Positions 1 to 64,000 of a stretch of 64,000 nucleotides of DNA are shown here, one piece after another. The DNA comes from a virus (lineage: Duplodnaviria; Caudoviricetes), in IMG/VR virus record IMGVR_UViG_3300028667_000050, positions 1 through 64,000 of that record; one strand, given 5' to 3'. Made by a program: the position numbers and the translations under genes. The number at the start of each line of letters is the position of its first letter. Positions within the stretch are counted from its first letter, which is position 1. Under the pieces are notes generated by a model. That model saw only the letters and a program-made list of their open reading frames with translations. It was not told the DNA's origin and made no database searches.

Positions 1-417
1 TTAGTATTCCTCTCTTTCTATTAGGCTGTAAAGGTATTCAGCCTGCTTTATTGGATCATCAAATGTTTTAAAGCCTCTGGACAGATGAAATTTAGTAGGA
101 ATTATTATCGCCTTGCATTTATGCTGGTGATTTAATCTGCCTAATTTGGTAGCTCTGCGCAATAACTCGGCTTGGACTCCCTCGTAAATTTCCAGGCCTA
201 TGAGCGGTGGATAAAATTCATCTCCTAGGTAATGTTTATTGGTAAGTAGGTTCTTTATCGTGGGATGAAGCATACGAAGGTCTGCGGATTTAGCAGAATT
301 ACTCAGGCTTTTGCCGGATAAATAAGCTTTGTATAAAAATCTAAGTTTATCTGCTTCAGACTGATCAACCACAGCCTTGCCATTTTCAATCTTGTAACCA
401 AAGGGTATATGCGCCAT
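1..417 (-). CDS. Small recombinase-domain protein (middle gene of a triple serine-recombinase cassette)
   Basis: IPFGYKIENG...LLTNKHYLGDEFYPPLI recombinase-domain motif; homologous to 54160-54575. Confidence 0.8.
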   Translation of the reverse strand: MAHIPFGYKIENGKAVVDQSEADKLRFLYKAYLSGKSLSNSAKSADLRMLHPTIKNLLTNKHYLGDEFYPPLIGLEIYEGVQAELLRRATKLGRLNHQHKCKAIIIPTKFHLSRGFKTFDDPIKQAEYLYSLIEREEY

Positions 418-421
418 TGTT

Positions 422-1980
422 TCACATCCTTTCTGTGAGGCTGAGCCCGCATTTTAATACAAAAGTTACTTTCTGGCGGTTTTAATAATAATCTTCTCAA
501 CAAAATCTGTGAAAACAGCATCATCGAATTGCATAAGCATAGACGCCGTTTCGGTATAGCGCAGTAGTTTGGTTAGCTCAGTAATCTTGCAATTATCACC
601 GGTTAGGCTGCTGCCTAAAGCCGTAATTTCATTTTTAGCATTATCTGCTTGCCGTAATAATTCGTTGGCTTGACCGGTATAGATGATTTTATCAATATAG
701 CCCTGAGCCATGAGCGTAGACAAGGTTTCTCGTTGCTCGGTATTTCGTAGCAATTCTGTTTGTAATTCTTTAATTTTAAGTAGGGCAGCATCCTTGCTGG
801 TTGCCTTCAAAGTAATTAATAAAGGTTTCAGGATAACTGCATGGGCAAAAATAAGCTTGTTTATCAGAGTAGTAAAGGCGCCTTTTATGGCAGCATCTTC
901 CAGGTAGAGCAGAGAGCATTTTTCTTTGTTTGCTAGGTGAGTAGAACAACACCAAGCAACGTACTTATAATTTCCAGCAGTATGGATACGTCTTTTTAAG
1001 GTTGCACCACACTGGCCGCATATAAGCTTTCCTGAAAGCGTATAGCGGTTGGTGTATTTCTTAGCGCTTTGGCTGATGTTCTTTTCCAAAGCATGCTGCC
1101 TGATTATTTTTGTTACGGCCTCAAAGGTGGAACGGCTGATAATTGCTTCATGATCATCTTTGACTAAATATTGGTCTCTTTGCCCGGTGTTCTTGTGTTT
1201 GTTGAATTGAGAATCTGTATAGGTCTTTTGAAGCAATACATCTCCAACATATTTTTCATTGGCAGCTATGCCGAGAATTGTTCCGGAATGCCATTTAACC
1301 TTACGAAATGTTGGTATTCGTTCAGCATTTAAGTTTTTGGAAATGGTATAGGCACCTTTGCCGGCTAGTAATTCTGTAAAGATACGCTTAACTACTAGGG
1401 CTTCCTTTGGTTCTACGACTAGGGCTTTTCCATCCCATCTGTAACCATAAGGTGGGGAGGTAAGCTTAAAAGAACCTGCCTTAAATCGTGTCTTAATGCC
1501 CCAGCTTATGTTGGCAGCTATTGATGCCGATTCGTCCTCTGCCATGCTGCTTAAAATGGACAGGAATAATTCACTTTCCATTGAACCGGTATTAATGTTT
1601 TCTTTCTCAAAATATACCGGAACATTTATATCCAGCAGGGTTCTTACAAGTTCTAAGCAATCTGTGGTATTGCGGGAAAAGCGGCTGATGGACTTCGTAA
1701 TTATGAAGTCAACTTTCTTGGCCTTACAATCTGCAATTAATTGAAGTAGCTGAGGTCGTATTTCTGCCTTTGTACCTGAAATCCCCTCATCAAAATACAA
1801 ACCGGCGTATTCCCACTCAGCCCGCTTAGAAATATAATTTTCATAATGTTCTTTTTGCGTTTCTAAGCTTTCAAGCTGCGCATCAGAGGCTGTGGAGACT
1901 CTGCAATAGGCAGCAACCTTTAGCTTTGCTTTTGGATTTTCTAGCTGGTTAACAGTTTCAATTTTGGTTATTTTACTCAT
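422..1980 (-). CDS. Large serine recombinase (1-nt frameshift near the 3' end)
   Basis: VAAYCRVST catalytic Ser motif, [11 protein letters not shown], recombinase domain, CGQCG zinc ribbon; adding one base near 470 gives the expected ...LKCGLSLTERM* end. Confidence 0.92.
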
Positions 1981-2021
1981 AACTATCTCCTTGTCAGTGT
2001 CACATATTAGCTCTGAAAAGC

Positions 2022-2231
2022 TTATATAGCAACGGTTTTAGGCAATATTTCTACTAAAAAAGGTGGAAAACTATTGCGGTTGAGTTCCGTCAAGCAATTA
2101 AACTCTTCCTTAGTAATAAGGCCATTTTTTAAGGCTGTTTTGGCAATCACCTGTGCTAAAAAATAATTACAATTTTGCACTATTTGCTCCTGAGACATAT
2201 TGTGAGTGTTTTCTGCTATGACAGTATTCAT
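2022..2231 (-). CDS. Small SHOCT-like protein heading the recombinase operon
   Basis: GGAGG RBS; GLITKEEF motif; homologous to 56185-56430. Confidence 0.65.
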   Translation of the reverse strand: MNTVIAENTHNMSQEQIVQNCNYFLAQVIAKTALKNGLITKEEFNCLTELNRNSFPPFLVEILPKTVAI

Positions 2232-2262
2232 ATTACATATCCTCCGTTCTGAAGGAATATCC

Positions 2263-2434
2263 TTCACTTCCTTCTGGAGATTAGGAGGAGGTTTTGACGA
2301 AAAAATATTAACTTTTTGAAATTAATACTTTTCTTCCTTATAAATAGAAAATCTGCTTGGAAAATTATCCAGGCAGATTTTTTATTTTTTTAAAATTTTT
2401 CGTCAAAATGGGTAACCAACCTCCAGTGGGTAGT
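2263..2434. promoter_or_regulatory. Back-to-back copies of the bipartite motif CGTCAAAA-N11-nCTCC-A..GG.TAGT with a hairpin between them
   Basis: Minus copy (ttttgacg 2292-2299) and plus copy (cgtcaaaa 2401-2408); hairpin aaaatctgcttgg...ccaggcagattttt between; same layout at 56456-56629. Confidence 0.75.
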
Positions 2435-2479
2435 AGAAGGAGATAAACAAAACCAACTCCTTCCGGGAGGTGAAATAAA

Positions 2480-2677
2480 ATGAGTGCAAATATCACAAAG
2501 GTTAATCGCCAGGATGCAGAGCTAATTGAAGTTCTTACTGCAATTAGTAAGGTTTCTGCAAAACTGGCAAAGCAGTTAGCAATGCTAGCTGTACACAACA
2601 AGGAAAAGGAGGCTTATCAGGATGAAAGAAATGAAAGATGTTGTCAAAGAATTACGATCTACTGCTGTCGTTATTAA
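2480..2677 (+). CDS. Small hypothetical phage protein
   Basis: GGAGGTG RBS; homologous to 56673-56849 (EVLxAISxVSAxLA). Confidence 0.6.
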   Translation: MSANITKVNRQDAELIEVLTAISKVSAKLAKQLAMLAVHNKEKEAYQDERNERCCQRITIYCCRY

Positions 2678-2924
2678 TTCTGTAGCAGAGTACTTGGAAA
2701 AGCAGCAGGCTGCAGAGACGGTAAAGGATGAGCCTGTCCCGGTAAAAGCTCCTATTACTTTGGAACAGGTAAGGGCAGTATTAGCTGAAAAAGCTCGCGC
2801 TGGTCATACTGCTGAAGTAAAAGCCTTGTTAGTAAAATATGGTGCCAATAAACTGTCAGAAGTTACTGCTGATAAGTACAAGGCTTTACTTCAGGATGCG
2901 GAGGAAATTAAAGATGCCAGCTAA
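2622..2924 (+). CDS. Conserved phage protein (family often mis-annotated as rrp5-like)
   Basis: ITLEQVRAVLAEKARAG...VKALLVKYGANKLSEV; homologous to 56794-57078. Confidence 0.75.
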   Translation: MKEMKDVVKELRSTAVVINSVAEYLEKQQAAETVKDEPVPVKAPITLEQVRAVLAEKARAGHTAEVKALLVKYGANKLSEVTADKYKALLQDAEEIKDAS

Positions 2925-4041
2925 TGGACATGCCTTTTTATCTGCTTCTTCAGCAGCTAGGTGGTTGCATTGCCCACCATCTGCTAGGCTGGGGGAGAAC
3001 TACAAGGAGCAAAACAGTGAATATGCACAAGAGGGTACGGAGGCTCATGCCCTTTGTGAATATAAGCTGAAAAAGGCTCTCGGCATTAAGACCAAGAACC
3101 CAACCAAGCATCTGGCAAGATATTCTGAAGAAATGGAAGAATGTGCCAATGATTATGTCGCTTATCTTATGGGCGAACTTGAACTGGCAAAGCAGTTTTG
3201 TAAGGATCCAGCCGTCTTTATTGAACAAAGAGTAGATTTTTCTCGTTGGGTAAAAGATGGCTTTGGCACAGCGGATGCTCTTATCGTGGCGGATAAGGTC
3301 CTTAAAGTATGCGACTATAAGCATGGCTTAGGTCACGTTATTTCTGCAAAAGAAAATCCTCAAATGATGTGTTACGCCTTAGCTGCCGTGGACCTGTTTG
3401 ATGGTATTTACGATATTGAAAAAGTCAGCATGACCATCTTTCAGCCACGTAGAAGTAATGTAAGTACCTTTGAAATAGCTAAGGGAGAGCTCTATCGTTG
3501 GGCCAAGGAAGTACTACAGCCGGCAGCAGAATTAGCTTTTACAGGAGAGGGACAGTTCTTATGCGGAGAATGGTGTTCTTTCTGTAATGCTAAGCACGAA
3601 TGCCGGGCAAGGGCTGAGGCTAATCTATTGCTAGCAAAGTTTGACTTTAAACTGCCACCTTTGCTGGAAGATGCTGAAATAGAGGTAATCCTATCCAAGA
3701 TAGATTCCCTGATAACCTGGGCTAATGACATCAAGGAATATGCTCTTAGGCAGGCTGTCAGCGGGAAGCTATGGAAGGGCTGGAAACTGGTTGAAGGACG
3801 GTCTAATCGTAAGTACGTAAATGAAGAAACCGTTGTTAAGACAGTAACAGAGGCCGGCTTCGATCCTTATGAGAAAAAGCTTCTAAGCGTGTCAGCTATG
3901 CAAAAACTCTTAGGGAAAACCAAATTCGAAGAGCTATTATCAACTCTTATAGAGAAGCCGCAGGGTAAACCAACGCTAGTTCCGGACAGCGATAAAAGGC
4001 CGGAAATGAACAACGCGAAACAAGATTTTAGTGAAAATTAA
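2914..4041 (+). CDS. DUF2800 PD-(D/E)XK (Cas4-like) exonuclease
   Basis: HAFLSASSAARWLHCPPS, GFGTADALI, DYKHG, C-terminal CxFC..C cysteines. Confidence 0.88.
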   Translation: MPANGHAFLSASSAARWLHCPPSARLGENYKEQNSEYAQEGTEAHALCEYKLKKALGIKTKNPTKHLARYSEEMEECANDYVAYLMGELELAKQFCKDPAVFIEQRVDFSRWVKDGFGTADALIVADKVLKVCDYKHGLGHVISAKENPQMMCYALAAVDLFDGIYDIEKVSMTIFQPRRSNVSTFEIAKGELYRWAKEVLQPAAELAFTGEGQFLCGEWCSFCNAKHECRARAEANLLLAKFDFKLPPLLEDAEIEVILSKIDSLITWANDIKEYALRQAVSGKLWKGWKLVEGRSNRKYVNEETVVKTVTEAGFDPYEKKLLSVSAMQKLLGKTKFEELLSTLIEKPQGKPTLVPDSDKRPEMNNAKQDFSEN

Positions 4042-4055
4042 AGGAGAGATATATT

Positions 4056-4625
4056 ATGACTAATAAAATTAATGCAAATCCAATGAAGGTAATTACCGGT
4101 AAAGATACCAGATGGAGCTACGCTAATGTTTGGGAACCGAAGAGCATCAATGGTGGAACACCTAAGTATAGTGTTAGCTTAATTATTCCCAAAGCTGATA
4201 CACGTACAGTGGAGAAGATTAAGGCTGCTATTGAAGCTGCATATAAGGAAGGGGAAAGCAAACTTAAAGGCAATGGCAGAAGCGTACCACCTTTGAGTAC
4301 CATTAAAACACCGTTAAGAGATGGGGACATAGAACGTCCTGATGATAAGAACTATGCAAATTCTTATTTCATTAATGCCAATGCTACGACTGCTCCTGGT
4401 ATTGTAGATGCCAATTGTAATCCCATTATTACACGTTCTGAGGTTTATTCCGGTGTATATGGTAGGGCAAGCATTTCCTTCTATAGCTTCAATAGTTCAG
4501 GCAATAAAGGGATCGCCTGTGGACTGAATAATCTGCAAAAACTTCGGGATGGCGAACCTCTGGGCGGTAAGGCTAGCGCTGAGATGGACTTTTCCACTGA
4601 AGCAGACGATGACTTTTTGAAATAG
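4056..4625 (+). CDS. DUF2815 single-stranded DNA-binding protein (T7 gp2.5-like)
   Basis: WSYANVWEPKS, YSGVYGRASI, GIACGLNNLQK, acidic tail ending DDDFL. Confidence 0.9.
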   Translation: MTNKINANPMKVITGKDTRWSYANVWEPKSINGGTPKYSVSLIIPKADTRTVEKIKAAIEAAYKEGESKLKGNGRSVPPLSTIKTPLRDGDIERPDDKNYANSYFINANATTAPGIVDANCNPIITRSEVYSGVYGRASISFYSFNSSGNKGIACGLNNLQKLRDGEPLGGKASAEMDFSTEADDDFLK

Positions 4626-4637
4626 GAGGAAAATACT

Positions 4638-4814
4638 ATGTATAACTATGAATTTGCCAAAGAAATAATTGTTATGGTTACGTTTTATATTTACATTGGT
4701 CTTTCTGCTATGGGTTTCTTCTTCATTGCCTATAACGTTATAGATTTGTTAATCTTTTGCTTTAAGGAAATCAAAAAAAGATTAACAAAGAAAGACCAAG
4801 ACCAGGAATATTAA
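4638..4814 (+). CDS. Small membrane protein (58 aa)
   Basis: AGGAGG RBS; MYNYEFAKEIIVMVTFYIYIGLSAMGFFFIAY...; same slot as 58792-58926. Confidence 0.55.
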   Translation: MYNYEFAKEIIVMVTFYIYIGLSAMGFFFIAYNVIDLLIFCFKEIKKRLTKKDQDQEY

Positions 4815-4874
4815 AAGGTACTGATAGCGGTAGGGGTAGCACCTTGCCGCTATTCTTTTAAGAAAGGGATAGTT

Positions 4875-6803
4875 ATGAAAACAATAAGTATAGATATAGA
4901 AACCTATTCTAGTACTAACCTACAAAAGTCTGGGGCATATAAATATGCCGAGTCTGCTGATTTTGAAATATTGCTGTTTAGTTACAGCGTGGATAAAGGG
5001 CCAGTGCAAGTCGTAGATTTAGCTATGGGAGATAAAATACCTGAAGCAATATTAACTGCCCTGAAAAATGAAAAAGTCGCTAAATGGGCTTTTAATGCTT
5101 CCTTTGAACGTGTCTGCTTGTCTCGTTATTTAAGGGAACCGCTTAATCCAGATGGTTGGTACTGTACCATGATTTGGGCAGCTACCTTAGGACTGCCGTT
5201 ATCCTTACAAGGTGTAGGCGCAATACTTGGCATGGAGAAACAAAAGCTGACGGAAGGCAAAAGTCTGCTTAAGTATTTTTGCGTACCTTGTGCTCCGACT
5301 AAAGTCAATGGTGGGCGTACCAGAAATTTGCCCAAGCATGATTTAGCTAAATGGGAGCAGTTTAAAGCCTATAACATCAGAGACGTAGAGACAGAACTTG
5401 GCATTCAACAGAAATTGTTAAAGTTCCCTGTACCGAAAAAAATCTGGAACGAATACCATCTTGATCAGGAAATAAATGACCGTGGCATTGGGGTTGATTG
5501 CTCCTTGGTGAAGCAGGCGATAGCTATTGATGAAAAGGTAAAAGCTAGTCTTAGAGATAAGATGCAGAAGCTTACTAATTTAGCTAATCCTAATTCAGTA
5601 CAACAAATGATTGGCTGGTTAGCCGCTAATGGATTGAAAACAGATACACTTGGTAAAAAAGCTGTAGCAGAAATGCTAAAGACTGCTCCTAAAGAATTAG
5701 GAGAGGCTTTACAACTTAGACAGCAATTGGCCAAGTCCTCTGTTAGAAAGTATACGGCTATGGACAAGGCTGCCTGCAAGGATAGTAGGGCCAGGGGGAT
5801 GTTTCAATTTTATGGGGCGAATAGGACAGGACGATTTTCTGGTAGGTTAATACAATTACAAAATTTGCCACAAAATCATATGGCTGACTTGTCTCAAGCA
5901 AGGGAACTAGTATTAAGTGGCAACTATGCTGCCTTGGAGCTGCTTTATGAAGATATCCCGGATACCTTGTCTCAGCTTATAAGGACAGCTTTTGTACCTC
6001 AAAACGGCAGGAAGTTTATAGTTTCAGATTTTAGTGCAATTGAGGCCAGGGTACTAGCCTGGCTTGCAGGGGAAACATGGAGAATGCAGGTGTTTGCTGA
6101 GGGCGGGGACATATATTGTGCTTCAGCAACAAAAATGTTTAAGGTACCGGTCGAGAAACATGGTATTAATGGTCACTTACGGCAAAAAGGTAAAATAGCT
6201 GAATTAGCTTTGGGTTATGGTGGCTCAGTAGGAGCTCTTAAGGCCATGGGCGCATTAGAGATGGGTGTAAAGGAAAAAGAATTAAAACCACTGGTTAATG
6301 CTTGGCGTATGTCTAATGAAAAGATTACAGCCTTATGGTGGGCTGTAGATGATGCTATCAAAGAATGTATAAAAGGGCGATATGAAACCGAAACGCAAGG
6401 TATTAGCTTCAGCTACGAGAGCGGTTTCCTATTTATTACACTTCCATCCGGAAGACATCTTGCTTATGTAAAACCACGGTTGGGCATAAACCAATTTGGT
6501 GGTGAATCAGTAACTTATGAAGGCATAGGTCCCACTAAGAAATGGGAAAGGCTGGAAAGCTACGGACCAAAGTTTTGTGAAAACATTACCCAGGCCATTG
6601 CCAGGGATCTTTTAGTCTACGCCATGCAAACTTTACGGAACTGTGCCATTGTAGGGCACGTTCATGATGAACTAATTATTGAAGCTGACCAAAGAATGTC
6701 ACTTAAGGCTGTTTGTGAGCAAATGGGTAGAACTCCACCTTGGGCCAAGGGTTTACTGCTTAGAGCAGATGGCTACGAATGTGACTTTTATAAAAAGGAT
6801 TAA
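4875..6803 (+). CDS. Phage family-A DNA polymerase
   Basis: SIDIETYS exonuclease motif, SDFSAIEARVLAW motif A, KIAELALGYGG motif B, HVHDE motif C. Confidence 0.95.
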   Translation: MKTISIDIETYSSTNLQKSGAYKYAESADFEILLFSYSVDKGPVQVVDLAMGDKIPEAILTALKNEKVAKWAFNASFERVCLSRYLREPLNPDGWYCTMIWAATLGLPLSLQGVGAILGMEKQKLTEGKSLLKYFCVPCAPTKVNGGRTRNLPKHDLAKWEQFKAYNIRDVETELGIQQKLLKFPVPKKIWNEYHLDQEINDRGIGVDCSLVKQAIAIDEKVKASLRDKMQKLTNLANPNSVQQMIGWLAANGLKTDTLGKKAVAEMLKTAPKELGEALQLRQQLAKSSVRKYTAMDKAACKDSRARGMFQFYGANRTGRFSGRLIQLQNLPQNHMADLSQARELVLSGNYAALELLYEDIPDTLSQLIRTAFVPQNGRKFIVSDFSAIEARVLAWLAGETWRMQVFAEGGDIYCASATKMFKVPVEKHGINGHLRQKGKIAELALGYGGSVGALKAMGALEMGVKEKELKPLVNAWRMSNEKITALWWAVDDAIKECIKGRYETETQGISFSYESGFLFITLPSGRHLAYVKPRLGINQFGGESVTYEGIGPTKKWERLESYGPKFCENITQAIARDLLVYAMQTLRNCAIVGHVHDELIIEADQRMSLKAVCEQMGRTPPWAKGLLLRADGYECDFYKKD

Positions 6804-6818
6804 AAAATAAAAAAGTTT

Positions 6819-6852
6819 CGTCAAAATGGCATCTAAACCTCCAGTGGGTAGT
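6819..6852 (+). promoter_or_regulatory. Copy of the CGTCAAAA-N11-CCTCC-AGTGGGTAGT motif
   Basis: Direct match to 2401-2434; lies upstream of the antirepressor. Confidence 0.75.
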
Positions 6853-6899
6853 AGGAGAGGATAAAACCTCTTACTAATACCCATATGGAGGACTTTTTT

Positions 6900-7649
6900 A
6901 TGAATGGATTAATCAGCATCAACTACGACAGTGAAAGACCTACTGTAAGTGGTCGAGAGTTACACCGGGCTTTGAGGGTGGAAACCAGGTACAATGATTG
7001 GTTTTCCAGAATGTGCGATTTTGGTTTTGAAGAAGATAAGGACTTTTACTCAAATTTGAGTAAAAGCAGCGGTGGCCGGCCTTCTGAGGATCATGAGCTT
7101 ACTATTCCAATGGCCAAAGAAATATGTATGCTGCAACGTACTGAAATTGGTCGCGAATTTCGTAAGTATTTTATTAGTATCGAGGAACAGTGGAATTCTC
7201 CGGAAGCTGTTATGTCTAGGGCTTTGAAATATGCTAATGACCAGCTTACTGCTATTAGTAAACAAAATTCAGAACTGCTTTCCACTGTGGCAGTACAAAA
7301 CCAACAAATAGCTGAAATGCAACCCAAAGCAAGCTACTACGACATTGTTTTGCAATGTAAAAAACGCGCTCCCAATATCTGTTATTGCTAAAGATTACGG
7401 ACTAAGCGGTAGGCACTTGAACCAACTCCTGCATGAATTAGGCGTGGAGTATAAACAAGGCGATATCTGGCTTTTATACATTGGATATGCGAATAAAGGC
7501 TATACCTGCACAAAAACTCATTCTTACGAGGGTAATGATGGAAATCTGTATAGCAGGGTACATACCTATTGGACACAAAAGGGCCGCTTGTTTATTTATG
7601 ACCTATTAAAAAGGCCGGAGTCTTGCCACTGATGGAAAGGGAGGCCTAA
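6900..7649 (+). CDS. Phage antirepressor (AntA N-terminus plus KilAC/ANT C-terminus), frameshifted near 7365 and 7615
   Basis: VSGRELHRAL...DHELTIPMAKEICMLQRT; PKASYYD...ISVIAKDYG...TYWTQKGRLFIY. Confidence 0.85.
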
Positions 7650-7652
7650 GTC

Positions 7653-7997
7653 ATGAAAAGAAAGGCCAGAGAAGTTGTTTATGTTTGTTCTCCTTATGCT
7701 GGCGTTATAGATAAAAACGTTTCTAATGCCAGGAAGTATAGCCGTTTCGTGCTAACGAAAAGAAAAATTCCCCTGACACCTCATTTGCTCTATCCACAGT
7801 TCATGGATGATACCAATCCGAATGAACGTAAAGTGGCCTTCAGCATCAATAAGGTACTTTTAGGTAAATGCGAAGAGCTCTGGGTGTTTGGCCGGAATAT
7901 CACTGCCGGCATGAGGCTGGAAATAAACCTTGCCAGAGGAAGAGGCCTTTTGCTCAGATGGTTTGATGAAAACTTGCAGGAGGTACAGGCACAATGA
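7653..7997 (+). CDS. DUF4406-like (nucleoside deoxyribosyltransferase-fold) protein
   Basis: VYVCSPYAG...PHLLYPQFMDD...CEELWVFG...GMRLEI; homologous to 61728-62147. Confidence 0.75.
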   Translation: MKRKAREVVYVCSPYAGVIDKNVSNARKYSRFVLTKRKIPLTPHLLYPQFMDDTNPNERKVAFSINKVLLGKCEELWVFGRNITAGMRLEINLARGRGLLLRWFDENLQEVQAQ

Positions 7998-10237
7998 AAT
8001 TTACCTTGTATGCATCTAATTGCATTGGTATCGCTAAAAACTGCTACTACCAAAAGAAAATAGAAGTGGTGGATGAAGCCTCGCTAGTCCGGGCCGTTAG
8101 CTATGACCATGTAACTGCCTTATATAAGGACGGTTATAGGGCCAAGAGCAATTTTGTGAAAGCAGACAACATTCCTATGGATTGTGATAACGACCATTCA
8201 GAAAAACCGGCTGAATGGATTACCTCTGAGGATGTTAAGAAAGCTTTTGACGGGATTCCCTTTGCCATTGTTTACTCCAGAAATCATTTAAAAGCTAAGG
8301 GGGATAAGAGTCCGCGCCCAAGGTTCCATGTTTATTTTCCTGTACCGGTTATTTCTGACGTAGATGAATATACGGACATGAAACAAAAGATAGCAAGGGT
8401 ATTTCCTTACTTTGATAATAATGCCTTAGACTCTGCCAGATTTCTTTATGGCACGGAAGAACCAAAGGTAGAGCTTCATGAAGGAGATACCTTTGTTACT
8501 GATTATATTGAGGCGTTATCTTTTGCTAGCTTCGATAAAGGGCTTAAGGAAATACCGGAAGGCAGTCGTAATAGCACCATGAGCCACATTGCAGGCAAGC
8601 TTATTAAGCGCTATGGGAATAACGATGCTGCCTATGAGTTGTTTTTAAAAGAAAGCGAAAAATGTAATCCTCCCTTAGAAGAAACTGAGCTTAAGACTAT
8701 CTGGAACAGCGCAATTAACTTTGGGGAAAAGGTTTCTAGCCAAAAGGATTATGTGCCGCCAGAAATATACAACTCTTCTTTTAAATTTAAACCTACTGAC
8801 TATTCTGATGTAGGGCAGGCCTTGGTGCTTAGTAAGGCCTATGAAGATTTGCTGCGCTATTCTCCCCAGACGGATTACATCGTGTACAACGATAGCTTTT
8901 GGGAAGAATCAAGGCCAAAGAGTCAAGGAATAGCGCAGCTATTAACGGAAATGCAAATGGAAGAGGCGCAAAAAGAAATTAAAAAGGCGATGCAGGAAAT
9001 GTCTAAAAATGGTGCTTTAGCACTTTTGGCTACAATGGGCCCGAAAAAGGCTGTCGGTATGTTTACCAAAGAACAGGCAAGGACGTATGAGAGATACGAA
9101 GCCGCCAACACTTATCTGGCTTATACCATCAAACGCAGAGAGTCTAAAAATATCACAGCTTGCCTGCGTGAAGCTAGACCGATGCTTGAAATTGAGCAAA
9201 AGAATCTGGATGAAAATGAATTTCTGCTTAATGCACCCTTAGCTACTTATGACTTAAGGACTGGCAAGGCCAAGGAGCATTCCTTTGAAGATTTTATTAC
9301 CAAGCAGACAGCGGTAGAACCGGACAATGTTGGAGATCAGCTATGGCATGATGCCTTACAGACTTTTTTCTGTAGGGATGCAGAGCTCATTTCCTATGTA
9401 CAGATGATTGTAGGCCTTTCTGCTATTGGCAAGGTCTATGTGGAGGCGCTCATTATTGCCTATGGTGAAGGACGGAACGGGAAATCTACCTTTTGGAATG
9501 TTGTGGCCAGAGTGCTGGGTAGCTATAGCGGAAATATTTCTGCTGACATGTTAACGGTAGGCTGCAAACGTAATGTGAAGCCAGAACTGGCAGAAGCCAA
9601 AGGTAAACGGCTTTTAATTGCAGCGGAGCTAGAAGAGGGAATGCGCCTTAATACATCAAACGTAAAACAGCTATGTTCCACGGATGAGATTTACGCTGAA
9701 AAGAAATACAAGGACCCGTTTAGTTATATTCCGACACATACATTGGTGCTTTATACCAATCACCTGCCAAGAGTAGGTGCGTTGGATGCTGGAACTTGGC
9801 GCAGGCTGATTGTTATTCCCTTTGACGCCAAGATTGAAGGAAGTGCAGATATTAAGAATTATGCAGATTACCTTTTTGAGAAGGCCGGTGGGGCAATACT
9901 CACTTGGATTATTGAGGGAGCTAAAAAGGTAATTGCAGCAGGTTACAAGGTAAGTGAGCCAACCAAGGTAAAGGCTGCTATTAGTGCCTATAAGGAAAAC
10001 AATGATTGGTTTGGCCACTTTTTGGATGATTGCTGCGAGCTGGACCTTTCGTTTCAGGAAAAGTCTGGTGAAGTTTATACCAGCTATAGAAACTACTGTT
10101 CCCAAAACGGTGAATTTACTAGAGGCGCATCGGATTTCTATGCCGCAGTTGATGCTAGTGGCCTGGAACGAAGAAAGATGAAAAAAGGTGTAATGATTCG
10201 AGGACTACGACTTAAGTCTGAATTCCTTGATGACTAA
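7994..10237 (+). CDS. P4-family primase/SF3 helicase
   Basis: DCDNDH primase motif, PriCT (EGSRNSTM...CNPPL), Walker A GEGRNGKST, D5-type helicase. Confidence 0.93.
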   Translation: MKFTLYASNCIGIAKNCYYQKKIEVVDEASLVRAVSYDHVTALYKDGYRAKSNFVKADNIPMDCDNDHSEKPAEWITSEDVKKAFDGIPFAIVYSRNHLKAKGDKSPRPRFHVYFPVPVISDVDEYTDMKQKIARVFPYFDNNALDSARFLYGTEEPKVELHEGDTFVTDYIEALSFASFDKGLKEIPEGSRNSTMSHIAGKLIKRYGNNDAAYELFLKESEKCNPPLEETELKTIWNSAINFGEKVSSQKDYVPPEIYNSSFKFKPTDYSDVGQALVLSKAYEDLLRYSPQTDYIVYNDSFWEESRPKSQGIAQLLTEMQMEEAQKEIKKAMQEMSKNGALALLATMGPKKAVGMFTKEQARTYERYEAANTYLAYTIKRRESKNITACLREARPMLEIEQKNLDENEFLLNAPLATYDLRTGKAKEHSFEDFITKQTAVEPDNVGDQLWHDALQTFFCRDAELISYVQMIVGLSAIGKVYVEALIIAYGEGRNGKSTFWNVVARVLGSYSGNISADMLTVGCKRNVKPELAEAKGKRLLIAAELEEGMRLNTSNVKQLCSTDEIYAEKKYKDPFSYIPTHTLVLYTNHLPRVGALDAGTWRRLIVIPFDAKIEGSADIKNYADYLFEKAGGAILTWIIEGAKKVIAAGYKVSEPTKVKAAISAYKENNDWFGHFLDDCCELDLSFQEKSGEVYTSYRNYCSQNGEFTRGASDFYAAVDASGLERRKMKKGVMIRGLRLKSEFLDD

Positions 10238-10279
10238 AAAGGGCTGAAAGCAAGTCAGGAAGCTAAGTTTAAGGCACAG

Positions 10280-10376
10280 GGTGCAGGGCGGTGATGGGCG
10301 TACCCTAAACTATATATATATACTAAAAAATAGTCCTTATACATAGTTCTATATATGCCCTTCATCGCCTTGCACC
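10280..10376. other. Candidate replication origin
   Basis: 20-bp imperfect inverted repeat (10280-10299 / 10357-10376) around an AT-rich (TA)n core, directly after the primase. Confidence 0.5.
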
Positions 10377-10444
10377 TTTTATTGATGAAAAAGCTGAAAA
10401 CTAAGGCTGACACTTGATTTGGCAGAATTGTGCGGGAGGTAAGA

Positions 10445-10732
10445 ATGAAAGAGAAAGCAATTGAACTGTATTTTGTTAAAAAAGTAAAAGCTATGGGAGG
10501 CATGGCCATAAAATTTGTCAGTCCTGGTTTTGATGGGCTGCCGGACAGATTAGTGCTTTTACCTAAAAACAAGCTGGCCTTTGTAGAATTGAAAGCTCCT
10601 GGTAAGAAGCCGAGGGCTTTGCAGATAAAAAGGATGGAGCAATTAACTAGCTTTGGATTTAAATGCTTTGTGGTTGATACCAAAGAAGCAGTAGATGTCA
10701 CTATTGCTGAGTTAGGAGGTGATGCCCAATGA
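10445..10732 (+). CDS. VRR-NUC nuclease
   Basis: GLPDRLVLL...FVELKAPGKKPRALQ. Confidence 0.9.
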   Translation: MKEKAIELYFVKKVKAMGGMAIKFVSPGFDGLPDRLVLLPKNKLAFVELKAPGKKPRALQIKRMEQLTSFGFKCFVVDTKEAVDVTIAELGGDAQ

Positions 10733-12094
10733 AGTTCATACCTCATAAATACCAGGAATTTGCTGTTAATCATATTTTAGAGCACCCGATTTCTGCTTTG
10801 TTTTTGGATATGGGCTTAGGTTAGCAAAACTGTTATTACACTTACAGCTATTAAGAAGCTGATGCAAGATTGTTTTGAAATTGGCAAGGTGTTAGTCATT
10901 GCACCTTTAAGGGTAGCTCAAAACACCTGGCCGGCAGAAATAGGCAAATGGGAACACCTAAATGATTTAACTTACTCTGTAGCCATAGGCACAGAAGCAG
11001 AACGCAAAGCTGCCTTAAATACAAAAGCAGACATCTATCTTATCAATCGGGAAAACGTAGACTGGTTGATTAATAAAAGTGGTATGCCATTTGATTATGA
11101 CATGGTTGTTATTGATGAGCTGTCCAGCTTTAAGTCTTACAGCGCTAAAAGGTTTAAAAGCCTGATGAAGGTAAGGCATAAGGTTAAACGGATAGTTGGC
11201 CTTACCGGAACACCTAGTACTAATGGCCTCATGGACTTGTGGGCAGAATTCAGGGTACTGGATATGGGCCACAGGCTAGGGTATTATATTTCGCAGTACA
11301 GAAATAACTACTTTACTCCTGATAAAAGAAATGCCCAGATCATCTTTTCCTATAAACCACTACCAGGAGCTGAAGAAGCTATCTATCAGGCTATTTCAGA
11401 CATTACTATTTCCATGAAGTCTAAGGATTACCTAGATATGCCAGAATGCATAATGAACGAAGTGCCGGTTTACCTTTCTGATAAAGAAAGAGCACTATAT
11501 GACCAGCTTCGTAAGGACATGGTGCTTTCTTTAGGCGAAGAAGAGATAGACGCTGTAAATGCAGCAGTTCTTTCTGGCAAGCTTATCCAGATGGCCAATG
11601 GTGCAGTTTATGGTGACAATAATAGAGCTTTATGTATTCATGACAGAAAGCTTGATGCCCTGGAAGATTTAATAGAAGGAGCTAATGGTAAGCAGGTGCT
11701 GGTAGCTTATTGGTACAAACACGACTTGGAGCGCATTAAGAAGCGCTTTGAAGTTCGGGAGATTAAAAGTAACAATGACATTGAAGAGTGGAATGCAGGG
11801 AAAATACCGGTGGCAGTCATTCACCCTGCCTCTGCTGGTCATGGTCTTAACTTACAGGCCGGCGGATCTACCTTGATTTGGTTTGGTCTTACTTGGTCGT
11901 TGGAGCTTTATCAACAGACCAATGCCAGACTCTGGCGGCAGGGACAAAAGCAGAGCGTAGTAATTCACCACATCATTGCCAAGAACACCATTGATGAGAA
12001 TGTTATGAAAGCTTTAACGGTTAAGGATAGAACGCAGGAAGCATTGATTAAGGCTGTGAAGGCTAATCTGGGAGGTGAAATTTATGCAGGATAA
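10729..12094 (+). CDS. SNF2-family helicase (frameshift near 10820)
   Basis: MKFIPHKYQ...LFLDMGLG[K]T, VVIDELS, GLTGTP, GHGLNLQ, QTNARLWRQGQ. Confidence 0.9.
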
Positions 12095-12308
12095 AGTTAA
12101 TCATCCAAGCCACTACACAGCCGGTAAGGTTGAATGTATTGATGCTATAGAAGCTGCTGTTATTGGTTTGGTAGGTTTAGAAGCTGTTTGTACAGCTAAT
12201 GTTATAAAGTACCTCTGGCGCTGGAAACTAAAGAACGGTGCAGAAGATTTGCAAAAGGCTAAGTGGTACCTGGAAAAGCTTATTGCTACTCAGGGGGTGG
12301 TAAAATGA
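12084..12308 (+). CDS. DUF3310 protein
   Basis: DKVNHPSHY...ECID...NVIKYLWRWKLKNGAEDLQKAKWYL. Confidence 0.88.
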   Translation: MQDKVNHPSHYTAGKVECIDAIEAAVIGLVGLEAVCTANVIKYLWRWKLKNGAEDLQKAKWYLEKLIATQGVVK

Positions 12309-12589
12309 AACAAGTAAGGTTCGGACCATATGAAGTACTGGCCAATGCGATTATCATAACGGCTGCTGAGGATTTCAGGAATGGGATAAAGATTCTTAGA
12401 CGTCATCTTGGAAAGAGACCTCAAGATGTTAAATCGGATAAGTACAAGGATTGGTTTGAGGATAAGAAAAAATATTACAGGGACCTTCGTGACATTAAGA
12501 GGTTCTTTCACTCCAGATGGTTCGGAGTATTGTCACAGGCGGATGGAACGGTAATATATGAAAGCCTAAGGAGCGAGGTGAGAAGATGA
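12305..12589 (+). CDS. Hypothetical phage protein
   Basis: ANAIIITAAEDFR...IKRFFHSRWFGVLS; translationally coupled to neighbours. Confidence 0.65.
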   Translation: MKQVRFGPYEVLANAIIITAAEDFRNGIKILRRHLGKRPQDVKSDKYKDWFEDKKKYYRDLRDIKRFFHSRWFGVLSQADGTVIYESLRSEVRR

Positions 12590-13011
12590 CACCACAGCAG
12601 TATCTGAGCCAGGCTCATCGGCTAGATATGTATATAACTTCAAACCTAGCAGAGCTAGAGAGAATACGCAGCGAGTGCAACAATATATCGTCACCCAGTC
12701 TTGAACCACATTACAATGCAAGCCGTAATATAAAGGCACCCTTTGATGGTAAGGTGGAAAAAGCAATGGTCCTGGAGCAGGAGATTCGTGAACAGGTTAA
12801 CCATCTTCTAGAACTAAAGACTCAGATAAGGCAGACCATCAACTCTCTTTCTAGTATGGATGAGAGGATGGTGCTGCGGTATCATTACCTGGAATCTCTG
12901 CCTTGGGAAGAAGTTGCGATGAAGATGCATACGGGTAGGAGTACTGTACGCAGATGGCATAATAGGGCTCTTCATAATATAAAAATGCCGGAGTTACCGA
13001 TGATTTTATAA
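12586..13011 (+). CDS. ArpU/RinA-like (DUF1492) late transcriptional activator
   Basis: C-terminal sigma4-like HTH (VLRYHYL...WEEVA...RRWHNRAL); position just before the packaging genes. Confidence 0.8.
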   Translation: MTPQQYLSQAHRLDMYITSNLAELERIRSECNNISSPSLEPHYNASRNIKAPFDGKVEKAMVLEQEIREQVNHLLELKTQIRQTINSLSSMDERMVLRYHYLESLPWEEVAMKMHTGRSTVRRWHNRALHNIKMPELPMIL

Positions 13012-13025
13012 AAGTTGGACAGCTT

Positions 13026-13062
13026 TGAGCACTTTTGAGCACAAATGAGCACCTTTGAGCAC
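13026..13062 (+). repeat. Four TGAGCAC repeats at 10-bp spacing
   Basis: Copies at 13026, 13036, 13046 and 13056, upstream of the late operon. Confidence 0.9.
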
Positions 13063-13177
13063 TTGTGGGCAGGGATTGACTATGATATAGTTAAGCTAGG
13101 AGAATTGGATAAAGAAGCAACAGCCTTGGAGGAGCAATCCTTCAGGGCTATTTTTATGCCCAAATGGAGGTAATGAT

Positions 13178-13537
13178 TTGCCAAGAAGACCGAAGCGTCC
13201 GTGTTCTTATCCGGGCTGCCCAAGACTGACTGAAGGACGATACTGTGAAGAACATCAGAAGCTGACAGATAAGAACTACAACAAGTACGAACGCAATCCA
13301 GTTCATAAGAAACGATACGGCAGAGCCTGGAGGTTCATCCGTGCCACCTATGCAAAGGCGCATCCGTTGTGTGAGCAGTGTCTTGCAGAAGGAAGGTATG
13401 TGGCAACAGAGCAGATACATCACAAGCTGCCATTGTCTCAAGGCGGTACAAATGATGTTTCCAATCTCATGGCCCTGTGCAGAAGCTGCCATTCCCGGAT
13501 TCATGCGAAGATGGGTGACAGATGGAGAAGAAAATGA
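13178..13537 (+). CDS. Packaging-associated HNH endonuclease
   Basis: PKRPCSYPGC...HPLCEQC...QIHHKLPLSQGG..NLMALCRSCHSRIH. Confidence 0.9.
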   Translation: MPRRPKRPCSYPGCPRLTEGRYCEEHQKLTDKNYNKYERNPVHKKRYGRAWRFIRATYAKAHPLCEQCLAEGRYVATEQIHHKLPLSQGGTNDVSNLMALCRSCHSRIHAKMGDRWRRK

Positions 13538-14049
13538 CTACGAAAATTAGACCTATTCCTAAGTATTATGGTTACTATGCAGACGAAGAAGGAAATATTT
13601 ATTCTGCAAAAGCTGGTTTTATGAGAAAGCTGGCACAGCGTGTGCATAAAAATTACTATCATGTTTCTGTTAGAGACAGCGGTTTTCCGACTAAAACACA
13701 TAAAGAACCTGTGCATAAGTTGGTATTGAATGCATTTGTTGGAGAAAGACATAGTGATTTAGTGTGCAGGCATTTGAACGGTAATTCACTTGATAATAGA
13801 TTGATTAATCTGCGCTGGGGAACTGCAAAAGAAAATGCACAAGACTCCATAAAACACGGGACAGCCGTTTGTTTAAGGCATGGAGAAAATGCAGTAGCCG
13901 CAAAATTAAAATTGTATGAAGTGCTAAATATTAAGAAACTGTACAGACAAGGTGCAACACAAAAATTGCTGGGTAGGATGTTCAATGTAACGCAGAGACA
14001 TATAAGTGATATTATATGCGGCAACACGTGGAAACGTGATGTAGTCTAA
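13534..14049 (+). CDS. HNH homing-type endonuclease with C-terminal HTH
   Basis: VHKLVLNAFVG...CRHLNGNSLDNRLINLRWGTAKENAQD (HNH_3-like). Confidence 0.8.
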   Translation: MTTKIRPIPKYYGYYADEEGNIYSAKAGFMRKLAQRVHKNYYHVSVRDSGFPTKTHKEPVHKLVLNAFVGERHSDLVCRHLNGNSLDNRLINLRWGTAKENAQDSIKHGTAVCLRHGENAVAAKLKLYEVLNIKKLYRQGATQKLLGRMFNVTQRHISDIICGNTWKRDVV

Positions 14050-14145
14050 GGGTAGGGCGGTCAACATCTTAGAACGCAGTATTCATGCGGTCGGGCGCTT
14101 GGTCAAACGCATAAAAACGCGAAAGTTTTAGGGGTATTAACCCTT
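14050..14145. other. Probable cos region
   Basis: GC-rich gggcggtcaa...cggtcgggcg...aaacgcgaaa tract between the HNH genes and terS; exact cut site not determinable. Confidence 0.4.
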
Positions 14146-14168
14146 GGAAAATAAGGAGTGTGATTTTA

Positions 14169-14708
14169 ATGGGTAAAAGGGGCCCGGCTAAGGGAACTGG
14201 AGGCAGGCCAAATAAGCCATTGCTAGACAAAATTACCGAAGGAAATCCTGGTAAAAGACCACTAAAAGTAATTAGTTTTAATAATGTGGCAGATTTAAAA
14301 GGTGAAGATATGCCTAAACCCAGTGAAATGCTTTCTGCTGTGCAAAGAGACGGTAAAACTTTGCAGGCTAAGGAGATTTATGAAGCAACCTGGGAATGGT
14401 TAAACAAGAGAGGATGCGCAGTGTACATCCAACCGCAGATGCTGGAACGTTATGCTATGGCAGCAGCTAGATGGATTCATTGTGAAGAGATAATTACTAG
14501 TACTGGCTATTTGTCTAAGCATCCTACAACGGGAGCAGCTATTACATCTCCTTACGTAACTATGAGCCAAAACTATATGTCTCAGGCCAATCGCCTATGG
14601 AATGAAATATTTGCTGTGGTTAAAGAAAACTCTGCAGCTGAGTATAATGGCAGCTCTCCGCAAGATTCTATGATGGAAAGATTGCTTAGAGCTAGGGAGG
14701 GCCGATAA
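14169..14708 (+). CDS. terS: Terminase small subunit (P27 family)
   Basis: GKRGPAKGTGGRP...LERYAMAAARW...HPTTGAAITSPYV...MMERLL. Confidence 0.85.
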   Translation: MGKRGPAKGTGGRPNKPLLDKITEGNPGKRPLKVISFNNVADLKGEDMPKPSEMLSAVQRDGKTLQAKEIYEATWEWLNKRGCAVYIQPQMLERYAMAAARWIHCEEIITSTGYLSKHPTTGAAITSPYVTMSQNYMSQANRLWNEIFAVVKENSAAEYNGSSPQDSMMERLLRAREGR

Positions 14709-14878
14709 TGATTAAAGCGAAACAAGGAGAATTACAAAAATTCAAACAGGACCTGGGACAGTACAAAAAAGTACTTACAAGGCAGCAATTATTAACCTTA
14801 AAAGGCCTGGCTAAGTCTGGTAACGTTACCGGAGCATATAAAGGCCTTAAAAAGATACTAGAAAGGAAAAGTGCATAA
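14708..14878 (+). CDS. Small hypothetical protein (56 aa)
   Basis: MIKAKQGELQKFKQDLGQYKKVLTRQQLLTLKGLAKSG...; stop/start overlaps at both ends. Confidence 0.6.
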   Translation: MIKAKQGELQKFKQDLGQYKKVLTRQQLLTLKGLAKSGNVTGAYKGLKKILERKSA

Positions 14879-16119
14879 TGCTTATTGAAAAGAAAAAGAC
14901 AGCTGAACTTATCCCAGCTGAATATAATCCTCGTAAGGATTTAAAGCCTGGTGATCCTGAATATGAAAAGTTAAAACGTTCCTTGGAGCAGTTCGGATAT
15001 GTGGAACCTGTTATTTGGAATAAGACTACCGGTAGAGTAGTAGGTGGACACCAGAGATTAAAAGTCCTCATAGACATGGGCATTCAGGAAGTTGAATGTG
15101 TAGTTGTGGAACTAAGCGAAGAGAAAGAAAAGGCCCTTAACATTGCTTTGAACAAGATTAGCGGTGCTTGGGACAATGAAAAGTTGGCGCTTTTGATTAC
15201 TGATTTGCAGGGCGCTGATTTTGATGTTTCTTTAACGGGCTTTGATGCCGCCGAGATTGATGATTTGTTTAAAGAGTCTTTACAAGATGGCATCAAAGAT
15301 GATGACTTTGATGTAGAAGCTGAGCTTAAAAAGCCGGCTGTAAGTAAGCTAGGTGACCTTTGGCAGCTAGGAAACCACAGATTGTACTGTGGAGATTCTA
15401 CTAAAAAGGAAACTTATGAACTGCTCATGGCAGGCAAGCTGGCCAACCTGGTGGTTACCGATCCACCGTATAACGTTAACTACGAAGGAAACGCCGGCAA
15501 GATAAAGAACGACAACATGGGGAACGATGCTTTCTACCAATTCCTCTTTGACTCCTTTTTCAATATGGAAAAGGTCATGGCAGACGATGCCAGCATCTAT
15601 GTGTTCCATTCGGACACGGAAGGGCTTAACTTTAGGAAAGCCTTCTCAGACGCAGGCTTTTATTTGTCCGGTACCTGCATCTGGAAGAAGCAGAGCCTGG
15701 TGCTGGGCAGGAGCCCGTACCAATGGCAGCACGAGCCTATCTTGTTTGGCTGGAAGAAGAAGGGCAGGCACCAATGGTACACCGGCCGGAAGGAATCCAC
15801 TATCTGGGAGTATGACAAGCCCAAGAAGAACGAATACCATCCAACCATGAAACCCGTGCCTCTGATTGCCTATCCCATTATGAATTCCAGCATGAGCAAC
15901 TGCCTGGTGCTGGATCCCTTTGGTGGTAGCGGGACCACCTTGATTGCCTGCGAGCAAAGTAAGCGCATCTGCTACATGGTCGAGCTGGATGAGAAGTACT
16001 GCGATGTTATAGTTAAGCGCTATATTGAGCTGGTCGGTAGTACTGATAATGTAACAGTACAAAGAGATGGTTTAACCTATAAATATAGTGAGCTTAAAGC
16101 AGAGGGAAAGCCGCTGTGA
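14878..16119 (+). CDS. ParB-N fused N6/N4 DNA methyltransferase
   Basis: YNPRKDL ParB-like N-terminus; TDPPY; HPTMKP; LDPFGGSGTT. Confidence 0.92.
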   Translation: MLIEKKKTAELIPAEYNPRKDLKPGDPEYEKLKRSLEQFGYVEPVIWNKTTGRVVGGHQRLKVLIDMGIQEVECVVVELSEEKEKALNIALNKISGAWDNEKLALLITDLQGADFDVSLTGFDAAEIDDLFKESLQDGIKDDDFDVEAELKKPAVSKLGDLWQLGNHRLYCGDSTKKETYELLMAGKLANLVVTDPPYNVNYEGNAGKIKNDNMGNDAFYQFLFDSFFNMEKVMADDASIYVFHSDTEGLNFRKAFSDAGFYLSGTCIWKKQSLVLGRSPYQWQHEPILFGWKKKGRHQWYTGRKESTIWEYDKPKKNEYHPTMKPVPLIAYPIMNSSMSNCLVLDPFGGSGTTLIACEQSKRICYMVELDEKYCDVIVKRYIELVGSTDNVTVQRDGLTYKYSELKAEGKPL

Positions 16120-16147
16120 AGTATACTAGATACTTGCTCATAATGAC

Positions 16148-16177
16148 TTGCTAATTAACACCTTTAGAGCGAATATG
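16148..16177 (+). promoter_or_regulatory. TTGCT-N13-AGAGCGAATATG promoter-like motif
   Basis: Identical flanks at 17291-17320; variants on the minus strand at 2003-2032 and 56162-56191. Confidence 0.65.
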
Positions 16178-16206
16178 AACATACAAAAACAAAGGAGGCA
16201 ATTAGC

Positions 16207-16887
16207 ATGAGCGTACAATTTAAGGTTGAAAGCAGAAAAGAACTGGTGAAGGCTATCGAGGAACTTACCCTGGAAAAGGCTACCTACCAAGGCATGCCAA
16301 GCTGCGCTTACACCCTTGGCGGATTAACGCTGAGCAAGGATGGCACCCTGAGCTGGAACGAGAAGGTGAATGAAACAGCAGTGCAGAGCCTGGTCAAAAG
16401 ATTGCAGGAGAAGGGCTTTGAAATTGTGCAGGCTAGCGAAGAGCCGGAAGTCATTGGCTTTACGGTGGCTATGCCCAAGAGTCTTTTCACCCCGGAAAGC
16501 TGGGAAAACTTAAACAACCTTTTGACCGCCAAGGGCAGCCTGATTCAAAAAGCCTTTAACCTGGCTGCGTTGCCGGAAGCAATCGAAGAAGACGACAAGG
16601 TAACCTTCCCCTGGTTCAAGGTAGCACCCAGTGAGCCGGAAGTGGTTGAAGCCTACACCAGGTTCATAGCAGCCCTGGTGAAGATGGCCAGGGAGCAAAA
16701 GAGAGTGACAGCCAGGTCGCATCCGGTGGACAACGAAAAGTTCGCCTTCAGATGCTTCCTTTTACGGCTGGGATTTATAGGCAGCGAGTTTAAAACAGTT
16801 AGAAAAGTACTGCTGAGAAACCTAACCGGTTCTTCAGCATTCAAGGGAGGACGTAAAAGTGAGATTTCCAACCAAGGCAGTAATTGA
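16207..16887 (+). CDS. Conserved phage protein (often labelled virulence-related)
   Basis: NEKFAFRCFLLRLGFIGSEFKTVRKVLLRNLTGSSAFK. Confidence 0.75.
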   Translation: MSVQFKVESRKELVKAIEELTLEKATYQGMPSCAYTLGGLTLSKDGTLSWNEKVNETAVQSLVKRLQEKGFEIVQASEEPEVIGFTVAMPKSLFTPESWENLNNLLTAKGSLIQKAFNLAALPEAIEEDDKVTFPWFKVAPSEPEVVEAYTRFIAALVKMAREQKRVTARSHPVDNEKFAFRCFLLRLGFIGSEFKTVRKVLLRNLTGSSAFKGGRKSEISNQGSN

Positions 16888-17083
16888 CTGCCTCAAGGAA
16901 GAATTTCCAAAGGGGACCAGGGTGAGGCTGACCAAGATGGATGATGACCAGGCCCCGCCCATTGGTACCCTGGGTACCGTGACTGGCGTGGACGATACCG
17001 GAAGCGTCTTAGTGGATTGGGACAATGGTTCAGGCCTAAACGTAATTTTTGGAAAAGATATTTGCAGAAAGGTGACAACTTAA
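16859..17083 (+). CDS. DUF4314 protein
   Basis: FPKGTRVRLTKMDD..APPIGTLGTVTGVDDTGSVLVDWDNGS. Confidence 0.85.
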   Translation: MRFPTKAVIDCLKEEFPKGTRVRLTKMDDDQAPPIGTLGTVTGVDDTGSVLVDWDNGSGLNVIFGKDICRKVTT

Positions 17084-17084
17084 A

Positions 17085-17261
17085 ATGAATGCTACGGTCA
17101 AAGAGCAAATCTTAGATATTAGGAATACCGGACTGACGAATATGGTTGACGCTAACATGGTGCAGTTCCTGGCCAACCAGAAAGGCTACGTTGAACTTAT
17201 TGTTTTTATTGAGGAGCATAAGCGCGAATATGTGCGTTTCATCCTGACCGGCGAAGAGTAA
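17085..17261 (+). CDS. DUF5049-like protein
   Basis: VKEQILDIRNTGLTNM...EYVRFILTGEE. Confidence 0.75.
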   Translation: MNATVKEQILDIRNTGLTNMVDANMVQFLANQKGYVELIVFIEEHKREYVRFILTGEE

Positions 17262-17350
17262 AAAGATACTGTATACTTGCCGAATATCGCTTGCTATTAT
17301 GCACACTAAGAGCGAATATGTGTATAACAAAAAACAAGGAGGCAGGCATT

Positions 17351-17707
17351 ATGATAAAGATTAACGCATTTGAGAAGGCAGACAGAACCAAGGGGTTTAA
17401 AGAGCAGGGGTTAAGCGGCAACATTTACTGGGCTTACAGATACAGCCAGGAAGCAGGCAGCGACCTGCTGGACTTTAACGAAGCCATTTTTGACGAGGAT
17501 GTTGAAGAGATTGTAAAGTTCTGCAGAGAGCAGGGCATCAAGGAATTTACGATTTCCAGCAACTTTTCCGGCCTGGTCAGCACCCTGGACGCTTTCGACA
17601 AGCTGGGCTGCAAGATGAACGGCCTTACCCAGGTACCGCTGCGGTTTACCGAAGGCTACGGTTCAGAAAAGCACAAAGTTGTACCGGCCATCAAGATGAG
17701 CTTATAG
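17351..17707 (+). CDS. Hypothetical phage protein
   Basis: AAGGAGG RBS; YWAYRYS...LLDFNEAIF...EFTISSNFSGL. Confidence 0.7.
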   Translation: MIKINAFEKADRTKGFKEQGLSGNIYWAYRYSQEAGSDLLDFNEAIFDEDVEEIVKFCREQGIKEFTISSNFSGLVSTLDAFDKLGCKMNGLTQVPLRFTEGYGSEKHKVVPAIKMSL

Positions 17708-17719
17708 GAGGCGCGCGTT

Positions 17720-17944
17720 ATGTGGAGAACAGGAGCAATGCTGATTCGCGGTAAGGTTTACAAGTACCAGGTCAAGGTGTACGAGGCAGGCAGTGAGTAC
17801 GGTATCGAAGGCGGGAAGATTTCCAAGGCTTATGTTTCCAGGGATGGCATAGCGGTAGTAAACTACGACCGGGGCTGGAACCTGGAGCCGGTGGACGAAG
17901 GAGCTGCCCTGGCCTTAGGGATTTTGCTAAAGGAACATAACTAA
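17720..17944 (+). CDS. Hypothetical phage protein
   Basis: KVYEAGSEYGIEGGKISK...NYDRGW. Confidence 0.7.
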   Translation: MWRTGAMLIRGKVYKYQVKVYEAGSEYGIEGGKISKAYVSRDGIAVVNYDRGWNLEPVDEGAALALGILLKEHN

Positions 17945-18032
17945 ATAAAAAATGAACAGCGGCCGCAAGGCTCTGTTCGTCGTACAGTCGCTGCAAGGCG
18001 GCTATTTTTATTACCCAGAAAGGGAGGTAACG

Positions 18033-19637
18033 GTGCTGCGCAAGTTAAAAAGATATAAGGCCACAAAGTTTAAGGCCAAGGACTCTAAATACAGCAGGGA
18101 AGCAGCAGACTATGCCGTTAACTTCATAGAATGTTTGTGTCACACCAAAGGCACCTGGGCAGGCAAGCCTTTTGAGCTTATAGACTGGCAGGAGCAGATT
18201 ATCCGTGATATCTTTGGTACCTTAAAGCCCAATGGGTATAGGCAGTTCAATACGGCCTATATAGAGATACCAAAGAAGCAGGGCAAGTCTGAGCTGGCTG
18301 CCGCAGTAGCCTTGCTTTTATGCTGCGGGGATAATGAGGAAAGGGCGGAGGTGTATGGCTGTGCGGCCGACCGACAGCAGGCCTCCATTGTTTTTGAAGT
18401 GGCTGCGGACATGGTGCGCATGTGCCCGGCTTTAAATAAGAGAATAAAGATACTGGCTTCTCAGAAGCGTATTATTTTTCAGCCTACGAACAGCTTTTAC
18501 CAGGTCCTATCGGCAGAGGCCTATTCCAAGCACGGCTTTAATATACATGGAGTGGTTTTTGATGAGCTGCATACCCAGCCTAACAGGAAGCTCTTTGATG
18601 TAATGACTAAGGGCTCCGGTGATGCCAGGATGCAGCCTTTGTATTTCCTGATTACCACGGCCGGAACGGATACCAATTCCATCTGCTATGAAACACACCA
18701 GAAGGCTAAGGACATCCTGGAAGGCAGGAAGCACGATGCCACCTTCTATCCGGTAATATACGGAGCGGCTGAAACGGATGACTGGACTGATCCCAAGGTG
18801 TGGAAAAGGGTGAATCCGTCCTTAGGCATTACCGTGGGCATAGATAAGGTGAAAACAGCCTGCGAGTCTGCCAAGCAGAATCCGGGAGAAGAGAACTCCT
18901 TCAGGCAGCTCAGGCTCAACCAGTGGGTGAAGCAGTCCATTAGGTGGATGCCTATGGATAAGTGGGACGCCTGTGGTTTCAAGGTTTCTGAAGAGCAGCT
19001 GGAGGGAAGGGTATGTTATGGCGGACTGGACCTGTCCAGCACCACGGATATAACGGCCTTCGTGCTGGTCTTCCCGCCTTTGGATGAGGAGGATAAGTAC
19101 TGCGTCCTGCCATATTTCTGGATACCGGAAGAGAGCATGGATCTAAGGGTGATGCGTGACCATGTCCCTTACGATGTCTGGCAGAAGCAGGGTTTCTTAG
19201 AAACAACGGAAGGGAACGTGGTTCATTATGGGTACATAGAAAAGTTCATAGAAGAACTGGGAACCAGGTTTAATATTCGTGAGATAGCCTTTGACCGTTG
19301 GGGTGCTGTGCAGATGGTGCAGAATTTAGAGGGCATGGGCTTTACCGTAGTTCCCTTTGGCCAGGGTTTTAAGGATATGTCACCTCCTACCAAGGAGCTG
19401 ATGAAGCTGACCTTGGAAGAGCGACTTGCTCACGGAGGGCATCCTGTACTAAGGTGGATGATGGACAACATCTTCATCCGTACTGATCCTGCCGGCAACA
19501 TAAAAGCTGACAAAGAAAAATCCACAGAGAAGATTGACGGTGCCGTAGCCACGATAATGGCTCTTGATCGTGCAATTCGCTGTGGAAATGATAATGGTGC
19601 TTCTGTCTATGATGACAGAGGTATTTTGTTTGTGTAG
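18033..19637 (+). CDS. terL: Terminase large subunit
   Basis: YIEIPKKQGKS Walker A, VVFDELH Walker B, GGLDLSSTTD nuclease motif, KIDGAVA. Confidence 0.95.
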   Translation: MLRKLKRYKATKFKAKDSKYSREAADYAVNFIECLCHTKGTWAGKPFELIDWQEQIIRDIFGTLKPNGYRQFNTAYIEIPKKQGKSELAAAVALLLCCGDNEERAEVYGCAADRQQASIVFEVAADMVRMCPALNKRIKILASQKRIIFQPTNSFYQVLSAEAYSKHGFNIHGVVFDELHTQPNRKLFDVMTKGSGDARMQPLYFLITTAGTDTNSICYETHQKAKDILEGRKHDATFYPVIYGAAETDDWTDPKVWKRVNPSLGITVGIDKVKTACESAKQNPGEENSFRQLRLNQWVKQSIRWMPMDKWDACGFKVSEEQLEGRVCYGGLDLSSTTDITAFVLVFPPLDEEDKYCVLPYFWIPEESMDLRVMRDHVPYDVWQKQGFLETTEGNVVHYGYIEKFIEELGTRFNIREIAFDRWGAVQMVQNLEGMGFTVVPFGQGFKDMSPPTKELMKLTLEERLAHGGHPVLRWMMDNIFIRTDPAGNIKADKEKSTEKIDGAVATIMALDRAIRCGNDNGASVYDDRGILFV

Positions 19638-19688
19638 ATGTGGTGGTATAATATGAAAATAGAGAACATTTATGAGGAGATGGGGTAT

Positions 19689-20650
19689 ATGTTTAAGAAA
19701 ACAAGTCTATTAGCATTGTTACTAGTGTTTATTTGTGCTTCAACAGGGTTGTGTTCAGTACCAAAACCAACAAAGCGTATTTTTTTATTTTATAAAGTTT
19801 CAGATGCTGTATTGATGTGTCAAAATTCAGATGATGATATGGAAAAGGGTAAAGTTGAATTTGAAAAGGAACTAAGTAATCATTATAGCAAAAGATTTAT
19901 CGTTGATGGCGTAAAATATTTACCGGAACAACCAAGACTTTCAGCTGAAGAATACTTAGCAATGGTCAAACAAAATGAAACTCCTTTCATCCTAATGTTA
20001 AAATTAAACGGAACTGGAACAACAACAGCAACTTTTCAGAATATGTTTGGTGCAACAAAATCAGTGGTATTGCCTACAATAAAAATTATTAGAAATGAGT
20101 ATGTTGTTGATAGAGCTGATCATAGTATTTATGGAGTTGCCTATGGAGAGGCAGAATATCATTCTAATGCAATGGCCGCAGGCGGTAATATATATTCTAA
20201 TACAGATACAAGGAAGACAACAAAAATGGAATAAGAGGGTATCTCAGAGATTATAGTATATATCAAGGAGATAGAATAAATAAGTATGCTGATATGGATA
20301 AATTTAATGCATACAATGATGCTTATACTGGAAATTTTAAAAAACGTGATATTGAATTGTTAGCTATTAATTCAAATGTTCCATATTTAGGGGTTTACGC
20401 TAATAATCTTGTTGTAGCTTCTTGTACGCCAGATTATCCTATGGCTAAATCTGGTTGTCTTGTTAACGACAAAATTATGGCTATTAATGGAGAGGCTATT
20501 GCTGATGATAATGATTTTACTGAGATTATGAAAAAATATAAACCAGGAGATAACCTTAAAGTTACTATTATGCGTAACGGACAAGAGAAAACTCTTAGCG
20601 TTGTCCCTGTAGCAAGAAGTTTGGATATATTTAAAAATAATAAAATATAA
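19689..20650 (+). CDS. Moron: secreted protein with C-terminal PDZ domain (frameshift in the A-run near 20225)
   Basis: Signal peptide MFKKTSLLALLLVFICAS; adding one A fuses ORFs 19638 and 20294; YLGV...DKIMAING..PGDNLKVTIMRNG PDZ; own TG-TATAAT (19644-19652). Confidence 0.75.
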
Positions 20651-20663
20651 AACTTTTTCAGAA

Positions 20664-20700
20664 AAGCACTTATGCGTAAAGCGTAGGTGCTTTTCTTATG
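20664..20700 (+). terminator. Intrinsic terminator of the PDZ moron
   Basis: aaagcacttatgcg-taaa-gcgtaggtgctttt followed by a U-rich tract. Confidence 0.7.
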
Positions 20701-20719
20701 CCCAAAATTAGAAAGGAGA

Positions 20720-22018
20720 GTGGTTATACTGAACGTTTTTACAAAGCTTTTTAAGTCCAGGGATAAGCCTGTGAACAGTACAGCAGGAGGTGCCTACGGG
20801 TTCTTCTTTGGAGGAAGTAATTCCGGCAAGAGAGTTACGGAACGCAGCTCCATGCAGATGACAGCAGTCTATTCCTGCGTAAGGATACTGGCAGAGGCGG
20901 TGGCAGGACTGCCCTTGCACCTATACAAGTATAACGATAGCGGAGGAAAGGAAAAGGCACTTGCCATGCCATTGTACTTTCTGCTTCACGATGAACCCAA
21001 TGAAGAGATGACGTCATTTGTCTTTAGGGAAACCCTTATGACGCATCTGCTCCTATGGGGTAATGCCTATGCCCAGGTTATTCGTAACGGCAAGGGAGAA
21101 GTGGTGGCCCTGTATCCGTTAATGCCCAACCGCATGAGGGTGGACAGAGACAGTAAGGGTAACATTTACTACGAATACCTTCACAATACGGATGAGGCAG
21201 CTACCATGAAGGAAAGCATGGTGCAGCTTAAGCCCACAGATGTGCTCCACATACCGGGGCTTGGTTTTGACGGCCTGGTGGGATATTCTCCTATTGCCAT
21301 GGCCAAGAATGCCATTGGTATGGCCATAGCCTGTGAGGAGTACGGAGCTAAGTTCTTTGCTAACGGGGCAACGCCCGGTGGTATTTTAGAACATCCGGGA
21401 GTGGTAAAGGATCCTGCTAAGGTAAGGGAGAGCTGGAACACAGCCTTCGGTGGCAGTATAAACTCCAACAAGGTAGCGGTTCTGGAAGAGGGCATGAAGT
21501 ATACGCCAATATCCATTTCCCCGGAACAGGCACAGTTTTTAGAAACAAGAAAATTTCAACTTAACGAGATAGCTCGAATTTTCCGCATCCCTCCCCATAT
21601 GGTGGGAGACCTGGAGAAGTCGAGCTTTTCTAATATAGAGCAACAATCCCTGGAATTTGTGAAATATACTCTGGAGCCCTGGCTTATTCGTTGGGAGCAG
21701 GCTTTAATGCGAGTGCTTTAACGCCCCAGACCAAGGAGAAATATTTCATCAAGTTTAATGTGGACGGACTTTTGCGTGGAGGATTACCAGAGCCGGATGA
21801 ACGGCTATGCCACGGCAAGGCAGAACGGCTGGATGAGTGCGAACGATATTCGTGAGCTGGAGAACCTGGACCGTATCTCACCGGAAGCAGGCGGGGACTT
21901 ATACCTTATTAACGGCAATATGACCAAACTTGCCGATGCAGGAATATTCGCAGCTTCGGCTGGAAAGGAGAATACTACAAGTGAAGAAGTTTTGGAAGTG
22001 GAAAAAACAAGACGGTAA
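20720..22018 (+). CDS. HK97-family portal (frameshifts near 21720 and 21780)
   Basis: AVYSCVRILAEAVAGLP, LLLWGNAYA, DVLHIPGLGFDGLVGYSPI, QFLETRKF, NDIRELENL. Confidence 0.93.
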
Positions 22019-22044
22019 GCAATCAGGAAACAGGAGAGGAAACA

Positions 22045-22728
22045 GTGGAAAGAACACTGTTCCTTAATGGTACCATTGCCGAGGAAAGCTGGTTTGATGA
22101 CGATGTAGTAACGCCTAAGCTTTTTAAGGAAGAGCTGATGGACGGAGCAGGAGACGTAACCATTTGGATTAACAGCCCGGGTGGTGACTGCGTGGCTGCG
22201 GCTCAGATCTATACCATGCTTATGGACTACAAAGGTAAGGTTACCGTAAAGATTGACGGTATGGCTGCCAGTGCTGCCTCCGTCATTGCAATGGCAGGAA
22301 ACAGGGTGCTTATGAGTCCGGTGTCCATGCTCATGATTCACAATCCGGCAACTGTGGCTTTTGGAGATAAGGGCGAGTTTCAAAAAGCCATCGACATGCT
22401 GGCAGAAGTAAAGGAATCCATTATCAACGCCTATGAAATCAAAAGCTCTCAGTCCAGGGCGAAGATTAGCCACCTCATGGATGCAGAAACCTGGATGAAT
22501 GCCAATAAGGCTGTAGAACTTGGCTTTGCAGACGGCATCTTGCAAAGAAAGACAGAAGATGAAGATTTGGAAGAACCGCATGTATCTATGATGTGTTCCA
22601 AAATGGCGGTAACAAACTCTTTAAGAGATAAGCTTGCTGCCAGATGCCATATTGAGAAACCAGTAGTACCTGAACGTTCAATTGATGAATGTTTGGCTGA
22701 GTTAAATAAATTAAAAATAAAATTATAG
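22045..22728 (+). CDS. ClpP-like head maturation protease
   Basis: INSPGGD, IDGMAASAASVIAM, LMIHNP, ETWMNANKAVELGFAD. Confidence 0.93.
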   Translation: MERTLFLNGTIAEESWFDDDVVTPKLFKEELMDGAGDVTIWINSPGGDCVAAAQIYTMLMDYKGKVTVKIDGMAASAASVIAMAGNRVLMSPVSMLMIHNPATVAFGDKGEFQKAIDMLAEVKESIINAYEIKSSQSRAKISHLMDAETWMNANKAVELGFADGILQRKTEDEDLEEPHVSMMCSKMAVTNSLRDKLAARCHIEKPVVPERSIDECLAELNKLKIKL

Positions 22729-22741
22729 GAGGAGTGTAAGA

Positions 22742-23923
22742 ATGACTATTAACGAATTAAGAGAAAAGAGAGCGAAGGTTTGGGAAGATACCAAAGCCTT
22801 CCTGGAAAGCCATCGTACTGAAAAAGGTACCATTTCTGCAGAAGATGAAGTTACCTACAATCGTATGATGAAGGATATTGATGACTTGGGTAAGGAAATT
22901 ACTAGATTGGAAAAGCAGGAAGCCTTTGATAAAGAACTGTCTAAGGTTATTGGTGCTCCGCTTACCAATCGTCCCGGTGCTGCCGGCATTATGGATGAAG
23001 ACGAGAAGCTGAAACCTGCTCGTGCCAGAAAAGGTTATGCCCAGGACTTACTGAAGGCTATGCGTTCCAACTTCAAACAGGTATCTAATCTGTTGCAAGA
23101 AGGCGTTGATGCCGATGGCGGGTATCTGGTACCTGAGGAATATGATGAGAAACTTGTAACAGCGCTAGAGCAAGATAATATTATGCGTACTTTAGCACGT
23201 AAAATTGCTACTTCTGCTGAACGCAAGATTAACATCGCAGCTACTAAGCCGGCTGCAGCTTGGATTGAAGAAGGTGGCGCTTTAGTGTTTAGTGATGCTA
23301 CCTTTGGACAGACCTTACTGGATGCTCACAAGCTCCATGTAGCTATTAAGATTACCGAGGAACTATTATATGATAATGTTTTTGACTTAGAGAACTATAT
23401 CATTACTGAGTCCGGTAAAGCTATTGCAAACGCAGAAGAGGATGCTTTCTTAAATGGTGATGGTAAAGGAAAACCACTAGGTGTCTTTGCTGAAACAGGT
23501 GGTGGTACCGTAGCTAATACTTTGACTGCGGCTATTAAGTCCGATGATGTTTTAGATCTAATTTATGCCTTAAGGAGACCTTATCGTAGAACTGCAAAGT
23601 TTATTTTAAACGACCAGACTTTGTTGTCTTTGCGTAAGTTAAAGGATAACAATGGTGCATATATGTGGCAGCCTTCCTACCAGGCAGGTGAGCCGGATAA
23701 GCTTTTAGGGTATGAAGTTTATACTTCTACCTATGCACCTAAGACTGCGATTTCTTTTGGTGACTATAGCTACTACACTATTGGTGATCGCGGTGTTAGA
23801 TCTATACAGGAACTGCGTGAGCTCTTTGCCGGTAATGGCATGATTGGTTATGTAGTTAAGGAACGTGTAGATGGCAAGCTTATTCTGCCGGAAGCAGTGC
23901 AAATTCTTAAACTGCAAGCCTAG
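22742..23923 (+). CDS. HK97-fold major capsid protein
   Basis: Coiled-coil delta domain, DGGYLVPEE, AFLNGDGKGKPLG, KDNNGAYMWQP, FGDYSYY. Confidence 0.95.
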   Translation: MTINELREKRAKVWEDTKAFLESHRTEKGTISAEDEVTYNRMMKDIDDLGKEITRLEKQEAFDKELSKVIGAPLTNRPGAAGIMDEDEKLKPARARKGYAQDLLKAMRSNFKQVSNLLQEGVDADGGYLVPEEYDEKLVTALEQDNIMRTLARKIATSAERKINIAATKPAAAWIEEGGALVFSDATFGQTLLDAHKLHVAIKITEELLYDNVFDLENYIITESGKAIANAEEDAFLNGDGKGKPLGVFAETGGGTVANTLTAAIKSDDVLDLIYALRRPYRRTAKFILNDQTLLSLRKLKDNNGAYMWQPSYQAGEPDKLLGYEVYTSTYAPKTAISFGDYSYYTIGDRGVRSIQELRELFAGNGMIGYVVKERVDGKLILPEAVQILKLQA

Positions 23924-23933
23924 GAGGGACTAG

Positions 23934-24206
23934 ATGAGTGACAAGCTGATAACGGTAGAAGAGGCCAAGGCATATTTAAGGATAGATGGGGATGAGGAAG
24001 ACAACCTCATCTCCTCTCTTATTATCCTGGCCCAGGACTGCTGTGAAGACATCCTCCGGTATGAACTTACTGAAGAATTAATGGAACCTCCCATTAAGCA
24101 GGCTGTTCTGATTCTTGTCACTCACTTCTATGAAGAACGCAGTGGCGAGGATGTGCCGGAAGTGGTTTATACCTTGCTAAGACCTTACAGAAAGGCAGAG
24201 TGGTAG
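23934..24206 (+). CDS. Head-tail connector (gp6-like)
   Basis: TVEEAKAYLRID...LVTHFYEER. Confidence 0.88.
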   Translation: MSDKLITVEEAKAYLRIDGDEEDNLISSLIILAQDCCEDILRYELTEELMEPPIKQAVLILVTHFYEERSGEDVPEVVYTLLRPYRKAEW

Positions 24207-24207
24207 G

Positions 24208-24537
24208 ATGAATCCAGGACAGTTAAACAGTAGGGTAACCCTTAAGCACCTGGCTAAAACAGAGGATGAAGCAGGAGGTTATGCTGAAAACTATGTGGAG
24301 TATGCCAAGGTGTGGGCCAAGCTGGTAAATAAGACGGTCAGCAAGGAACTGGATGCTGAAGAAGTTATGACCATTTCTGATTATGAAATAACCATGAGGT
24401 ACCGGAGGGACGTGCTTTTTACCGATAGATTATATATCGGCACTAGGGAGTTTGAGCAGATAGCGCCTGCGGTTAATATCATGGAGAAAAATAGTTACTT
24501 GAAGCTTATTGCCAGGGAGGTGCCACAAGATGCCTAA
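24208..24537 (+). CDS. Head closure protein
   Basis: MNPGQLNSRVT...VWA...ITMRYRRD...L.L.A.E. Confidence 0.82.
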   Translation: MNPGQLNSRVTLKHLAKTEDEAGGYAENYVEYAKVWAKLVNKTVSKELDAEEVMTISDYEITMRYRRDVLFTDRLYIGTREFEQIAPAVNIMEKNSYLKLIAREVPQDA

Positions 24538-24900
24538 TACTACACTTACCGTAGAAGGCCTTACTAAAACTTTAGGAAGAATAAAGACGGTACGCTTGGC
24601 CATGAGTGATGTTTTAGATAAGAGTACTAAGGAAGGTGCCAGAAAGATTCAGAAGGCAGGCCAAGAAAAAGGCTACCGAAGGATACCGGCAGATTAAGAA
24701 AAAGTATCAAGGTTAAGAAGATGAAAAAGGGTGGTGTAGGTTACTTCGTTAAACCCTATTCCTACATTGCCCATTTTCATGAGTATGGTACTAAAAAGGG
24801 CATAAAGCCTAAACACTTTATGAAAGAGAGCCGGGAAGAAGTGCTGCCGGAAGTACAAGAAGATATCATGAAGAAAATAGGGGAGGTGGTGGATAAGTAA
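24530..24900 (+). CDS. HK97 gp10-like tail completion protein (frameshifted)
   Basis: Reconstructed AKKKAPKDTGRLRKSI...AHFHEYGT..IKPKHFMKES. Confidence 0.75.
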
Positions 24901-25283
24901 TGCTGCTGGAAGTTAATAAGGCTATTTTTGATAAACTTGTAGCTTGCTCCGGCTGCCAGGTTTTTGACAGCGTACCGGAGAACAAGAAGAAACCCTATGT
25001 AGTACTGGCAGAAGTAGAAAGCACTCCCTGGGACTCCAAGACCACCAAAGGTTTTGAAGTATCAGCGGGGAGTGCTTATTTATTCAGACTATAAGGGTGA
25101 TAAGGAAATAAACAACATAACGGAGAGAATCCGTGCTGCTTTTACCGATACCGACTACGACTTAGGACCTAGCCTGAAAGTCATCACTCAGTCTTTAGAC
25201 CTAGTAAAAGTAGAACGTGTAGAGGAATATAGGCAGGGAACGATTAACATAAAGCTCAAATATACAAGAAAGATAGTGCTTAG
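24900..25283 (+). CDS. DUF3168 tail terminator (frameshifted)
   Basis: VFDSVPENKKKPYVVL...WDSKTTKG...IYSDYKGDKEI; probable true end ...IYKKDSA* after restoring one A. Confidence 0.72.
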
Positions 25284-25403
25284 TAAGACCTTGGACCTAG
25301 TGAGTGGCTGCATATACGACTTTAGTTGTAGACCTAAGGTCGTATATACATCCTTAGACCTAAGTCTAAAGTCTTAGCACTACGACCTTGGACCTATTGG
25401 TCC
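25274..25403. repeat. Nested palindromic element with repeated GACCT words
   Basis: Outer IR tagtgc/taagac - gtctta/gcacta; inner 17-bp and 6-bp IRs; 13-bp direct repeat gaccttggaccta (25287 and 25384). Confidence 0.75.
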
Positions 25404-25429
25404 TAAAACAAAGAAGGAGGAGAAAGAAT

Positions 25430-25861
25430 ATGAGTACACCAGTAGATGGCGTAGATTTTTTGATTTCAGTAAATACCGGTACTGACGAAGCACCTAAATA
25501 TGAAGTTTTAGGTGGCCAACGCAGCGCCACTTTTAAAAGACAAGCAGATGAGATTGATGCCAGCTCTAAGACCAGTGAAGGCTGGAAGGATACTATTCCG
25601 GGCCTTAGAAGCTGGGGCATTGATGCAGATGCCTTAGTCCTGGAAGGTGATGCCGCTTATGCAAAGCTGGACGAATGCTATATGAACAGAAAGCCTGTGG
25701 ACGTGAAGTATGCCAGACAGGATGGTTCTTTCTGGACAGGCAAGGCTACTATCACAGACTTAAGTGAATCCAGTCCGCATAATGATGTTGCAACTTATAC
25801 ACTTACATTATCCGGTATTGGTAAGCCGGTAAGAACTGAAGCAACAACGGTAGGAGGTTAA
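25430..25861 (+). CDS. Major tail protein (TP901-1 family)
   Basis: GVDFLISV...LGGQRSATFKRQADEIDASSK..GWKDTIPGLRSWGIDAD...DVATYTLTLSGIG. Confidence 0.9.
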   Translation: MSTPVDGVDFLISVNTGTDEAPKYEVLGGQRSATFKRQADEIDASSKTSEGWKDTIPGLRSWGIDADALVLEGDAAYAKLDECYMNRKPVDVKYARQDGSFWTGKATITDLSESSPHNDVATYTLTLSGIGKPVRTEATTVGG

Positions 25862-25864
25862 TAG

Positions 25865-26230
25865 ATGATGATATACATCAATTTGGATGGGAAAGAACGT
25901 TCTCTGCGTTATGACATTAATGCCGTAACGGCAGTAGAGGAGGTATTTGGAGGTAAGAGCCTGATTGCCATGCTGGCCAATCCGGCCTATTTTGGTTTTT
26001 CTTTAATCCGTGCCTTGCTTTGGGGCGGGTTAAAGCATAAGGAAAAAGGTCTTACTTTAGACCGAACCGGTATACTCTTACAGGAGTTTCTGCAAAAAGG
26101 CGGTACCTTGGGGGATGTTTCCGGCAAAATAAATGAAGCCTTGGTAGAAGCCGGCATCTTAAGGCAAGCCCAAGAGGAGCCTGATGAAGATACGGGGGAA
26201 AAGGAACAAGCTCCTGCACAGAATTTGTAG
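25865..26230 (+). CDS. Tail assembly chaperone (gpG-like)
   Basis: Position after the major tail gene; LRYDINAV...IRALLWGGLKH. Confidence 0.8.
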   Translation: MMIYINLDGKERSLRYDINAVTAVEEVFGGKSLIAMLANPAYFGFSLIRALLWGGLKHKEKGLTLDRTGILLQEFLQKGGTLGDVSGKINEALVEAGILRQAQEEPDEDTGEKEQAPAQNL

Positions 26231-26538
26231 GTTCAATTCTTAAATTAGCGATAGTAGAACTTAAACTGAAACCGTGGGAGCTTGGCAAGCTTACTGTCCG
26301 GGAATTTAAAGAAGCATTGGAATACAAACGCAGCATTGGCAAGGCGGAGTTTATCCGCGATGCCGAGCTGGCCACTATTATTATCAACGCCTGTGGCTGT
26401 AATCTTAAGAAAAGTATAGCCGTACAGGATATTCTGGGCTTCGATCCGTACAAGAAACCGGAAGTAGTAAAGAGTAAGGAAGAACAGGAAGATGAATTGC
26501 ATTACCTTAAAAATAAGATGGGAGGTGAAGGTAAATGA
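26190..26538 (+). CDS. gpT-like chaperone extension in the -1 frame
   Basis: -1 frame open from about 26188: ...LKLKPWELGKLTVREFKEALEYK... Confidence 0.65.
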
Positions 26539-29500
26539 GCGATAGCAAGACCATGACCGTATTTGTTAAGGCAGATATTGAGAATTTCTCCAAGAATATA
26601 GCCAACGTGGAAAAGAATATGAATAGCGTTTTCGGGGTAAAAACCATGAAAATGTCTAAGACTTTTGCTAAAGGCCTGGCTGCAGCGGCCTCTGCCTTAG
26701 GTGCTTTTGGAGCTGCCTGTATTGCTATGGCTGATCATGAGCAGGAAGTGGAACGTACCTTCACCAGTCTTATAGGTAATGCCGACAAAGCTAAAAAGAC
26801 ACTTGCTGACCTGGCTGATTGGGCGACTAATGTTCCTTTTGACTTTGAGGATATGGAAAACGCCAGTAAAAAGCTGCTTGCCTACGGTGTAGCAGCCGAA
26901 GATGTGGTAGCTGTCTTAAATAACCTAGGGTAATGCTGCTGCCATGACAGGTAGCGGGCAGGCCGGTATTGATGCCATGACAGAAGCAATAGGACGCATG
27001 AGCATGACGGGGAAAGTAACTTCTCGTGATATGAAACAGCTCATTAATCAACAGGTAGATGCCTATAGGTATCTGGCTGATTATTTGGGTACGGATGTGG
27101 CAAGTGCTATGGACCAGGTAAAAGCAGGTACCGTAAGTGGCAAGGCTGCTGTAAGCGCTCTTATGCAAGGCATGCAGACGGACTTTGCCGGTGGCATGGA
27201 TAATATTGAAAAATCCATGAGTGGTATGCTCGGTACCATGAAATATAACGTTACCTATGCTATGAAAGCCATAGGCAAGGAACTGACTATTTCTACAGGA
27301 TTGGATACTAGGATGGCAGAGCTTAATGAAGCTGTACGTGTTTTTGCAGTTTCCATTAAGAACTATGGCATTAGCGAAACATTAAAGACCATGATTCCTC
27401 CTGAACTAATAGTAGCTATTGGTGCTTTTGGTGGTGTGATTATGGGTATTGCCGTACCTGCACTTATTGCATTGGCTGCCCATGCCCTGGCTGCTATTGT
27501 AGCTATAGCTGGTGTTTCCTTACCGGTTCTTGCTGTGGCTGCAGTTATAGGTGCTGCGTTTGCCGTAGTAATGGTAGCGACCAAGGAACTGGGTGAGCTC
27601 TGGTTTTATACCTGGGAAAGCATAAAGTCCAAGACAGCCACGGTAGGCAATGCCATCTTAGGGCAGTTGTGGGAGTTTGCCAGTCACAGCCCTAAAGTAC
27701 CTGGCACCGATTCTTAACTTTTTCGGCATGGAAGATACAGTCAAGAACTGGACGCAGGCAGTCAGTGAGAATATTAAGCTTGCTACTGATGACATGAATG
27801 CTGCAGCCTTAAAGAATTCTGCCGACAGCATGGGTATGGATAAGGCCTGGGAAAATACCAAGAAAGCCTTAAGCGGTACCTTGGATAACATCAAGAATTT
27901 TAAGGAAACTAATAATATTGATTTAGACTATAAAGGCTGCCGGGCAGAAACAGTACGGATGATGTTGGATACTGGCGAATCCGGCAAGGCAGCAGCGGAC
28001 CTTGGTTCCATAAAAGCCGATGTTGCTAAGATTGCCTAAGACAACTGAATATGGCAAGCAGGCTGTAGATAACATGCGTAACCTGCAGGGCAAGATTGCC
28101 CTTTTATGCTGTCGATGGTACTAATGCATGAGAACTATTGGCATGGCCATGGAAGGTACACCTTTTGAAGGACTTATCAATGTGGATGATGCCTATGCGG
28201 TAGCCAAGAAAGAAGGCCTGGATAGAGATACTTCTTATCAGCCTAAAGCCGGCGATATTATCCTGGTGGGCGGTTATGATGCTAACGGTAACTGGAACCC
28301 TAGGATGCATGCGGCCATGGTTACAGAAAAGGGCGGTGTTATCCAAAATGGCAAGAGCCATGATGGTGTATGGGAATCAGACCTTACACCTCAGGAGATG
28401 TTTGGTGATGATATCACTGGCTATATAGCTACCAGCAATCTTTATACCAAGGGCAGTGTCAGTGAAAAGGCAAGCGCAGCTGATTTAAAGAAAAAGCTCT
28501 TGACTGGGAAAGCACGGTTAATTCCATTAAGGATAAGGCCGGTGATTTGGCAAGAAATGTTTCTAATCGTATGGGACTTATTGATTTGACCGGTGTCAGA
28601 AAAGAATTTGTAGAAACCAAGCAGGGATGTACCAAGAGCATTACTGATATGGAGCGTTCCTACAGGGACTTGGCTTTGGATTATGCGAAAAGCACTAGCC
28701 AGTGAGCAGGAAGTAATGAGAAATGCCTGGAAGGAATCCGGACTGGAATTTGAAACCATAGAGGTGGCAGGGTATCTTTTGCTAAGCAAGTAGGCCAAGG
28801 AACGTACCCTTATTGAGGAAGAAACTCAGGAAAAGATAAAGGCTTTGAACTATGACAGGCAGAAATACCTGGATGATCTGGACAAAGCTAAGAATGAGGG
28901 AGACTATTGGCAAGCTGAGTGAACTTTTAAGCACTGAGGATGCTAAGTAATAACCTTAGACTGGAAAATGCTCAGAACTTTGCGGATGAATATGAAAGCT
29001 CTGGAAAGATGCCAATACTACTTTTAAGGAAAGTTTCCTTGGTTCTATTAGGGACGTGGAAGGAACTTTTAGTGACTTCTTTACCAGTGTTATTTCTGGA
29101 CAGAAGAGCCTTAAAGATGCCTTTGTGGACTTATTGCAGTCTTTCATTAACATGATAGCTGAGATGGTAGCTCGTTGGGCTGCCGCACAGATTACACAGC
29201 AGATATTTGGAGCTTTTGGACTTCTTCCCAAAAATAATAACAATAATAGCTCTAGTGTTATTTCTGTCTTTGGCTCTGCTGCGTCAGCATCACTGTTCCA
29301 AAGAAATGCCAGTGGCGGTGCTGTTAGCGGTTTAACCTTGGTAGGTGAACAGGGACCTGAGCTTTTATACCTGAATCACTCTTCCAGGATATTTAATAAC
29401 AGAGATACCAGAGCCATTATGGGCGGTGGCAGCGTAAATATGTATGTGAATACGCCTGATGCAGAGAGCTTTAAGCAGTCCAGGGCACAGATCAGTGCAG

Positions 29501-29541
29501 GTCTTGCCGGCATGATTGCCAGAGGGAGGCGTAATACTTAA
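26535..29541 (+). CDS. Tape measure protein, broken into many fragments; contains a CHAP/NlpC-like segment at about 28125-28440
   Basis: Tape-measure N-domain (WATNVPFD...KKLLAYG...GRMSMTGKV), Ala/Gly-rich hydrophobic stretch, C-terminal RNASGG...VGEQGPEL. Confidence 0.85.
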
Positions 29542-30223
29542 TGAGTAGTTATTTTCATGAAGTTAGGTTTCCTTTAAGCATTGGCTGCCGGTCTCTACCT
29601 TTGGCCCAAGCTACAGTACTGATATTGTGCAGATGCCAAACGGGGCAGAGCAGCGTAATGTTAACTGGCAGTATCCTAGGTGCTCTGGCAGTGTTTCTTT
29701 GGGAGTAAAAGAAGAAGGAGAGTTTTATAAGCTTTTGGTATTTCTTTCACAATCGCTTGTGGCAAGGCTTATGGCTTTCGTTTTATGATTATTTTGACCA
29801 TACCGGGTGACCGTGAATACTTAGGCCGTGGCGACAGTGCCAATAAAGGTGTTTCAGCTGAGAAAGTATTATATAGACGAAGAACTGTGGATTGCCAAGG
29901 AAAGAAAGATTTTAAAGCCGATTGCAGATACAGTCCATGTCTATTTTGTGCCCATTGGAGAAAAGGAAACACTATCTTGGCAACGAGCCTTGGAAATAAG
30001 AAGCAAAAAGAAGGCACATGAGCAAAACCTAAACTGGAGCGTGGATATTACGACAGGGGTATGGTTACTTTTACAGAAGCACCTCCGGTAAATACTTTAG
30101 TTATGGCAAGCTTTGAGTTTGATGTACCGGTGCGCTTTGATACTGATTCCATGCCTGCAAGCTGGGAGTTGGTACAGGCAGCAGGATGGACTGACTATAC
30201 CATTGATAGAACTTAAGTTTTAG
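29541..30223 (+). CDS. DUF2460 distal tail protein (GTA-like), multiple frameshifts
   Basis: MSSYFHEVRFPLSI...FGPSYSTDIVQMPNGAEQRNVNW...GKAYGFRF...FEFDVPVRFDTD. Confidence 0.8.
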
Positions 30224-30270
30224 TGTAAACTTAATGCTGTATTTAAAAGCTTTTTGATTGGAGTAGGAAT

Positions 30271-30643
30271 GTGGGACAAGTTAGTAAAATAGGGGCATTT
30301 AGTAGCTCTGTTATAAAACTCTTGAATTTAGATATTCCGATTAATACGCCAATATTTATAGGAGAAAGCAATATCCTTCATATGAAGAATAACCATCCTG
30401 TTGATTTTGAGAAGTACTTTCCTGTAATGGCAGGAAATAATTGCAGAACCAGACTATGTTTGTATTAATAAAAAGATGGTTCTTTAGAGTACGTTAAAGA
30501 ATACAAACCAGATCAGGTTAAAGTAGCTGTTAGAGTATCAACTAATGGTACATATTACGCTAGAACTTTATATGTTTTGAACTAATCAAAGAGTGCTAGA
30601 TTTTATAGAAAAAGGTATTTTAAAACGTGTAAAGCAAAGTTGA
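30271..30643 (+). CDS. PBECR3-like (barnase/EndoU/colicin/RelE-fold) ribonuclease, three apparent 1-nt indels
   Basis: Reconstruction: IFIGESNILHMKNNHPVDFEKY...EIIAEPDYV...SLEYVKE...VKVAVRVS.NG.YYARTLY; family recognised from memory, not from a search. Confidence 0.65.
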
Positions 30644-30668
30644 CAAAAAATATTTTACCTATTATACT
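30640..30668 (+). promoter_or_regulatory. Sigma-A promoter TTGACA-17-TATACT overlapping the nuclease stop codon
   Basis: TTGACA 30640-30645 contains the TGA stop; TATACT 30663-30668. Confidence 0.85.
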
Positions 30669-30674
30669 ATCTAT

Positions 30675-30812
30675 AAGAGATAGGGATTTGAGGGCGGAAC
30701 AGGCAGCCGCCGCCAGATAGCCGCAAGGCTTGAATAGGAGATGTGGAAGTGTCATCCACCTAATCCTTTATCGGCTATTAGCGCTGTACTACGTTTTGCG
30801 TGGTGCAGCGTT
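30675..30812 (+). ncRNA. Candidate structured small RNA (multi-branch core plus 3' hairpin)
   Basis: Closing stem gatagggatt/aatcctttatc; ggcgg/ccgcc; agcc-GCAA-ggct; gtgga/tccac or gatg/catc; then a 13-bp hairpin with three G-U pairs on the + strand. Confidence 0.7.
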
Positions 30813-30838
30813 AATTTTATCAAAATTTATATCTTAGG

Positions 30839-30870
30839 CACTGTGCTATTTAGCATGGTGCTTTTTATTG
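30839..30870 (+). terminator. Intrinsic terminator
   Basis: gcactgtgct-attt-agcatggtgc followed by tttttatt. Confidence 0.75.
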
Positions 30871-30878
30871 GGAGGTTT

Positions 30879-31241
30879 TATGAGTGTCTTAAGCATTTAC
30901 GGCGGTGACGTCACGGCCGGAAGCATTGATGGAGATTTAATAACGACAGAAAGAAAAATAGCTCTTAAAGGCACGAGGGGAATCCGGTAACGAAAACCTA
31001 TGCCTTAAGAGCTATTAGTACATCTAAGCCAGCCTGTGTTGTGAAGATTACTTTAGATGGTCCGCAGAAAGATTGGTTTGCTATCTCTTTAGATGGCGCA
31101 AAATGGGGACAGAGAATTGACATTCCGTATATTAAAGACGAGAATGTCTTATTTTTTATCAGGTGCAATATACCGGAAGATGCAGATTACGGAGATAACA
31201 CTGCTAACTTCCTTAACTTAGACTATTTTGGAGGTGTGTAG
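30879..31241 (+). CDS. Tail-associated protein, paralogue 1 (frameshifted)
   Basis: MSVLSIYGGDVTAGSIDGDL...WFAISLDG..WG..I.I..I.DENVLFFIR. Confidence 0.6.
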
Positions 31242-31242
31242 C

Positions 31243-31688
31243 TTGGCACTACATTTTTATATAAACGGAACGGAAGGCGGGCAGGACGGAGAGAACTAAG
31301 TAATGGCGATTTCACCAAGCCATTTGTCTGTTTGATGGCTTCTATCCCGGAACTGGCGTAACGCTTTATAAGGCATTACCGATATATATCAGGCGGATGG
31401 CAGGAGAAACCTACTATTTGGTGCAAGGTGGAGATAAGGGGAAACTCAGCCTTGAAATTTCAGTTTTGATAATACCGTTGGCCATAATGGTGGATACTAT
31501 GGTATAGTACTAATGATTACGTATTCTACAACAATACTTATTATTACAAGGGTGGCAAAATACTTGGCAAGGTAGGAGATACCAACAAAAAGATAATGGT
31601 GCTTGCTGCAGCCAGCGGGGACGAGACCAATAGTCCGGATCTAACCACAAAAATATATGCAAGGAGTTGTTACAATGGCGCATCTTAA
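31243..31688 (+). CDS. Tail-associated protein, paralogue 2 (several frameshifts)
   Basis: LALHFYINGTEGGQDG...KVGDTNKKIMVLAAASGDETNSPD. Confidence 0.55.
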
Positions 31689-32135
31689 ATTATATTTGAA
31701 CGGTACTCCTGGAGGAACTGATGGGGAGGAGTTAACAGACAGCACAGTCATAAAGGGTATCATGACCAATTCCCAGGCCAGTAGATATACTTATGGAGGA
31801 AAGGATACATATTATGGAGCATCGGTTCTGCCTGTCTGCTTGCGGTGCGATGCCGGTTTTAAGGCTACCAATGTAGTTTTAAAAAATATCACAAATGTAT
31901 ATTCTCTGCTAGGCTATATCAATAGCACAATGTATTTTGCCATAGACAACTTAGATACGTTTAAGAACGTTGTGAAAAATCTAGCTTCGGTATTAGCGGT
32001 ATTCAAGATTCTATGACGTTTAGCGTTGGCAATACCAATGTCATGATTATTCTCGTGATAGAAGCAGCAAGCACTGATACAACTAACCTAGTTGATTTAT
32101 TCTCTGTGTCCTATGTGGAGGATGAAACGGCATGA
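31675..32135 (+). CDS. Tail-associated protein, paralogue 3 (frameshift near 32010)
   Basis: MAHLKLYLNGTPGGTDGEEL...CLRCDAGF...SVGNTNVMIILVIEAASTD. Confidence 0.6.
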
Positions 32136-33420
32136 GCATAGTGTTGACGGTTTCTGCAAGCAGGCTTATCGGGACAACAGGCGATGGTGAGATGGCTGGG
32201 GACTTGAAAAGAATATATAGTGCTACTCCAGTTACAGTCAGTTGTTTGAGAGCCATTAATACAGCAGGAGACACAGAAATAGTTGGAGACGTTAGCAGGG
32301 TTTATCAGCAAGGTGGTGCTATTGTAAGTGCTTTAAGAGCTATAGATAGTTCCGGGGATAGGGAATTGTCAGGAGATTTGGAACGCATTTATCAGCCCGG
32401 CGGTATCATTGCCAAGGCACCAAGAGCTATAAATACTGCAGGTGACAATGAAATAAAAGGTGATTTTCTTAGGATCTGCTTTGTCACTTTGGCGCATATG
32501 GCAGAAGATAGTTACATAATCCTTACGGTGGAACAGCCTTATGGTATTCCCTGGATGGAGAATGAAATAGTCCATAGCGCTTGGTGCTGGAAGGTGACTA
32601 GGACAGATGGTGTAGTTCTTGGCTTTACTTCTCACGATGAGGACATCGAATATAACGGAGTGGTGTATAAGGCATCAACAGGATTTGCGCCTACTGCAGT
32701 TTCCACAAGCGGTGACATGGCGGTGGACAACCTTGATGCTGAAGGTATGCTGAGAGGTGGTGCCATTACTGCAGAAGATCTGCGCAAGGGTATTTATACC
32801 AACGCTGCAATTGAAGTGTTTCTAATTAACTACCAAAATACCAAAGATGAGATATTCCTTTTACGCAAAGGCATAATTGGTGAAGTAACCTATGGCAAGA
32901 ACGGTTTTAAGGCTGAGATAAGAGGACTCATGGAAGCATATCAGCAGCAAAGCGGTAAGTATACCAGAAGAGCTGTAGGGTGGCCCTGGGCAGCAAAGAA
33001 TGCGGTATGTATATGCCTAACTGGACTTATACAGGCACAGTTACAGGAATTCAGGAGGATGGTTCGTTTGTCATAGATGTTAAGAAGGCGGAGGACTTTT
33101 TTGATTATGGTGTGATTGCCTGGCAGATGGGGAAAAATGCTGGTAGTCAGATGGAAGTAAAGAAGTATTATTCCACAGGCAAGACAGAGCTATTCCTTCC
33201 AATGGCTTATGCAGTAGGATTAGGTGATACTTTTCAAATAACCGCCGGTTGTGATGGCAATGCTACCACCTGCAGAAATAGGTTTAACAACCTGGCTAAC
33301 TTCAGGGGAGAGCCTTATATCATTGGCAACTCCTATTCAGCAAGCTATCCGGTAAGTGCATCAGACAACATCGTATCTGAGGGCGGAGATGTAAGAGTAG
33401 GAGCATATAAGTGGGAATAG
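32132..33420 (+). CDS. DUF2163 baseplate-hub protein (GTA-like) with four N-terminal 29-aa repeats; frameshift near 32960
   Basis: WCWKVTRTDGVVLGFTSHDEDI, AVDNLDAEG, C-terminal GCDG...CRNRFNNLANFRGEPY. Confidence 0.85.
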
Positions 33421-33449
33421 TTGCTTTTTTGGATAACCACTAGTATGAT
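33421..33449 (+). promoter_or_regulatory. Sigma-A promoter TTGCTT-17-TATGAT of moron 2
   Basis: Canonical spacing directly after the hub stop codon. Confidence 0.7.
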
Positions 33450-33489
33450 AAACATGAAATTAATTTTAACATCTTTTTAGAGGCATATA

Positions 33490-33931
33490 TGAAATATAAT
33501 CGTATATTGAATATTTTCTTTATCAGCGTTTTGGTTGGCACATATATAAACGCATCTGGATTTCATTATACAGATAAGAATGTTTTTGGTATGTTGATTT
33601 TTCCGGCCCAATCTAGCTACAGAGGTGCTTCATTTTGATGAGTTTTGCTGATTTTTCTTTTGTTTATACAATTTGCAGCGTTATATTCTGCGTTGATCAG
33701 TTTATCTCTCCTGAGTATTACAAGAAATTATTGGAATACAAGTATTTTAATGAAAATCTAAACGTTATGTTTTGCATACCTATAATTAATTTGCCATTTA
33801 TGCTTACAGTACTAACTTGTGATTTTAATAAAGAGTTAGAAGGCAAAGATTTAATTCTTGGTGTTGTCCTGTTCATCTTGTATTTTATTAGTCTTATTGG
33901 TGTCGTTCTTAAGTTTATGTATAATCATTAA
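33490..33931 (+). CDS. Moron 2: AT-rich multi-pass membrane protein (frameshift near 33625)
   Basis: Hydrophobic segments; own promoter; terminator gtagcatcgc...gcggtgctattttt at 33938-33970. Confidence 0.55.
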
Positions 33932-33982
33932 TTTGCAAGTAGCATCGCTCAAATGGGCGGTGCTATTTTTATACCTATTTAC

Positions 33983-34060
33983 ATAAAAAGAAAACCTTTC
34001 ATAACTATCAGGTATCGACTTTCGGCGCCAAAGCTGATAATCATAAAAGGCTTTCTTATA
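33983..34060 (-). ncRNA. Candidate minus-strand hairpin sRNA
   Basis: 24-bp stem whose only non-Watson-Crick pairs are four G-U on the minus strand; GAAA-capped apex; 3' U-tract; TG-G-TATAAT promoter just upstream (about 34066-34074). Confidence 0.7.
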
Positions 34061-34110
34061 TTTTTATTATACCAGAGAATTTTATTATTGCCATCATGGG
34101 AGGTGATAGC

Positions 34111-34542
34111 ATGAAACGAAGTGAAATAGTAAAAGAAGCAGAAGGTTGGATTGGTACAAAATGGCAGCACCAGCAGGCTACGAAACAGGTAGCTTGTGAT
34201 TGTGCAGGCCTGGCTAGGGGTGTATATGCCAATCTTACCGGTACGCAGGTGGAGATAATGGATTACCCTGCTACTTGGCACTTGTTTAAGAAGGAAGAGC
34301 GCCTATATGAAACCTGCAAAGAAATAATGGATGAGATTAGGCTTTCAGATATCAAGGCCGGAGATATTTTGCTCTTTGCTTTTAGACCTAGCTTTGTCTG
34401 CCATCACCTTGGTATATATACAGGCAAGGGCACTTTTATTCATAGCGACATGGATGCAGGCAAGGTTATTGTCAGCAGGTTGGACAGTTTTTGGAAGAGC
34501 AGGCTTAGATGTGCTTTTAGGTTTAGAGAGGTGGAGGATTAA
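34111..34542 (+). CDS. NlpC/P60 tail peptidase (GTA-like)
   Basis: WIGTKWQHQ...ACDCAGLARGVY...GDILLF...HHLGIY...FIHS. Confidence 0.9.
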   Translation: MKRSEIVKEAEGWIGTKWQHQQATKQVACDCAGLARGVYANLTGTQVEIMDYPATWHLFKKEERLYETCKEIMDEIRLSDIKAGDILLFAFRPSFVCHHLGIYTGKGTFIHSDMDAGKVIVSRLDSFWKSRLRCAFRFREVED

Positions 34543-36768
34543 TGGCTACACTTGGTGCGTCCTTATTTCTTGCTGCTAACCACATGAGCCTGTTTGCTTC
34601 TTTCCTGATCATGACGGCTGCCACGGTGGTAGATAACTATCTAATATCTTCATTGTCCTCCGGTACCAAGGTAACCCAGGCAAGGTTGACGATTTGTCTG
34701 TCCAGACTTGTACGGTGGGCAGTGCTATATCCAAAGGGTATGGGAAAGTAAGACTTACCGGCAATATCATATGGGGAACTAAATACACGGAGCATATTAA
34801 ACAAACAACCAGTTCTGCAGGAGGCAAGGGTGGTGGAGGAGCCAAGACTACTACCACCACCTATTCCTATTCTGCATCTTTTGCCATTGCCTTGGCAGAA
34901 GGGCCTATTGTGGGTGTAAGTGCTGTGTGGGCAGATGGCAATGCTATTTCCTTAGATGACCTGGACTACAGGCTGTACTATGGTACCGAAAACCAGATGC
35001 CCGATGAATTTATGGAGGCCATAGAAGGGGCAGGCAACGTTCCTGCCTACAGGGGCCTGGCCTATATCGTTTTCAAAAATGTCTTGCTTACGGATTATGG
35101 TAACAGGATACCTACTTTTAGTTTTGTAGTAGAGTTCCCAAAAAGTAATCTGAAAGACATTGTGGAAGATATTAGTGCCGATGCAGGGCTTATTCTGCAG
35201 CAAGAAGTTGATGCCGCTGCCTTATCTAACCTTTCAGTGGATGGCTTTATTCGCAATGGTTCTAAAACCTTTAGAGAACAGATGGAAGAATTAAGAGTGG
35301 TACATGTCTTTGATGGAACAGAACGCTTTGGCAAGATAGTCTTTGCTCCCAGAAGTTTTTCCACGGTTATACCTATTTCCAAGGGAGAGATAGGAGCCTT
35401 TGAAAATAAAGCAGGAGAGGAGCCTATTGAAACATCAATACAGTATGATATGGAGTTGCCCAAACGGCTGACCATTAGTTATCTTTCTAAGGATAACGAT
35501 TACCAGACGGGTATACAAACAGGATATCGGCAGCTGACGGGTGCCATAAGCGAGAAAAGTTTATCTACTAATGTAGTAATGTCCGATAGCGCAGCCAAGT
35601 CCGTAGCTGAAATGAGACTTTACGAACTTTGGATGGCAAGGACAACTCATGAATTCAAGCTGCCTATGAAGTATGGCTACGTACTGCCTGGTGATGTCCT
35701 GCAGCTTAATATGCCCAACGATACCGGCAGCCAGCTGGTGGTAGTAACCAAGGCCAACTTTGGCAGGCCGGGACTTAACGTAATCTCAGCTTCAAATGTA
35801 AATGCCATGAACTATACTTTGGTAACAAGACCGGTAGATGAAACGCCGGAAGCCATTATCAGTACACCAAGCGAGGTGTTTGCCTTTATCTTGGACTACC
35901 CAAAGGTATCCATAGACACTTCCAGTGGTGATGATTACGTCTACATTGCCGTAGGAGCAAAGAATTTCTATGGTGCTAATATTTATAGGTCTTATGATGC
36001 CGGGGTAAGCTACGAGCACCAGCTGACATTTACAGGTACAGCTACCTTTGGTGAAACACTGACAGCTTTAGGTAGTGCTTATCCGGAGTATTGGGACAAT
36101 GGCCATACTGTAGATGTGAAGCTTACAGCGGGTACTTTGGAAAGCCACACCAAGGCAGAAGTACTAAATTTTGCCAATGCTGCCGTAGTAGGAGACGAAG
36201 TTATCCAGTTCATGACGGCAGAACTTATTGCTGAAGATACCTACAGGCTGAAAGGCCTGCTGAGAGGCAGGAACGGTACTGAGCATAGAATGGAGAACCA
36301 CCAAATTGGTGAACGTTTTGTGCTTTTGAACAGCACCGGTATTTCAGCTCTGCCCATAAGCAAGAGCGACTGGTATACAGATGTGAACCTTAGAATTGGT
36401 CCAAGGGCCAACAGCGTAATAAACGACAGCTATAAGAACTATACTTTTCAGCCACAGGGAGAGATGTACAGGCCTTGGAGTGTTTGCTCCTTAAAAACCA
36501 AAAGGTGGATGGAAATATAGTAATTACCTGGAAACGCAGGACCAGAAAAGATGGTGCATGGAAAGATTATGCTGATGTGCCATTGTCTGAGAATACAGAG
36601 GCCTATGAGATAGAAGTGTTAGATAAAGATAATAAAGTATTACGCACTACGGCGGTAAGTCAGGAAAGCTACACGTATGATGGCACTGTTGCTGGTGCTT
36701 ATAAAGTTAAGGTTTATCAGATTAGTGAAGTAAGAGGTAGAGGGATAGAAGCTGAAATAGTTATTTAG
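34542..36768 (+). CDS. Central tail-tip / host-specificity protein (GTA megatron- or gpJ-like), frameshifts near 34690 and 36490
   Basis: YGKVRLTGNIIW...YSYSASFAIALAEGPI...PAYRGLAYIVF...GNRIPTFSF...AAVVGDEVIQF...LLRGRNGTE...WKRRTR. Confidence 0.85.
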
Positions 36769-36781
36769 AGCAAAAAAAAAC

Positions 36782-36914
36782 AAAACATTGCTTTATAGTA
36801 AGGCCCCATCTCTTACTTCCACTACCGACAGTGGAGCAGTTATGAATGGTTCAGACACTAATAAAGTCGGAAGTGCTGAGCAGGGGGGGGCATAACAGCA
36901 TAAAGCAATGTTTT
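36782..36914. repeat. 15-bp perfect inverted repeat enclosing a rod-foldable 103-bp core
   Basis: aaaacattgctttat (36782-36796) / ataaagcaatgtttt (36900-36914); inner gcccc/ggggc, acttcc/ggaagt, gac/gtc, agtg/cact, tgaa/ttca. Confidence 0.8.
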
Positions 36915-37028
36915 ATTTAAGAATAAGCTAGTTAATTTCTTTATGACCATAAAGGTTTACAAGAAACACTTTTCTTGCCTAGAATATAGCATTAAAAAAT
37001 TTGAAAGTCAATAAAAGGAGCTGATGCT

Positions 37029-37445
37029 GTGAGCAGCACAAAAAGAATAGGGCTGGAATACTTGGAGGTAAACCAGTCCCAGAAAGAAACAACGGTTAAC
37101 GAGGCTTTTAACAAGTTAGACTTATTTGCCGGATTAACAATAGAAAACATTATATCAGCACCACCTGGCAGTCCCACCGAAGGGGCTGCTTTTTTAGTGG
37201 GCGAAAGTGCTACCGGTGCTTTTCTTGGCAAAGAGAAGCAAATAGCTCATTACCTGAATGCTGGCTGGGAGTTCTATGCTCCATTTGAAGGACTGAAGTT
37301 ATACTGCCTTGCTGATAGCAGCAATTATCGCTACCTGTCCGGTGCTTGGCAGACCTTAAGCGAGCCAACTATCCAGGTGGTGGACGCCTTGCCTGCTACG
37401 CCAGTGGCAGGTGTGATTTATTTTGTGAAAGAGGCAACGACATGA
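37029..37445 (+). CDS. DUF2793 protein
   Basis: LEYLEVNQSQKETTVNEA...PPGSPTEG...V...ATGAF.GKE.QIA...GWEFYAP.EG. Confidence 0.85.
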   Translation: MSSTKRIGLEYLEVNQSQKETTVNEAFNKLDLFAGLTIENIISAPPGSPTEGAAFLVGESATGAFLGKEKQIAHYLNAGWEFYAPFEGLKLYCLADSSNYRYLSGAWQTLSEPTIQVVDALPATPVAGVIYFVKEATT

Positions 37446-37930
37446 TCAGCATAAATGGCAAGACCGTCAAAGAAGTATATGTGGGCAGCAATAAGATAAG
37501 CAAGGTCTATCATGGTTCTGATTTAATTTGGAAAGCAGGCGAAGGAGGTGATCCTAATATCTTTGACAAGTCCCTGACGGATATTTATGCCTATATCCGT
37601 TATGCCAACTTGTCATTTAATACAGCCACAGCGGATAACCTCATGGCTAGATGCGTGGTTGAGCCGAATACTACCTATACAGTTACGTTATTGATGGATA
37701 CCAGGTTTAGAATATTCAGCTACAATGGACAGCCGGTAAGTGGAACTGTTTTGTCTGGTGTCATTATTGATTCTTCAGATACCAATGGTACTGCTAGTGT
37801 TAACCAGACTAAGACTCTTTCTATTACGACCGGAAGCGATCATACCATGCTTTATATTGGTTATTGGACTAGCACCGGAACGATGGCGGCAGCAGATATT
37901 AGAAACAGCATCATAATTACTAAAAACTAA
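37442..37930 (+). CDS. Putative tail fibre/receptor-binding accessory protein
   Basis: MISINGKTVKEVYVGSNKISKVYHGSDLIW N-terminus followed by a beta-rich domain. Confidence 0.6.
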   Translation: MISINGKTVKEVYVGSNKISKVYHGSDLIWKAGEGGDPNIFDKSLTDIYAYIRYANLSFNTATADNLMARCVVEPNTTYTVTLLMDTRFRIFSYNGQPVSGTVLSGVIIDSSDTNGTASVNQTKTLSITTGSDHTMLYIGYWTSTGTMAAADIRNSIIITKN

Positions 37931-37944
37931 AGGAGTGAAAAAAA

Positions 37945-38454
37945 TTGAATAAAGAAGCTTTATATATGGCTATCACGGATAGCCTTAGAAATCTCCAGGA
38001 CGTATGGGTGGTAAAACTCATAACGTCCTTTTTTCTTGCCACGATTTATAACCTGCATGTACAGCTTATCTGTGCTTTTGCAGTTCTGGTGTTCCTGGAT
38101 CTGGGTACTAAATGGCTGGCCTTATCCAAGATGCATTTAGAAAATTCCGGCAAGGAAGCAAACATCATAAAAGAAATAAAAAATATCCCAGCAGCCAGAC
38201 GTGCGGGATATATCAAATCTACGGTAATGAAGAATAGGTTTATCGGCAAGATGTTCATCTATTGCCTTTTGACCTTTTGCGGTGGTGTGGTGGACCTTAT
38301 GCTTATTGCCCAGGGCAGACCGTCTATGGCGGTGTCTTTGGTGGTGGGCTATCTATCCGTAAATGAGCTCTTGTCTATTGTGGAAAACCTGCAAGATGCA
38401 GGAGTAGAAGAAGCCAAAAGACTAAAAGAAATTATAGACAGAAAGCTGGGATAG
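37945..38454 (+). CDS. Holin (phage_holin_4-like)
   Basis: LVFLDLGTKW...YLSVNELLSIVENL; directly before the endolysin. Confidence 0.8.
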   Translation: MNKEALYMAITDSLRNLQDVWVVKLITSFFLATIYNLHVQLICAFAVLVFLDLGTKWLALSKMHLENSGKEANIIKEIKNIPAARRAGYIKSTVMKNRFIGKMFIYCLLTFCGGVVDLMLIAQGRPSMAVSLVVGYLSVNELLSIVENLQDAGVEEAKRLKEIIDRKLG

Positions 38455-38455
38455 G

Positions 38456-39013
38456 ATGAAAGAGATTACTTTAGATGAACTTAAAGAAATGGCCCAAGCT
38501 ACTAAAGGCTATATTGACAAGATTTATGTGCATTGGACTGCCGGAAGATATCATCAGTTTTTTGATGACTACCATATTAATGTTGATGCAGATGGCAAAC
38601 TTTATGCTTCTACGGACGATTTAACAGAAGTGCTTGCGCATACCTGGCACAGGAACAGCAGGGCTGTTGGTATTGCCTTAGCGTGCTGTTATGGGGCAGA
38701 AGCTAATAGCGGTGAAGATGCCAATCTTGGTGATTACCCACCTACCCAGGAGCAGATTGATGGTGTGGCCAAAGCTATAGCCGTGCTATGCAAAGGGCTG
38801 GAAATTTCCATAGATTATGATCACATTATGACACATTGCGAAGCCGCAGAAGAGGACGATTATGGTCCGTCTACTACATGTGAGCGGTGGGACTTGTGGT
38901 ATTTGCCGGATACTCCGGGAAGTACCGAGCTTAAACCGGGCGGTGACGTCATCCGTGGCAAAGCGGCCTGGTGGCAAGAAAAATTGAAAGAAAGCGCTGA
39001 AAATGGGCTTTGA
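38456..39013 (+). CDS. Endolysin, N-acetylmuramoyl-L-alanine amidase (Amidase_2-like)
   Basis: IYVHWTAG...DDYHINV...HTWHRNSRAVGIALAC...IMTHCE. Confidence 0.85.
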   Translation: MKEITLDELKEMAQATKGYIDKIYVHWTAGRYHQFFDDYHINVDADGKLYASTDDLTEVLAHTWHRNSRAVGIALACCYGAEANSGEDANLGDYPPTQEQIDGVAKAIAVLCKGLEISIDYDHIMTHCEAAEEDDYGPSTTCERWDLWYLPDTPGSTELKPGGDVIRGKAAWWQEKLKESAENGL

Positions 39014-39130
39014 AATTTCGCTTTTGAGGCCTTTTTTCAGCTTGGTGTTTATGGTTAGTCCTATGAAAAATAGGAAAAACAACTTGCACACTTTAAAAAT
39101 TGGCATAGTAGCAATTTTAATGAAAATGGG

Positions 39131-39514
39131 GTGGTGATAGTGAATGATGAACAAAAGAAGTACCTTGTGTTTGGTATTCTTATCCTTATTATTTCTTTCC
39201 TGCTTGTGCTTACCGGCTACTTCATTGGCAGCAGAGTATCTGATAACGGATACGGAACTCAGCCAGTTGGAGAGCAACTTAAACAGGCTGGAGATAATCA
39301 ACAAGAACTCACAAAAGGAATTGTCGGCAGTAAAGAGCGAGCTGAAGATGTCGAAGGACGAATTGACCGAAGCCAAGAAACAATTGATTCTGCTGCAGAG
39401 CGAACTGGACGGGTTGAAGATAACGTCACAGAAGCAGGAGAGCTTATTAGCCAAAGCCAACGAATCCTTAAAAACGTACGCGCAAGAGGAGAAGTCAAAA
39501 AGGGCTGTAATTGA
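39131..39514 (+). CDS. i-spanin-like protein (N-terminal TM plus coiled coil)
   Basis: YLVFGILILIISFLLVLTGYFIG followed by a heptad region; after the endolysin. Confidence 0.6.
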   Translation: MVIVNDEQKKYLVFGILILIISFLLVLTGYFIGSRVSDNGYGTQPVGEQLKQAGDNQQELTKGIVGSKERAEDVEGRIDRSQETIDSAAERTGRVEDNVTEAGELISQSQRILKNVRARGEVKKGCN

Positions 39515-39578
39515 AAGGCAACGTAATCTTGCCTATGTATTAAGCGCAGGGTTGCTTTATGCCTGGGTAAGGAAATGA
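39144..39578 (+). CDS. Overlapping spanin-like partner (signal peptide, coiled coil, C-terminal TM)
   Basis: +1 frame relative to 39131; TLCLVFLSLLFLSCLCLPATSLAA; LSQLESNLNRL...; C-terminal LAYVLSAGLLYAWVRK. Confidence 0.65.
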   Translation: MMNKRSTLCLVFLSLLFLSCLCLPATSLAAEYLITDTELSQLESNLNRLEIINKNSQKELSAVKSELKMSKDELTEAKKQLILLQSELDGLKITSQKQESLLAKANESLKTYAQEEKSKRAVIERQRNLAYVLSAGLLYAWVRK

Positions 39579-39590
39579 ACATTTATAGCA

Positions 39591-39637
39591 AAAATGCTGG
39601 TAGGAGTATATGCTTGCTCTTACCAGCATTATTTTTT
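39591..39637. terminator. Bidirectional terminator between the lysis genes and the sigma-like gene
   Basis: aaaaatgctggtaggag...ctcttaccagcatt followed by a T-run. Confidence 0.75.
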
Positions 39638-40183
39638 TTAATACTTTATTTCGGAAAATTCTTTCATTAAAATTTTTTTTACCCTTTTAATTTTATCCCG
39701 CATGGTGTTTCGCGGCATGCCAATTTTGTCCGCTATGGCTTCTTCATTTGCACCGTTCAATTTAAGAGTTCCAATAAGGGTTGACTGTGACATAAGCTCA
39801 TTGGCGCTTTTGAGCAGCTGCTCAAAGATGACTTTGTTAGTGGCCAGCTCGTCTGTACCTAAAGCGTTGTCATCAGGGATGATATCAAGTAAAGGAACTC
39901 TTTCTCCATCGTGGGTGTCCATGGGTTCATCCAAGGAACAAAACTTACCGGGCGTGGCGTATTGGCATAGTCCACAATGCCCATCACACTTCCAGAGAAG
40001 CTTGGTCGGGCAGATGCATTGCCCATGACTGCGGGCTTGTTTCTGTACTCGCCAGATTTCTGGGTAGATGCCACGGTATACTTCTTCGGAAATTGGTATG
40101 AGGGTTATCTTGCGAGGATTATCGCAGTCTCTCATGGGGAAATACCTTTGTTTTTGTTGACGTTGGTTTTCTTTTTTTGCCAT
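39638..40183 (-). CDS. Sigma-70 region-4-like regulator with Cys cluster
   Basis: CICP...CDGHCGLCQY, SLDEP, C-terminal HTH EEAIADKIGMPRNTMRDKIKRVKKIL. Confidence 0.75.
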   Translation of the reverse strand: MAKKENQRQQKQRYFPMRDCDNPRKITLIPISEEVYRGIYPEIWRVQKQARSHGQCICPTKLLWKCDGHCGLCQYATPGKFCSLDEPMDTHDGERVPLLDIIPDDNALGTDELATNKVIFEQLLKSANELMSQSTLIGTLKLNGANEEAIADKIGMPRNTMRDKIKRVKKILMKEFSEIKY

Positions 40184-40626
40184 GTTGTTTTCTCCTTTTG
40201 GGACTATGCCCGAAGCGGAGATAACCTATATGGCTGCCAGAAATATTTTTCATAGATGGTCACCTTTTGCGGATTATTCCGCTTCATAATTGGTGACCAG
40301 CAGTTCGTATGCTGGCACGATATTAAATTTATGACCATAACAACAACTACGAACGCACCTCATGGCCATGGGGAAGGTGAGTTGCTGTTTAGGTAGGTAG
40401 ATTAATGTCTTGCCTAGGACAAGACTGCAAAAGTGATAATTCAAATTTGCGATAAAATATTTGCGAACGTGATGTAAATATTCACGTATACAGTAGAAAA
40501 ATACATAACTATGTGCTATAATTAAAAAGTAAATTTGTCTCTAAAAATACTTTTTGTCAGAAAGCAGTGGTTTGCTGCTTCCAAAATTAAGTATAGAAAA
40601 TTGGGCTGGTACGTTTGGGTACCGGC

Positions 40627-40662
40627 GGATATGCTCGGATATGATTGGATATGATTGGATAT
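40627..40662 (+). repeat. Four GGATAT repeats at 10-bp spacing
   Basis: Copies at 40627, 40637, 40647 and 40657, immediately before the RBS of 40676. Confidence 0.9.
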
Positions 40663-40675
40663 AGAGGTGTTTAAA

Positions 40676-41812
40676 ATGACATTTAGTGAGTTTGCGCAGA
40701 TTTTATACTCAGTGATTGGTTCCGGTAGCAACACCAGTGCCTTCGCTCGTACACTGCTTGATACCATTGTTATTTATGAGGATGAGGAGTTGAATCCGAT
40801 TCAGGAATTAAAGCGTCCGACCTTCAAGGCATACTACAATGGAACAAACAACATCACGAAAACAGCAAAAAAAATAAACGCCAATGTGGAGACATCAGCG
40901 TTTGAAGAATATATTGATACTTTCCCGGATAATGCTGTTCAAGCACTCTGCGGCGCTTTTGAAGAAGATATACCAGATATTACACCATATAATGCAAACC
41001 AGAAACTGGCAGAGTTGTTTGCTTCTATTATTTACGAAGCAGCCGCAGGAAAATCAAAGGATGTAGGTAAGAAGAAAATGAGCGAGGAAAAGACTACCTC
41101 CGTACATGGTAAACTGGCTGAGAAGGTTCTCCCTTCTGATGAGGCAATGGCAAAGGCAGGAGCAGTAGAGGAATTGGCGGAGGAACAAAAACGGCCTGCT
41201 AAAGCAAAAAGCGATCCTGTATTAAAGCCAAAATTGCTTTCCAGTGAGGATAATGCAATGCTCATAACGTTCAGAGAGAATGTAAAGGGCATTCTGAAAT
41301 ATTGCATAGAGCATGACCCAGCGGCTCAGCGAATTAGAATCAGTCTTGCAGATGAATTACATGACGTATATAGGAAGTGGCAATATGACCTGCGTGAAAT
41401 TGAGGATGATGCTTTTCGTCAGCTTGTAATAGACACAATACAGACGTTGGAGAAATATTCCTATTATGTATCCGATGTTTTTTTGCAACTGATTCCTGGA
41501 ACTGATAAGCTGTGTTTTAGGAACGGATCTGCAGAAGAAGGAGACCGTTTAAGAGATGTGCTTAGGCCGAAATCAAATGAATTGCGGCTTGCAATTGCAG
41601 AATTATATAGAAGACTGTATCCAATTAAGGAGGAGGCAAAGCCGGATGAGCCGGAGCTAGTCGAATCAGAGGTCGTGGATGAAGAATCATCCTGTGCCGC
41701 AGATACAACAGACAAGGACGCAAAGACTAAGACAATCAACAATCATACCACTGTAAACCAGTATGGTGAAAAGAATGTTCATATAGACTATGTTGAAAAT
41801 CTGAAACTATGA
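40676..41812 (+). CDS. Uncharacterised protein; possible N-terminal DNA-binding domain; C-terminal TVNQYGEKNVHIDYVEN motif
   Basis: Intact ORF; acidic linker before the terminal motif; first gene of the defence operon. Confidence 0.75.
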   Translation: MTFSEFAQILYSVIGSGSNTSAFARTLLDTIVIYEDEELNPIQELKRPTFKAYYNGTNNITKTAKKINANVETSAFEEYIDTFPDNAVQALCGAFEEDIPDITPYNANQKLAELFASIIYEAAAGKSKDVGKKKMSEEKTTSVHGKLAEKVLPSDEAMAKAGAVEELAEEQKRPAKAKSDPVLKPKLLSSEDNAMLITFRENVKGILKYCIEHDPAAQRIRISLADELHDVYRKWQYDLREIEDDAFRQLVIDTIQTLEKYSYYVSDVFLQLIPGTDKLCFRNGSAEEGDRLRDVLRPKSNELRLAIAELYRRLYPIKEEAKPDEPELVESEVVDEESSCAADTTDKDAKTKTINNHTTVNQYGEKNVHIDYVENLKL

Positions 41813-42465
41813 ACGGAGATGCACCTATGAAGAATGAATTGCAGATGGCAGCTAGCATCAACACCTTGCCAGCAAAGACAGTAAATCAGTATGGTAAAAA
41901 GAATGTACATATTGATAAGGCCGAAAATGTAACACAGAATATAATCTTGAGTCTTCCATATGTGCAGAGAATGGCGAATGGAGCGATGCAGCCGACTAGC
42001 AGAGTTATCAATTCGGAATATTACAATTTGTTTGTGATTGGAGATGAGACCTTTGAACACGACCATTTCCTTGTTCCGGCAGAACGGGCGCTATCAAAGG
42101 GCTGGACATCAGATAAAATAAGGGAACATTATGGAACGTTATCCGAAGAATCCATTGAGGTTATCAAAACATTTCCTGCGCTATTTATGCCAGAGGCGCA
42201 GTGGCAAAGTGCAAGACCTGGAGAAGGCCAACAGGTGTTCTTTGGTTTTGTGGATGGCATAAGAAAACAGGACAATGGAATAAAAATACAATGTCAGTTG
42301 ATTTGGCCTATACCCATGCAGCAGATAAGCAATATTGGTTTTGAACTTGGCATGTTAAACATGACGAGGGAGATATCAGAAATGAATCACACCCATTGGG
42401 CTATCAAGCATATCAACTTGAAGGAAGAACTGACCGATGCACATATTTCTCTATTAGGATTCTGA
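41809..42465 (+). CDS. Uncharacterised protein with N-terminal TVNQYGKKNVHIDKAEN motif and C-terminal EMNHTHWAIK domain
   Basis: Intact 218-aa ORF with ATGA overlap to the upstream gene. Confidence 0.75.
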   Translation: MNGDAPMKNELQMAASINTLPAKTVNQYGKKNVHIDKAENVTQNIILSLPYVQRMANGAMQPTSRVINSEYYNLFVIGDETFEHDHFLVPAERALSKGWTSDKIREHYGTLSEESIEVIKTFPALFMPEAQWQSARPGEGQQVFFGFVDGIRKQDNGIKIQCQLIWPIPMQQISNIGFELGMLNMTREISEMNHTHWAIKHINLKEELTDAHISLLGF

Positions 42466-42479
42466 CGGGAGGTGAAAGT

Positions 42480-44765
42480 ATGAGGGACAAACTTACGGCA
42501 GAAATAAGAAAACTGAGTTTGAATGATGCATCCTACAAAGGATGTGGGGTATCGATTGTACCGACCTATGTGAACTTCTTCTTTGGTAATAATGGCACGG
42601 GAAAATCCACCATAGGTAAAGCGATAAAGGTAGATAACGGTGTAGAATGGCAGCAGGGGTACTTGGCTTCAGATTACAAAATACATGTTTATAATCTGGA
42701 TTACATCAGCGCCAATTTGCACAACTACCATAATCTTCATGGCGTTTTTACTGTGAATGAGGTTAATGTCACTATTCAGGCAAATGTCGATGAAAAGCTG
42801 GCACAAAAGGAAAAAGCGTCTACAGCTTTTGCTGAAGCTGGCGATGCGAAAACGAAGAAAACTTCCGCATTGCAAGAGGCATTGGAACGGTTCCAACAGG
42901 AATGCTGGGAGAAAACAACCGACCTACGTGCAAAATTCAGGAAAACACAAGTGAACAGGATGCAAAAGAAATCATTCGCTGAAGGCGTGCTCGAAATCAA
43001 GAATCCTAAAGAGCACGATGTTGATGCTCTGCGTCGCCTCTATGATATAGCTTATTCTGACGATGCAAAAAAATATGAGCTATTTCCATCAGTTGCAAAT
43101 CCAGCAGTTTTGGATGAACTTGAAGGCAGGGATATTCTTGGCAAGAGAATCGTGAGTAGCGCTGACACACCATTTGCTCAGTTCCTAAAGAAAATAAATG
43201 CGGCCAGTTGGGTGCAGCAGAGTCATGAGCAATTTCATAAAGCAGCAGGAAATACCTGCCCGTATTGCCAACAGCATTTGCCGGTTAGCTTTGAGGAGAA
43301 TTTACGAGCCTGTTTTGATTCCAGTTATCAGGAAGCGCAACAAGCCCTGTCCTATTATTATGATGCATACCGAAATGTTGCCAACACGATGGTAGCGCCG
43401 TTGTTTAAGCCACCTGTAGAGCTGATGCCTGAAATCAATATTACACCTTTCACAGATAAGGTGGCCGCCATTAGGGGCGTTATTGCAACAAACCTGCAGA
43501 AGATAAAAGAAAAGATGAATGAGCCAGCAAGCGTTGTTGAAATTGAGAATGTGGCAACAATGTTGGGTGAATTAAAAACTATCATTGCTGGTTTTAACAC
43601 ACTCATTAGAGAGAATAACGTTATCCTCGATACAAAGCAAAAAAAACAGGTAGAATGCAGAATAGCTGTCTGGGAGCATATTGCTTTCTTGTTGGCTGAC
43701 CAGATTAGTCGTTACAAGACAAGCAAGTCCTCCCTGGAGGATGAAATATCTAAGCTGATAACGGAGATTTCAACACAGCGAACAGCAATTAGTACACTGA
43801 CACGTGAAATTGCTGAGCTCAATAAGGACTGTGTGAATACTACATCCACAATTGAGAGCGTAAATATGCTGCTTCGTGATTCCGGATTCCAAGGTTTTAG
43901 CCTTCGGGAAAAAGAAGGAACACTAAATGTTTATGAAGTAGTGAGGCCGGATGGAACTATTGCTGAAAACCTGAGTGAAGGCGAGAGAAACTTTATAGCA
44001 TTTCTGTACTTCTACCATCAGGTAAAGGGCAGTGATAATCCAGATGGCAGCCAGCTCGACAAAATTGTGGTGATTGATGACCCGGTATCAAGTATGGATA
44101 GCAGTGCACTATTTATCGTCAGCGCGCTGGTGCGTGAGATGATTCAGATTTGCGAGAATAATGCTGTGGGCAGTGAACTGGCAACGAAGGCAGACTATAT
44201 CAAACAGATTTTCATTCTGACACATAACGCATATTTTCACAGGGAAATTACCTACAACCAGGTGAAGAATTATTTGTTTGTGAATTTCTATTTGATAAGC
44301 AAGGTTGACAACAAGTCCTCCATCAAACTTTGTAAAAAAACTAACCCGGAAATCATGACCGAGGAAATCAACTACAATTCGGTGCAAAATTCCTATGCGG
44401 CCCTCTGGGAAGAATATAAAGAAATCAATGCACCGATTCCTCTCATGAATGTCATCAGGCGAATACTGGAGTACTACTTCCTTCAGCTTTGCGGCTATGA
44501 TGGAGTAACACTTCGTAAGCGGCTCTTAATTGATAATAAAGATAAGTTCATTACAACAGACGCCAGCGGAAAAGAGAACTTCACTCAATACCAAATGGCG
44601 CATGCGATGCTTTCCTATATTTGCGCTAATTCAGTGGGTATCAATGATGGCATCAATTTCGTAGATGACTGTGTAGATGTAGAACAAACGAAAAAAACCT
44701 TTAGTCTTGTATTTGCGTTAATGGAACAAAAGCAGCACTATGACATGATGATGGGAAATCAGTAA
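42480..44765 (+). CDS. RloC-like ABC ATPase (AAA_13) with zinc hook
   Basis: GNNGTGKST Walker A, CPYCQQ hook, LSEGE signature, VVIDDPVSSMD Walker B, LTHN, C-terminal NVIRRILEYYF. Confidence 0.85.
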   Translation: MRDKLTAEIRKLSLNDASYKGCGVSIVPTYVNFFFGNNGTGKSTIGKAIKVDNGVEWQQGYLASDYKIHVYNLDYISANLHNYHNLHGVFTVNEVNVTIQANVDEKLAQKEKASTAFAEAGDAKTKKTSALQEALERFQQECWEKTTDLRAKFRKTQVNRMQKKSFAEGVLEIKNPKEHDVDALRRLYDIAYSDDAKKYELFPSVANPAVLDELEGRDILGKRIVSSADTPFAQFLKKINAASWVQQSHEQFHKAAGNTCPYCQQHLPVSFEENLRACFDSSYQEAQQALSYYYDAYRNVANTMVAPLFKPPVELMPEINITPFTDKVAAIRGVIATNLQKIKEKMNEPASVVEIENVATMLGELKTIIAGFNTLIRENNVILDTKQKKQVECRIAVWEHIAFLLADQISRYKTSKSSLEDEISKLITEISTQRTAISTLTREIAELNKDCVNTTSTIESVNMLLRDSGFQGFSLREKEGTLNVYEVVRPDGTIAENLSEGERNFIAFLYFYHQVKGSDNPDGSQLDKIVVIDDPVSSMDSSALFIVSALVREMIQICENNAVGSELATKADYIKQIFILTHNAYFHREITYNQVKNYLFVNFYLISKVDNKSSIKLCKKTNPEIMTEEINYNSVQNSYAALWEEYKEINAPIPLMNVIRRILEYYFLQLCGYDGVTLRKRLLIDNKDKFITTDASGKENFTQYQMAHAMLSYICANSVGINDGINFVDDCVDVEQTKKTFSLVFALMEQKQHYDMMMGNQ

Positions 44766-44777
44766 AGGAGAAAGAAA

Positions 44778-44990
44778 ATGCGTATCAGTTATAACAAGCT
44801 ATGGAAAATGCTAATAGATAAAGGTATGAAAAAAAGCGATTTGAAAGAGACTGCAGGAATCAGCTCGGCTTCAATTGCCAAGCTCGGTAAAGGAGAAAAT
44901 ATCACTACAGACGTTTTGATAAAAATTTGCGAGTCAATGAATTGCCATTTAGAGGACATAATGGAGACAATCGAAGATGATGAGTCTTGA
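44778..44990 (+). CDS. Xre/Cro-type HTH regulator (possible R-M controller)
   Basis: ISYNKLWKMLIDKGMKKSDL...IAKLGKGENIT...IC..MNC...DIME. Confidence 0.9.
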   Translation: MRISYNKLWKMLIDKGMKKSDLKETAGISSASIAKLGKGENITTDVLIKICESMNCHLEDIMETIEDDES

Positions 44991-45124
44991 TTACGGTACA
45001 GCGAAAGGAATAAGATTAATCAAATGTTATGATTCTGTAAGGAACTTGAAAAGCATGCATTTGTCTCTTTTAAATCATAGGAATTCTATGCTTAAAATTC
45101 AACCTGCAATTACAGAAAGATGAG

Positions 45125-47572
45125 GTGAAAGTTGTGGCTTTATTGCAAGACCTAATTCAACAAATAGATGATCCGGCACTTCGAAAAAGAATCCTACAGG
45201 AAACAGATAAATTAGTTAAGCAGAAGAAATTCGGACTGGTGTTTGAAGAGCATCTACCTGAATGCACACCTCTTTACGATATGCCTATTCATGTGGGTTC
45301 AAAAGTGGCTTTGAAAACAGGATATGTAAAAGAAATTTATACAGTCTTGAAAATAGATGGAGATGATATCCTGTGCGACGGGAGAGAAACACACGAGCAT
45401 GTTTCTTTCAAAAAAACTGAAATAGTTGTGATAGCGGAATTTGGAGAGCCAATTTATCCGACGTTGAAACCAATTGACTCTGTAGAAAACGCTCCTGATA
45501 GCGAATTGTGGCACACCCTGATTGAGGCAGATAATTATCATGCTCTTCAGCTATTGGAATATCTATATGCTGGAAAAGTTGATTGTATTTACATCGATCC
45601 GCCCTACAACACGGGTGCAAAAGATTGGAAATACAACAATGATTATGTTGATGGTTCTGATGCGTATAGGCATAGTAAATGGCTTTCTTTTATGGAAAAA
45701 CGTTTAAAAATAGCTAAACGATTACTGAATCCTGCTACGGGAGTTATGATTGTAACAATTGACGAACATGAAGTTCATCATCTTAGAGCATTATTGGAAC
45801 AAATAATGCCAGAATTCTATATTCAAATGACAACATATGTTACAAATCCTAAGGGCGTTACTCAAGGTAGATTTTCACGGGTCGAGGAATATGCTTTGTA
45901 TTGCTTCGCACCAAATGCTTTTGTATGTGAAGCTAAAGATAACCTTTTAAATCCTGTAGAAGAAGGTAGAAAACCTAGATGGAAAGGTTTGCTGCGCTCT
46001 GGAACAAATGCAAGAAGAGAAGATAGAAAAAACATGTTTTATCCTGTATACGTAGATAAACAACATAAACGTGTTGTAGGTACTGGAACAAATCTACCTT
46101 ATGAACAGCTACCAGATTTAGATATGAAGAGTGGAGAATATGAATTAGCGTGGCCTATAAGGAGCGATGGAAGTTATGGTAACTGGGGAGTAGGGTATGA
46201 AACCCTTAGAAAATTAATAGACAAGGGGTATGTTTCTTTAGGTAAATACGATACAACTAGAAAAACATGGGCAATCAGTTATATTAGTATCCCTAATCAA
46301 AAATTAATTGATGATGGGAATATTATTATTACTAGTAGAGACTCTAATACCGGTGTTGTAAATATAGAATATGCTAATTCAAATAACAGAGCTATTAAAA
46401 CGGTTTGGTATAGAACGCTACATGATGCAGGAGCATATGGCACAGATTTAGTATCTTCAATTATAGGAAGGTCAAGAACATTTTCTTTTCCAAAGTCAGT
46501 CTATGCGGAAAAAGATGCCATATCAGCTGTTCTTAAAAACAATAAAAATGCGCTCATAATAGATTTCTTTGCAGGTTCTGGAACAACTTTACATGCAGTA
46601 AATATTATGAATTACGAAGATGGTGGTAATAGAAGATGCATCCTTATTACAAACAATGAAGTTTCAAATGATGAGGCAACGGAACTTAAAAAACAAGGTT
46701 TCCAAGCAGGAGATAGAGAGTGGGAAGAGCTTGGTATCGCACATTCTGTTACGTGGCCACGAACAAAAAATAGTATTTTAGGAAAACGTAAGGATGGTTC
46801 TGAACTCCAGAACGAGTATATAACATCTTTAAGCGAAAAAAAGTTTAAACAGCGAAAATTCATTCACGTTGGATATTTTAATAATATAAAAACAATGAAT
46901 AAAAAAGATAAAAAAGCACTCATGTCTCTCTTTGCAAAAGGCATACTTCCACAGAATTTAATTTCAGACGAAACAAAGTTCGTTGTATCTGACAATGAGA
47001 AACATAATATTTCTGTGTTGTTTGATGACGATTATGTTGATGAATGGCTAGATGCGCTGGACGAAATGTTTCATATAACAACTTTTTATATCTTTACAAA
47101 AAATAAAAGTAATTTTGATTCAATAAAAAATAAGATTGATATATTATTGGGTGATATAGAAGAACAAGTACCCTTAAAAATTTCAATGAAAAATGGATTT
47201 AAAACTAATGCTCAATTTTTAAAACTAAGTTTCCTTGATAAAACATCTATAGCATTAGGAAGACAATTCAGAGAACTAATGCCTGTTCTATGGATGAAAG
47301 GCGGAGCTGTTGGTAAATGCCCTCTGCTGAAAAGTAATAGGTTACCCAAGATGCTCATTATTCCCCAAAACAAGATGGCCGTTCTAATTGATGAAACCTG
47401 CTATTCGGAATTTGATGCGGAGTTATCCACTCACACAGAAATTCAAACAATTTTTATTGTTACTGACTCCGAGAGCGCTTATCGGGAAATGATTCGCACC
47501 TATGACAATAAAGATTGCTATCAGCTTTACAGAGACTATTTGGATAATTTCCGTATTAACACAAGGAGGTAA
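45125..47572 (+). CDS. mod: Type III R-M-like modification methylase
   Basis: IEADNYHAL, IYIDPPYNTG, SRHSKW-like RHSKWLSFME, FPKS, DFFAGSGTT. Confidence 0.88.
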   Translation: MKVVALLQDLIQQIDDPALRKRILQETDKLVKQKKFGLVFEEHLPECTPLYDMPIHVGSKVALKTGYVKEIYTVLKIDGDDILCDGRETHEHVSFKKTEIVVIAEFGEPIYPTLKPIDSVENAPDSELWHTLIEADNYHALQLLEYLYAGKVDCIYIDPPYNTGAKDWKYNNDYVDGSDAYRHSKWLSFMEKRLKIAKRLLNPATGVMIVTIDEHEVHHLRALLEQIMPEFYIQMTTYVTNPKGVTQGRFSRVEEYALYCFAPNAFVCEAKDNLLNPVEEGRKPRWKGLLRSGTNARREDRKNMFYPVYVDKQHKRVVGTGTNLPYEQLPDLDMKSGEYELAWPIRSDGSYGNWGVGYETLRKLIDKGYVSLGKYDTTRKTWAISYISIPNQKLIDDGNIIITSRDSNTGVVNIEYANSNNRAIKTVWYRTLHDAGAYGTDLVSSIIGRSRTFSFPKSVYAEKDAISAVLKNNKNALIIDFFAGSGTTLHAVNIMNYEDGGNRRCILITNNEVSNDEATELKKQGFQAGDREWEELGIAHSVTWPRTKNSILGKRKDGSELQNEYITSLSEKKFKQRKFIHVGYFNNIKTMNKKDKKALMSLFAKGILPQNLISDETKFVVSDNEKHNISVLFDDDYVDEWLDALDEMFHITTFYIFTKNKSNFDSIKNKIDILLGDIEEQVPLKISMKNGFKTNAQFLKLSFLDKTSIALGRQFRELMPVLWMKGGAVGKCPLLKSNRLPKMLIIPQNKMAVLIDETCYSEFDAELSTHTEIQTIFIVTDSESAYREMIRTYDNKDCYQLYRDYLDNFRINTRR

Positions 47573-47574
47573 AT

Positions 47575-50439
47575 ATGAAGGTAGAATTATTTCCATTTCA
47601 AAAAAGAGCTCTCGCTGACATTCGTATGAAAACAGCGGAAGCATTGGGCAGTTACCACAGAACCCATGCTCCGCAGGTAGTATCCTTTACTGCTCCTACT
47701 GGCGCAGGCAAAACAATCATTATGGCTTCTTTGATTGAAAGCCTTTTCTTTGGCGATGAGTCATACTCAGAACAGCAGAATGCCGTTGTTATTTGGCTTT
47801 CAGATTCTCCACAACTAAATGAACAATCAAAATTAAAAATCGATTCAAAGGCAGATAAAATTAGTCTTGGACAGTGTGTAACTGTTAGCGAAGATTCTTT
47901 TGACAAGGAGTTCTTTGAAGATGGGCATATATATTTTTTAAATACACAAAAGTTATCAAAAACATCAAACTTAACAAAGAATGGTGATGGTCGCTCCTAT
48001 ACCATTTGGCAAACCATCGCTAATACCATTCGCGAAAAAGGAAATCGTCTCTACTTCATTATAGATGAAGCCCATCGTGGTATGCAGGGACGAGAGGCTG
48101 GTAAAGCCACAACCATCATGCAAAAGTTCCTCAAAGGTAGTATTGAAGATGACATTCCTCCGATGCCAGTGGTAATTGGCATGTCTGCAACAACACAACG
48201 ATTCAATGCATTGGTTGAAGGAACTTCCTCCACAATCCATAAATTCGTAGTTTCAGCTGATGAAGTGCGTGCATCTGGCCTTTTAAAGGATAGAATTGTT
48301 ATTACCTATCCAGAAGAAGGTGCTGCGAATAAAGATATGGCTATACTGCAAGCAGCAGCGGATGACTGGAAAGAAAAATGGGATCATTGGACACAGTACT
48401 GCTATGAGCAACACTATGCTTATGTAAATCCCGTTTTAGTTGTACAAGTATTGAGTGGTAGTGGCAGCAATTTATCTGACACAGATTTGGATGATTGTTT
48501 AAGTAAAATAGAAGAACGTACTGGAATCAAATTTGAAGCAGGACAAGTTGTTCATACTTTCGGGCAGACAAACGCCTCTATTCAAATTAATGGTCTTGAA
48601 GTTTGCTATGAAGAGCCTTCTAGAATTGCTGAAGACCGAAATATACGTGTAGTGTTCTTTAAAGAAAGTCTTTCTACAGGATGGGATTGCCCTCGTGCTG
48701 AAACCATGATGTCATTCAAACACGCAAATGATGCAACCTATATTGCACAACTACTTGGGCGCATGGTTAGAACGCCAATGCAGATGCATATTCAAGTGGA
48801 TGATGTATTAAACGATGTCCATTTATATTTGCCATACTTCAATGAAGAAACTGTAAAGGAGGTTGTAGATGCATTGCAAAGTGCCGAAGGTGGTGACATT
48901 CCTACAGATATATATGGCGAATCGCTGACAGGCAGAAAATTTGAAACGCTAACTGTAAAGTCGAAGAATAAAAGAAAAATTCAGGAAATTCTCGGTCGAA
49001 TGTCTCTTGATGATTTCGACTCTGGTAATACTAATACTGATTTTAACATAAACAATGGTACACAAAAACCAATTAATACTACAACTCATGAAGCTAAGAA
49101 TATTTCACCAGAAGGTTCTGATACATCTAATGATGAAAAAAAATACACAGAAGAAACTACAGTAGTGCCAACTTCAAATACTATTGGCACATCTATGCTT
49201 ACAGAGACACAAAAAGATGTGCCAATCATCGAAAACAATGAAGCTACCATAAACACTGCTGAAGCTACTGAAGAACTATTTGACCGTGAAGCTGTAATGA
49301 AATTTATTAATGATGCTGGGCTTTTATCCTATGATGTTAGAGCTGTTCGCATTAGCAACTATTTAGTTTCTTTATTTAAAATGGCTCACCTACTCACTAT
49401 GTCTGGTCTTCAGCGTGAAGCGATTCGAGAAATCCAATCAGAAATCGTTCAAATGATATATGACCATGTTGAAATGCTCAAAGCCAAAGATAAATATGAC
49501 GATCTTGTCCTACAAGTAAAGCAATTTAAGTTGGTCACACAGATTTTTGATGCTTTTGGTGAAACAGTAGCCAATTATTCTGTACACGACCTATTCACAA
49601 CAACAGATTCTGATATCGACAGGCAATTTCGTGTAGCAGACAGTAAACTCTGCAACGAAGGCATTGGCAATGTATATGGTAATAAATACATGGATATAAA
49701 TAATCCAAGTGCTTTTAAAGTTGATGTTATTCTGTTTGTTGCAGACGTGGAATGCATGAATAGCCTTTACCAATATGCCGAGGCAAGATTTCACGGATTG
49801 AATGATGAATATCGTAGATACATTGCTACAGTTAATTCGGAAAAAATAAGAAAACAATATGATAGCATTGTCTCGGATGGTGATGACGTAAGTAAGCATA
49901 ACTTCAGACTTCCTGAAACAATTCAAGTTCCTTACGAAGATGGCGGAAAAGAATATGCAGATCATCTTTTTATAAACGATGCTTCGGGAGTCGCAAAGTT
50001 AAAGCTAAATACATGGGAAGAAGGAGTTATTTCGGAGGAAGAAAGACGAGATGATTTTGTATGCTGGATCCGCAACCCTTCTCGCGGTACATGGCCTCTT
50101 TGTATTCCATATGAGATAGATGCTATTCCTAAACGTACTTATCCGGATTTTATCATTATTAGAAAAGACAAAATTTCTAAATATGTTATTGATATTCTTG
50201 AACCACACAATCCGGAATTTAAAGACAATCTTGGCAAAGCAAAAGGATTTGCAGAATATGCCAGACAAAATCCCGGTGTTGGAAGAATTCAGCTTATTCG
50301 TATGTGCAAAGATGCTGCGGGAAATAATCGATTCAAACGTCTTGATATGTCCAAAAGTTCAGTCAGAGACAAAGTTTCTCGTGTAATGAGCAACGATGAA
50401 TTAGACCACGTATTTGATACTGATGGTTTCTTCGCGTGA
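47575..50439 (+). CDS. res: Type III R-M-like restriction helicase/endonuclease
   Basis: APTGAGKT, IIDEAH, GWDCPRAE, QLLGRMVR, C-terminal YPDFII..ILEPH nuclease motif. Confidence 0.85.
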   Translation: MKVELFPFQKRALADIRMKTAEALGSYHRTHAPQVVSFTAPTGAGKTIIMASLIESLFFGDESYSEQQNAVVIWLSDSPQLNEQSKLKIDSKADKISLGQCVTVSEDSFDKEFFEDGHIYFLNTQKLSKTSNLTKNGDGRSYTIWQTIANTIREKGNRLYFIIDEAHRGMQGREAGKATTIMQKFLKGSIEDDIPPMPVVIGMSATTQRFNALVEGTSSTIHKFVVSADEVRASGLLKDRIVITYPEEGAANKDMAILQAAADDWKEKWDHWTQYCYEQHYAYVNPVLVVQVLSGSGSNLSDTDLDDCLSKIEERTGIKFEAGQVVHTFGQTNASIQINGLEVCYEEPSRIAEDRNIRVVFFKESLSTGWDCPRAETMMSFKHANDATYIAQLLGRMVRTPMQMHIQVDDVLNDVHLYLPYFNEETVKEVVDALQSAEGGDIPTDIYGESLTGRKFETLTVKSKNKRKIQEILGRMSLDDFDSGNTNTDFNINNGTQKPINTTTHEAKNISPEGSDTSNDEKKYTEETTVVPTSNTIGTSMLTETQKDVPIIENNEATINTAEATEELFDREAVMKFINDAGLLSYDVRAVRISNYLVSLFKMAHLLTMSGLQREAIREIQSEIVQMIYDHVEMLKAKDKYDDLVLQVKQFKLVTQIFDAFGETVANYSVHDLFTTTDSDIDRQFRVADSKLCNEGIGNVYGNKYMDINNPSAFKVDVILFVADVECMNSLYQYAEARFHGLNDEYRRYIATVNSEKIRKQYDSIVSDGDDVSKHNFRLPETIQVPYEDGGKEYADHLFINDASGVAKLKLNTWEEGVISEEERRDDFVCWIRNPSRGTWPLCIPYEIDAIPKRTYPDFIIIRKDKISKYVIDILEPHNPEFKDNLGKAKGFAEYARQNPGVGRIQLIRMCKDAAGNNRFKRLDMSKSSVRDKVSRVMSNDELDHVFDTDGFFA

Positions 50440-50749
50440 TGTGGTACAGTTAAAACCAGTAAGGTGTTTATATCAAGGATAGAAGCTGACGCTTTATGAT
50501 GATTAGCTCGGAATTCTACTACGAGGAATTCCTCAACTGTAAAAGTAAAAACGTATTAAATAAAACATTTTACGTAGTTACAAGCATGAAAATATTTTCT
50601 TATTTATAGTTTTAAAAACCGGTCATTAAGCAAAACATATTGCTCTATAGCTCGAGTTTATGGGAAAAGGGACATAAATTTCTAAAACTCGTAAATTTAA
50701 AAGCACGATTTTATGCGCCTTACAGCCTTCCATATTTTCAGAATTAACT

Positions 50750-51027
50750 GTTGAAATGTTCCCACAAGCGCTAAATAGCGTAATTTTAAGACGTTAAATG
50801 CGAGAGCTCGTTCCAAGTGGGCAAGATGGATGTCAAGGGAATATGTCGACTGTAAAAGTATAAAGAAGTATCAAAAAGCACATTTTTACTTAGTTTTAAG
50901 TGAGGAAATATTCCCCAAGAGCGTTTTGGAAATGTTTCCTCATTTATAGCCCCAAAAACCGGACATCAAGCGAAACGTATCGTTCCATGTTGAGACGGTA
51001 GTATTGATGTCAAGGGTAAAAGAATAA
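50750..51027 (+). other. Cluster of rlmD(rumA) 3'-end-like attachment-site scars
   Basis: VEMFPQ (50750), EEIFPK (50902), LEMFPH (50926) and HVETVVLMSRVKE* (50986-51027), resembling RlmD VDMFP.T.HVE.V. Confidence 0.7.
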
Positions 51028-51152
51028 GGGTAATAAGAAGCCTGTAAATAAAGGCTTTCCGGGGGTTTAGAGCAAAAATCTGATTTGTTAGAATCGTGAA
51101 AATATCTGTTCGTGGGAACAAGTCCAAAGGTATGATTTTGAACGTGACAGAG

Positions 51153-51220
51153 CGATTTAGATAACATGGGTTTGCGTGTGGTCGATTTAGATTACATCGG
51201 CTTGCAGTGGTCAATTTAGA
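51153..51220 (+). repeat. Imperfect 29-30-bp tandem repeat (2.3 units, core ATTTAGAT)
   Basis: cgatttagataacatgggtttgcgtgtggt / cgatttagattacatcggcttgcagtggt / caatttagat. Confidence 0.75.
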
Positions 51221-51272
51221 TGTTTTACATATTTACACCTTTGCAGTATGCTTGTTATAAAGGTGGGGGAGA

Positions 51273-52496
51273 ATGGAGGTATTCCTATTGCAATTTTTTG
51301 ATAGTTTATACAACTTGATTAACATCGATGTCAAAACAACAATTCTCATCTTGTTCTGGGGCAATTTGTTCTTTCTGATGATGGCATTTGCTTTTTTAAT
51401 AAGCAACACTCACATATCTGAGAAGGAGCTGTTTAAAAAATTTATCTTTTCCAAACTGGTGCAGGCTCTGGGTTGGATTGCTTTCGCATTTCGGGGACAA
51501 ATCCCTGAAATAGTTTCGGTAAACTTGGGTAATTCACTTCTTTATTTTGGGTTTTATCTTGAGTCCATGGCTTTGATTACGATAACAAAGGACATCACAT
51601 CAATTATTAATCGGATTCAATTCGGGATAATGTTAGCTGGGGTTGTCACTTTCAATTTTATAGTTATATGTGGTGCATCACCTAGTTATTGGGTGGGTGT
51701 AGCGTCAGTAATTATAATATCCATATATCTGATCCCTGCCATTGCCTATGTTTTTAACAAAAACGGCAGCCAGTTCAAACGATTTCTGGGAAGTTTACAA
51801 CTAATGATATGCATTGCGATGGTGTTCCGAGCAACAATAGGTTTTATGAATAAAAGTGTATCACTATTATCAAACAATTTTGTGCAATCGGTCACATTTT
51901 TGATTTTTATATTTTTAATGATGATTAACAGCAGCGGATTCATGTTAATGATATACGAAAGCGTTAATGACCAATTAAAAAAACTTGCCAACATGGATCC
52001 CTTGACACATGTAAAAAACCGAAGAAATTTTATGGAAACCGCTTCAACTTATTTTAGTTTTTGCAAGCGTCAGAATTTGCCATTGTCTTTTCTTTTCATC
52101 GATATCGACTATTTCAAAAAAATTAATGACCAATTTGGACATCAGGTAGGAGATGAAGCACTAATTCAAACTGCAGAAATTATATCAAAAAACATTCGCG
52201 AATCAGATATTTGCGGCAGATATGGCGGGGAGGAGTTTGTCGTTTTGCTTCCCGATACCGATTGTCAGACGGGAATCGAAGTGGGTAACCGGATTAGAAA
52301 AATTATAGAAAATACTCCTTTTCATGAGAAGGACACCATAAAATTCACTGTTAGCATAGGATTGTTTTCTGATATTCCTAAAACAGATGGCGATTTGGAT
52401 AAATTCATAGCCAACAGCGATAATGCCATGTATAAAGCAAAAAGGACAGGCAGAAACCGCTTGTGCGTCTATGATCCGACTTTTGTGACAGATTGA
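51273..52496 (+). CDS. Membrane-bound diguanylate cyclase
   Basis: Multiple TM helices; DPLTHVKNRR, DIDYFKKINDQFGHQVGD, RESD I-site, GRYGGEEF. Confidence 0.93.
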   Translation: MEVFLLQFFDSLYNLINIDVKTTILILFWGNLFFLMMAFAFLISNTHISEKELFKKFIFSKLVQALGWIAFAFRGQIPEIVSVNLGNSLLYFGFYLESMALITITKDITSIINRIQFGIMLAGVVTFNFIVICGASPSYWVGVASVIIISIYLIPAIAYVFNKNGSQFKRFLGSLQLMICIAMVFRATIGFMNKSVSLLSNNFVQSVTFLIFIFLMMINSSGFMLMIYESVNDQLKKLANMDPLTHVKNRRNFMETASTYFSFCKRQNLPLSFLFIDIDYFKKINDQFGHQVGDEALIQTAEIISKNIRESDICGRYGGEEFVVLLPDTDCQTGIEVGNRIRKIIENTPFHEKDTIKFTVSIGLFSDIPKTDGDLDKFIANSDNAMYKAKRTGRNRLCVYDPTFVTD

Positions 52497-52541
52497 TGAT
52501 ATTTTAAATCCTATGGGATATTAGACAATCAAGTGAAACAA

Positions 52542-52580
52542 TAAAAAAGCTCTGCCGACCGTAATGGTTAGCAGAGTTTC
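52542..52580. terminator. Terminator after the recombinase operon / GGDEF gene
   Basis: aaaaaagctctgccgacc-gtaat-ggttagcagagttt. Confidence 0.7.
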
Positions 52581-52596
52581 GTGTTATATGGAATTA

Positions 52597-54160
52597 TTAC
52601 TCAATATCCACCATCAAGCCGGACTTAAATTCCACGGTGAATTTGTCCTCGTAGACAGTGACCTTTTCAATCAGCCGCCTGACAAGCGTCTCGTCATATT
52701 GGGCTAGGCCAATTGGTTGCTCCTTAAGAAATGCGCTCATGTCGGTGATACGTTTTTGCATTTCATCCCGGCCGAGGTTCTCGACCTGAGCCTTTTGCTT
52801 CTCCTCACGTAGGCGATAGATTTCATCGCCGACCTTCTCGTAGTCAGCCTTTGAGCTGGCGAGCTTCAAGAGCTCTGCTTGAAGTTCTGTAAGCCGTTTA
52901 TCGATTGCGGTAAGGGTATGACTGTTTTCGTGACAAATTACGGTTTCAATATTTTTCTGCAGCGTGATGAGAAAATGGTCTTTATCACATAATGCTTGAT
53001 TGATGGCCGTGACCATCACTTGCTCTAAGGTGCTCTCAAGTACCGTTCGGGCCTCGCAGAACAAGCCTGTGTTTTCTAGACGGCTGACGCACCTCCAGAC
53101 TATGGACTTCTTACCTCGGTTGTTCCAGTGGACCCTCCGGAACACCTCACCGCAGCCGCCACAGATAATCATGTTAGAGAAACAGTGAATGCAACTGAAG
53201 GTCCTGTTCTTGCCGTTCGGGCTGGTATGGACGATGCGGCGTTGGATGAGCTCTTCCTGCACCTGCATGAATATTTCACGCGGGATAATGGCTTCGTGGC
53301 TATTTTCTACATAATACTGCGGTACGACGCCGTGGTTCTTTACTCGAGTCTTTGTGAGGAAGTCCGTAGTATAGGTTTTCTGCAACAGGGCATCTCCAAT
53401 ATACTTTTCGTTTCGCAAAATCTGATTGATATTGCTGGTATGCCATTTTTCATTTCCAGCACCATTAAGAATGCCGTCTGCTTCAAGACCACGCTTGATT
53501 TTCAGCATGCTGGCACCTTCGAGGTATTCCCGGTAGATGCGCTTTATGATTTCTGCTTCCTCAGGGACAACGATCAGGCGCTTATTATCATCCTTTGTAA
53601 ACCCGAGGAAGCGGTTGCAGTTGACCTGGATTTCGCCCTGCTGGTAGCGGTACTGAAGCCCCAGCTTCACGTTCTGGCTGAGGGGACTGGCTTTCCTGTT
53701 GTGCAAGAGAAGCCATAATGGTGAGCATGACCTCGCCCTTGGAATCCATGGAGTTGATGTTTTCCTTTTCGAAGTAAACCGGGATATTCTTGTCCTTGAG
53801 CTGCCGGATGTATTGCAGGCAGTCAAGAGTATTGCGGGCAAATCGGCTGATGGATTTGGTGATGACCATGTCGATGTTACCGGCCATACACTCGTCGATC
53901 ATACGGTTGAATTCCGTACGCTTCTTTGTGTTGGTGCCGGAGATGCCGTCATCGGCGAAGATTCCTGCCAGCTGCCAGTCTGGATTTTTGGCAATATAGT
54001 CGGTATAGTGTTCGATCTGCGCCGCATAGCTGGAGGCCTGTTCTTCGCTATCTGTGCTGACGCGGCAGTAGGCTGCGACACGAAGCTTTGGCCGTTCTTC
54101 TTCCAGAATATTATTTCCCATACGTCGCTTTGCTGGAATAATCATGACTTTGGACTCCAT
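52597..54160 (-). CDS. Large serine recombinase (frameshift near 53680)
   Basis: [55 protein letters not shown]. Confidence 0.92.
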
Positions 54161-54575
54161 TAGCTCACCTCCGTTTTTATCAGGCTGTAGAGATATTCTG
54201 CTTGCAGCAAGGGATTGATTTCTTCTACTGTAGGTTCGAGCATATAAAAGTGATTCGGAATTTTGGCACTATCGGAGCTTTGGCCTTATTAAGCCGGCCT
54301 AGTTTTTCCGCGCGTTTAATCAGCATAGCGGCGGCCTGATCAAAGATCTTTTCGTCCAGAATAGCTGGATAAAAGGCATCGCCGAGATAATGCCGATTTT
54401 GTAGGACCCGTTTGGCGGATCCATGGTAAGGCGTAAAGCCGGCTTTCTTTGCCGCGGCTGTGAGCCCCATGCCGGCCAGGTAGTCGGCAAAAAATTGTTT
54501 CACAGCGTCTGCCGTGGTATCGTCTATTACGGCTACGCCGTTTTCCAGGCGGTAGCCATAGGGAATAAGCTTCAT
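54160..54575 (-). CDS. Small recombinase-domain protein (frameshift near 54240)
   Basis: [10 protein letters not shown]...[17 protein letters not shown]; homologous to 1-417. Confidence 0.8.
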
Positions 54576-54579
54576 AAAA

Positions 54580-56135
54580 TCAAATCCTTTCGCGTAGGGT
54601 AAGGCCGCACTTGAGTTGAAAGCCGACTTCCTGGCGGTTGTATATAATGACCTTCACGGCATATTCTTCAAAAAAGCTTTCCTTGAAGCTATGCTGGATG
54701 GGCGTGTGCAGCGTGAAATATAAGAGCCGTTTAAGCTCCGCCAACTGCTCGGTACTTTTGCCACCGCTCTTTTGCAGGGCCGTAAGTTCTTTATTGTAGG
54801 TGTTCGCCTGTGTTTGCAGCTCATTGCTTTGCTGTGTAAAAATGACCTGATCCAGATACTTATCAGCCATCAGGCGCTGTAGCGTATGCTTCTGTTCCGT
54901 GATTTTCATTAGCTCAGTTTCCAGTTCTCGGATGCGGTGGATCGTATCATCGGCACTGTAGATTTTCATCTTTTCAATCAAGGGTGTCAGGATAATCTTC
55001 CGGGCGTAGATGAGTTTATTAATCATGGCCGCAAAGGCTGCTTCTAATTGGTCGTTGCGGATATAGAGCATGGAGCAGGCGTTTTTATCTTGAATGTGCG
55101 TGTTGCAGCACCAAGCGACGTAGCGATTACCGGTGCTGGCATGGATGCGCCGACGAAAGGTGTCCCCACATTCGCTACAGATGATTTTTCCAGAAAAGGC
55201 ATAGTGATTATTATGCTTAGGATCGCCTTTTTTATTGCCCTTTTCCTGGCGGTGCTGTGCGAGTAGCTTCTGCGCCTGCGCAAAGCTTTCATGGCTGATA
55301 ATTGCATCATGGTGCGCAGCATAGAAATATTGATCACGCTCGCCAGTATTGACCTTTTTCTTATAGCTGTCGTCCATATAGGTCTTTTGAAAAATGGCAT
55401 CACCGGTATACTTCTCATTGATGAGAATATTGGTAATGGCTGCATGCTGCCATTTATTCTTGCGTTTGGTAAGAATACCGCGGTTATTCAGTTTTCGGAT
55501 GATACTCCTGACGCTCTTGCCGACAAGGTAGTCGGCAAATATTTCTTTCACTACAGCGGCCTGTTCAGGATTTACGCGTAGCTCTTTCCCGTCCCAATCA
55601 TAGCCATAGGGTGGGTAGCTTAGTTTATAGTTTCCCTTTTTGAAGCGTTGCCTGATTGACCACTTGATGTTTTTGGATGTGGAAGCAGATTCATCTTGGG
55701 CCAGTGAGCTCATGATGGAGAGAAGTAGCTCGCTTTCCATGGTCTGTGTATTCAAATTTTCCTTCTCAAAGTAGATGGGGATATTCAGTTCCTGAAGGTG
55801 CCGTACAATCTCCAGGCAATCCGTTGTATTGCGAAAGAGGCGACTGAGCGACTTCGTGACGACCAGATCAATTTGCCGGCTTTCACAATCGGCGAGAAGT
55901 TTCAGGAGGCCGGCCCGCTGATTCATCTTGGTGCCCGTGATGCCTTCATCAAAATATATATCAGCCAGTTCCCAATCACTACGGGCATTGATATAGTTTT
56001 TGTAGTAGCTCCTTTGGGTATCCAGACTCTCGAGCTGTGCATCGCTAGCCGTAGATACACGGCAATATGCCGCTACACGTAGTTTTTTCGTTTGGCTGGT
56101 GTTTCTACTGGCGGAATGGTAGTCATCTTTTTCAA
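54580..56135 (-). CDS. Large serine recombinase (frameshift in the A-run near 56090)
   Basis: Reconstructed [20 protein letters not shown]; VTKSLSRLFRN; CSECG; FQLKCGLTLRERI; orthologue of 422-1980. Confidence 0.92.
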
Positions 56136-56184
56136 CGGGTTCATCTCCTTCGGTAGTATCACATATTACCTCTGAATGAGATGA

Positions 56185-56430
56185 TTAGCCAGTTGTATTT
56201 TGCATAATTTCAAATAAAAATGGCCGGAAGGTTTCCCGGTTGAGCTGTGCGATTTCACTGAACTCCTGTGCAGATAGCAGGTCAGCTTCCCGTAAGGCAT
56301 GGAGAAGTTCTTGGGCTTTGTGGTAGCCACAATCACGTTGCAACTGTTCGTTGGTGGGGCCCGTTGGCTTTTCAGTGAGTTGCAGGGGATTTTTTGTTAA
56401 TGGCTGTAGAATTTTTTGTACGTTGTTCAT
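56185..56430 (-). CDS. Small SHOCT-like protein
   Basis: LLSAQEFSEIAQLNRETFRPFL; homologous to 2022-2231. Confidence 0.65.
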   Translation of the reverse strand: MNNVQKILQPLTKNPLQLTEKPTGPTNEQLQRDCGYHKAQELLHALREADLLSAQEFSEIAQLNRETFRPFLFEIMQNTTG

Positions 56431-56455
56431 AGGATCCTCCAATCTGAAGGTTACC

Positions 56456-56629
56456 CTTCACTATCCTATGGAGCTGAAGGCATGCTTTTGACGAAAAATA
56501 TATCAATTTATTTTTAGAGACGTTTTGCTTCGGCAAGCGTCTTTTTTTTCCCTTATAAGAGTGCGCCGAGCTTTTGAAAAAATTTAAAAACCTTTCGTCA
56601 AAATGGGCGTCTGACCTCCAGTGGATAGT
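56456..56629. promoter_or_regulatory. Back-to-back CGTCAAAA-N11-nCTCC motifs with an intervening terminator-like hairpin
   Basis: ttttgacg 56486-56493; cgtcaaaa 56596-56603; agacgttttgc-ttcg-gcaagcgtct plus T-run between. Confidence 0.75.
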
Positions 56630-56672
56630 GGGAAGCGAAAAACAGCATAACACTTCCAGGGGAGGTGAGAAG

Positions 56673-56849
56673 ATGCGTCCCAAGATCGATAGACAAGAAA
56701 ATATGGTAGAAGTACTGCTGGCGATCAGTGTGGTGTCGGCTAGGCTGGCACATAGCTTAAGCGCCGTCAAGGTACAGAAAGGAGAAAATTATCATGCAAG
56801 ATTTAACAGAAGCAATAGCCAAACTGCATGCTGCTGTTGCCGCTATTGA
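56673..56849 (+). CDS. Small hypothetical protein
   Basis: Homologue of 2480-2677. Confidence 0.6.
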   Translation: MRPKIDRQENMVEVLLAISVVSARLAHSLSAVKVQKGENYHARFNRSNSQTACCCCRY

Positions 56850-57078
56850 AAGCGTAGCCGATGGATTGACGAAGCTTTTCGAGGAGAAGAAGCCTGAGCA
56901 GTCAGCGATAACCTTGGTTCAGGTTCGCAGTGTGCTGGCAGAAAAATCTCGGCTGGGATACACAGAGCAGGTAAAGGCTTTGCTGCAGAAGCATGGCGGA
57001 GAAAAGCTTTCAGAGCTTGATTCCAGTGAATATCCGGCGCTTATAAAGGAAGCGGAGGTGCTTGGCGATGCCAGCTAA
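56794..57078 (+). CDS. Conserved phage protein
   Basis: Homologue of 2622-2924. Confidence 0.75.
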   Translation: MQDLTEAIAKLHAAVAAIESVADGLTKLFEEKKPEQSAITLVQVRSVLAEKSRLGYTEQVKALLQKHGGEKLSELDSSEYPALIKEAEVLGDAS

Positions 57079-58213
57079 AGAACATGCGGTGCTTGCTGCA
57101 TCTTCCGCAAATCGGTGGCTGCATTGTCCACCCTCAGTAAAGCTGTGTGAAGGCTCTGGTCGAGAAGAGCTGGTCAGCGAATATGCGGTCGAGGGAACAG
57201 AAGCCCATGCACTAGGCGAGTTCAAGCTGCTGAAAGCGCTCGGGCGAAAAGCAATGAATCCAACAAAGAAGCTCAAGTTCTACAATGAAGAAATGGAAAA
57301 CTGTACAGATGGTTACCGCGATTTTGTCATGGAAACCGTGGAACAGGCGAAGCTCAGTTCACCAGACCCTATTATATTGGTAGAACAACGGGTGGATTTC
57401 TCGTCTTGGGTACCAAAAGGCTTTGGAACTGCTGATGCTTTGGTCATCGCAGATGGTACGCTCAGCATTTGTGATTATAAGCATGGTCAGGGCATTATGG
57501 TAGATGCTACGGACAATCCGCAGCTCAAATGCTACGCCCTCGGTGCCTTGGCCATGTTTGATGTGCTCTACGATATCGCGAAGGTTCGCTTGGCGATTTA
57601 TCAGCCAAGGCGCGAAAACGTCAGCGTCTTTGAGATGGATAAAAGCGTTCTATACGAATGGGCCAATGCTGTTTTAAAGCCAACTGCTGCCTTGGCTTTT
57701 GTCGGCAAAGGAGACTTTCACTGCGGTGAATGGTGTCGTTTCTGTAAGGCAAAGTGTATATGCCGGGCTCGTGCAGAAGCTAATCTGCTCTTAGCACAGC
57801 ATGATTTTAGGTTGCCGTCAACCTTGGTGGAAGCAGAGATAGAAGTCATTCTTTCCAAGGTAGATGAACTGTCTGTCTGGGCCAACGATGTGAAGGACTA
57901 TGCATTGCAGCAAGCTATATCTGGGAAAGAGTGGAAGGGCTGGAAACTGGTTGAGGGGCGCTCGACACGGCGGTATACCAGTGACTCCGTAGTTACGCAA
58001 GTCGTGACAGAGGCTGGCTTTGATCCGTACGAAAAGAAGCTCCTGGGTATTACGGCCATGCAGAAGCTTTTAGGAAAACAGCGTTTTGAGGAATTGCTCA
58101 AGGCCTATATTGAAAAACCACCGGGTAAGCCAACGTTAGTGCCGGAAAGTGATAAACGTCCGGCTATCAATAATGCAAAATTTGATTTTATGGAGGAAAA
58201 GAATCATGAGTAA
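57068..58213 (+). CDS. DUF2800 exonuclease
   Basis: HAVLAASSANRWLHCPPS, GFGTADAL, DYKHG. Confidence 0.88.
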   Translation: MPAKEHAVLAASSANRWLHCPPSVKLCEGSGREELVSEYAVEGTEAHALGEFKLLKALGRKAMNPTKKLKFYNEEMENCTDGYRDFVMETVEQAKLSSPDPIILVEQRVDFSSWVPKGFGTADALVIADGTLSICDYKHGQGIMVDATDNPQLKCYALGALAMFDVLYDIAKVRLAIYQPRRENVSVFEMDKSVLYEWANAVLKPTAALAFVGKGDFHCGEWCRFCKAKCICRARAEANLLLAQHDFRLPSTLVEAEIEVILSKVDELSVWANDVKDYALQQAISGKEWKGWKLVEGRSTRRYTSDSVVTQVVTEAGFDPYEKKLLGITAMQKLLGKQRFEELLKAYIEKPPGKPTLVPESDKRPAINNAKFDFMEEKNHE

Positions 58214-58778
58214 AACTGTTAAAAATACCAATCCAATGAAGGTCATCACCGGACCAGCTACGCGCTGGAGTTATGCCAATGTCTGGGAACCAAAGTCAAT
58301 CAATGGTGGAGCCCCAAAATTCAGTGTGAGTCTAATTATCCCGAAGAGCGATACGAAGACCGTAGAAAAACTGAGGGCTGCGATTGAGGCTGCCTATAAA
58401 GAAGGCGAAACCAAGCTCAAAGGCAATGGTCGTTCCGTCCCGCCTTTGGCAGCTATCAAGAATCCGCTGCGTGATGGTGATGTAGAGCGTCCGGATGATG
58501 CAGCCTATGCCAATGCGTACTTTGTGAATGCGAACGCTACGACAGCGCCTGGTATCGTCGATGCAGATTGCAATCCAATCCTCCAGCGCTCAGAGGTATA
58601 TTCCGGCGTGTATGGACGTGCCAGCATCAGCTTCTATGCTTTCAATAGTTCTGGGAATAAAGGGATTGCCTGTGGACTCAATAATTTGCAGAAACTTCGC
58701 GATGGGGATCCTTTAGGCGGCAAAGCAAGTGCAGAGGCAGATTTTGCCACGGCTGCAGATGAAGATTTCTTGAACTAA
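58206..58778 (+). CDS. DUF2815 ssDNA-binding protein
   Basis: WSYANVWEPKS...GIACGLNNLQK...DEDFLN. Confidence 0.9.
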   Translation: MSKTVKNTNPMKVITGPATRWSYANVWEPKSINGGAPKFSVSLIIPKSDTKTVEKLRAAIEAAYKEGETKLKGNGRSVPPLAAIKNPLRDGDVERPDDAAYANAYFVNANATTAPGIVDADCNPILQRSEVYSGVYGRASISFYAFNSSGNKGIACGLNNLQKLRDGDPLGGKASAEADFATAADEDFLN

Positions 58779-58791
58779 GGAGGATGCTGAG

Positions 58792-58926
58792 ATGGGAAAT
58801 GATATGATGTCGCTTTATACGTTGACCTGCACGACCATAGGGTCAATCATCGTTGGGACAGTTATAGGCGTGGTTATAGCAGGCTCTTTTATGAAGGCCT
58901 GGGACTACCTATATAAGAAAAATTGA
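58792..58926 (+). CDS. Small membrane protein (44 aa)
   Basis: AAGGAGG RBS; TIGSIIVGTVIGVVIAGSF TM segment. Confidence 0.55.
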   Translation: MGNDMMSLYTLTCTTIGSIIVGTVIGVVIAGSFMKAWDYLYKKN

Positions 58927-58991
58927 CAAAATAAAGCAGGCGGCGGAGGAAGCAAGACACCTTCGCCGTTTTAAATTAAGGAGAAAATTGG

Positions 58992-60932
58992 ATGAAAACA
59001 CTTAGTATTGATATTGAAACATATAGCGATGTAAGCCTGGCCAAGAGCGGAGTATATCGCTATGTTGAGTCACCGGTATTTGAGATTCTGCTCTTTGCCT
59101 ATGCTGTTGATGGAGGAGCAGTACAGGTCTTGGATTTGGCTATGGGTGAGACGATTCCAGAAGCTATTCTCAATGCGTTGGACGATAAAAAAGTTGTCAA
59201 ATGGGCCTTCAATGCGACCTTTGAGCGTATATGCTTGTCCCGCTGCTTGGGCTATCCAAGGGGAAACTATCTTGCTGCGGAAGGTTGGCATTGTTCGATG
59301 ATTTGGGCAGCGACCATGGGCTTGCCGCTATCCCTGGAAGGTGTAGGTGTTGTTCTTGGATTGGAGAAGCAAAAGCTTACGGAGGGTAAAGATTTAATCC
59401 GCTATTTTTGCCAGCCCTGTTCTCCGACAAAAGTGAATGGTGGTCGTACAAGGAATCGCCCGCAAGATGACCTGGGGAAATGGGAAGCATTCAAACAATA
59501 TAATTTGCGCGATGTTGAAACAGAAATGGGCATCCAACAGCGATTGGCAAAGTTTCCTGTGGTTGAAGATGTTTGGCAGGAATACATCTTTGACCAGGAA
59601 ATAAACGATCGCGGTGTTCGTCTGGATCAGGAACTGGTGCAGCAGGCGATTCAGATGGATACACGTTCTCGCCAAGAGCTTATGGCGGCGATGCAGGAGC
59701 TTACCGCATTGGAAAATCCAAATTCTGTGCAACAGATGAAGAATTGGCTTGCGACGAATGGATTGGTAACGGATACACTGGGGAAGAAGGCTGTCGCTGA
59801 ACTTTTAAAGACAGCGACAACCGAACTTCAAAAGGTATTACTGCTTCGGCAGCAGTTGGCAAAATCATCGGTGAAAAAATATCAGCGTATGGAGAGTGTC
59901 GTGTGTGACGATGGTCGGGCCCGTGGCATGTTTCAGTTTATGGGAGCCAATCGAACTGGCAGATGGGCCGGACGTATGATTCAGTTGCAGAATTTGCCCC
60001 AGAATCATTTAGAGGATTTGGCTGAAGCGAGGGCCTTGGTTCGAGCTGGTAATTATGAGGCGACGGAAATGCTTTATGGAGATGTGCCAGATATACTTTC
60101 ACAGCTGATTCGTACCGCGTTCATTCCGGCCGAAGGCAAACAGTTTCTGGTAGTTGACTATGCAGCAATAGAAGCCAGGGTAATCGCCTGGTTTGCCGGT
60201 GAAACATGGCGGCAGCAGGTCTTTCAGCAAGGCGGCGATATTTATTGCGCGAGCGCGTCAAAGATGTTCAAGGTTCCAGTAAAAAAGCATGGAATCAATG
60301 GGCACTTACGGCAGAAAGGGAAGATTGCTGAATTGGCGCTCGGTTATGGAGGTTCCGTTGGAGCTTTAAAAGCTATGGGGGCACTGGAGTTGGGGCTTGT
60401 TGAGGAAGAACTATCTGAATTGGTCAGTGCTTGGCGACAGGCAAATCCCCATATCGTGGATTTCTGGTGGGGAATCGATCATGCAGTTTTTAAGGCTGTT
60501 CGTGGCAAAACGACGGTCACGAGCTACGGGATGACGATATCTTGCAAGAGTGGGATGCTATTTATCACTTTGCCTTCAGGACGAAAGCTGGCTTATGTGA
60601 AGCCGCACCTCGGGACCAATAAATTTGGTGGTAATTGCATCACCTATGAAGGTGTTGGTCCAACAAAAAAATGGGAGCGGCTGGATTCCTATGGGCCAAA
60701 GTTTGTCGAAAATATTGTGCAGGCGACCTCGCGTGATCTTTTGTGCTTCGCCATGAAAAATCTGCGGAGTAGCTTAATCTGCATGCATATTCATGATGAA
60801 TTGGTTATCGAGGTAGAGCCGGAGCCTTCTTTGGCAGTTGTATGTGAAGAAATGGGGCGAACACCGCCCTGGGCAAAAGGATTGTTACTGCGGGCTGACG
60901 GGTATGTTACAAAATTTTATAAAAAAGATTGA
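58992..60932 (+). CDS. Phage family-A DNA polymerase
   Basis: SIDIETYS, DYAAIEARVIAW, KIAELALGYGG, HIHDE. Confidence 0.95.
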   Translation: MKTLSIDIETYSDVSLAKSGVYRYVESPVFEILLFAYAVDGGAVQVLDLAMGETIPEAILNALDDKKVVKWAFNATFERICLSRCLGYPRGNYLAAEGWHCSMIWAATMGLPLSLEGVGVVLGLEKQKLTEGKDLIRYFCQPCSPTKVNGGRTRNRPQDDLGKWEAFKQYNLRDVETEMGIQQRLAKFPVVEDVWQEYIFDQEINDRGVRLDQELVQQAIQMDTRSRQELMAAMQELTALENPNSVQQMKNWLATNGLVTDTLGKKAVAELLKTATTELQKVLLLRQQLAKSSVKKYQRMESVVCDDGRARGMFQFMGANRTGRWAGRMIQLQNLPQNHLEDLAEARALVRAGNYEATEMLYGDVPDILSQLIRTAFIPAEGKQFLVVDYAAIEARVIAWFAGETWRQQVFQQGGDIYCASASKMFKVPVKKHGINGHLRQKGKIAELALGYGGSVGALKAMGALELGLVEEELSELVSAWRQANPHIVDFWWGIDHAVFKAVRGKTTVTSYGMTISCKSGMLFITLPSGRKLAYVKPHLGTNKFGGNCITYEGVGPTKKWERLDSYGPKFVENIVQATSRDLLCFAMKNLRSSLICMHIHDELVIEVEPEPSLAVVCEEMGRTPPWAKGLLLRADGYVTKFYKKD

Positions 60933-60940
60933 ATTTATTT

Positions 60941-60974
60941 CGTCAAAACCAGGTGGTCACCTCCATTGGATAGT
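60941..60974 (+). promoter_or_regulatory. Copy of the CGTCAAAA-N11-CCTCC motif
   Basis: cgtcaaaa-ccaggtggtca-cctcc-attggatagt, same slot as 6819. Confidence 0.75.
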
Positions 60975-61062
60975 AGAGAGGTGAACCAAGCTTTCTGCAG
61001 ACGTCCATCTCTAAATAAAACAGAGGTGGACGTTTTGTCTGCCTGAAAAGAGGTAGATTCAC

Positions 61063-61746
61063 ATGAAGTTTGTGATCCCAAGAGACGAATATGGTATCTT
61101 TGCTGATGCTGATGACGTCGCACGTGTAGACAGTTTGTTTGTAGCTAAGTTCTTTGAGAAGGAACATAAGCATGTTATGCGAGATATTCGCGAGCTTGAT
61201 TGTTCGGCCGGATTTCGACAGTCCAATTTTGGACCGTCCTCCTATAAGAACGGACAAGGTAAGAAACAGCCATGTGTTTATATAACGCGAGATGGTTTCA
61301 TGTTCTTGGTCATGGGCTATACCGGAAAAAAAGCAGCGCATTTTAAGGAACTTTATATTAAACGCTTTAATGCGATGGAAAGCTTTATTAAGACTTTGGT
61401 AAATGCCAGACAGCAATTTCCTAAGCTTACGGCTCAGATCAAGATGCTGCATGAAAATCCCAGACCGTATCATTTCTCGAATGAGTGTGATTTGCTGAAT
61501 CGACTGGTGCTTGGGGTATCTGCAAAGCAGTTTCGTTTGGCGCATCACGTTGAAAAGGGAAAATCAATTCGGCCCTATTTGACGGATTGGCAGATTGAAC
61601 AACTGGATCACCTGCAGACGATAGATATTGGTCTCCTGGTGGCAGTAGCGGACTTTGACCAACGTAAACGGCTGCTGGAATGGAGCCTGACAAAGCTTCG
61701 CGAGCAGGTTAAAGGAGGCGGCAACGCATGTGTAACGACAGAGTAA
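61063..61746 (+). CDS. Rha-family phage regulatory protein
   Basis: DSLFVAKFFEKEHKHVMRDI...NFGPSSY...ITRDGFMFLVMGYTGKKAAHFKELYIKRFNAME. Confidence 0.88.
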   Translation: MKFVIPRDEYGIFADADDVARVDSLFVAKFFEKEHKHVMRDIRELDCSAGFRQSNFGPSSYKNGQGKKQPCVYITRDGFMFLVMGYTGKKAAHFKELYIKRFNAMESFIKTLVNARQQFPKLTAQIKMLHENPRPYHFSNECDLLNRLVLGVSAKQFRLAHHVEKGKSIRPYLTDWQIEQLDHLQTIDIGLLVAVADFDQRKRLLEWSLTKLREQVKGGGNACVTTE

Positions 61747-62147
61747 ATGCAGAAGGGTATCCAGATCCTACGTGTTATGCGGCACTTAGCAAGGTGATGC
61801 GAGAGGCAAAGCTCGCTTTCCGTCCGCTAGTATATATTTGTAGCCCCTACCGAGGGGATGAAGTGAACAATGCAATGAAGGCACAGTATTATTGCCGTTT
61901 TGCTGTTGAGGAAGGGCGCCTGCCCATTGCGCCACATATCTATTTCCCGCAGTTTCTGAGTGATGAAAAGGCTGATGAACGAGAATTGGCGCTGTTCATG
62001 AATTTTACCTTGCTCGGAAAATGCCATGAGCTGTGGTGTTTTGGTAATGCAATTAGCGAAGGTATGCAACAGGAGCTAGATCGGGCGAAAAAATATGGAA
62101 AGGCCATCCGGTATTTTACGGATGACCTGGAGGAGGTAGAGCGATGA
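61728..62147 (+). CDS. DUF4406-like protein
   Basis: VYICSPYRG...APHIYFPQFL...CHELWCFG..ISEGM. Confidence 0.75.
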   Translation: MCNDRVNAEGYPDPTCYAALSKVMREAKLAFRPLVYICSPYRGDEVNNAMKAQYYCRFAVEEGRLPIAPHIYFPQFLSDEKADERELALFMNFTLLGKCHELWCFGNAISEGMQQELDRAKKYGKAIRYFTDDLEEVER

Positions 62148-64000
62148 AGTTTACTCTTTACCGAGCAAATTGTCGGGGCGAGGAGCGGAATTCTCTCTAT
62201 CCGATCCAAGAAGAAATCACAGATGCGAAGTCCATGGCTTATGCGGTTCGGTACGACCATGTGATGGCAGGCTATCAGGGAAATCATCGTAGTAGTGCGA
62301 ACTTTGAGGCAGCGGACTGCATCCCGGAGGATTGTGATAACGAGCATTCGGATAATCCGGAGGATTGGATAACCGCAGATACATTGGCAGAGCAGTTTCC
62401 AGAGGTAGCTTATGTTTTAGTCTATAGCCGCAATCATAACAAGCCGAAAGGCGAACAAACAGCGCGACCACGATTCCACGTGTATTTTCCAACAGAAGCA
62501 ATCGAGCTTGTGGATACCTATGTGAAGCAGAAGAAACGGCTTCTGAGCTACTTTCCGTACTTTGATAAAAACGCTCAAGATGCAGCGCGTTTCCTTTATG
62601 GAACGGAAGACCCGCAGGTGGTGTGGCATGAGGGCAGCAAAAGCATCCTTGAGTTTTTGGATGAACAGAAGTTTATGTTCTGGGAGGCTACGTTGGATAA
62701 GATTCCAGAAGGACAGCGTAATGCCACGCTGTCAAAGTTTGCCGGGCGGATTATTAAACGCTATGGCGATACGGACAAGGCTGCGGAGTTTTTCTTTCAA
62801 CGGGCGGCAAAATGTGAGCCGCCACTCACGATGGAAGAATTGGAGTGCATATGGAAGAGTGCCCAGGGCTTTTATCAAAAGGTTGCAGCGGACCCGAATT
62901 ACGTAGAACCGGAAGAATATGCGAGTGGCTTCCAACTTATGCCGGCGGATAACTCCGATGTGGGGCAGGCCGTTGTGCTGGCTAGGGAATATGGCTGGTG
63001 TTTGCGGTATTCACCATCCACAGATTTTGTCGTTTATAACGGCAGCTATTGGGAAGAAAGTAAACCGAAGGCGCAGGGCTTTTCGCAACAGTTGACGGAT
63101 CGGCAGCTTGCCGAGGCCGAGGCAAAAATGAAATGCGTGAAGGCCCTGCTAGATGAACAGGATAGTGGCGACGTGGTAAAGATTAGTCTGAGCCGCAGGT
63201 CAAAAACAGAGCTGGAGCGCTTGGCAGAGCTTTCGAGCGAGCAAATGGAGCTCTATTTGCGCTATAAATATGCGGAGAGCTATAAACTCTATGCGATTAA
63301 GCGGCGGGAGTCTAAGTATATCGGTAATGCGATGAAGGAGACGCGGCCGATGCTGGAAATCAGTCAACGGGAACTGGATGACAACGAATATCTGCTCAAT
63401 ACACCGTCTTTGACCTATGACCTGCGAAAAGGACTGGACGGCAGCCAGGGGCATAATCCAGGGGATTTCATTACCAAGCAAACCCTGGTGGATCCGGATA
63501 TTGTTCGTAAGGAGCTATGGGATCGGGCATTGGATACCTTTTTTCTGGACGATGAGGCGCTTATCGAATATGTGCAGCGAATCGTTGGACTAGCCGCGAT
63601 TGGCAAGGTGTTCATCGAAGCCCTCATCATTGCCTACGGTGAAGGTCGTAATGGTAAATTCCACCTTTTGGAATGTATTGGCAAGAGTGCTTGGCAGCTA
63701 CAGTGGGACCATGTCAGCAGAAACCTTGACAATTGGTTGTCGGCGGAATGTTCGACCGGAGCTTGCCGAGGCCAAAGGAAAACGCTTGCTGATTGCCGCT
63801 GAACTTGAAGAAGGCATGCGCTTGAGCACTGCCAATGTAAAGCAGCTTTGTTCTACTGATGAAATTGCTGCCGAGAAGAAATACAAGGACCCCTTCAGCT
63901 ATACACCAAGCCATACGTTGGTGCTTTACACTAACCATCTGCCGCGTGTGGGCGCCATGGATCAGGGAACGTGGCGCCGGCTTATTGTGATTCCGTTTGA
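62144..64000 (+). CDS. P4-family primase/helicase (frameshifts near 63660-63700; truncated by the window edge)
   Basis: DCDNEH, EGQRNATL, GEGRNGK, EEGMRLST...KQLCSTD. Confidence 0.9.

What the first reader, a model, noticed from the sequence alone, without database searches (positions are those of the whole stretch)
41750..41928. Shared 17-aa N/Q/G beta-motif at the C-terminus of one defence protein and the N-terminus of the next: candidate amyloid-like signalling pair
Seen: TVNQYGEKNVHIDYVEN ends ORF 40676 after an acidic linker, and TVNQYGKKNVHIDKAEN starts ORF 41809. They share 14 of 17 residues, and five of the identical residues use different synonymous codons, indicating selection on the peptide rather than recent DNA duplication. 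Established: fungal HET-s/NWD2, RHIM and bacterial BASS (Bell-NLR) systems use this adjacent-gene C-terminal/N-terminal shared-motif layout for templated-fold signalling. Inference: a Firmicute prophage version without an NLR, coupling a putative DNA-binding protein to an unknown WAIK-domain protein and an RloC-like ATPase. It could link prophage regulation to abortive defence. A simpler alternative is a beta-strand docking motif.
Basis: partly seen in the sequence, partly recalled or inferred. Interest (0 to 1): 0.85.

Follow-up and report, generated by a model that had tools for sequence, protein, structure and literature searches.

The report
Twin peptide tags linking defence proteins
Two neighbouring prophage genes end and begin with the same short asparagine/glycine-rich peptide, and this pair changes in step in dozens of related loci. 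It looks like the amyloid-type "signalling tags" known from NLR immune systems, here in a Clostridial system built on other proteins.

Summary
Gene 1 ("U", 40676-41812) ends with TVNQYGEKNVHIDYVEN. Gene 2 ("MC", likely start 41827) carries TVNQYGKKNVHIDKAEN at residues 18-34. They share 14 of 17 residues, five with different codons.

In 37 non-redundant related loci the two tails match each other far better than tails of other loci, through at least 10 different motif types. Codon identity is at chance level, so selection acts on the peptide.

Both tails are predicted disordered and are N/Q/G/V/I-rich, each with a nearly invariant glycine. Many relatives are single-chain U-MC fusions that mostly lack the motif. 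One relative has the motif and MC domain at the N-terminus of an NB-ARC (NLR-type) protein, with a matching U tail upstream. A subset of the family carries the RHIM/BASS3-like φ-Q-φ-G core; the window's copy does not.

The MC core weakly resembles the PUA-like fold (EVE/YTH/ASCH). U is a helical protein of unknown activity, with no sign of DNA binding. An AAA_13 ATPase and restriction-modification genes usually follow.

Best reading: a BASS-like, NLR-free amyloid-type signalling pair (about 0.5). Main rival: an ordinary docking strand. No amyloid test was possible. The scan noted the same family earlier on other DNA (e1-3343946).

The parts
40676..41812 (+). Gene 1 ('U'), 378 aa. Helical N-domain at residues 1-125, a disordered charged stretch 129-185, a helical mid-domain about 190-314, an acidic linker, then the C-terminal motif.
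   Evidence: ORF. AF2 model. PADLOC LmuA model PDLC03857, E 3e-23, on residues 8-149 of the 385-aa ORF translation (about 1-142 in 378-aa numbering). No Pfam family. Family alignment A2.
41750..41800 (+). C-terminal copy of the shared motif, TVNQYGEKNVHIDYVEN (U residues 359-375), followed by LKL and the stop codon.
   Evidence: The glycine of NQYG is one of only three nearly invariant columns in the whole U alignment.
41827..42465 (+). Disordered N-tail at residues 1-38 and a globular alpha/beta core at 39-212.
   Evidence: Homologues start at MKNELQ. AF2 model. The core gives modest but consistent matches to PUA-like folds (PH1033 Z 6.7, DrmA N-domain 6.3, VcaM4I 5.7, YTH and McrB-N about 5.4).
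41878..41928 (+). N-terminal copy of the shared motif, TVNQYGKKNVHIDKAEN (MC residues 18-34).
   Evidence: Its glycine (G23) is nearly invariant in alignment A1.
42477..44765 (+). AAA_13 (RloC/PrrC-like) coiled-coil ABC ATPase, 762 aa, starting 11 nt after the MC stop codon (stop ends 42465, ATG 42477). It is either a third component or a co-travelling guard of the restriction-modification genes.
   Evidence: Pfam PF13166, E 4e-117; PADLOC PDC-S06, E 2e-201; weak LmuB hit, E 4e-16. A homologue lies downstream of MC in 80 of 98 loci.
44778..44990 (+). Small HTH_26 (Xre-type) protein. It is conserved after the ATPase in the window's clade.
   Evidence: found in 18 loci.
45125..50439 (+). Type III restriction-modification genes: mod at 45125-47572 and res at 47575-50439. 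These are neighbours in the defence island.
39638..40183 (-). Divergently oriented 181-aa gene. Another first-stage note calls it sigma-like; this was not tested here. It is conserved upstream of U in many loci.
   Evidence: tblastn finds it upstream of U in 48 loci. No Pfam family.

Best explanation
The two peptides are a matched pair of homotypic signalling tags of the amyloid-signalling (BASS / HET-s / RHIM) kind. They couple the helical protein U to the PUA-like protein MC without a covalent link.

Proposed mechanism:
- MC is the sensing or adaptor part. It works with an NTPase, which is the AAA_13 ABC ATPase in trans in most loci and an NB-ARC fused to MC in one relative.
- On a phage-related signal MC is brought into an oligomer.
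- Its disordered N-terminal tags then stack into a cross-beta fold.
- That fold recruits and templates the near-identical C-terminal tag of U.
- This clusters and activates U's helical N-domain, whose activity is unknown, probably causing abortive infection.

Shown here: the motif pair, its concerted peptide-level evolution, its disorder and composition, its replacement by a covalent fusion in relatives, the NB-ARC relative, and the defence context.

Inferred: oligomerisation, cross-beta templating, U as the effector, and the trigger.
For: 1. Nearly every one of about 94 related loci has a C-terminal tail on gene 1 that matches the N-terminal tail of gene 2.
2. The motif switches type in step. 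Examples: INISGGNNSFYQHVD / ITVSGGNNNFVAHAD, GDGNMVIPNYGTINI / GNDNVLIPNYGTVNI, HFEQSGKGTQIGFVE / HMEQSGKGKQIGFVQ, NVHYGSGDIYSDIGT / NIHTGSGDIYSNIGT.
3. In 37 non-redundant loci the within-locus score is 48.8 against 25.7 across loci (permutation p < 5e-5).
4. In path-disjoint sister pairs on the MC-core tree, cognate pairing beats swapped pairing in 13 pairs and loses in 4, all four by only 1-3 points (sign test p = 0.025).
5. Among identical residues, 167 use the same codon and 175 a different one, with 154 same-codon cases expected from codon usage. This means selection on the peptide, not gene conversion.
6. Both tails are disordered in AF2 monomer models. They are enriched in N (17.5% and 13.4% against about 5-6% in the protein bodies), Q, G, V and I. 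Each has a nearly invariant glycine, and the U tail follows an acidic linker.
7. Rosetta-stone evidence: at least 10 clusters at 50% identity are single-chain fusions of the U N-domain to the MC core, most without any motif. The MC core is also fused to TIR_2 and to Patatin effectors.
8. P0232 has the architecture motif + MC core + NB-ARC (GLGGVGKT, LLIFDD) + DUF7779. Its upstream gene, overlapping by 4 nt, ends with the matching tail. This is the canonical NLR-side position of BASS motifs.
9. The RHIM/PP/BASS3-type core phi-Q-phi-[G/A] occurs in 25 of 78 MC tails (3.4 expected by shuffling) and in 6 of 37 U tails (0.4 expected).
10. Precedent: BASS pairs (bioRxiv 10.1101/2020.01.06.895854), and the non-NLR Bab/Agp BASS11 Abi system in an E. 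coli prophage island (bioRxiv 10.1101/2024.11.07.622273).
Against: No physical evidence of amyloid exists. AF2 monomer models give no beta-arch for either tag (pLDDT 30-50), whereas the Bab paper reports an AlphaFold beta fold for BASS11.

The window's own motif lacks the G-phi-Q-phi-G core and holds several charged residues.

U shows no detectable relation to Bell/HeLo pore-forming domains, and its activity is unknown.

In fusions U sits N-terminal to MC, the position taken by AbiJ_NTD3 in a TIR-bearing relative. U could therefore be a sensor or regulator rather than the effector.

Two similar peptides would also be expected if both bind one site on a dimeric partner.

One clade (L011, L013, L061 and relatives) has only weak tail similarity, with scores of 27-28.
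Confidence: 0.5

Rival explanations
1. The tags form an ordinary, non-amyloid docking element. In one version both tails bind the same or symmetry-related site on a common partner, such as the zinc-hook ATPase dimer or the MC core. In another they pair with each other in a finite beta-sheet. Either way the result is a stoichiometric U-MC(-ATPase) complex like LmuA-LmuC-LmuB2 of Lamassu.
For: The gene order effector-like / small middle protein / coiled-coil ABC ATPase is that of Lamassu (ABC-3C). There the complex is LmuA1:LmuC1:LmuB2 and both small subunits sit on the LmuB coiled coils (bioRxiv 10.1101/2025.06.23.660979).

U's N-domain matches a PADLOC LmuA model, and the ATPase weakly matches LmuB.

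An AAA_13 gene follows in 80 of 98 loci. In 4 of 5 genomes where it is not adjacent it is still present, and in two of them it lies about 11.5 kb downstream on the same strand.

Fusions without the motif are what is expected if the tags only tether the two proteins.
Against: The motif changes radically between loci while the ATPase stays 43-48% identical and the MC core 35-40% identical. This fits a self-matching constraint better than a conserved receptor pocket.

The locus of P0232 has the pair with an NB-ARC fused to MC and no AAA_13 within 6 kb. One genome (that of L054) has a well-matched pair but only an AAA_13 fragment.

Some fusions keep one conserved motif although no tether is needed (P0124, P0125, P0127).

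Strand-to-strand pairing needs complementarity, not near-identity. The N/Q/G/V/I composition is typical of amyloid signalling motifs.
Confidence: 0.37
2. The similarity is a DNA-level phenomenon without protein function. It could be a recent duplication, gene conversion, or a recombination site that shuffles or fuses the two genes.
For: Fusions that keep exactly one motif (P0125, P0127, P0149) could have arisen by recombination between the two copies.
Against: Codon identity at identical residues is at the level expected from codon usage (167 observed against 154 expected, with 175 differing). DNA identity in the window is only about 78%. The pair is maintained through at least 10 motif types across Clostridia, Negativicutes and other MAGs.
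Confidence: 0.03
3. The U-MC pair is not a defence module but a regulatory or replication pair of the mobile element. The tags would serve heterodimer assembly, and the restriction-modification and ATPase genes would be unrelated cargo.
For: The pair sits at a fixed place in a family of elements: after a conserved divergent gene (48 loci) and before a highly conserved HTH_17 gene (66 loci, 71-98% identical).
Against: The MC core is fused to TIR_2, Patatin, AbiJ_NTD3 and NB-ARC in relatives. Structurally similar domains sit next to TIR and FRG domains. U matches a Lamassu effector model. What follows the pair is always defence genes.
Confidence: 0.07

Closest known systems
BASS (bacterial amyloid signalling sequences) in Bell-domain/NLR gene pairs (Dyrka et al., bioRxiv 10.1101/2020.01.06.895854)
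   Same: The motif is at least 15 residues long and N/Q/G/hydrophobic-rich. It is shared by the C-terminus of the upstream protein and the N-terminus of the downstream protein. The genes are collinear, with tiny gaps or overlaps. Pairs are more alike within a locus than between loci. All-in-one fused equivalents exist. A subset has the BASS3/RHIM-like phi-Q-phi-G core, and one relative (P0232) is a true NB-ARC protein.
   Different: There is no Bell domain. In the window there is no NB-ARC or NACHT; the motif is followed by a PUA-like domain, and the NTPase is a separate AAA_13 ABC ATPase. The hosts are unicellular anaerobic Bacillota and their prophages, not filamentous Actinobacteria or Cyanobacteria. 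The motif was not compared with the BASS1-10 profiles, which are not available here.
Bab/Agp BASS11 abortive-infection system of E. coli (bioRxiv 10.1101/2024.11.07.622273)
   Same: It is a non-NLR receptor with an N-terminal tag, next to a small helical protein with a C-terminal tag, in a prophage defence island. The tag is about 20 residues long.
   Different: [quoted passage not shown] Here the partners are a PUA-like protein and an LmuA-like helical protein of unknown activity. Amyloid formation and defence were shown experimentally there and not here.
HET-S/NWD2, HELLP/PNT1 (PP motif) of fungi and RHIM of RIPK1/RIPK3
   Same: Templated homotypic motif logic. Receptor and effector are either fused or split and linked by the motif. 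A phi-Q-phi-G core is present in part of this family.
   Different: These are eukaryotic systems with HeLo, Hell or kinase partners. The window's copy has N-V-H-I-D in place of the RHIM tetrad.
Lamassu / ABC-3C (LmuA-LmuC-LmuB; DdmABC)
   Same: The gene order is effector, small middle component, then coiled-coil ABC ATPase. U's N-domain hits a PADLOC LmuA model (3e-23), and the ATPase weakly hits LmuB (4e-16).
   Different: The ATPase is AAA_13/PDC-S06, not LmuB. MC matches no LmuC or MC model. U has no LmuA C-terminal domain, only a linker and the tag. To my knowledge no paired terminal motif has been described for Lamassu.
PrrC / RloC anticodon-nuclease ATPases linked to restriction-modification loci
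   Same: The ATPase belongs to the AAA_13 family, has a CxxC hook-like motif (NTCPYCQQ), and sits beside or inside Type I or Type III R-M loci.
   Different: No C-terminal nuclease motif was examined here. An earlier first-stage note (e1-5797373) reports that no R-x4-6-H is present. PrrC and RloC act alone, without an upstream tagged pair.

Membership tests
BASS-type amyloid signalling gene pair | The same short motif is at the C-terminus of one protein and the N-terminus of the protein encoded by the adjacent collinear gene, with at least 15 conserved residues. | tested here: met
   Window: 14 of 17 residues, with a gap of 14 nt (or a 4-nt overlap if the ATG at 41809 is used). The layout recurs in about 94 loci.
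BASS-type amyloid signalling gene pair | Motifs of a pair resemble each other more than they resemble motifs of other pairs (concerted evolution at the peptide level). | tested here: met
   Within-locus score 48.8 against 25.7 across loci, p < 5e-5. Sister-pair swap test 13 against 4, p = 0.025. Codon test 167 same, 175 different, 154 expected same.
BASS-type amyloid signalling gene pair | The receptor is an NLR (an NB-ARC or NACHT STAND NTPase) with the motif at its N-terminus. | tested here: not met
   The window's MC has no Pfam family and a PUA-like core. The NTPase is a separate AAA_13 protein. One relative (P0232) does have motif + MC + NB-ARC.
BASS-type amyloid signalling gene pair | The effector carries a Bell/HeLo-like helical membrane-targeting domain or another known immune effector domain. 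| tested here: inconclusive
   U's N-domain is an all-helical bundle. Foldseek and VIA-align give only unspecific helical matches. The only sequence link is to a PADLOC LmuA model.
BASS-type amyloid signalling gene pair | The motif forms amyloid fibrils or prion-like aggregates, and the receptor-side motif templates the effector-side motif. | not testable with these tools
   This needs ThT, EM or ssNMR of the peptides and in vivo seeding assays.
RHIM / PP / BASS3 motif family | A central G-phi-Q-phi-G signature. | tested here: not met
   The window has G-E/K-K-N-V-H-I-D. In the wider family phi-Q-phi-[G/A] occurs in 25 of 78 MC tails and 6 of 37 U tails, well above shuffled expectation.
Lamassu / ABC-3C | An SMC/Rad50-like LmuB ATPase. 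| tested here: inconclusive
   The best PADLOC model is PDC-S06 (2e-201) and the Pfam family is AAA_13. The LmuB hit is only 4e-16, over residues 108-594.
Lamassu / ABC-3C | LmuA has an N-terminal effector domain plus a conserved C-terminal docking domain (CTD). | tested here: not met
   Only positions 1-152 of the 327-position LmuA model match. Short U forms (209-230 aa) consist of the N-domain, a linker and the tag only.
Lamassu / ABC-3C | The middle component belongs to an LmuC/MC family. | tested here: inconclusive
   There is no PADLOC or Pfam hit for MC. Absence of a hit does not exclude remote kinship.
PUA-like superfamily (EVE / YTH / ASCH) | A PUA-like beta-barrel fold with a pocket that binds a modified base. 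| tested here: inconclusive
   The top Foldseek and VIA-align hits are consistently EVE, YTH, ASCH, McrB-N, VcaM4I and DrmA-N. However Z is only 5-6.7 and TM 0.3-0.4, and pocket residues were not examined.

The most novel reading that the evidence does not exclude
A large family of PUA-like sensor proteins on mobile elements, mainly of Bacillota (about 950 clusters at 50% identity), uses fast-evolving, locus-specific amyloid tags, some RHIM-like, to switch on a new helical effector. The oligomerising engine is an ABC ATPase of the RloC/PrrC type instead of an NLR. That would extend amyloid immune signalling to unicellular anaerobes, prophages and ABC-ATPase/R-M guard systems. The tags would act as orthogonal 'addresses' that keep co-resident systems from cross-talking.
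Probability: 0.35. Interest if true: 0.85.

Novelty: new variant of a known kind. Interest (0 to 1): 0.72.

Why it matters
Amyloid-type signalling between immune receptors and executioners is established in fungi, animals (RHIM) and filamentous bacteria. Only one bacterial antiphage case (Bab/Agp) has been tested experimentally.

This locus family offers dozens of natural, orthogonal tag pairs. It also offers natural fused and tag-free controls, and an NB-ARC variant.
- This makes a direct question testable: does a roughly 20-residue self-matching tag replace a covalent link by templated assembly or by simple docking?
- It suggests that the PADLOC single-gene candidate PDC-S06 (AAA_13) is, in these elements, usually accompanied by a tagged two-protein module.
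- It assigns a working hypothesis to two large families of hypothetical proteins common in gut and anaerobe prophages.

Tried and rejected
- Complex prediction with U residues 300-378 plus full MC (own alignments) gave no verdict (score 0.02). I do not use it for or against binding.
- A word-based search with the U tail alone (residues 330-378) returned only close homologues. It says nothing about whether the tag occurs on other domains.
- Pfam and NCBIfam find nothing for U or MC. PADLOC finds nothing for type-B U proteins or for MC.
- The ESM Atlas feature search of U's N-domain scored below 0.8 and is uninformative.
- Foldseek and VIA-align on the U model gave only generic helical matches with Z at most 6.1. 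No Bell, HeLo or MLKL match was listed, which does not exclude one.
- I looked for a third motif copy in the ATPase, the HTH proteins or elsewhere in the loci. None was found, except a second MC paralogue in L051.
- I tried to reject the ATPase-docking rival by finding genomes with the pair but no AAA_13. Four of five such genomes do have one, so this test failed to discriminate.
- Krishnan et al. 2020 (the ABC-3C paper) is not held in the library. I know its content only through citing papers.
- Literature searches found no earlier description of this pair.
- I considered ribosomal hopping between the two copies as an explanation. I dropped it because codons differ and the fusions occur as genomic genes.
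Full report
**Observation**

The window comes from an 81-kb provirus record that CheckV rates as complete. On the + strand, gene 1 ("U") has its likely start at 40676 and its stop at 41810-41812. It ends ...NNHTTVNQYGEKNVHIDYVENLKL. The next ORF carries TVNQYGKKNVHIDKAEN at 41878-41928.

Fourteen of 17 residues are identical. Five of the identical residues use different codons, and DNA identity is about 78%.

Homologues of gene 2 ("MC") all start MKNELQ, and a GGAG precedes ATG 41827. The protein is therefore probably 212 aa, with the motif at residues 18-34. The best 15-residue score between the two tails is 67, against 18.6 +/- 4.4 for shuffled sequence.

**Recurrence and co-variation**

A profile of MC homologues (alignment A1) retrieved 55 genomic and 44 IMG/VR loci. 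They come from Clostridia, Acetobacterium, Oscillospiraceae, Lachnospiraceae, Veillonella, Dethiobacter and many MAGs.

In nearly all of them the upstream collinear gene ends with a tail that matches the N-tail of the MC gene. The motif differs strongly between loci but changes in both genes together. Examples:
- INISGGNNSFYQHVD / ITVSGGNNNFVAHAD
- GDGNMVIPNYGTINI / GNDNVLIPNYGTVNI
- QYGNNGTQIGHVENY / QYGNDSTQIAYVQHY
- HFEQSGKGTQIGFVE / HMEQSGKGKQIGFVQ
- NVHYGSGDIYSDIGT / NIHTGSGDIYSNIGT
- PVQNVNPSATTVITN / PVENVNPNATTVTTN

Statistics on 37 non-redundant loci:
- The within-locus score averages 48.8 (8.6 of 15 identical) against 25.7 across loci (permutation p < 5e-5).
- On a tree of the MC core with the motif left out, path-disjoint sister pairs favour cognate over swapped pairing in 13 cases. 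The reverse holds in 4 cases, all by 1-3 points and all among loci with the same motif type (p = 0.025).
- At identical degenerate residues, 167 codons are the same and 175 differ, with 154 expected to be the same from codon usage.

The matching is therefore kept up by selection on the peptides, not by gene conversion. One clade (L011, L013, L061 and relatives) shows only a weak shared pattern.

**Nature of the tags**

Both tags lie in regions that AF2 leaves disordered: MC residues 1-38 and U residues 315-378.
- The U tail has 17.5% Asn against 4.7% in the rest of the protein. It is also rich in I, G, V and Q and poor in L, A and R.
- The MC tail shows the same trend.
- The linker before the U tag is 25% Asp plus Glu.
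- The glycine of N-Q-x-G is nearly invariant in both families. In U it is one of only three such columns.
- Among 78 representative MC tails, phi-Q-phi-[G/A] occurs in 25 (3.4 expected) and G-phi-Q-phi-G in 5 (0.1 expected). Among 37 U tails the figures are 6 and 3. This is the core that Dyrka et al. describe as shared by RHIM, PP and BASS3.
- The window's copy has N-V-H-I-D in that place.

**The proteins**

U has no Pfam or NCBIfam family. Its N-domain (residues 1-125) is a confident helical bundle. It matches the N-terminal half of a PADLOC LmuA model (3e-23) and weakly matches HamA.

The family has two N-domain types. Type A occurs in the window. Type B, with the signature RLCGGTFF...FLLGVWHY...WCP, occurs in most loci. 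An optional helical mid-domain is present in the window. I found nothing that suggests DNA binding.

Atlas models with this fold sit next to TIR_2, CAP12-PCTIR and FRG domains. The family is large: 950 clusters at 50% identity.

**Fusions**

The MC core also occurs in single-chain proteins.
- At least 10 clusters consist of the type-B U N-domain, a linker and the MC core. Most have no motif (for example P0121, P0215, P0240, P0275). Some keep one conserved motif (P0125, P0127, P0149).
- Other fusions are AbiJ_NTD3-MC-TIR_2, MC-Patatin, and U-MC-(second motif)-DUF6650.
- Most telling is P0232: N-terminal motif, MC core, NB-ARC (GLGGVGKT, LLIFDD) and DUF7779. Its locus L102 has a type-B U ending ITVNNYGTVQNQKFISIETMNGDINL. 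That gene overlaps by 4 nt the NLR-like gene, which begins ...NATVNNQTIINIQNMSGNVAIP. HTH_17 and a Type I R-M system follow, and there is no AAA_13.

The tag pair therefore stands where relatives have a peptide bond. In one relative it sits exactly where BASS motifs sit on NLRs.

**Neighbourhood**

The gene after MC in the window is an AAA_13 ATPase (PF13166 4e-117; PADLOC PDC-S06 2e-201). An Xre-type HTH gene and Type III mod/res genes follow.

A homologous ATPase lies downstream in 80 of 98 loci, usually after a 66-aa HTH_17 gene. Where it is not adjacent, R-M or SNF2/DUF4391 genes intervene. In two such genomes the ATPase is found about 11.5 kb further on the same strand. One genome has only a fragment.

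The conserved minimal unit is thus U-MC. The ATPase is either a third component or a PrrC/RloC-like guard of the R-M genes that travels with it.

**Interpretation**

The layout meets the operational criteria used to find BASS pairs. It has an experimentally proven non-NLR precedent in Bab/Agp.

These points favour a homotypic, templated cross-beta mechanism (confidence about 0.5):
- near-identity rather than complementarity between the two tags;
- fast diversification under a self-matching constraint;
- N/Q/G/V/I composition, an invariant glycine and terminal disorder;
- RHIM-like cores in part of the family;
- the NB-ARC relative.

The main rival is a finite docking strand that assembles a Lamassu-like U-MC-ATPase complex (about 0.37). 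It also explains the tag-free fusions and the constant ATPase neighbour. Nothing I could compute excludes it. AF2 monomers show no beta-arch, and the single complex job gave no verdict (listed under Tried and rejected only). DNA-level explanations are rejected by the codon test.

**Novelty**

I found no description of this pair in the held literature. An earlier follow-up in this scan reached a very similar reading for the same family on other DNA (e1-3343946). Several other NLR-free tag pairs have also been noted in the scan. Relative to published knowledge it is a new variant of amyloid-type signalling pairs. The partners, hosts and NTPase are new, and the amyloid nature is unproven.

Noticed in passing
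L023:5662-5862 and 65 other loci; absent between MC and the ATPase in the window: A 66-aa HTH_17 (excisionase/MerR-like) gene lies between MC and the ATPase in most loci. It is 71-98% identical across loci whose MC proteins are only 35-40% identical, so it is far more conserved than its neighbours. The window's clade instead has an HTH_26 gene after the ATPase (44778-44990).
   Followed up: partly
window 39638-40183 (-): A divergently oriented 181-aa gene with no Pfam family is conserved directly upstream of U in 48 of 98 loci (26-44% identity). It may be the regulator of the module or part of the element's backbone.
   Followed up: partly
L051:504-2709: This locus has two tandem MC paralogues, and both carry an N-terminal tag. 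One matches the first half of U's tail (FHVENHGDGIAAG / FNVHAEGNGVAVG). The other matches the second half (GDGIAAGIVYGGITI / GNATAIGAVYGGISF). The result is three-way tag sharing.
   Followed up: partly
L100:928-16253 and L101:1004-15737: In two genomes a block of about six + strand genes is inserted between U-MC-HTH_17 and the AAA_13 ATPase. The block holds a 1077-aa SNF2 helicase, DUF4391, and genes of 357, 620, 1015 and 440 aa. It looks like one defence system embedded inside another.
   Followed up: partly
P0124 / P0126 (755 aa), residues about 585-755: After the MC core these fusions carry a second tag-like stretch (FSQTGDRNTLIAHADSVV) followed by DUF6650 (PF20355). This hints that the tag also serves other domains.
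   Followed up: no
window 41827-41877 (MC residues 1-17) and homologues: The extreme N-terminus M-(K/S)-(N/D)-(E/K)-L-Q, followed by a proline-containing spacer, is conserved ahead of the tag in most MC proteins. Its role is unknown.
   Followed up: no
window 42477-44765: The ATPase has a CxxC (NTCPYCQQ) in its coiled-coil insert, like the zinc hook of Rad50 and RloC. Its C-terminal region was not examined for a nuclease motif.
   Followed up: no
window 34694-39578: Phage tail, holin-like, amidase-like and spanin-like ORFs directly precede the module. It therefore sits at the lysis-proximal end of the prophage, a usual place for accessory defence genes.
   Followed up: no
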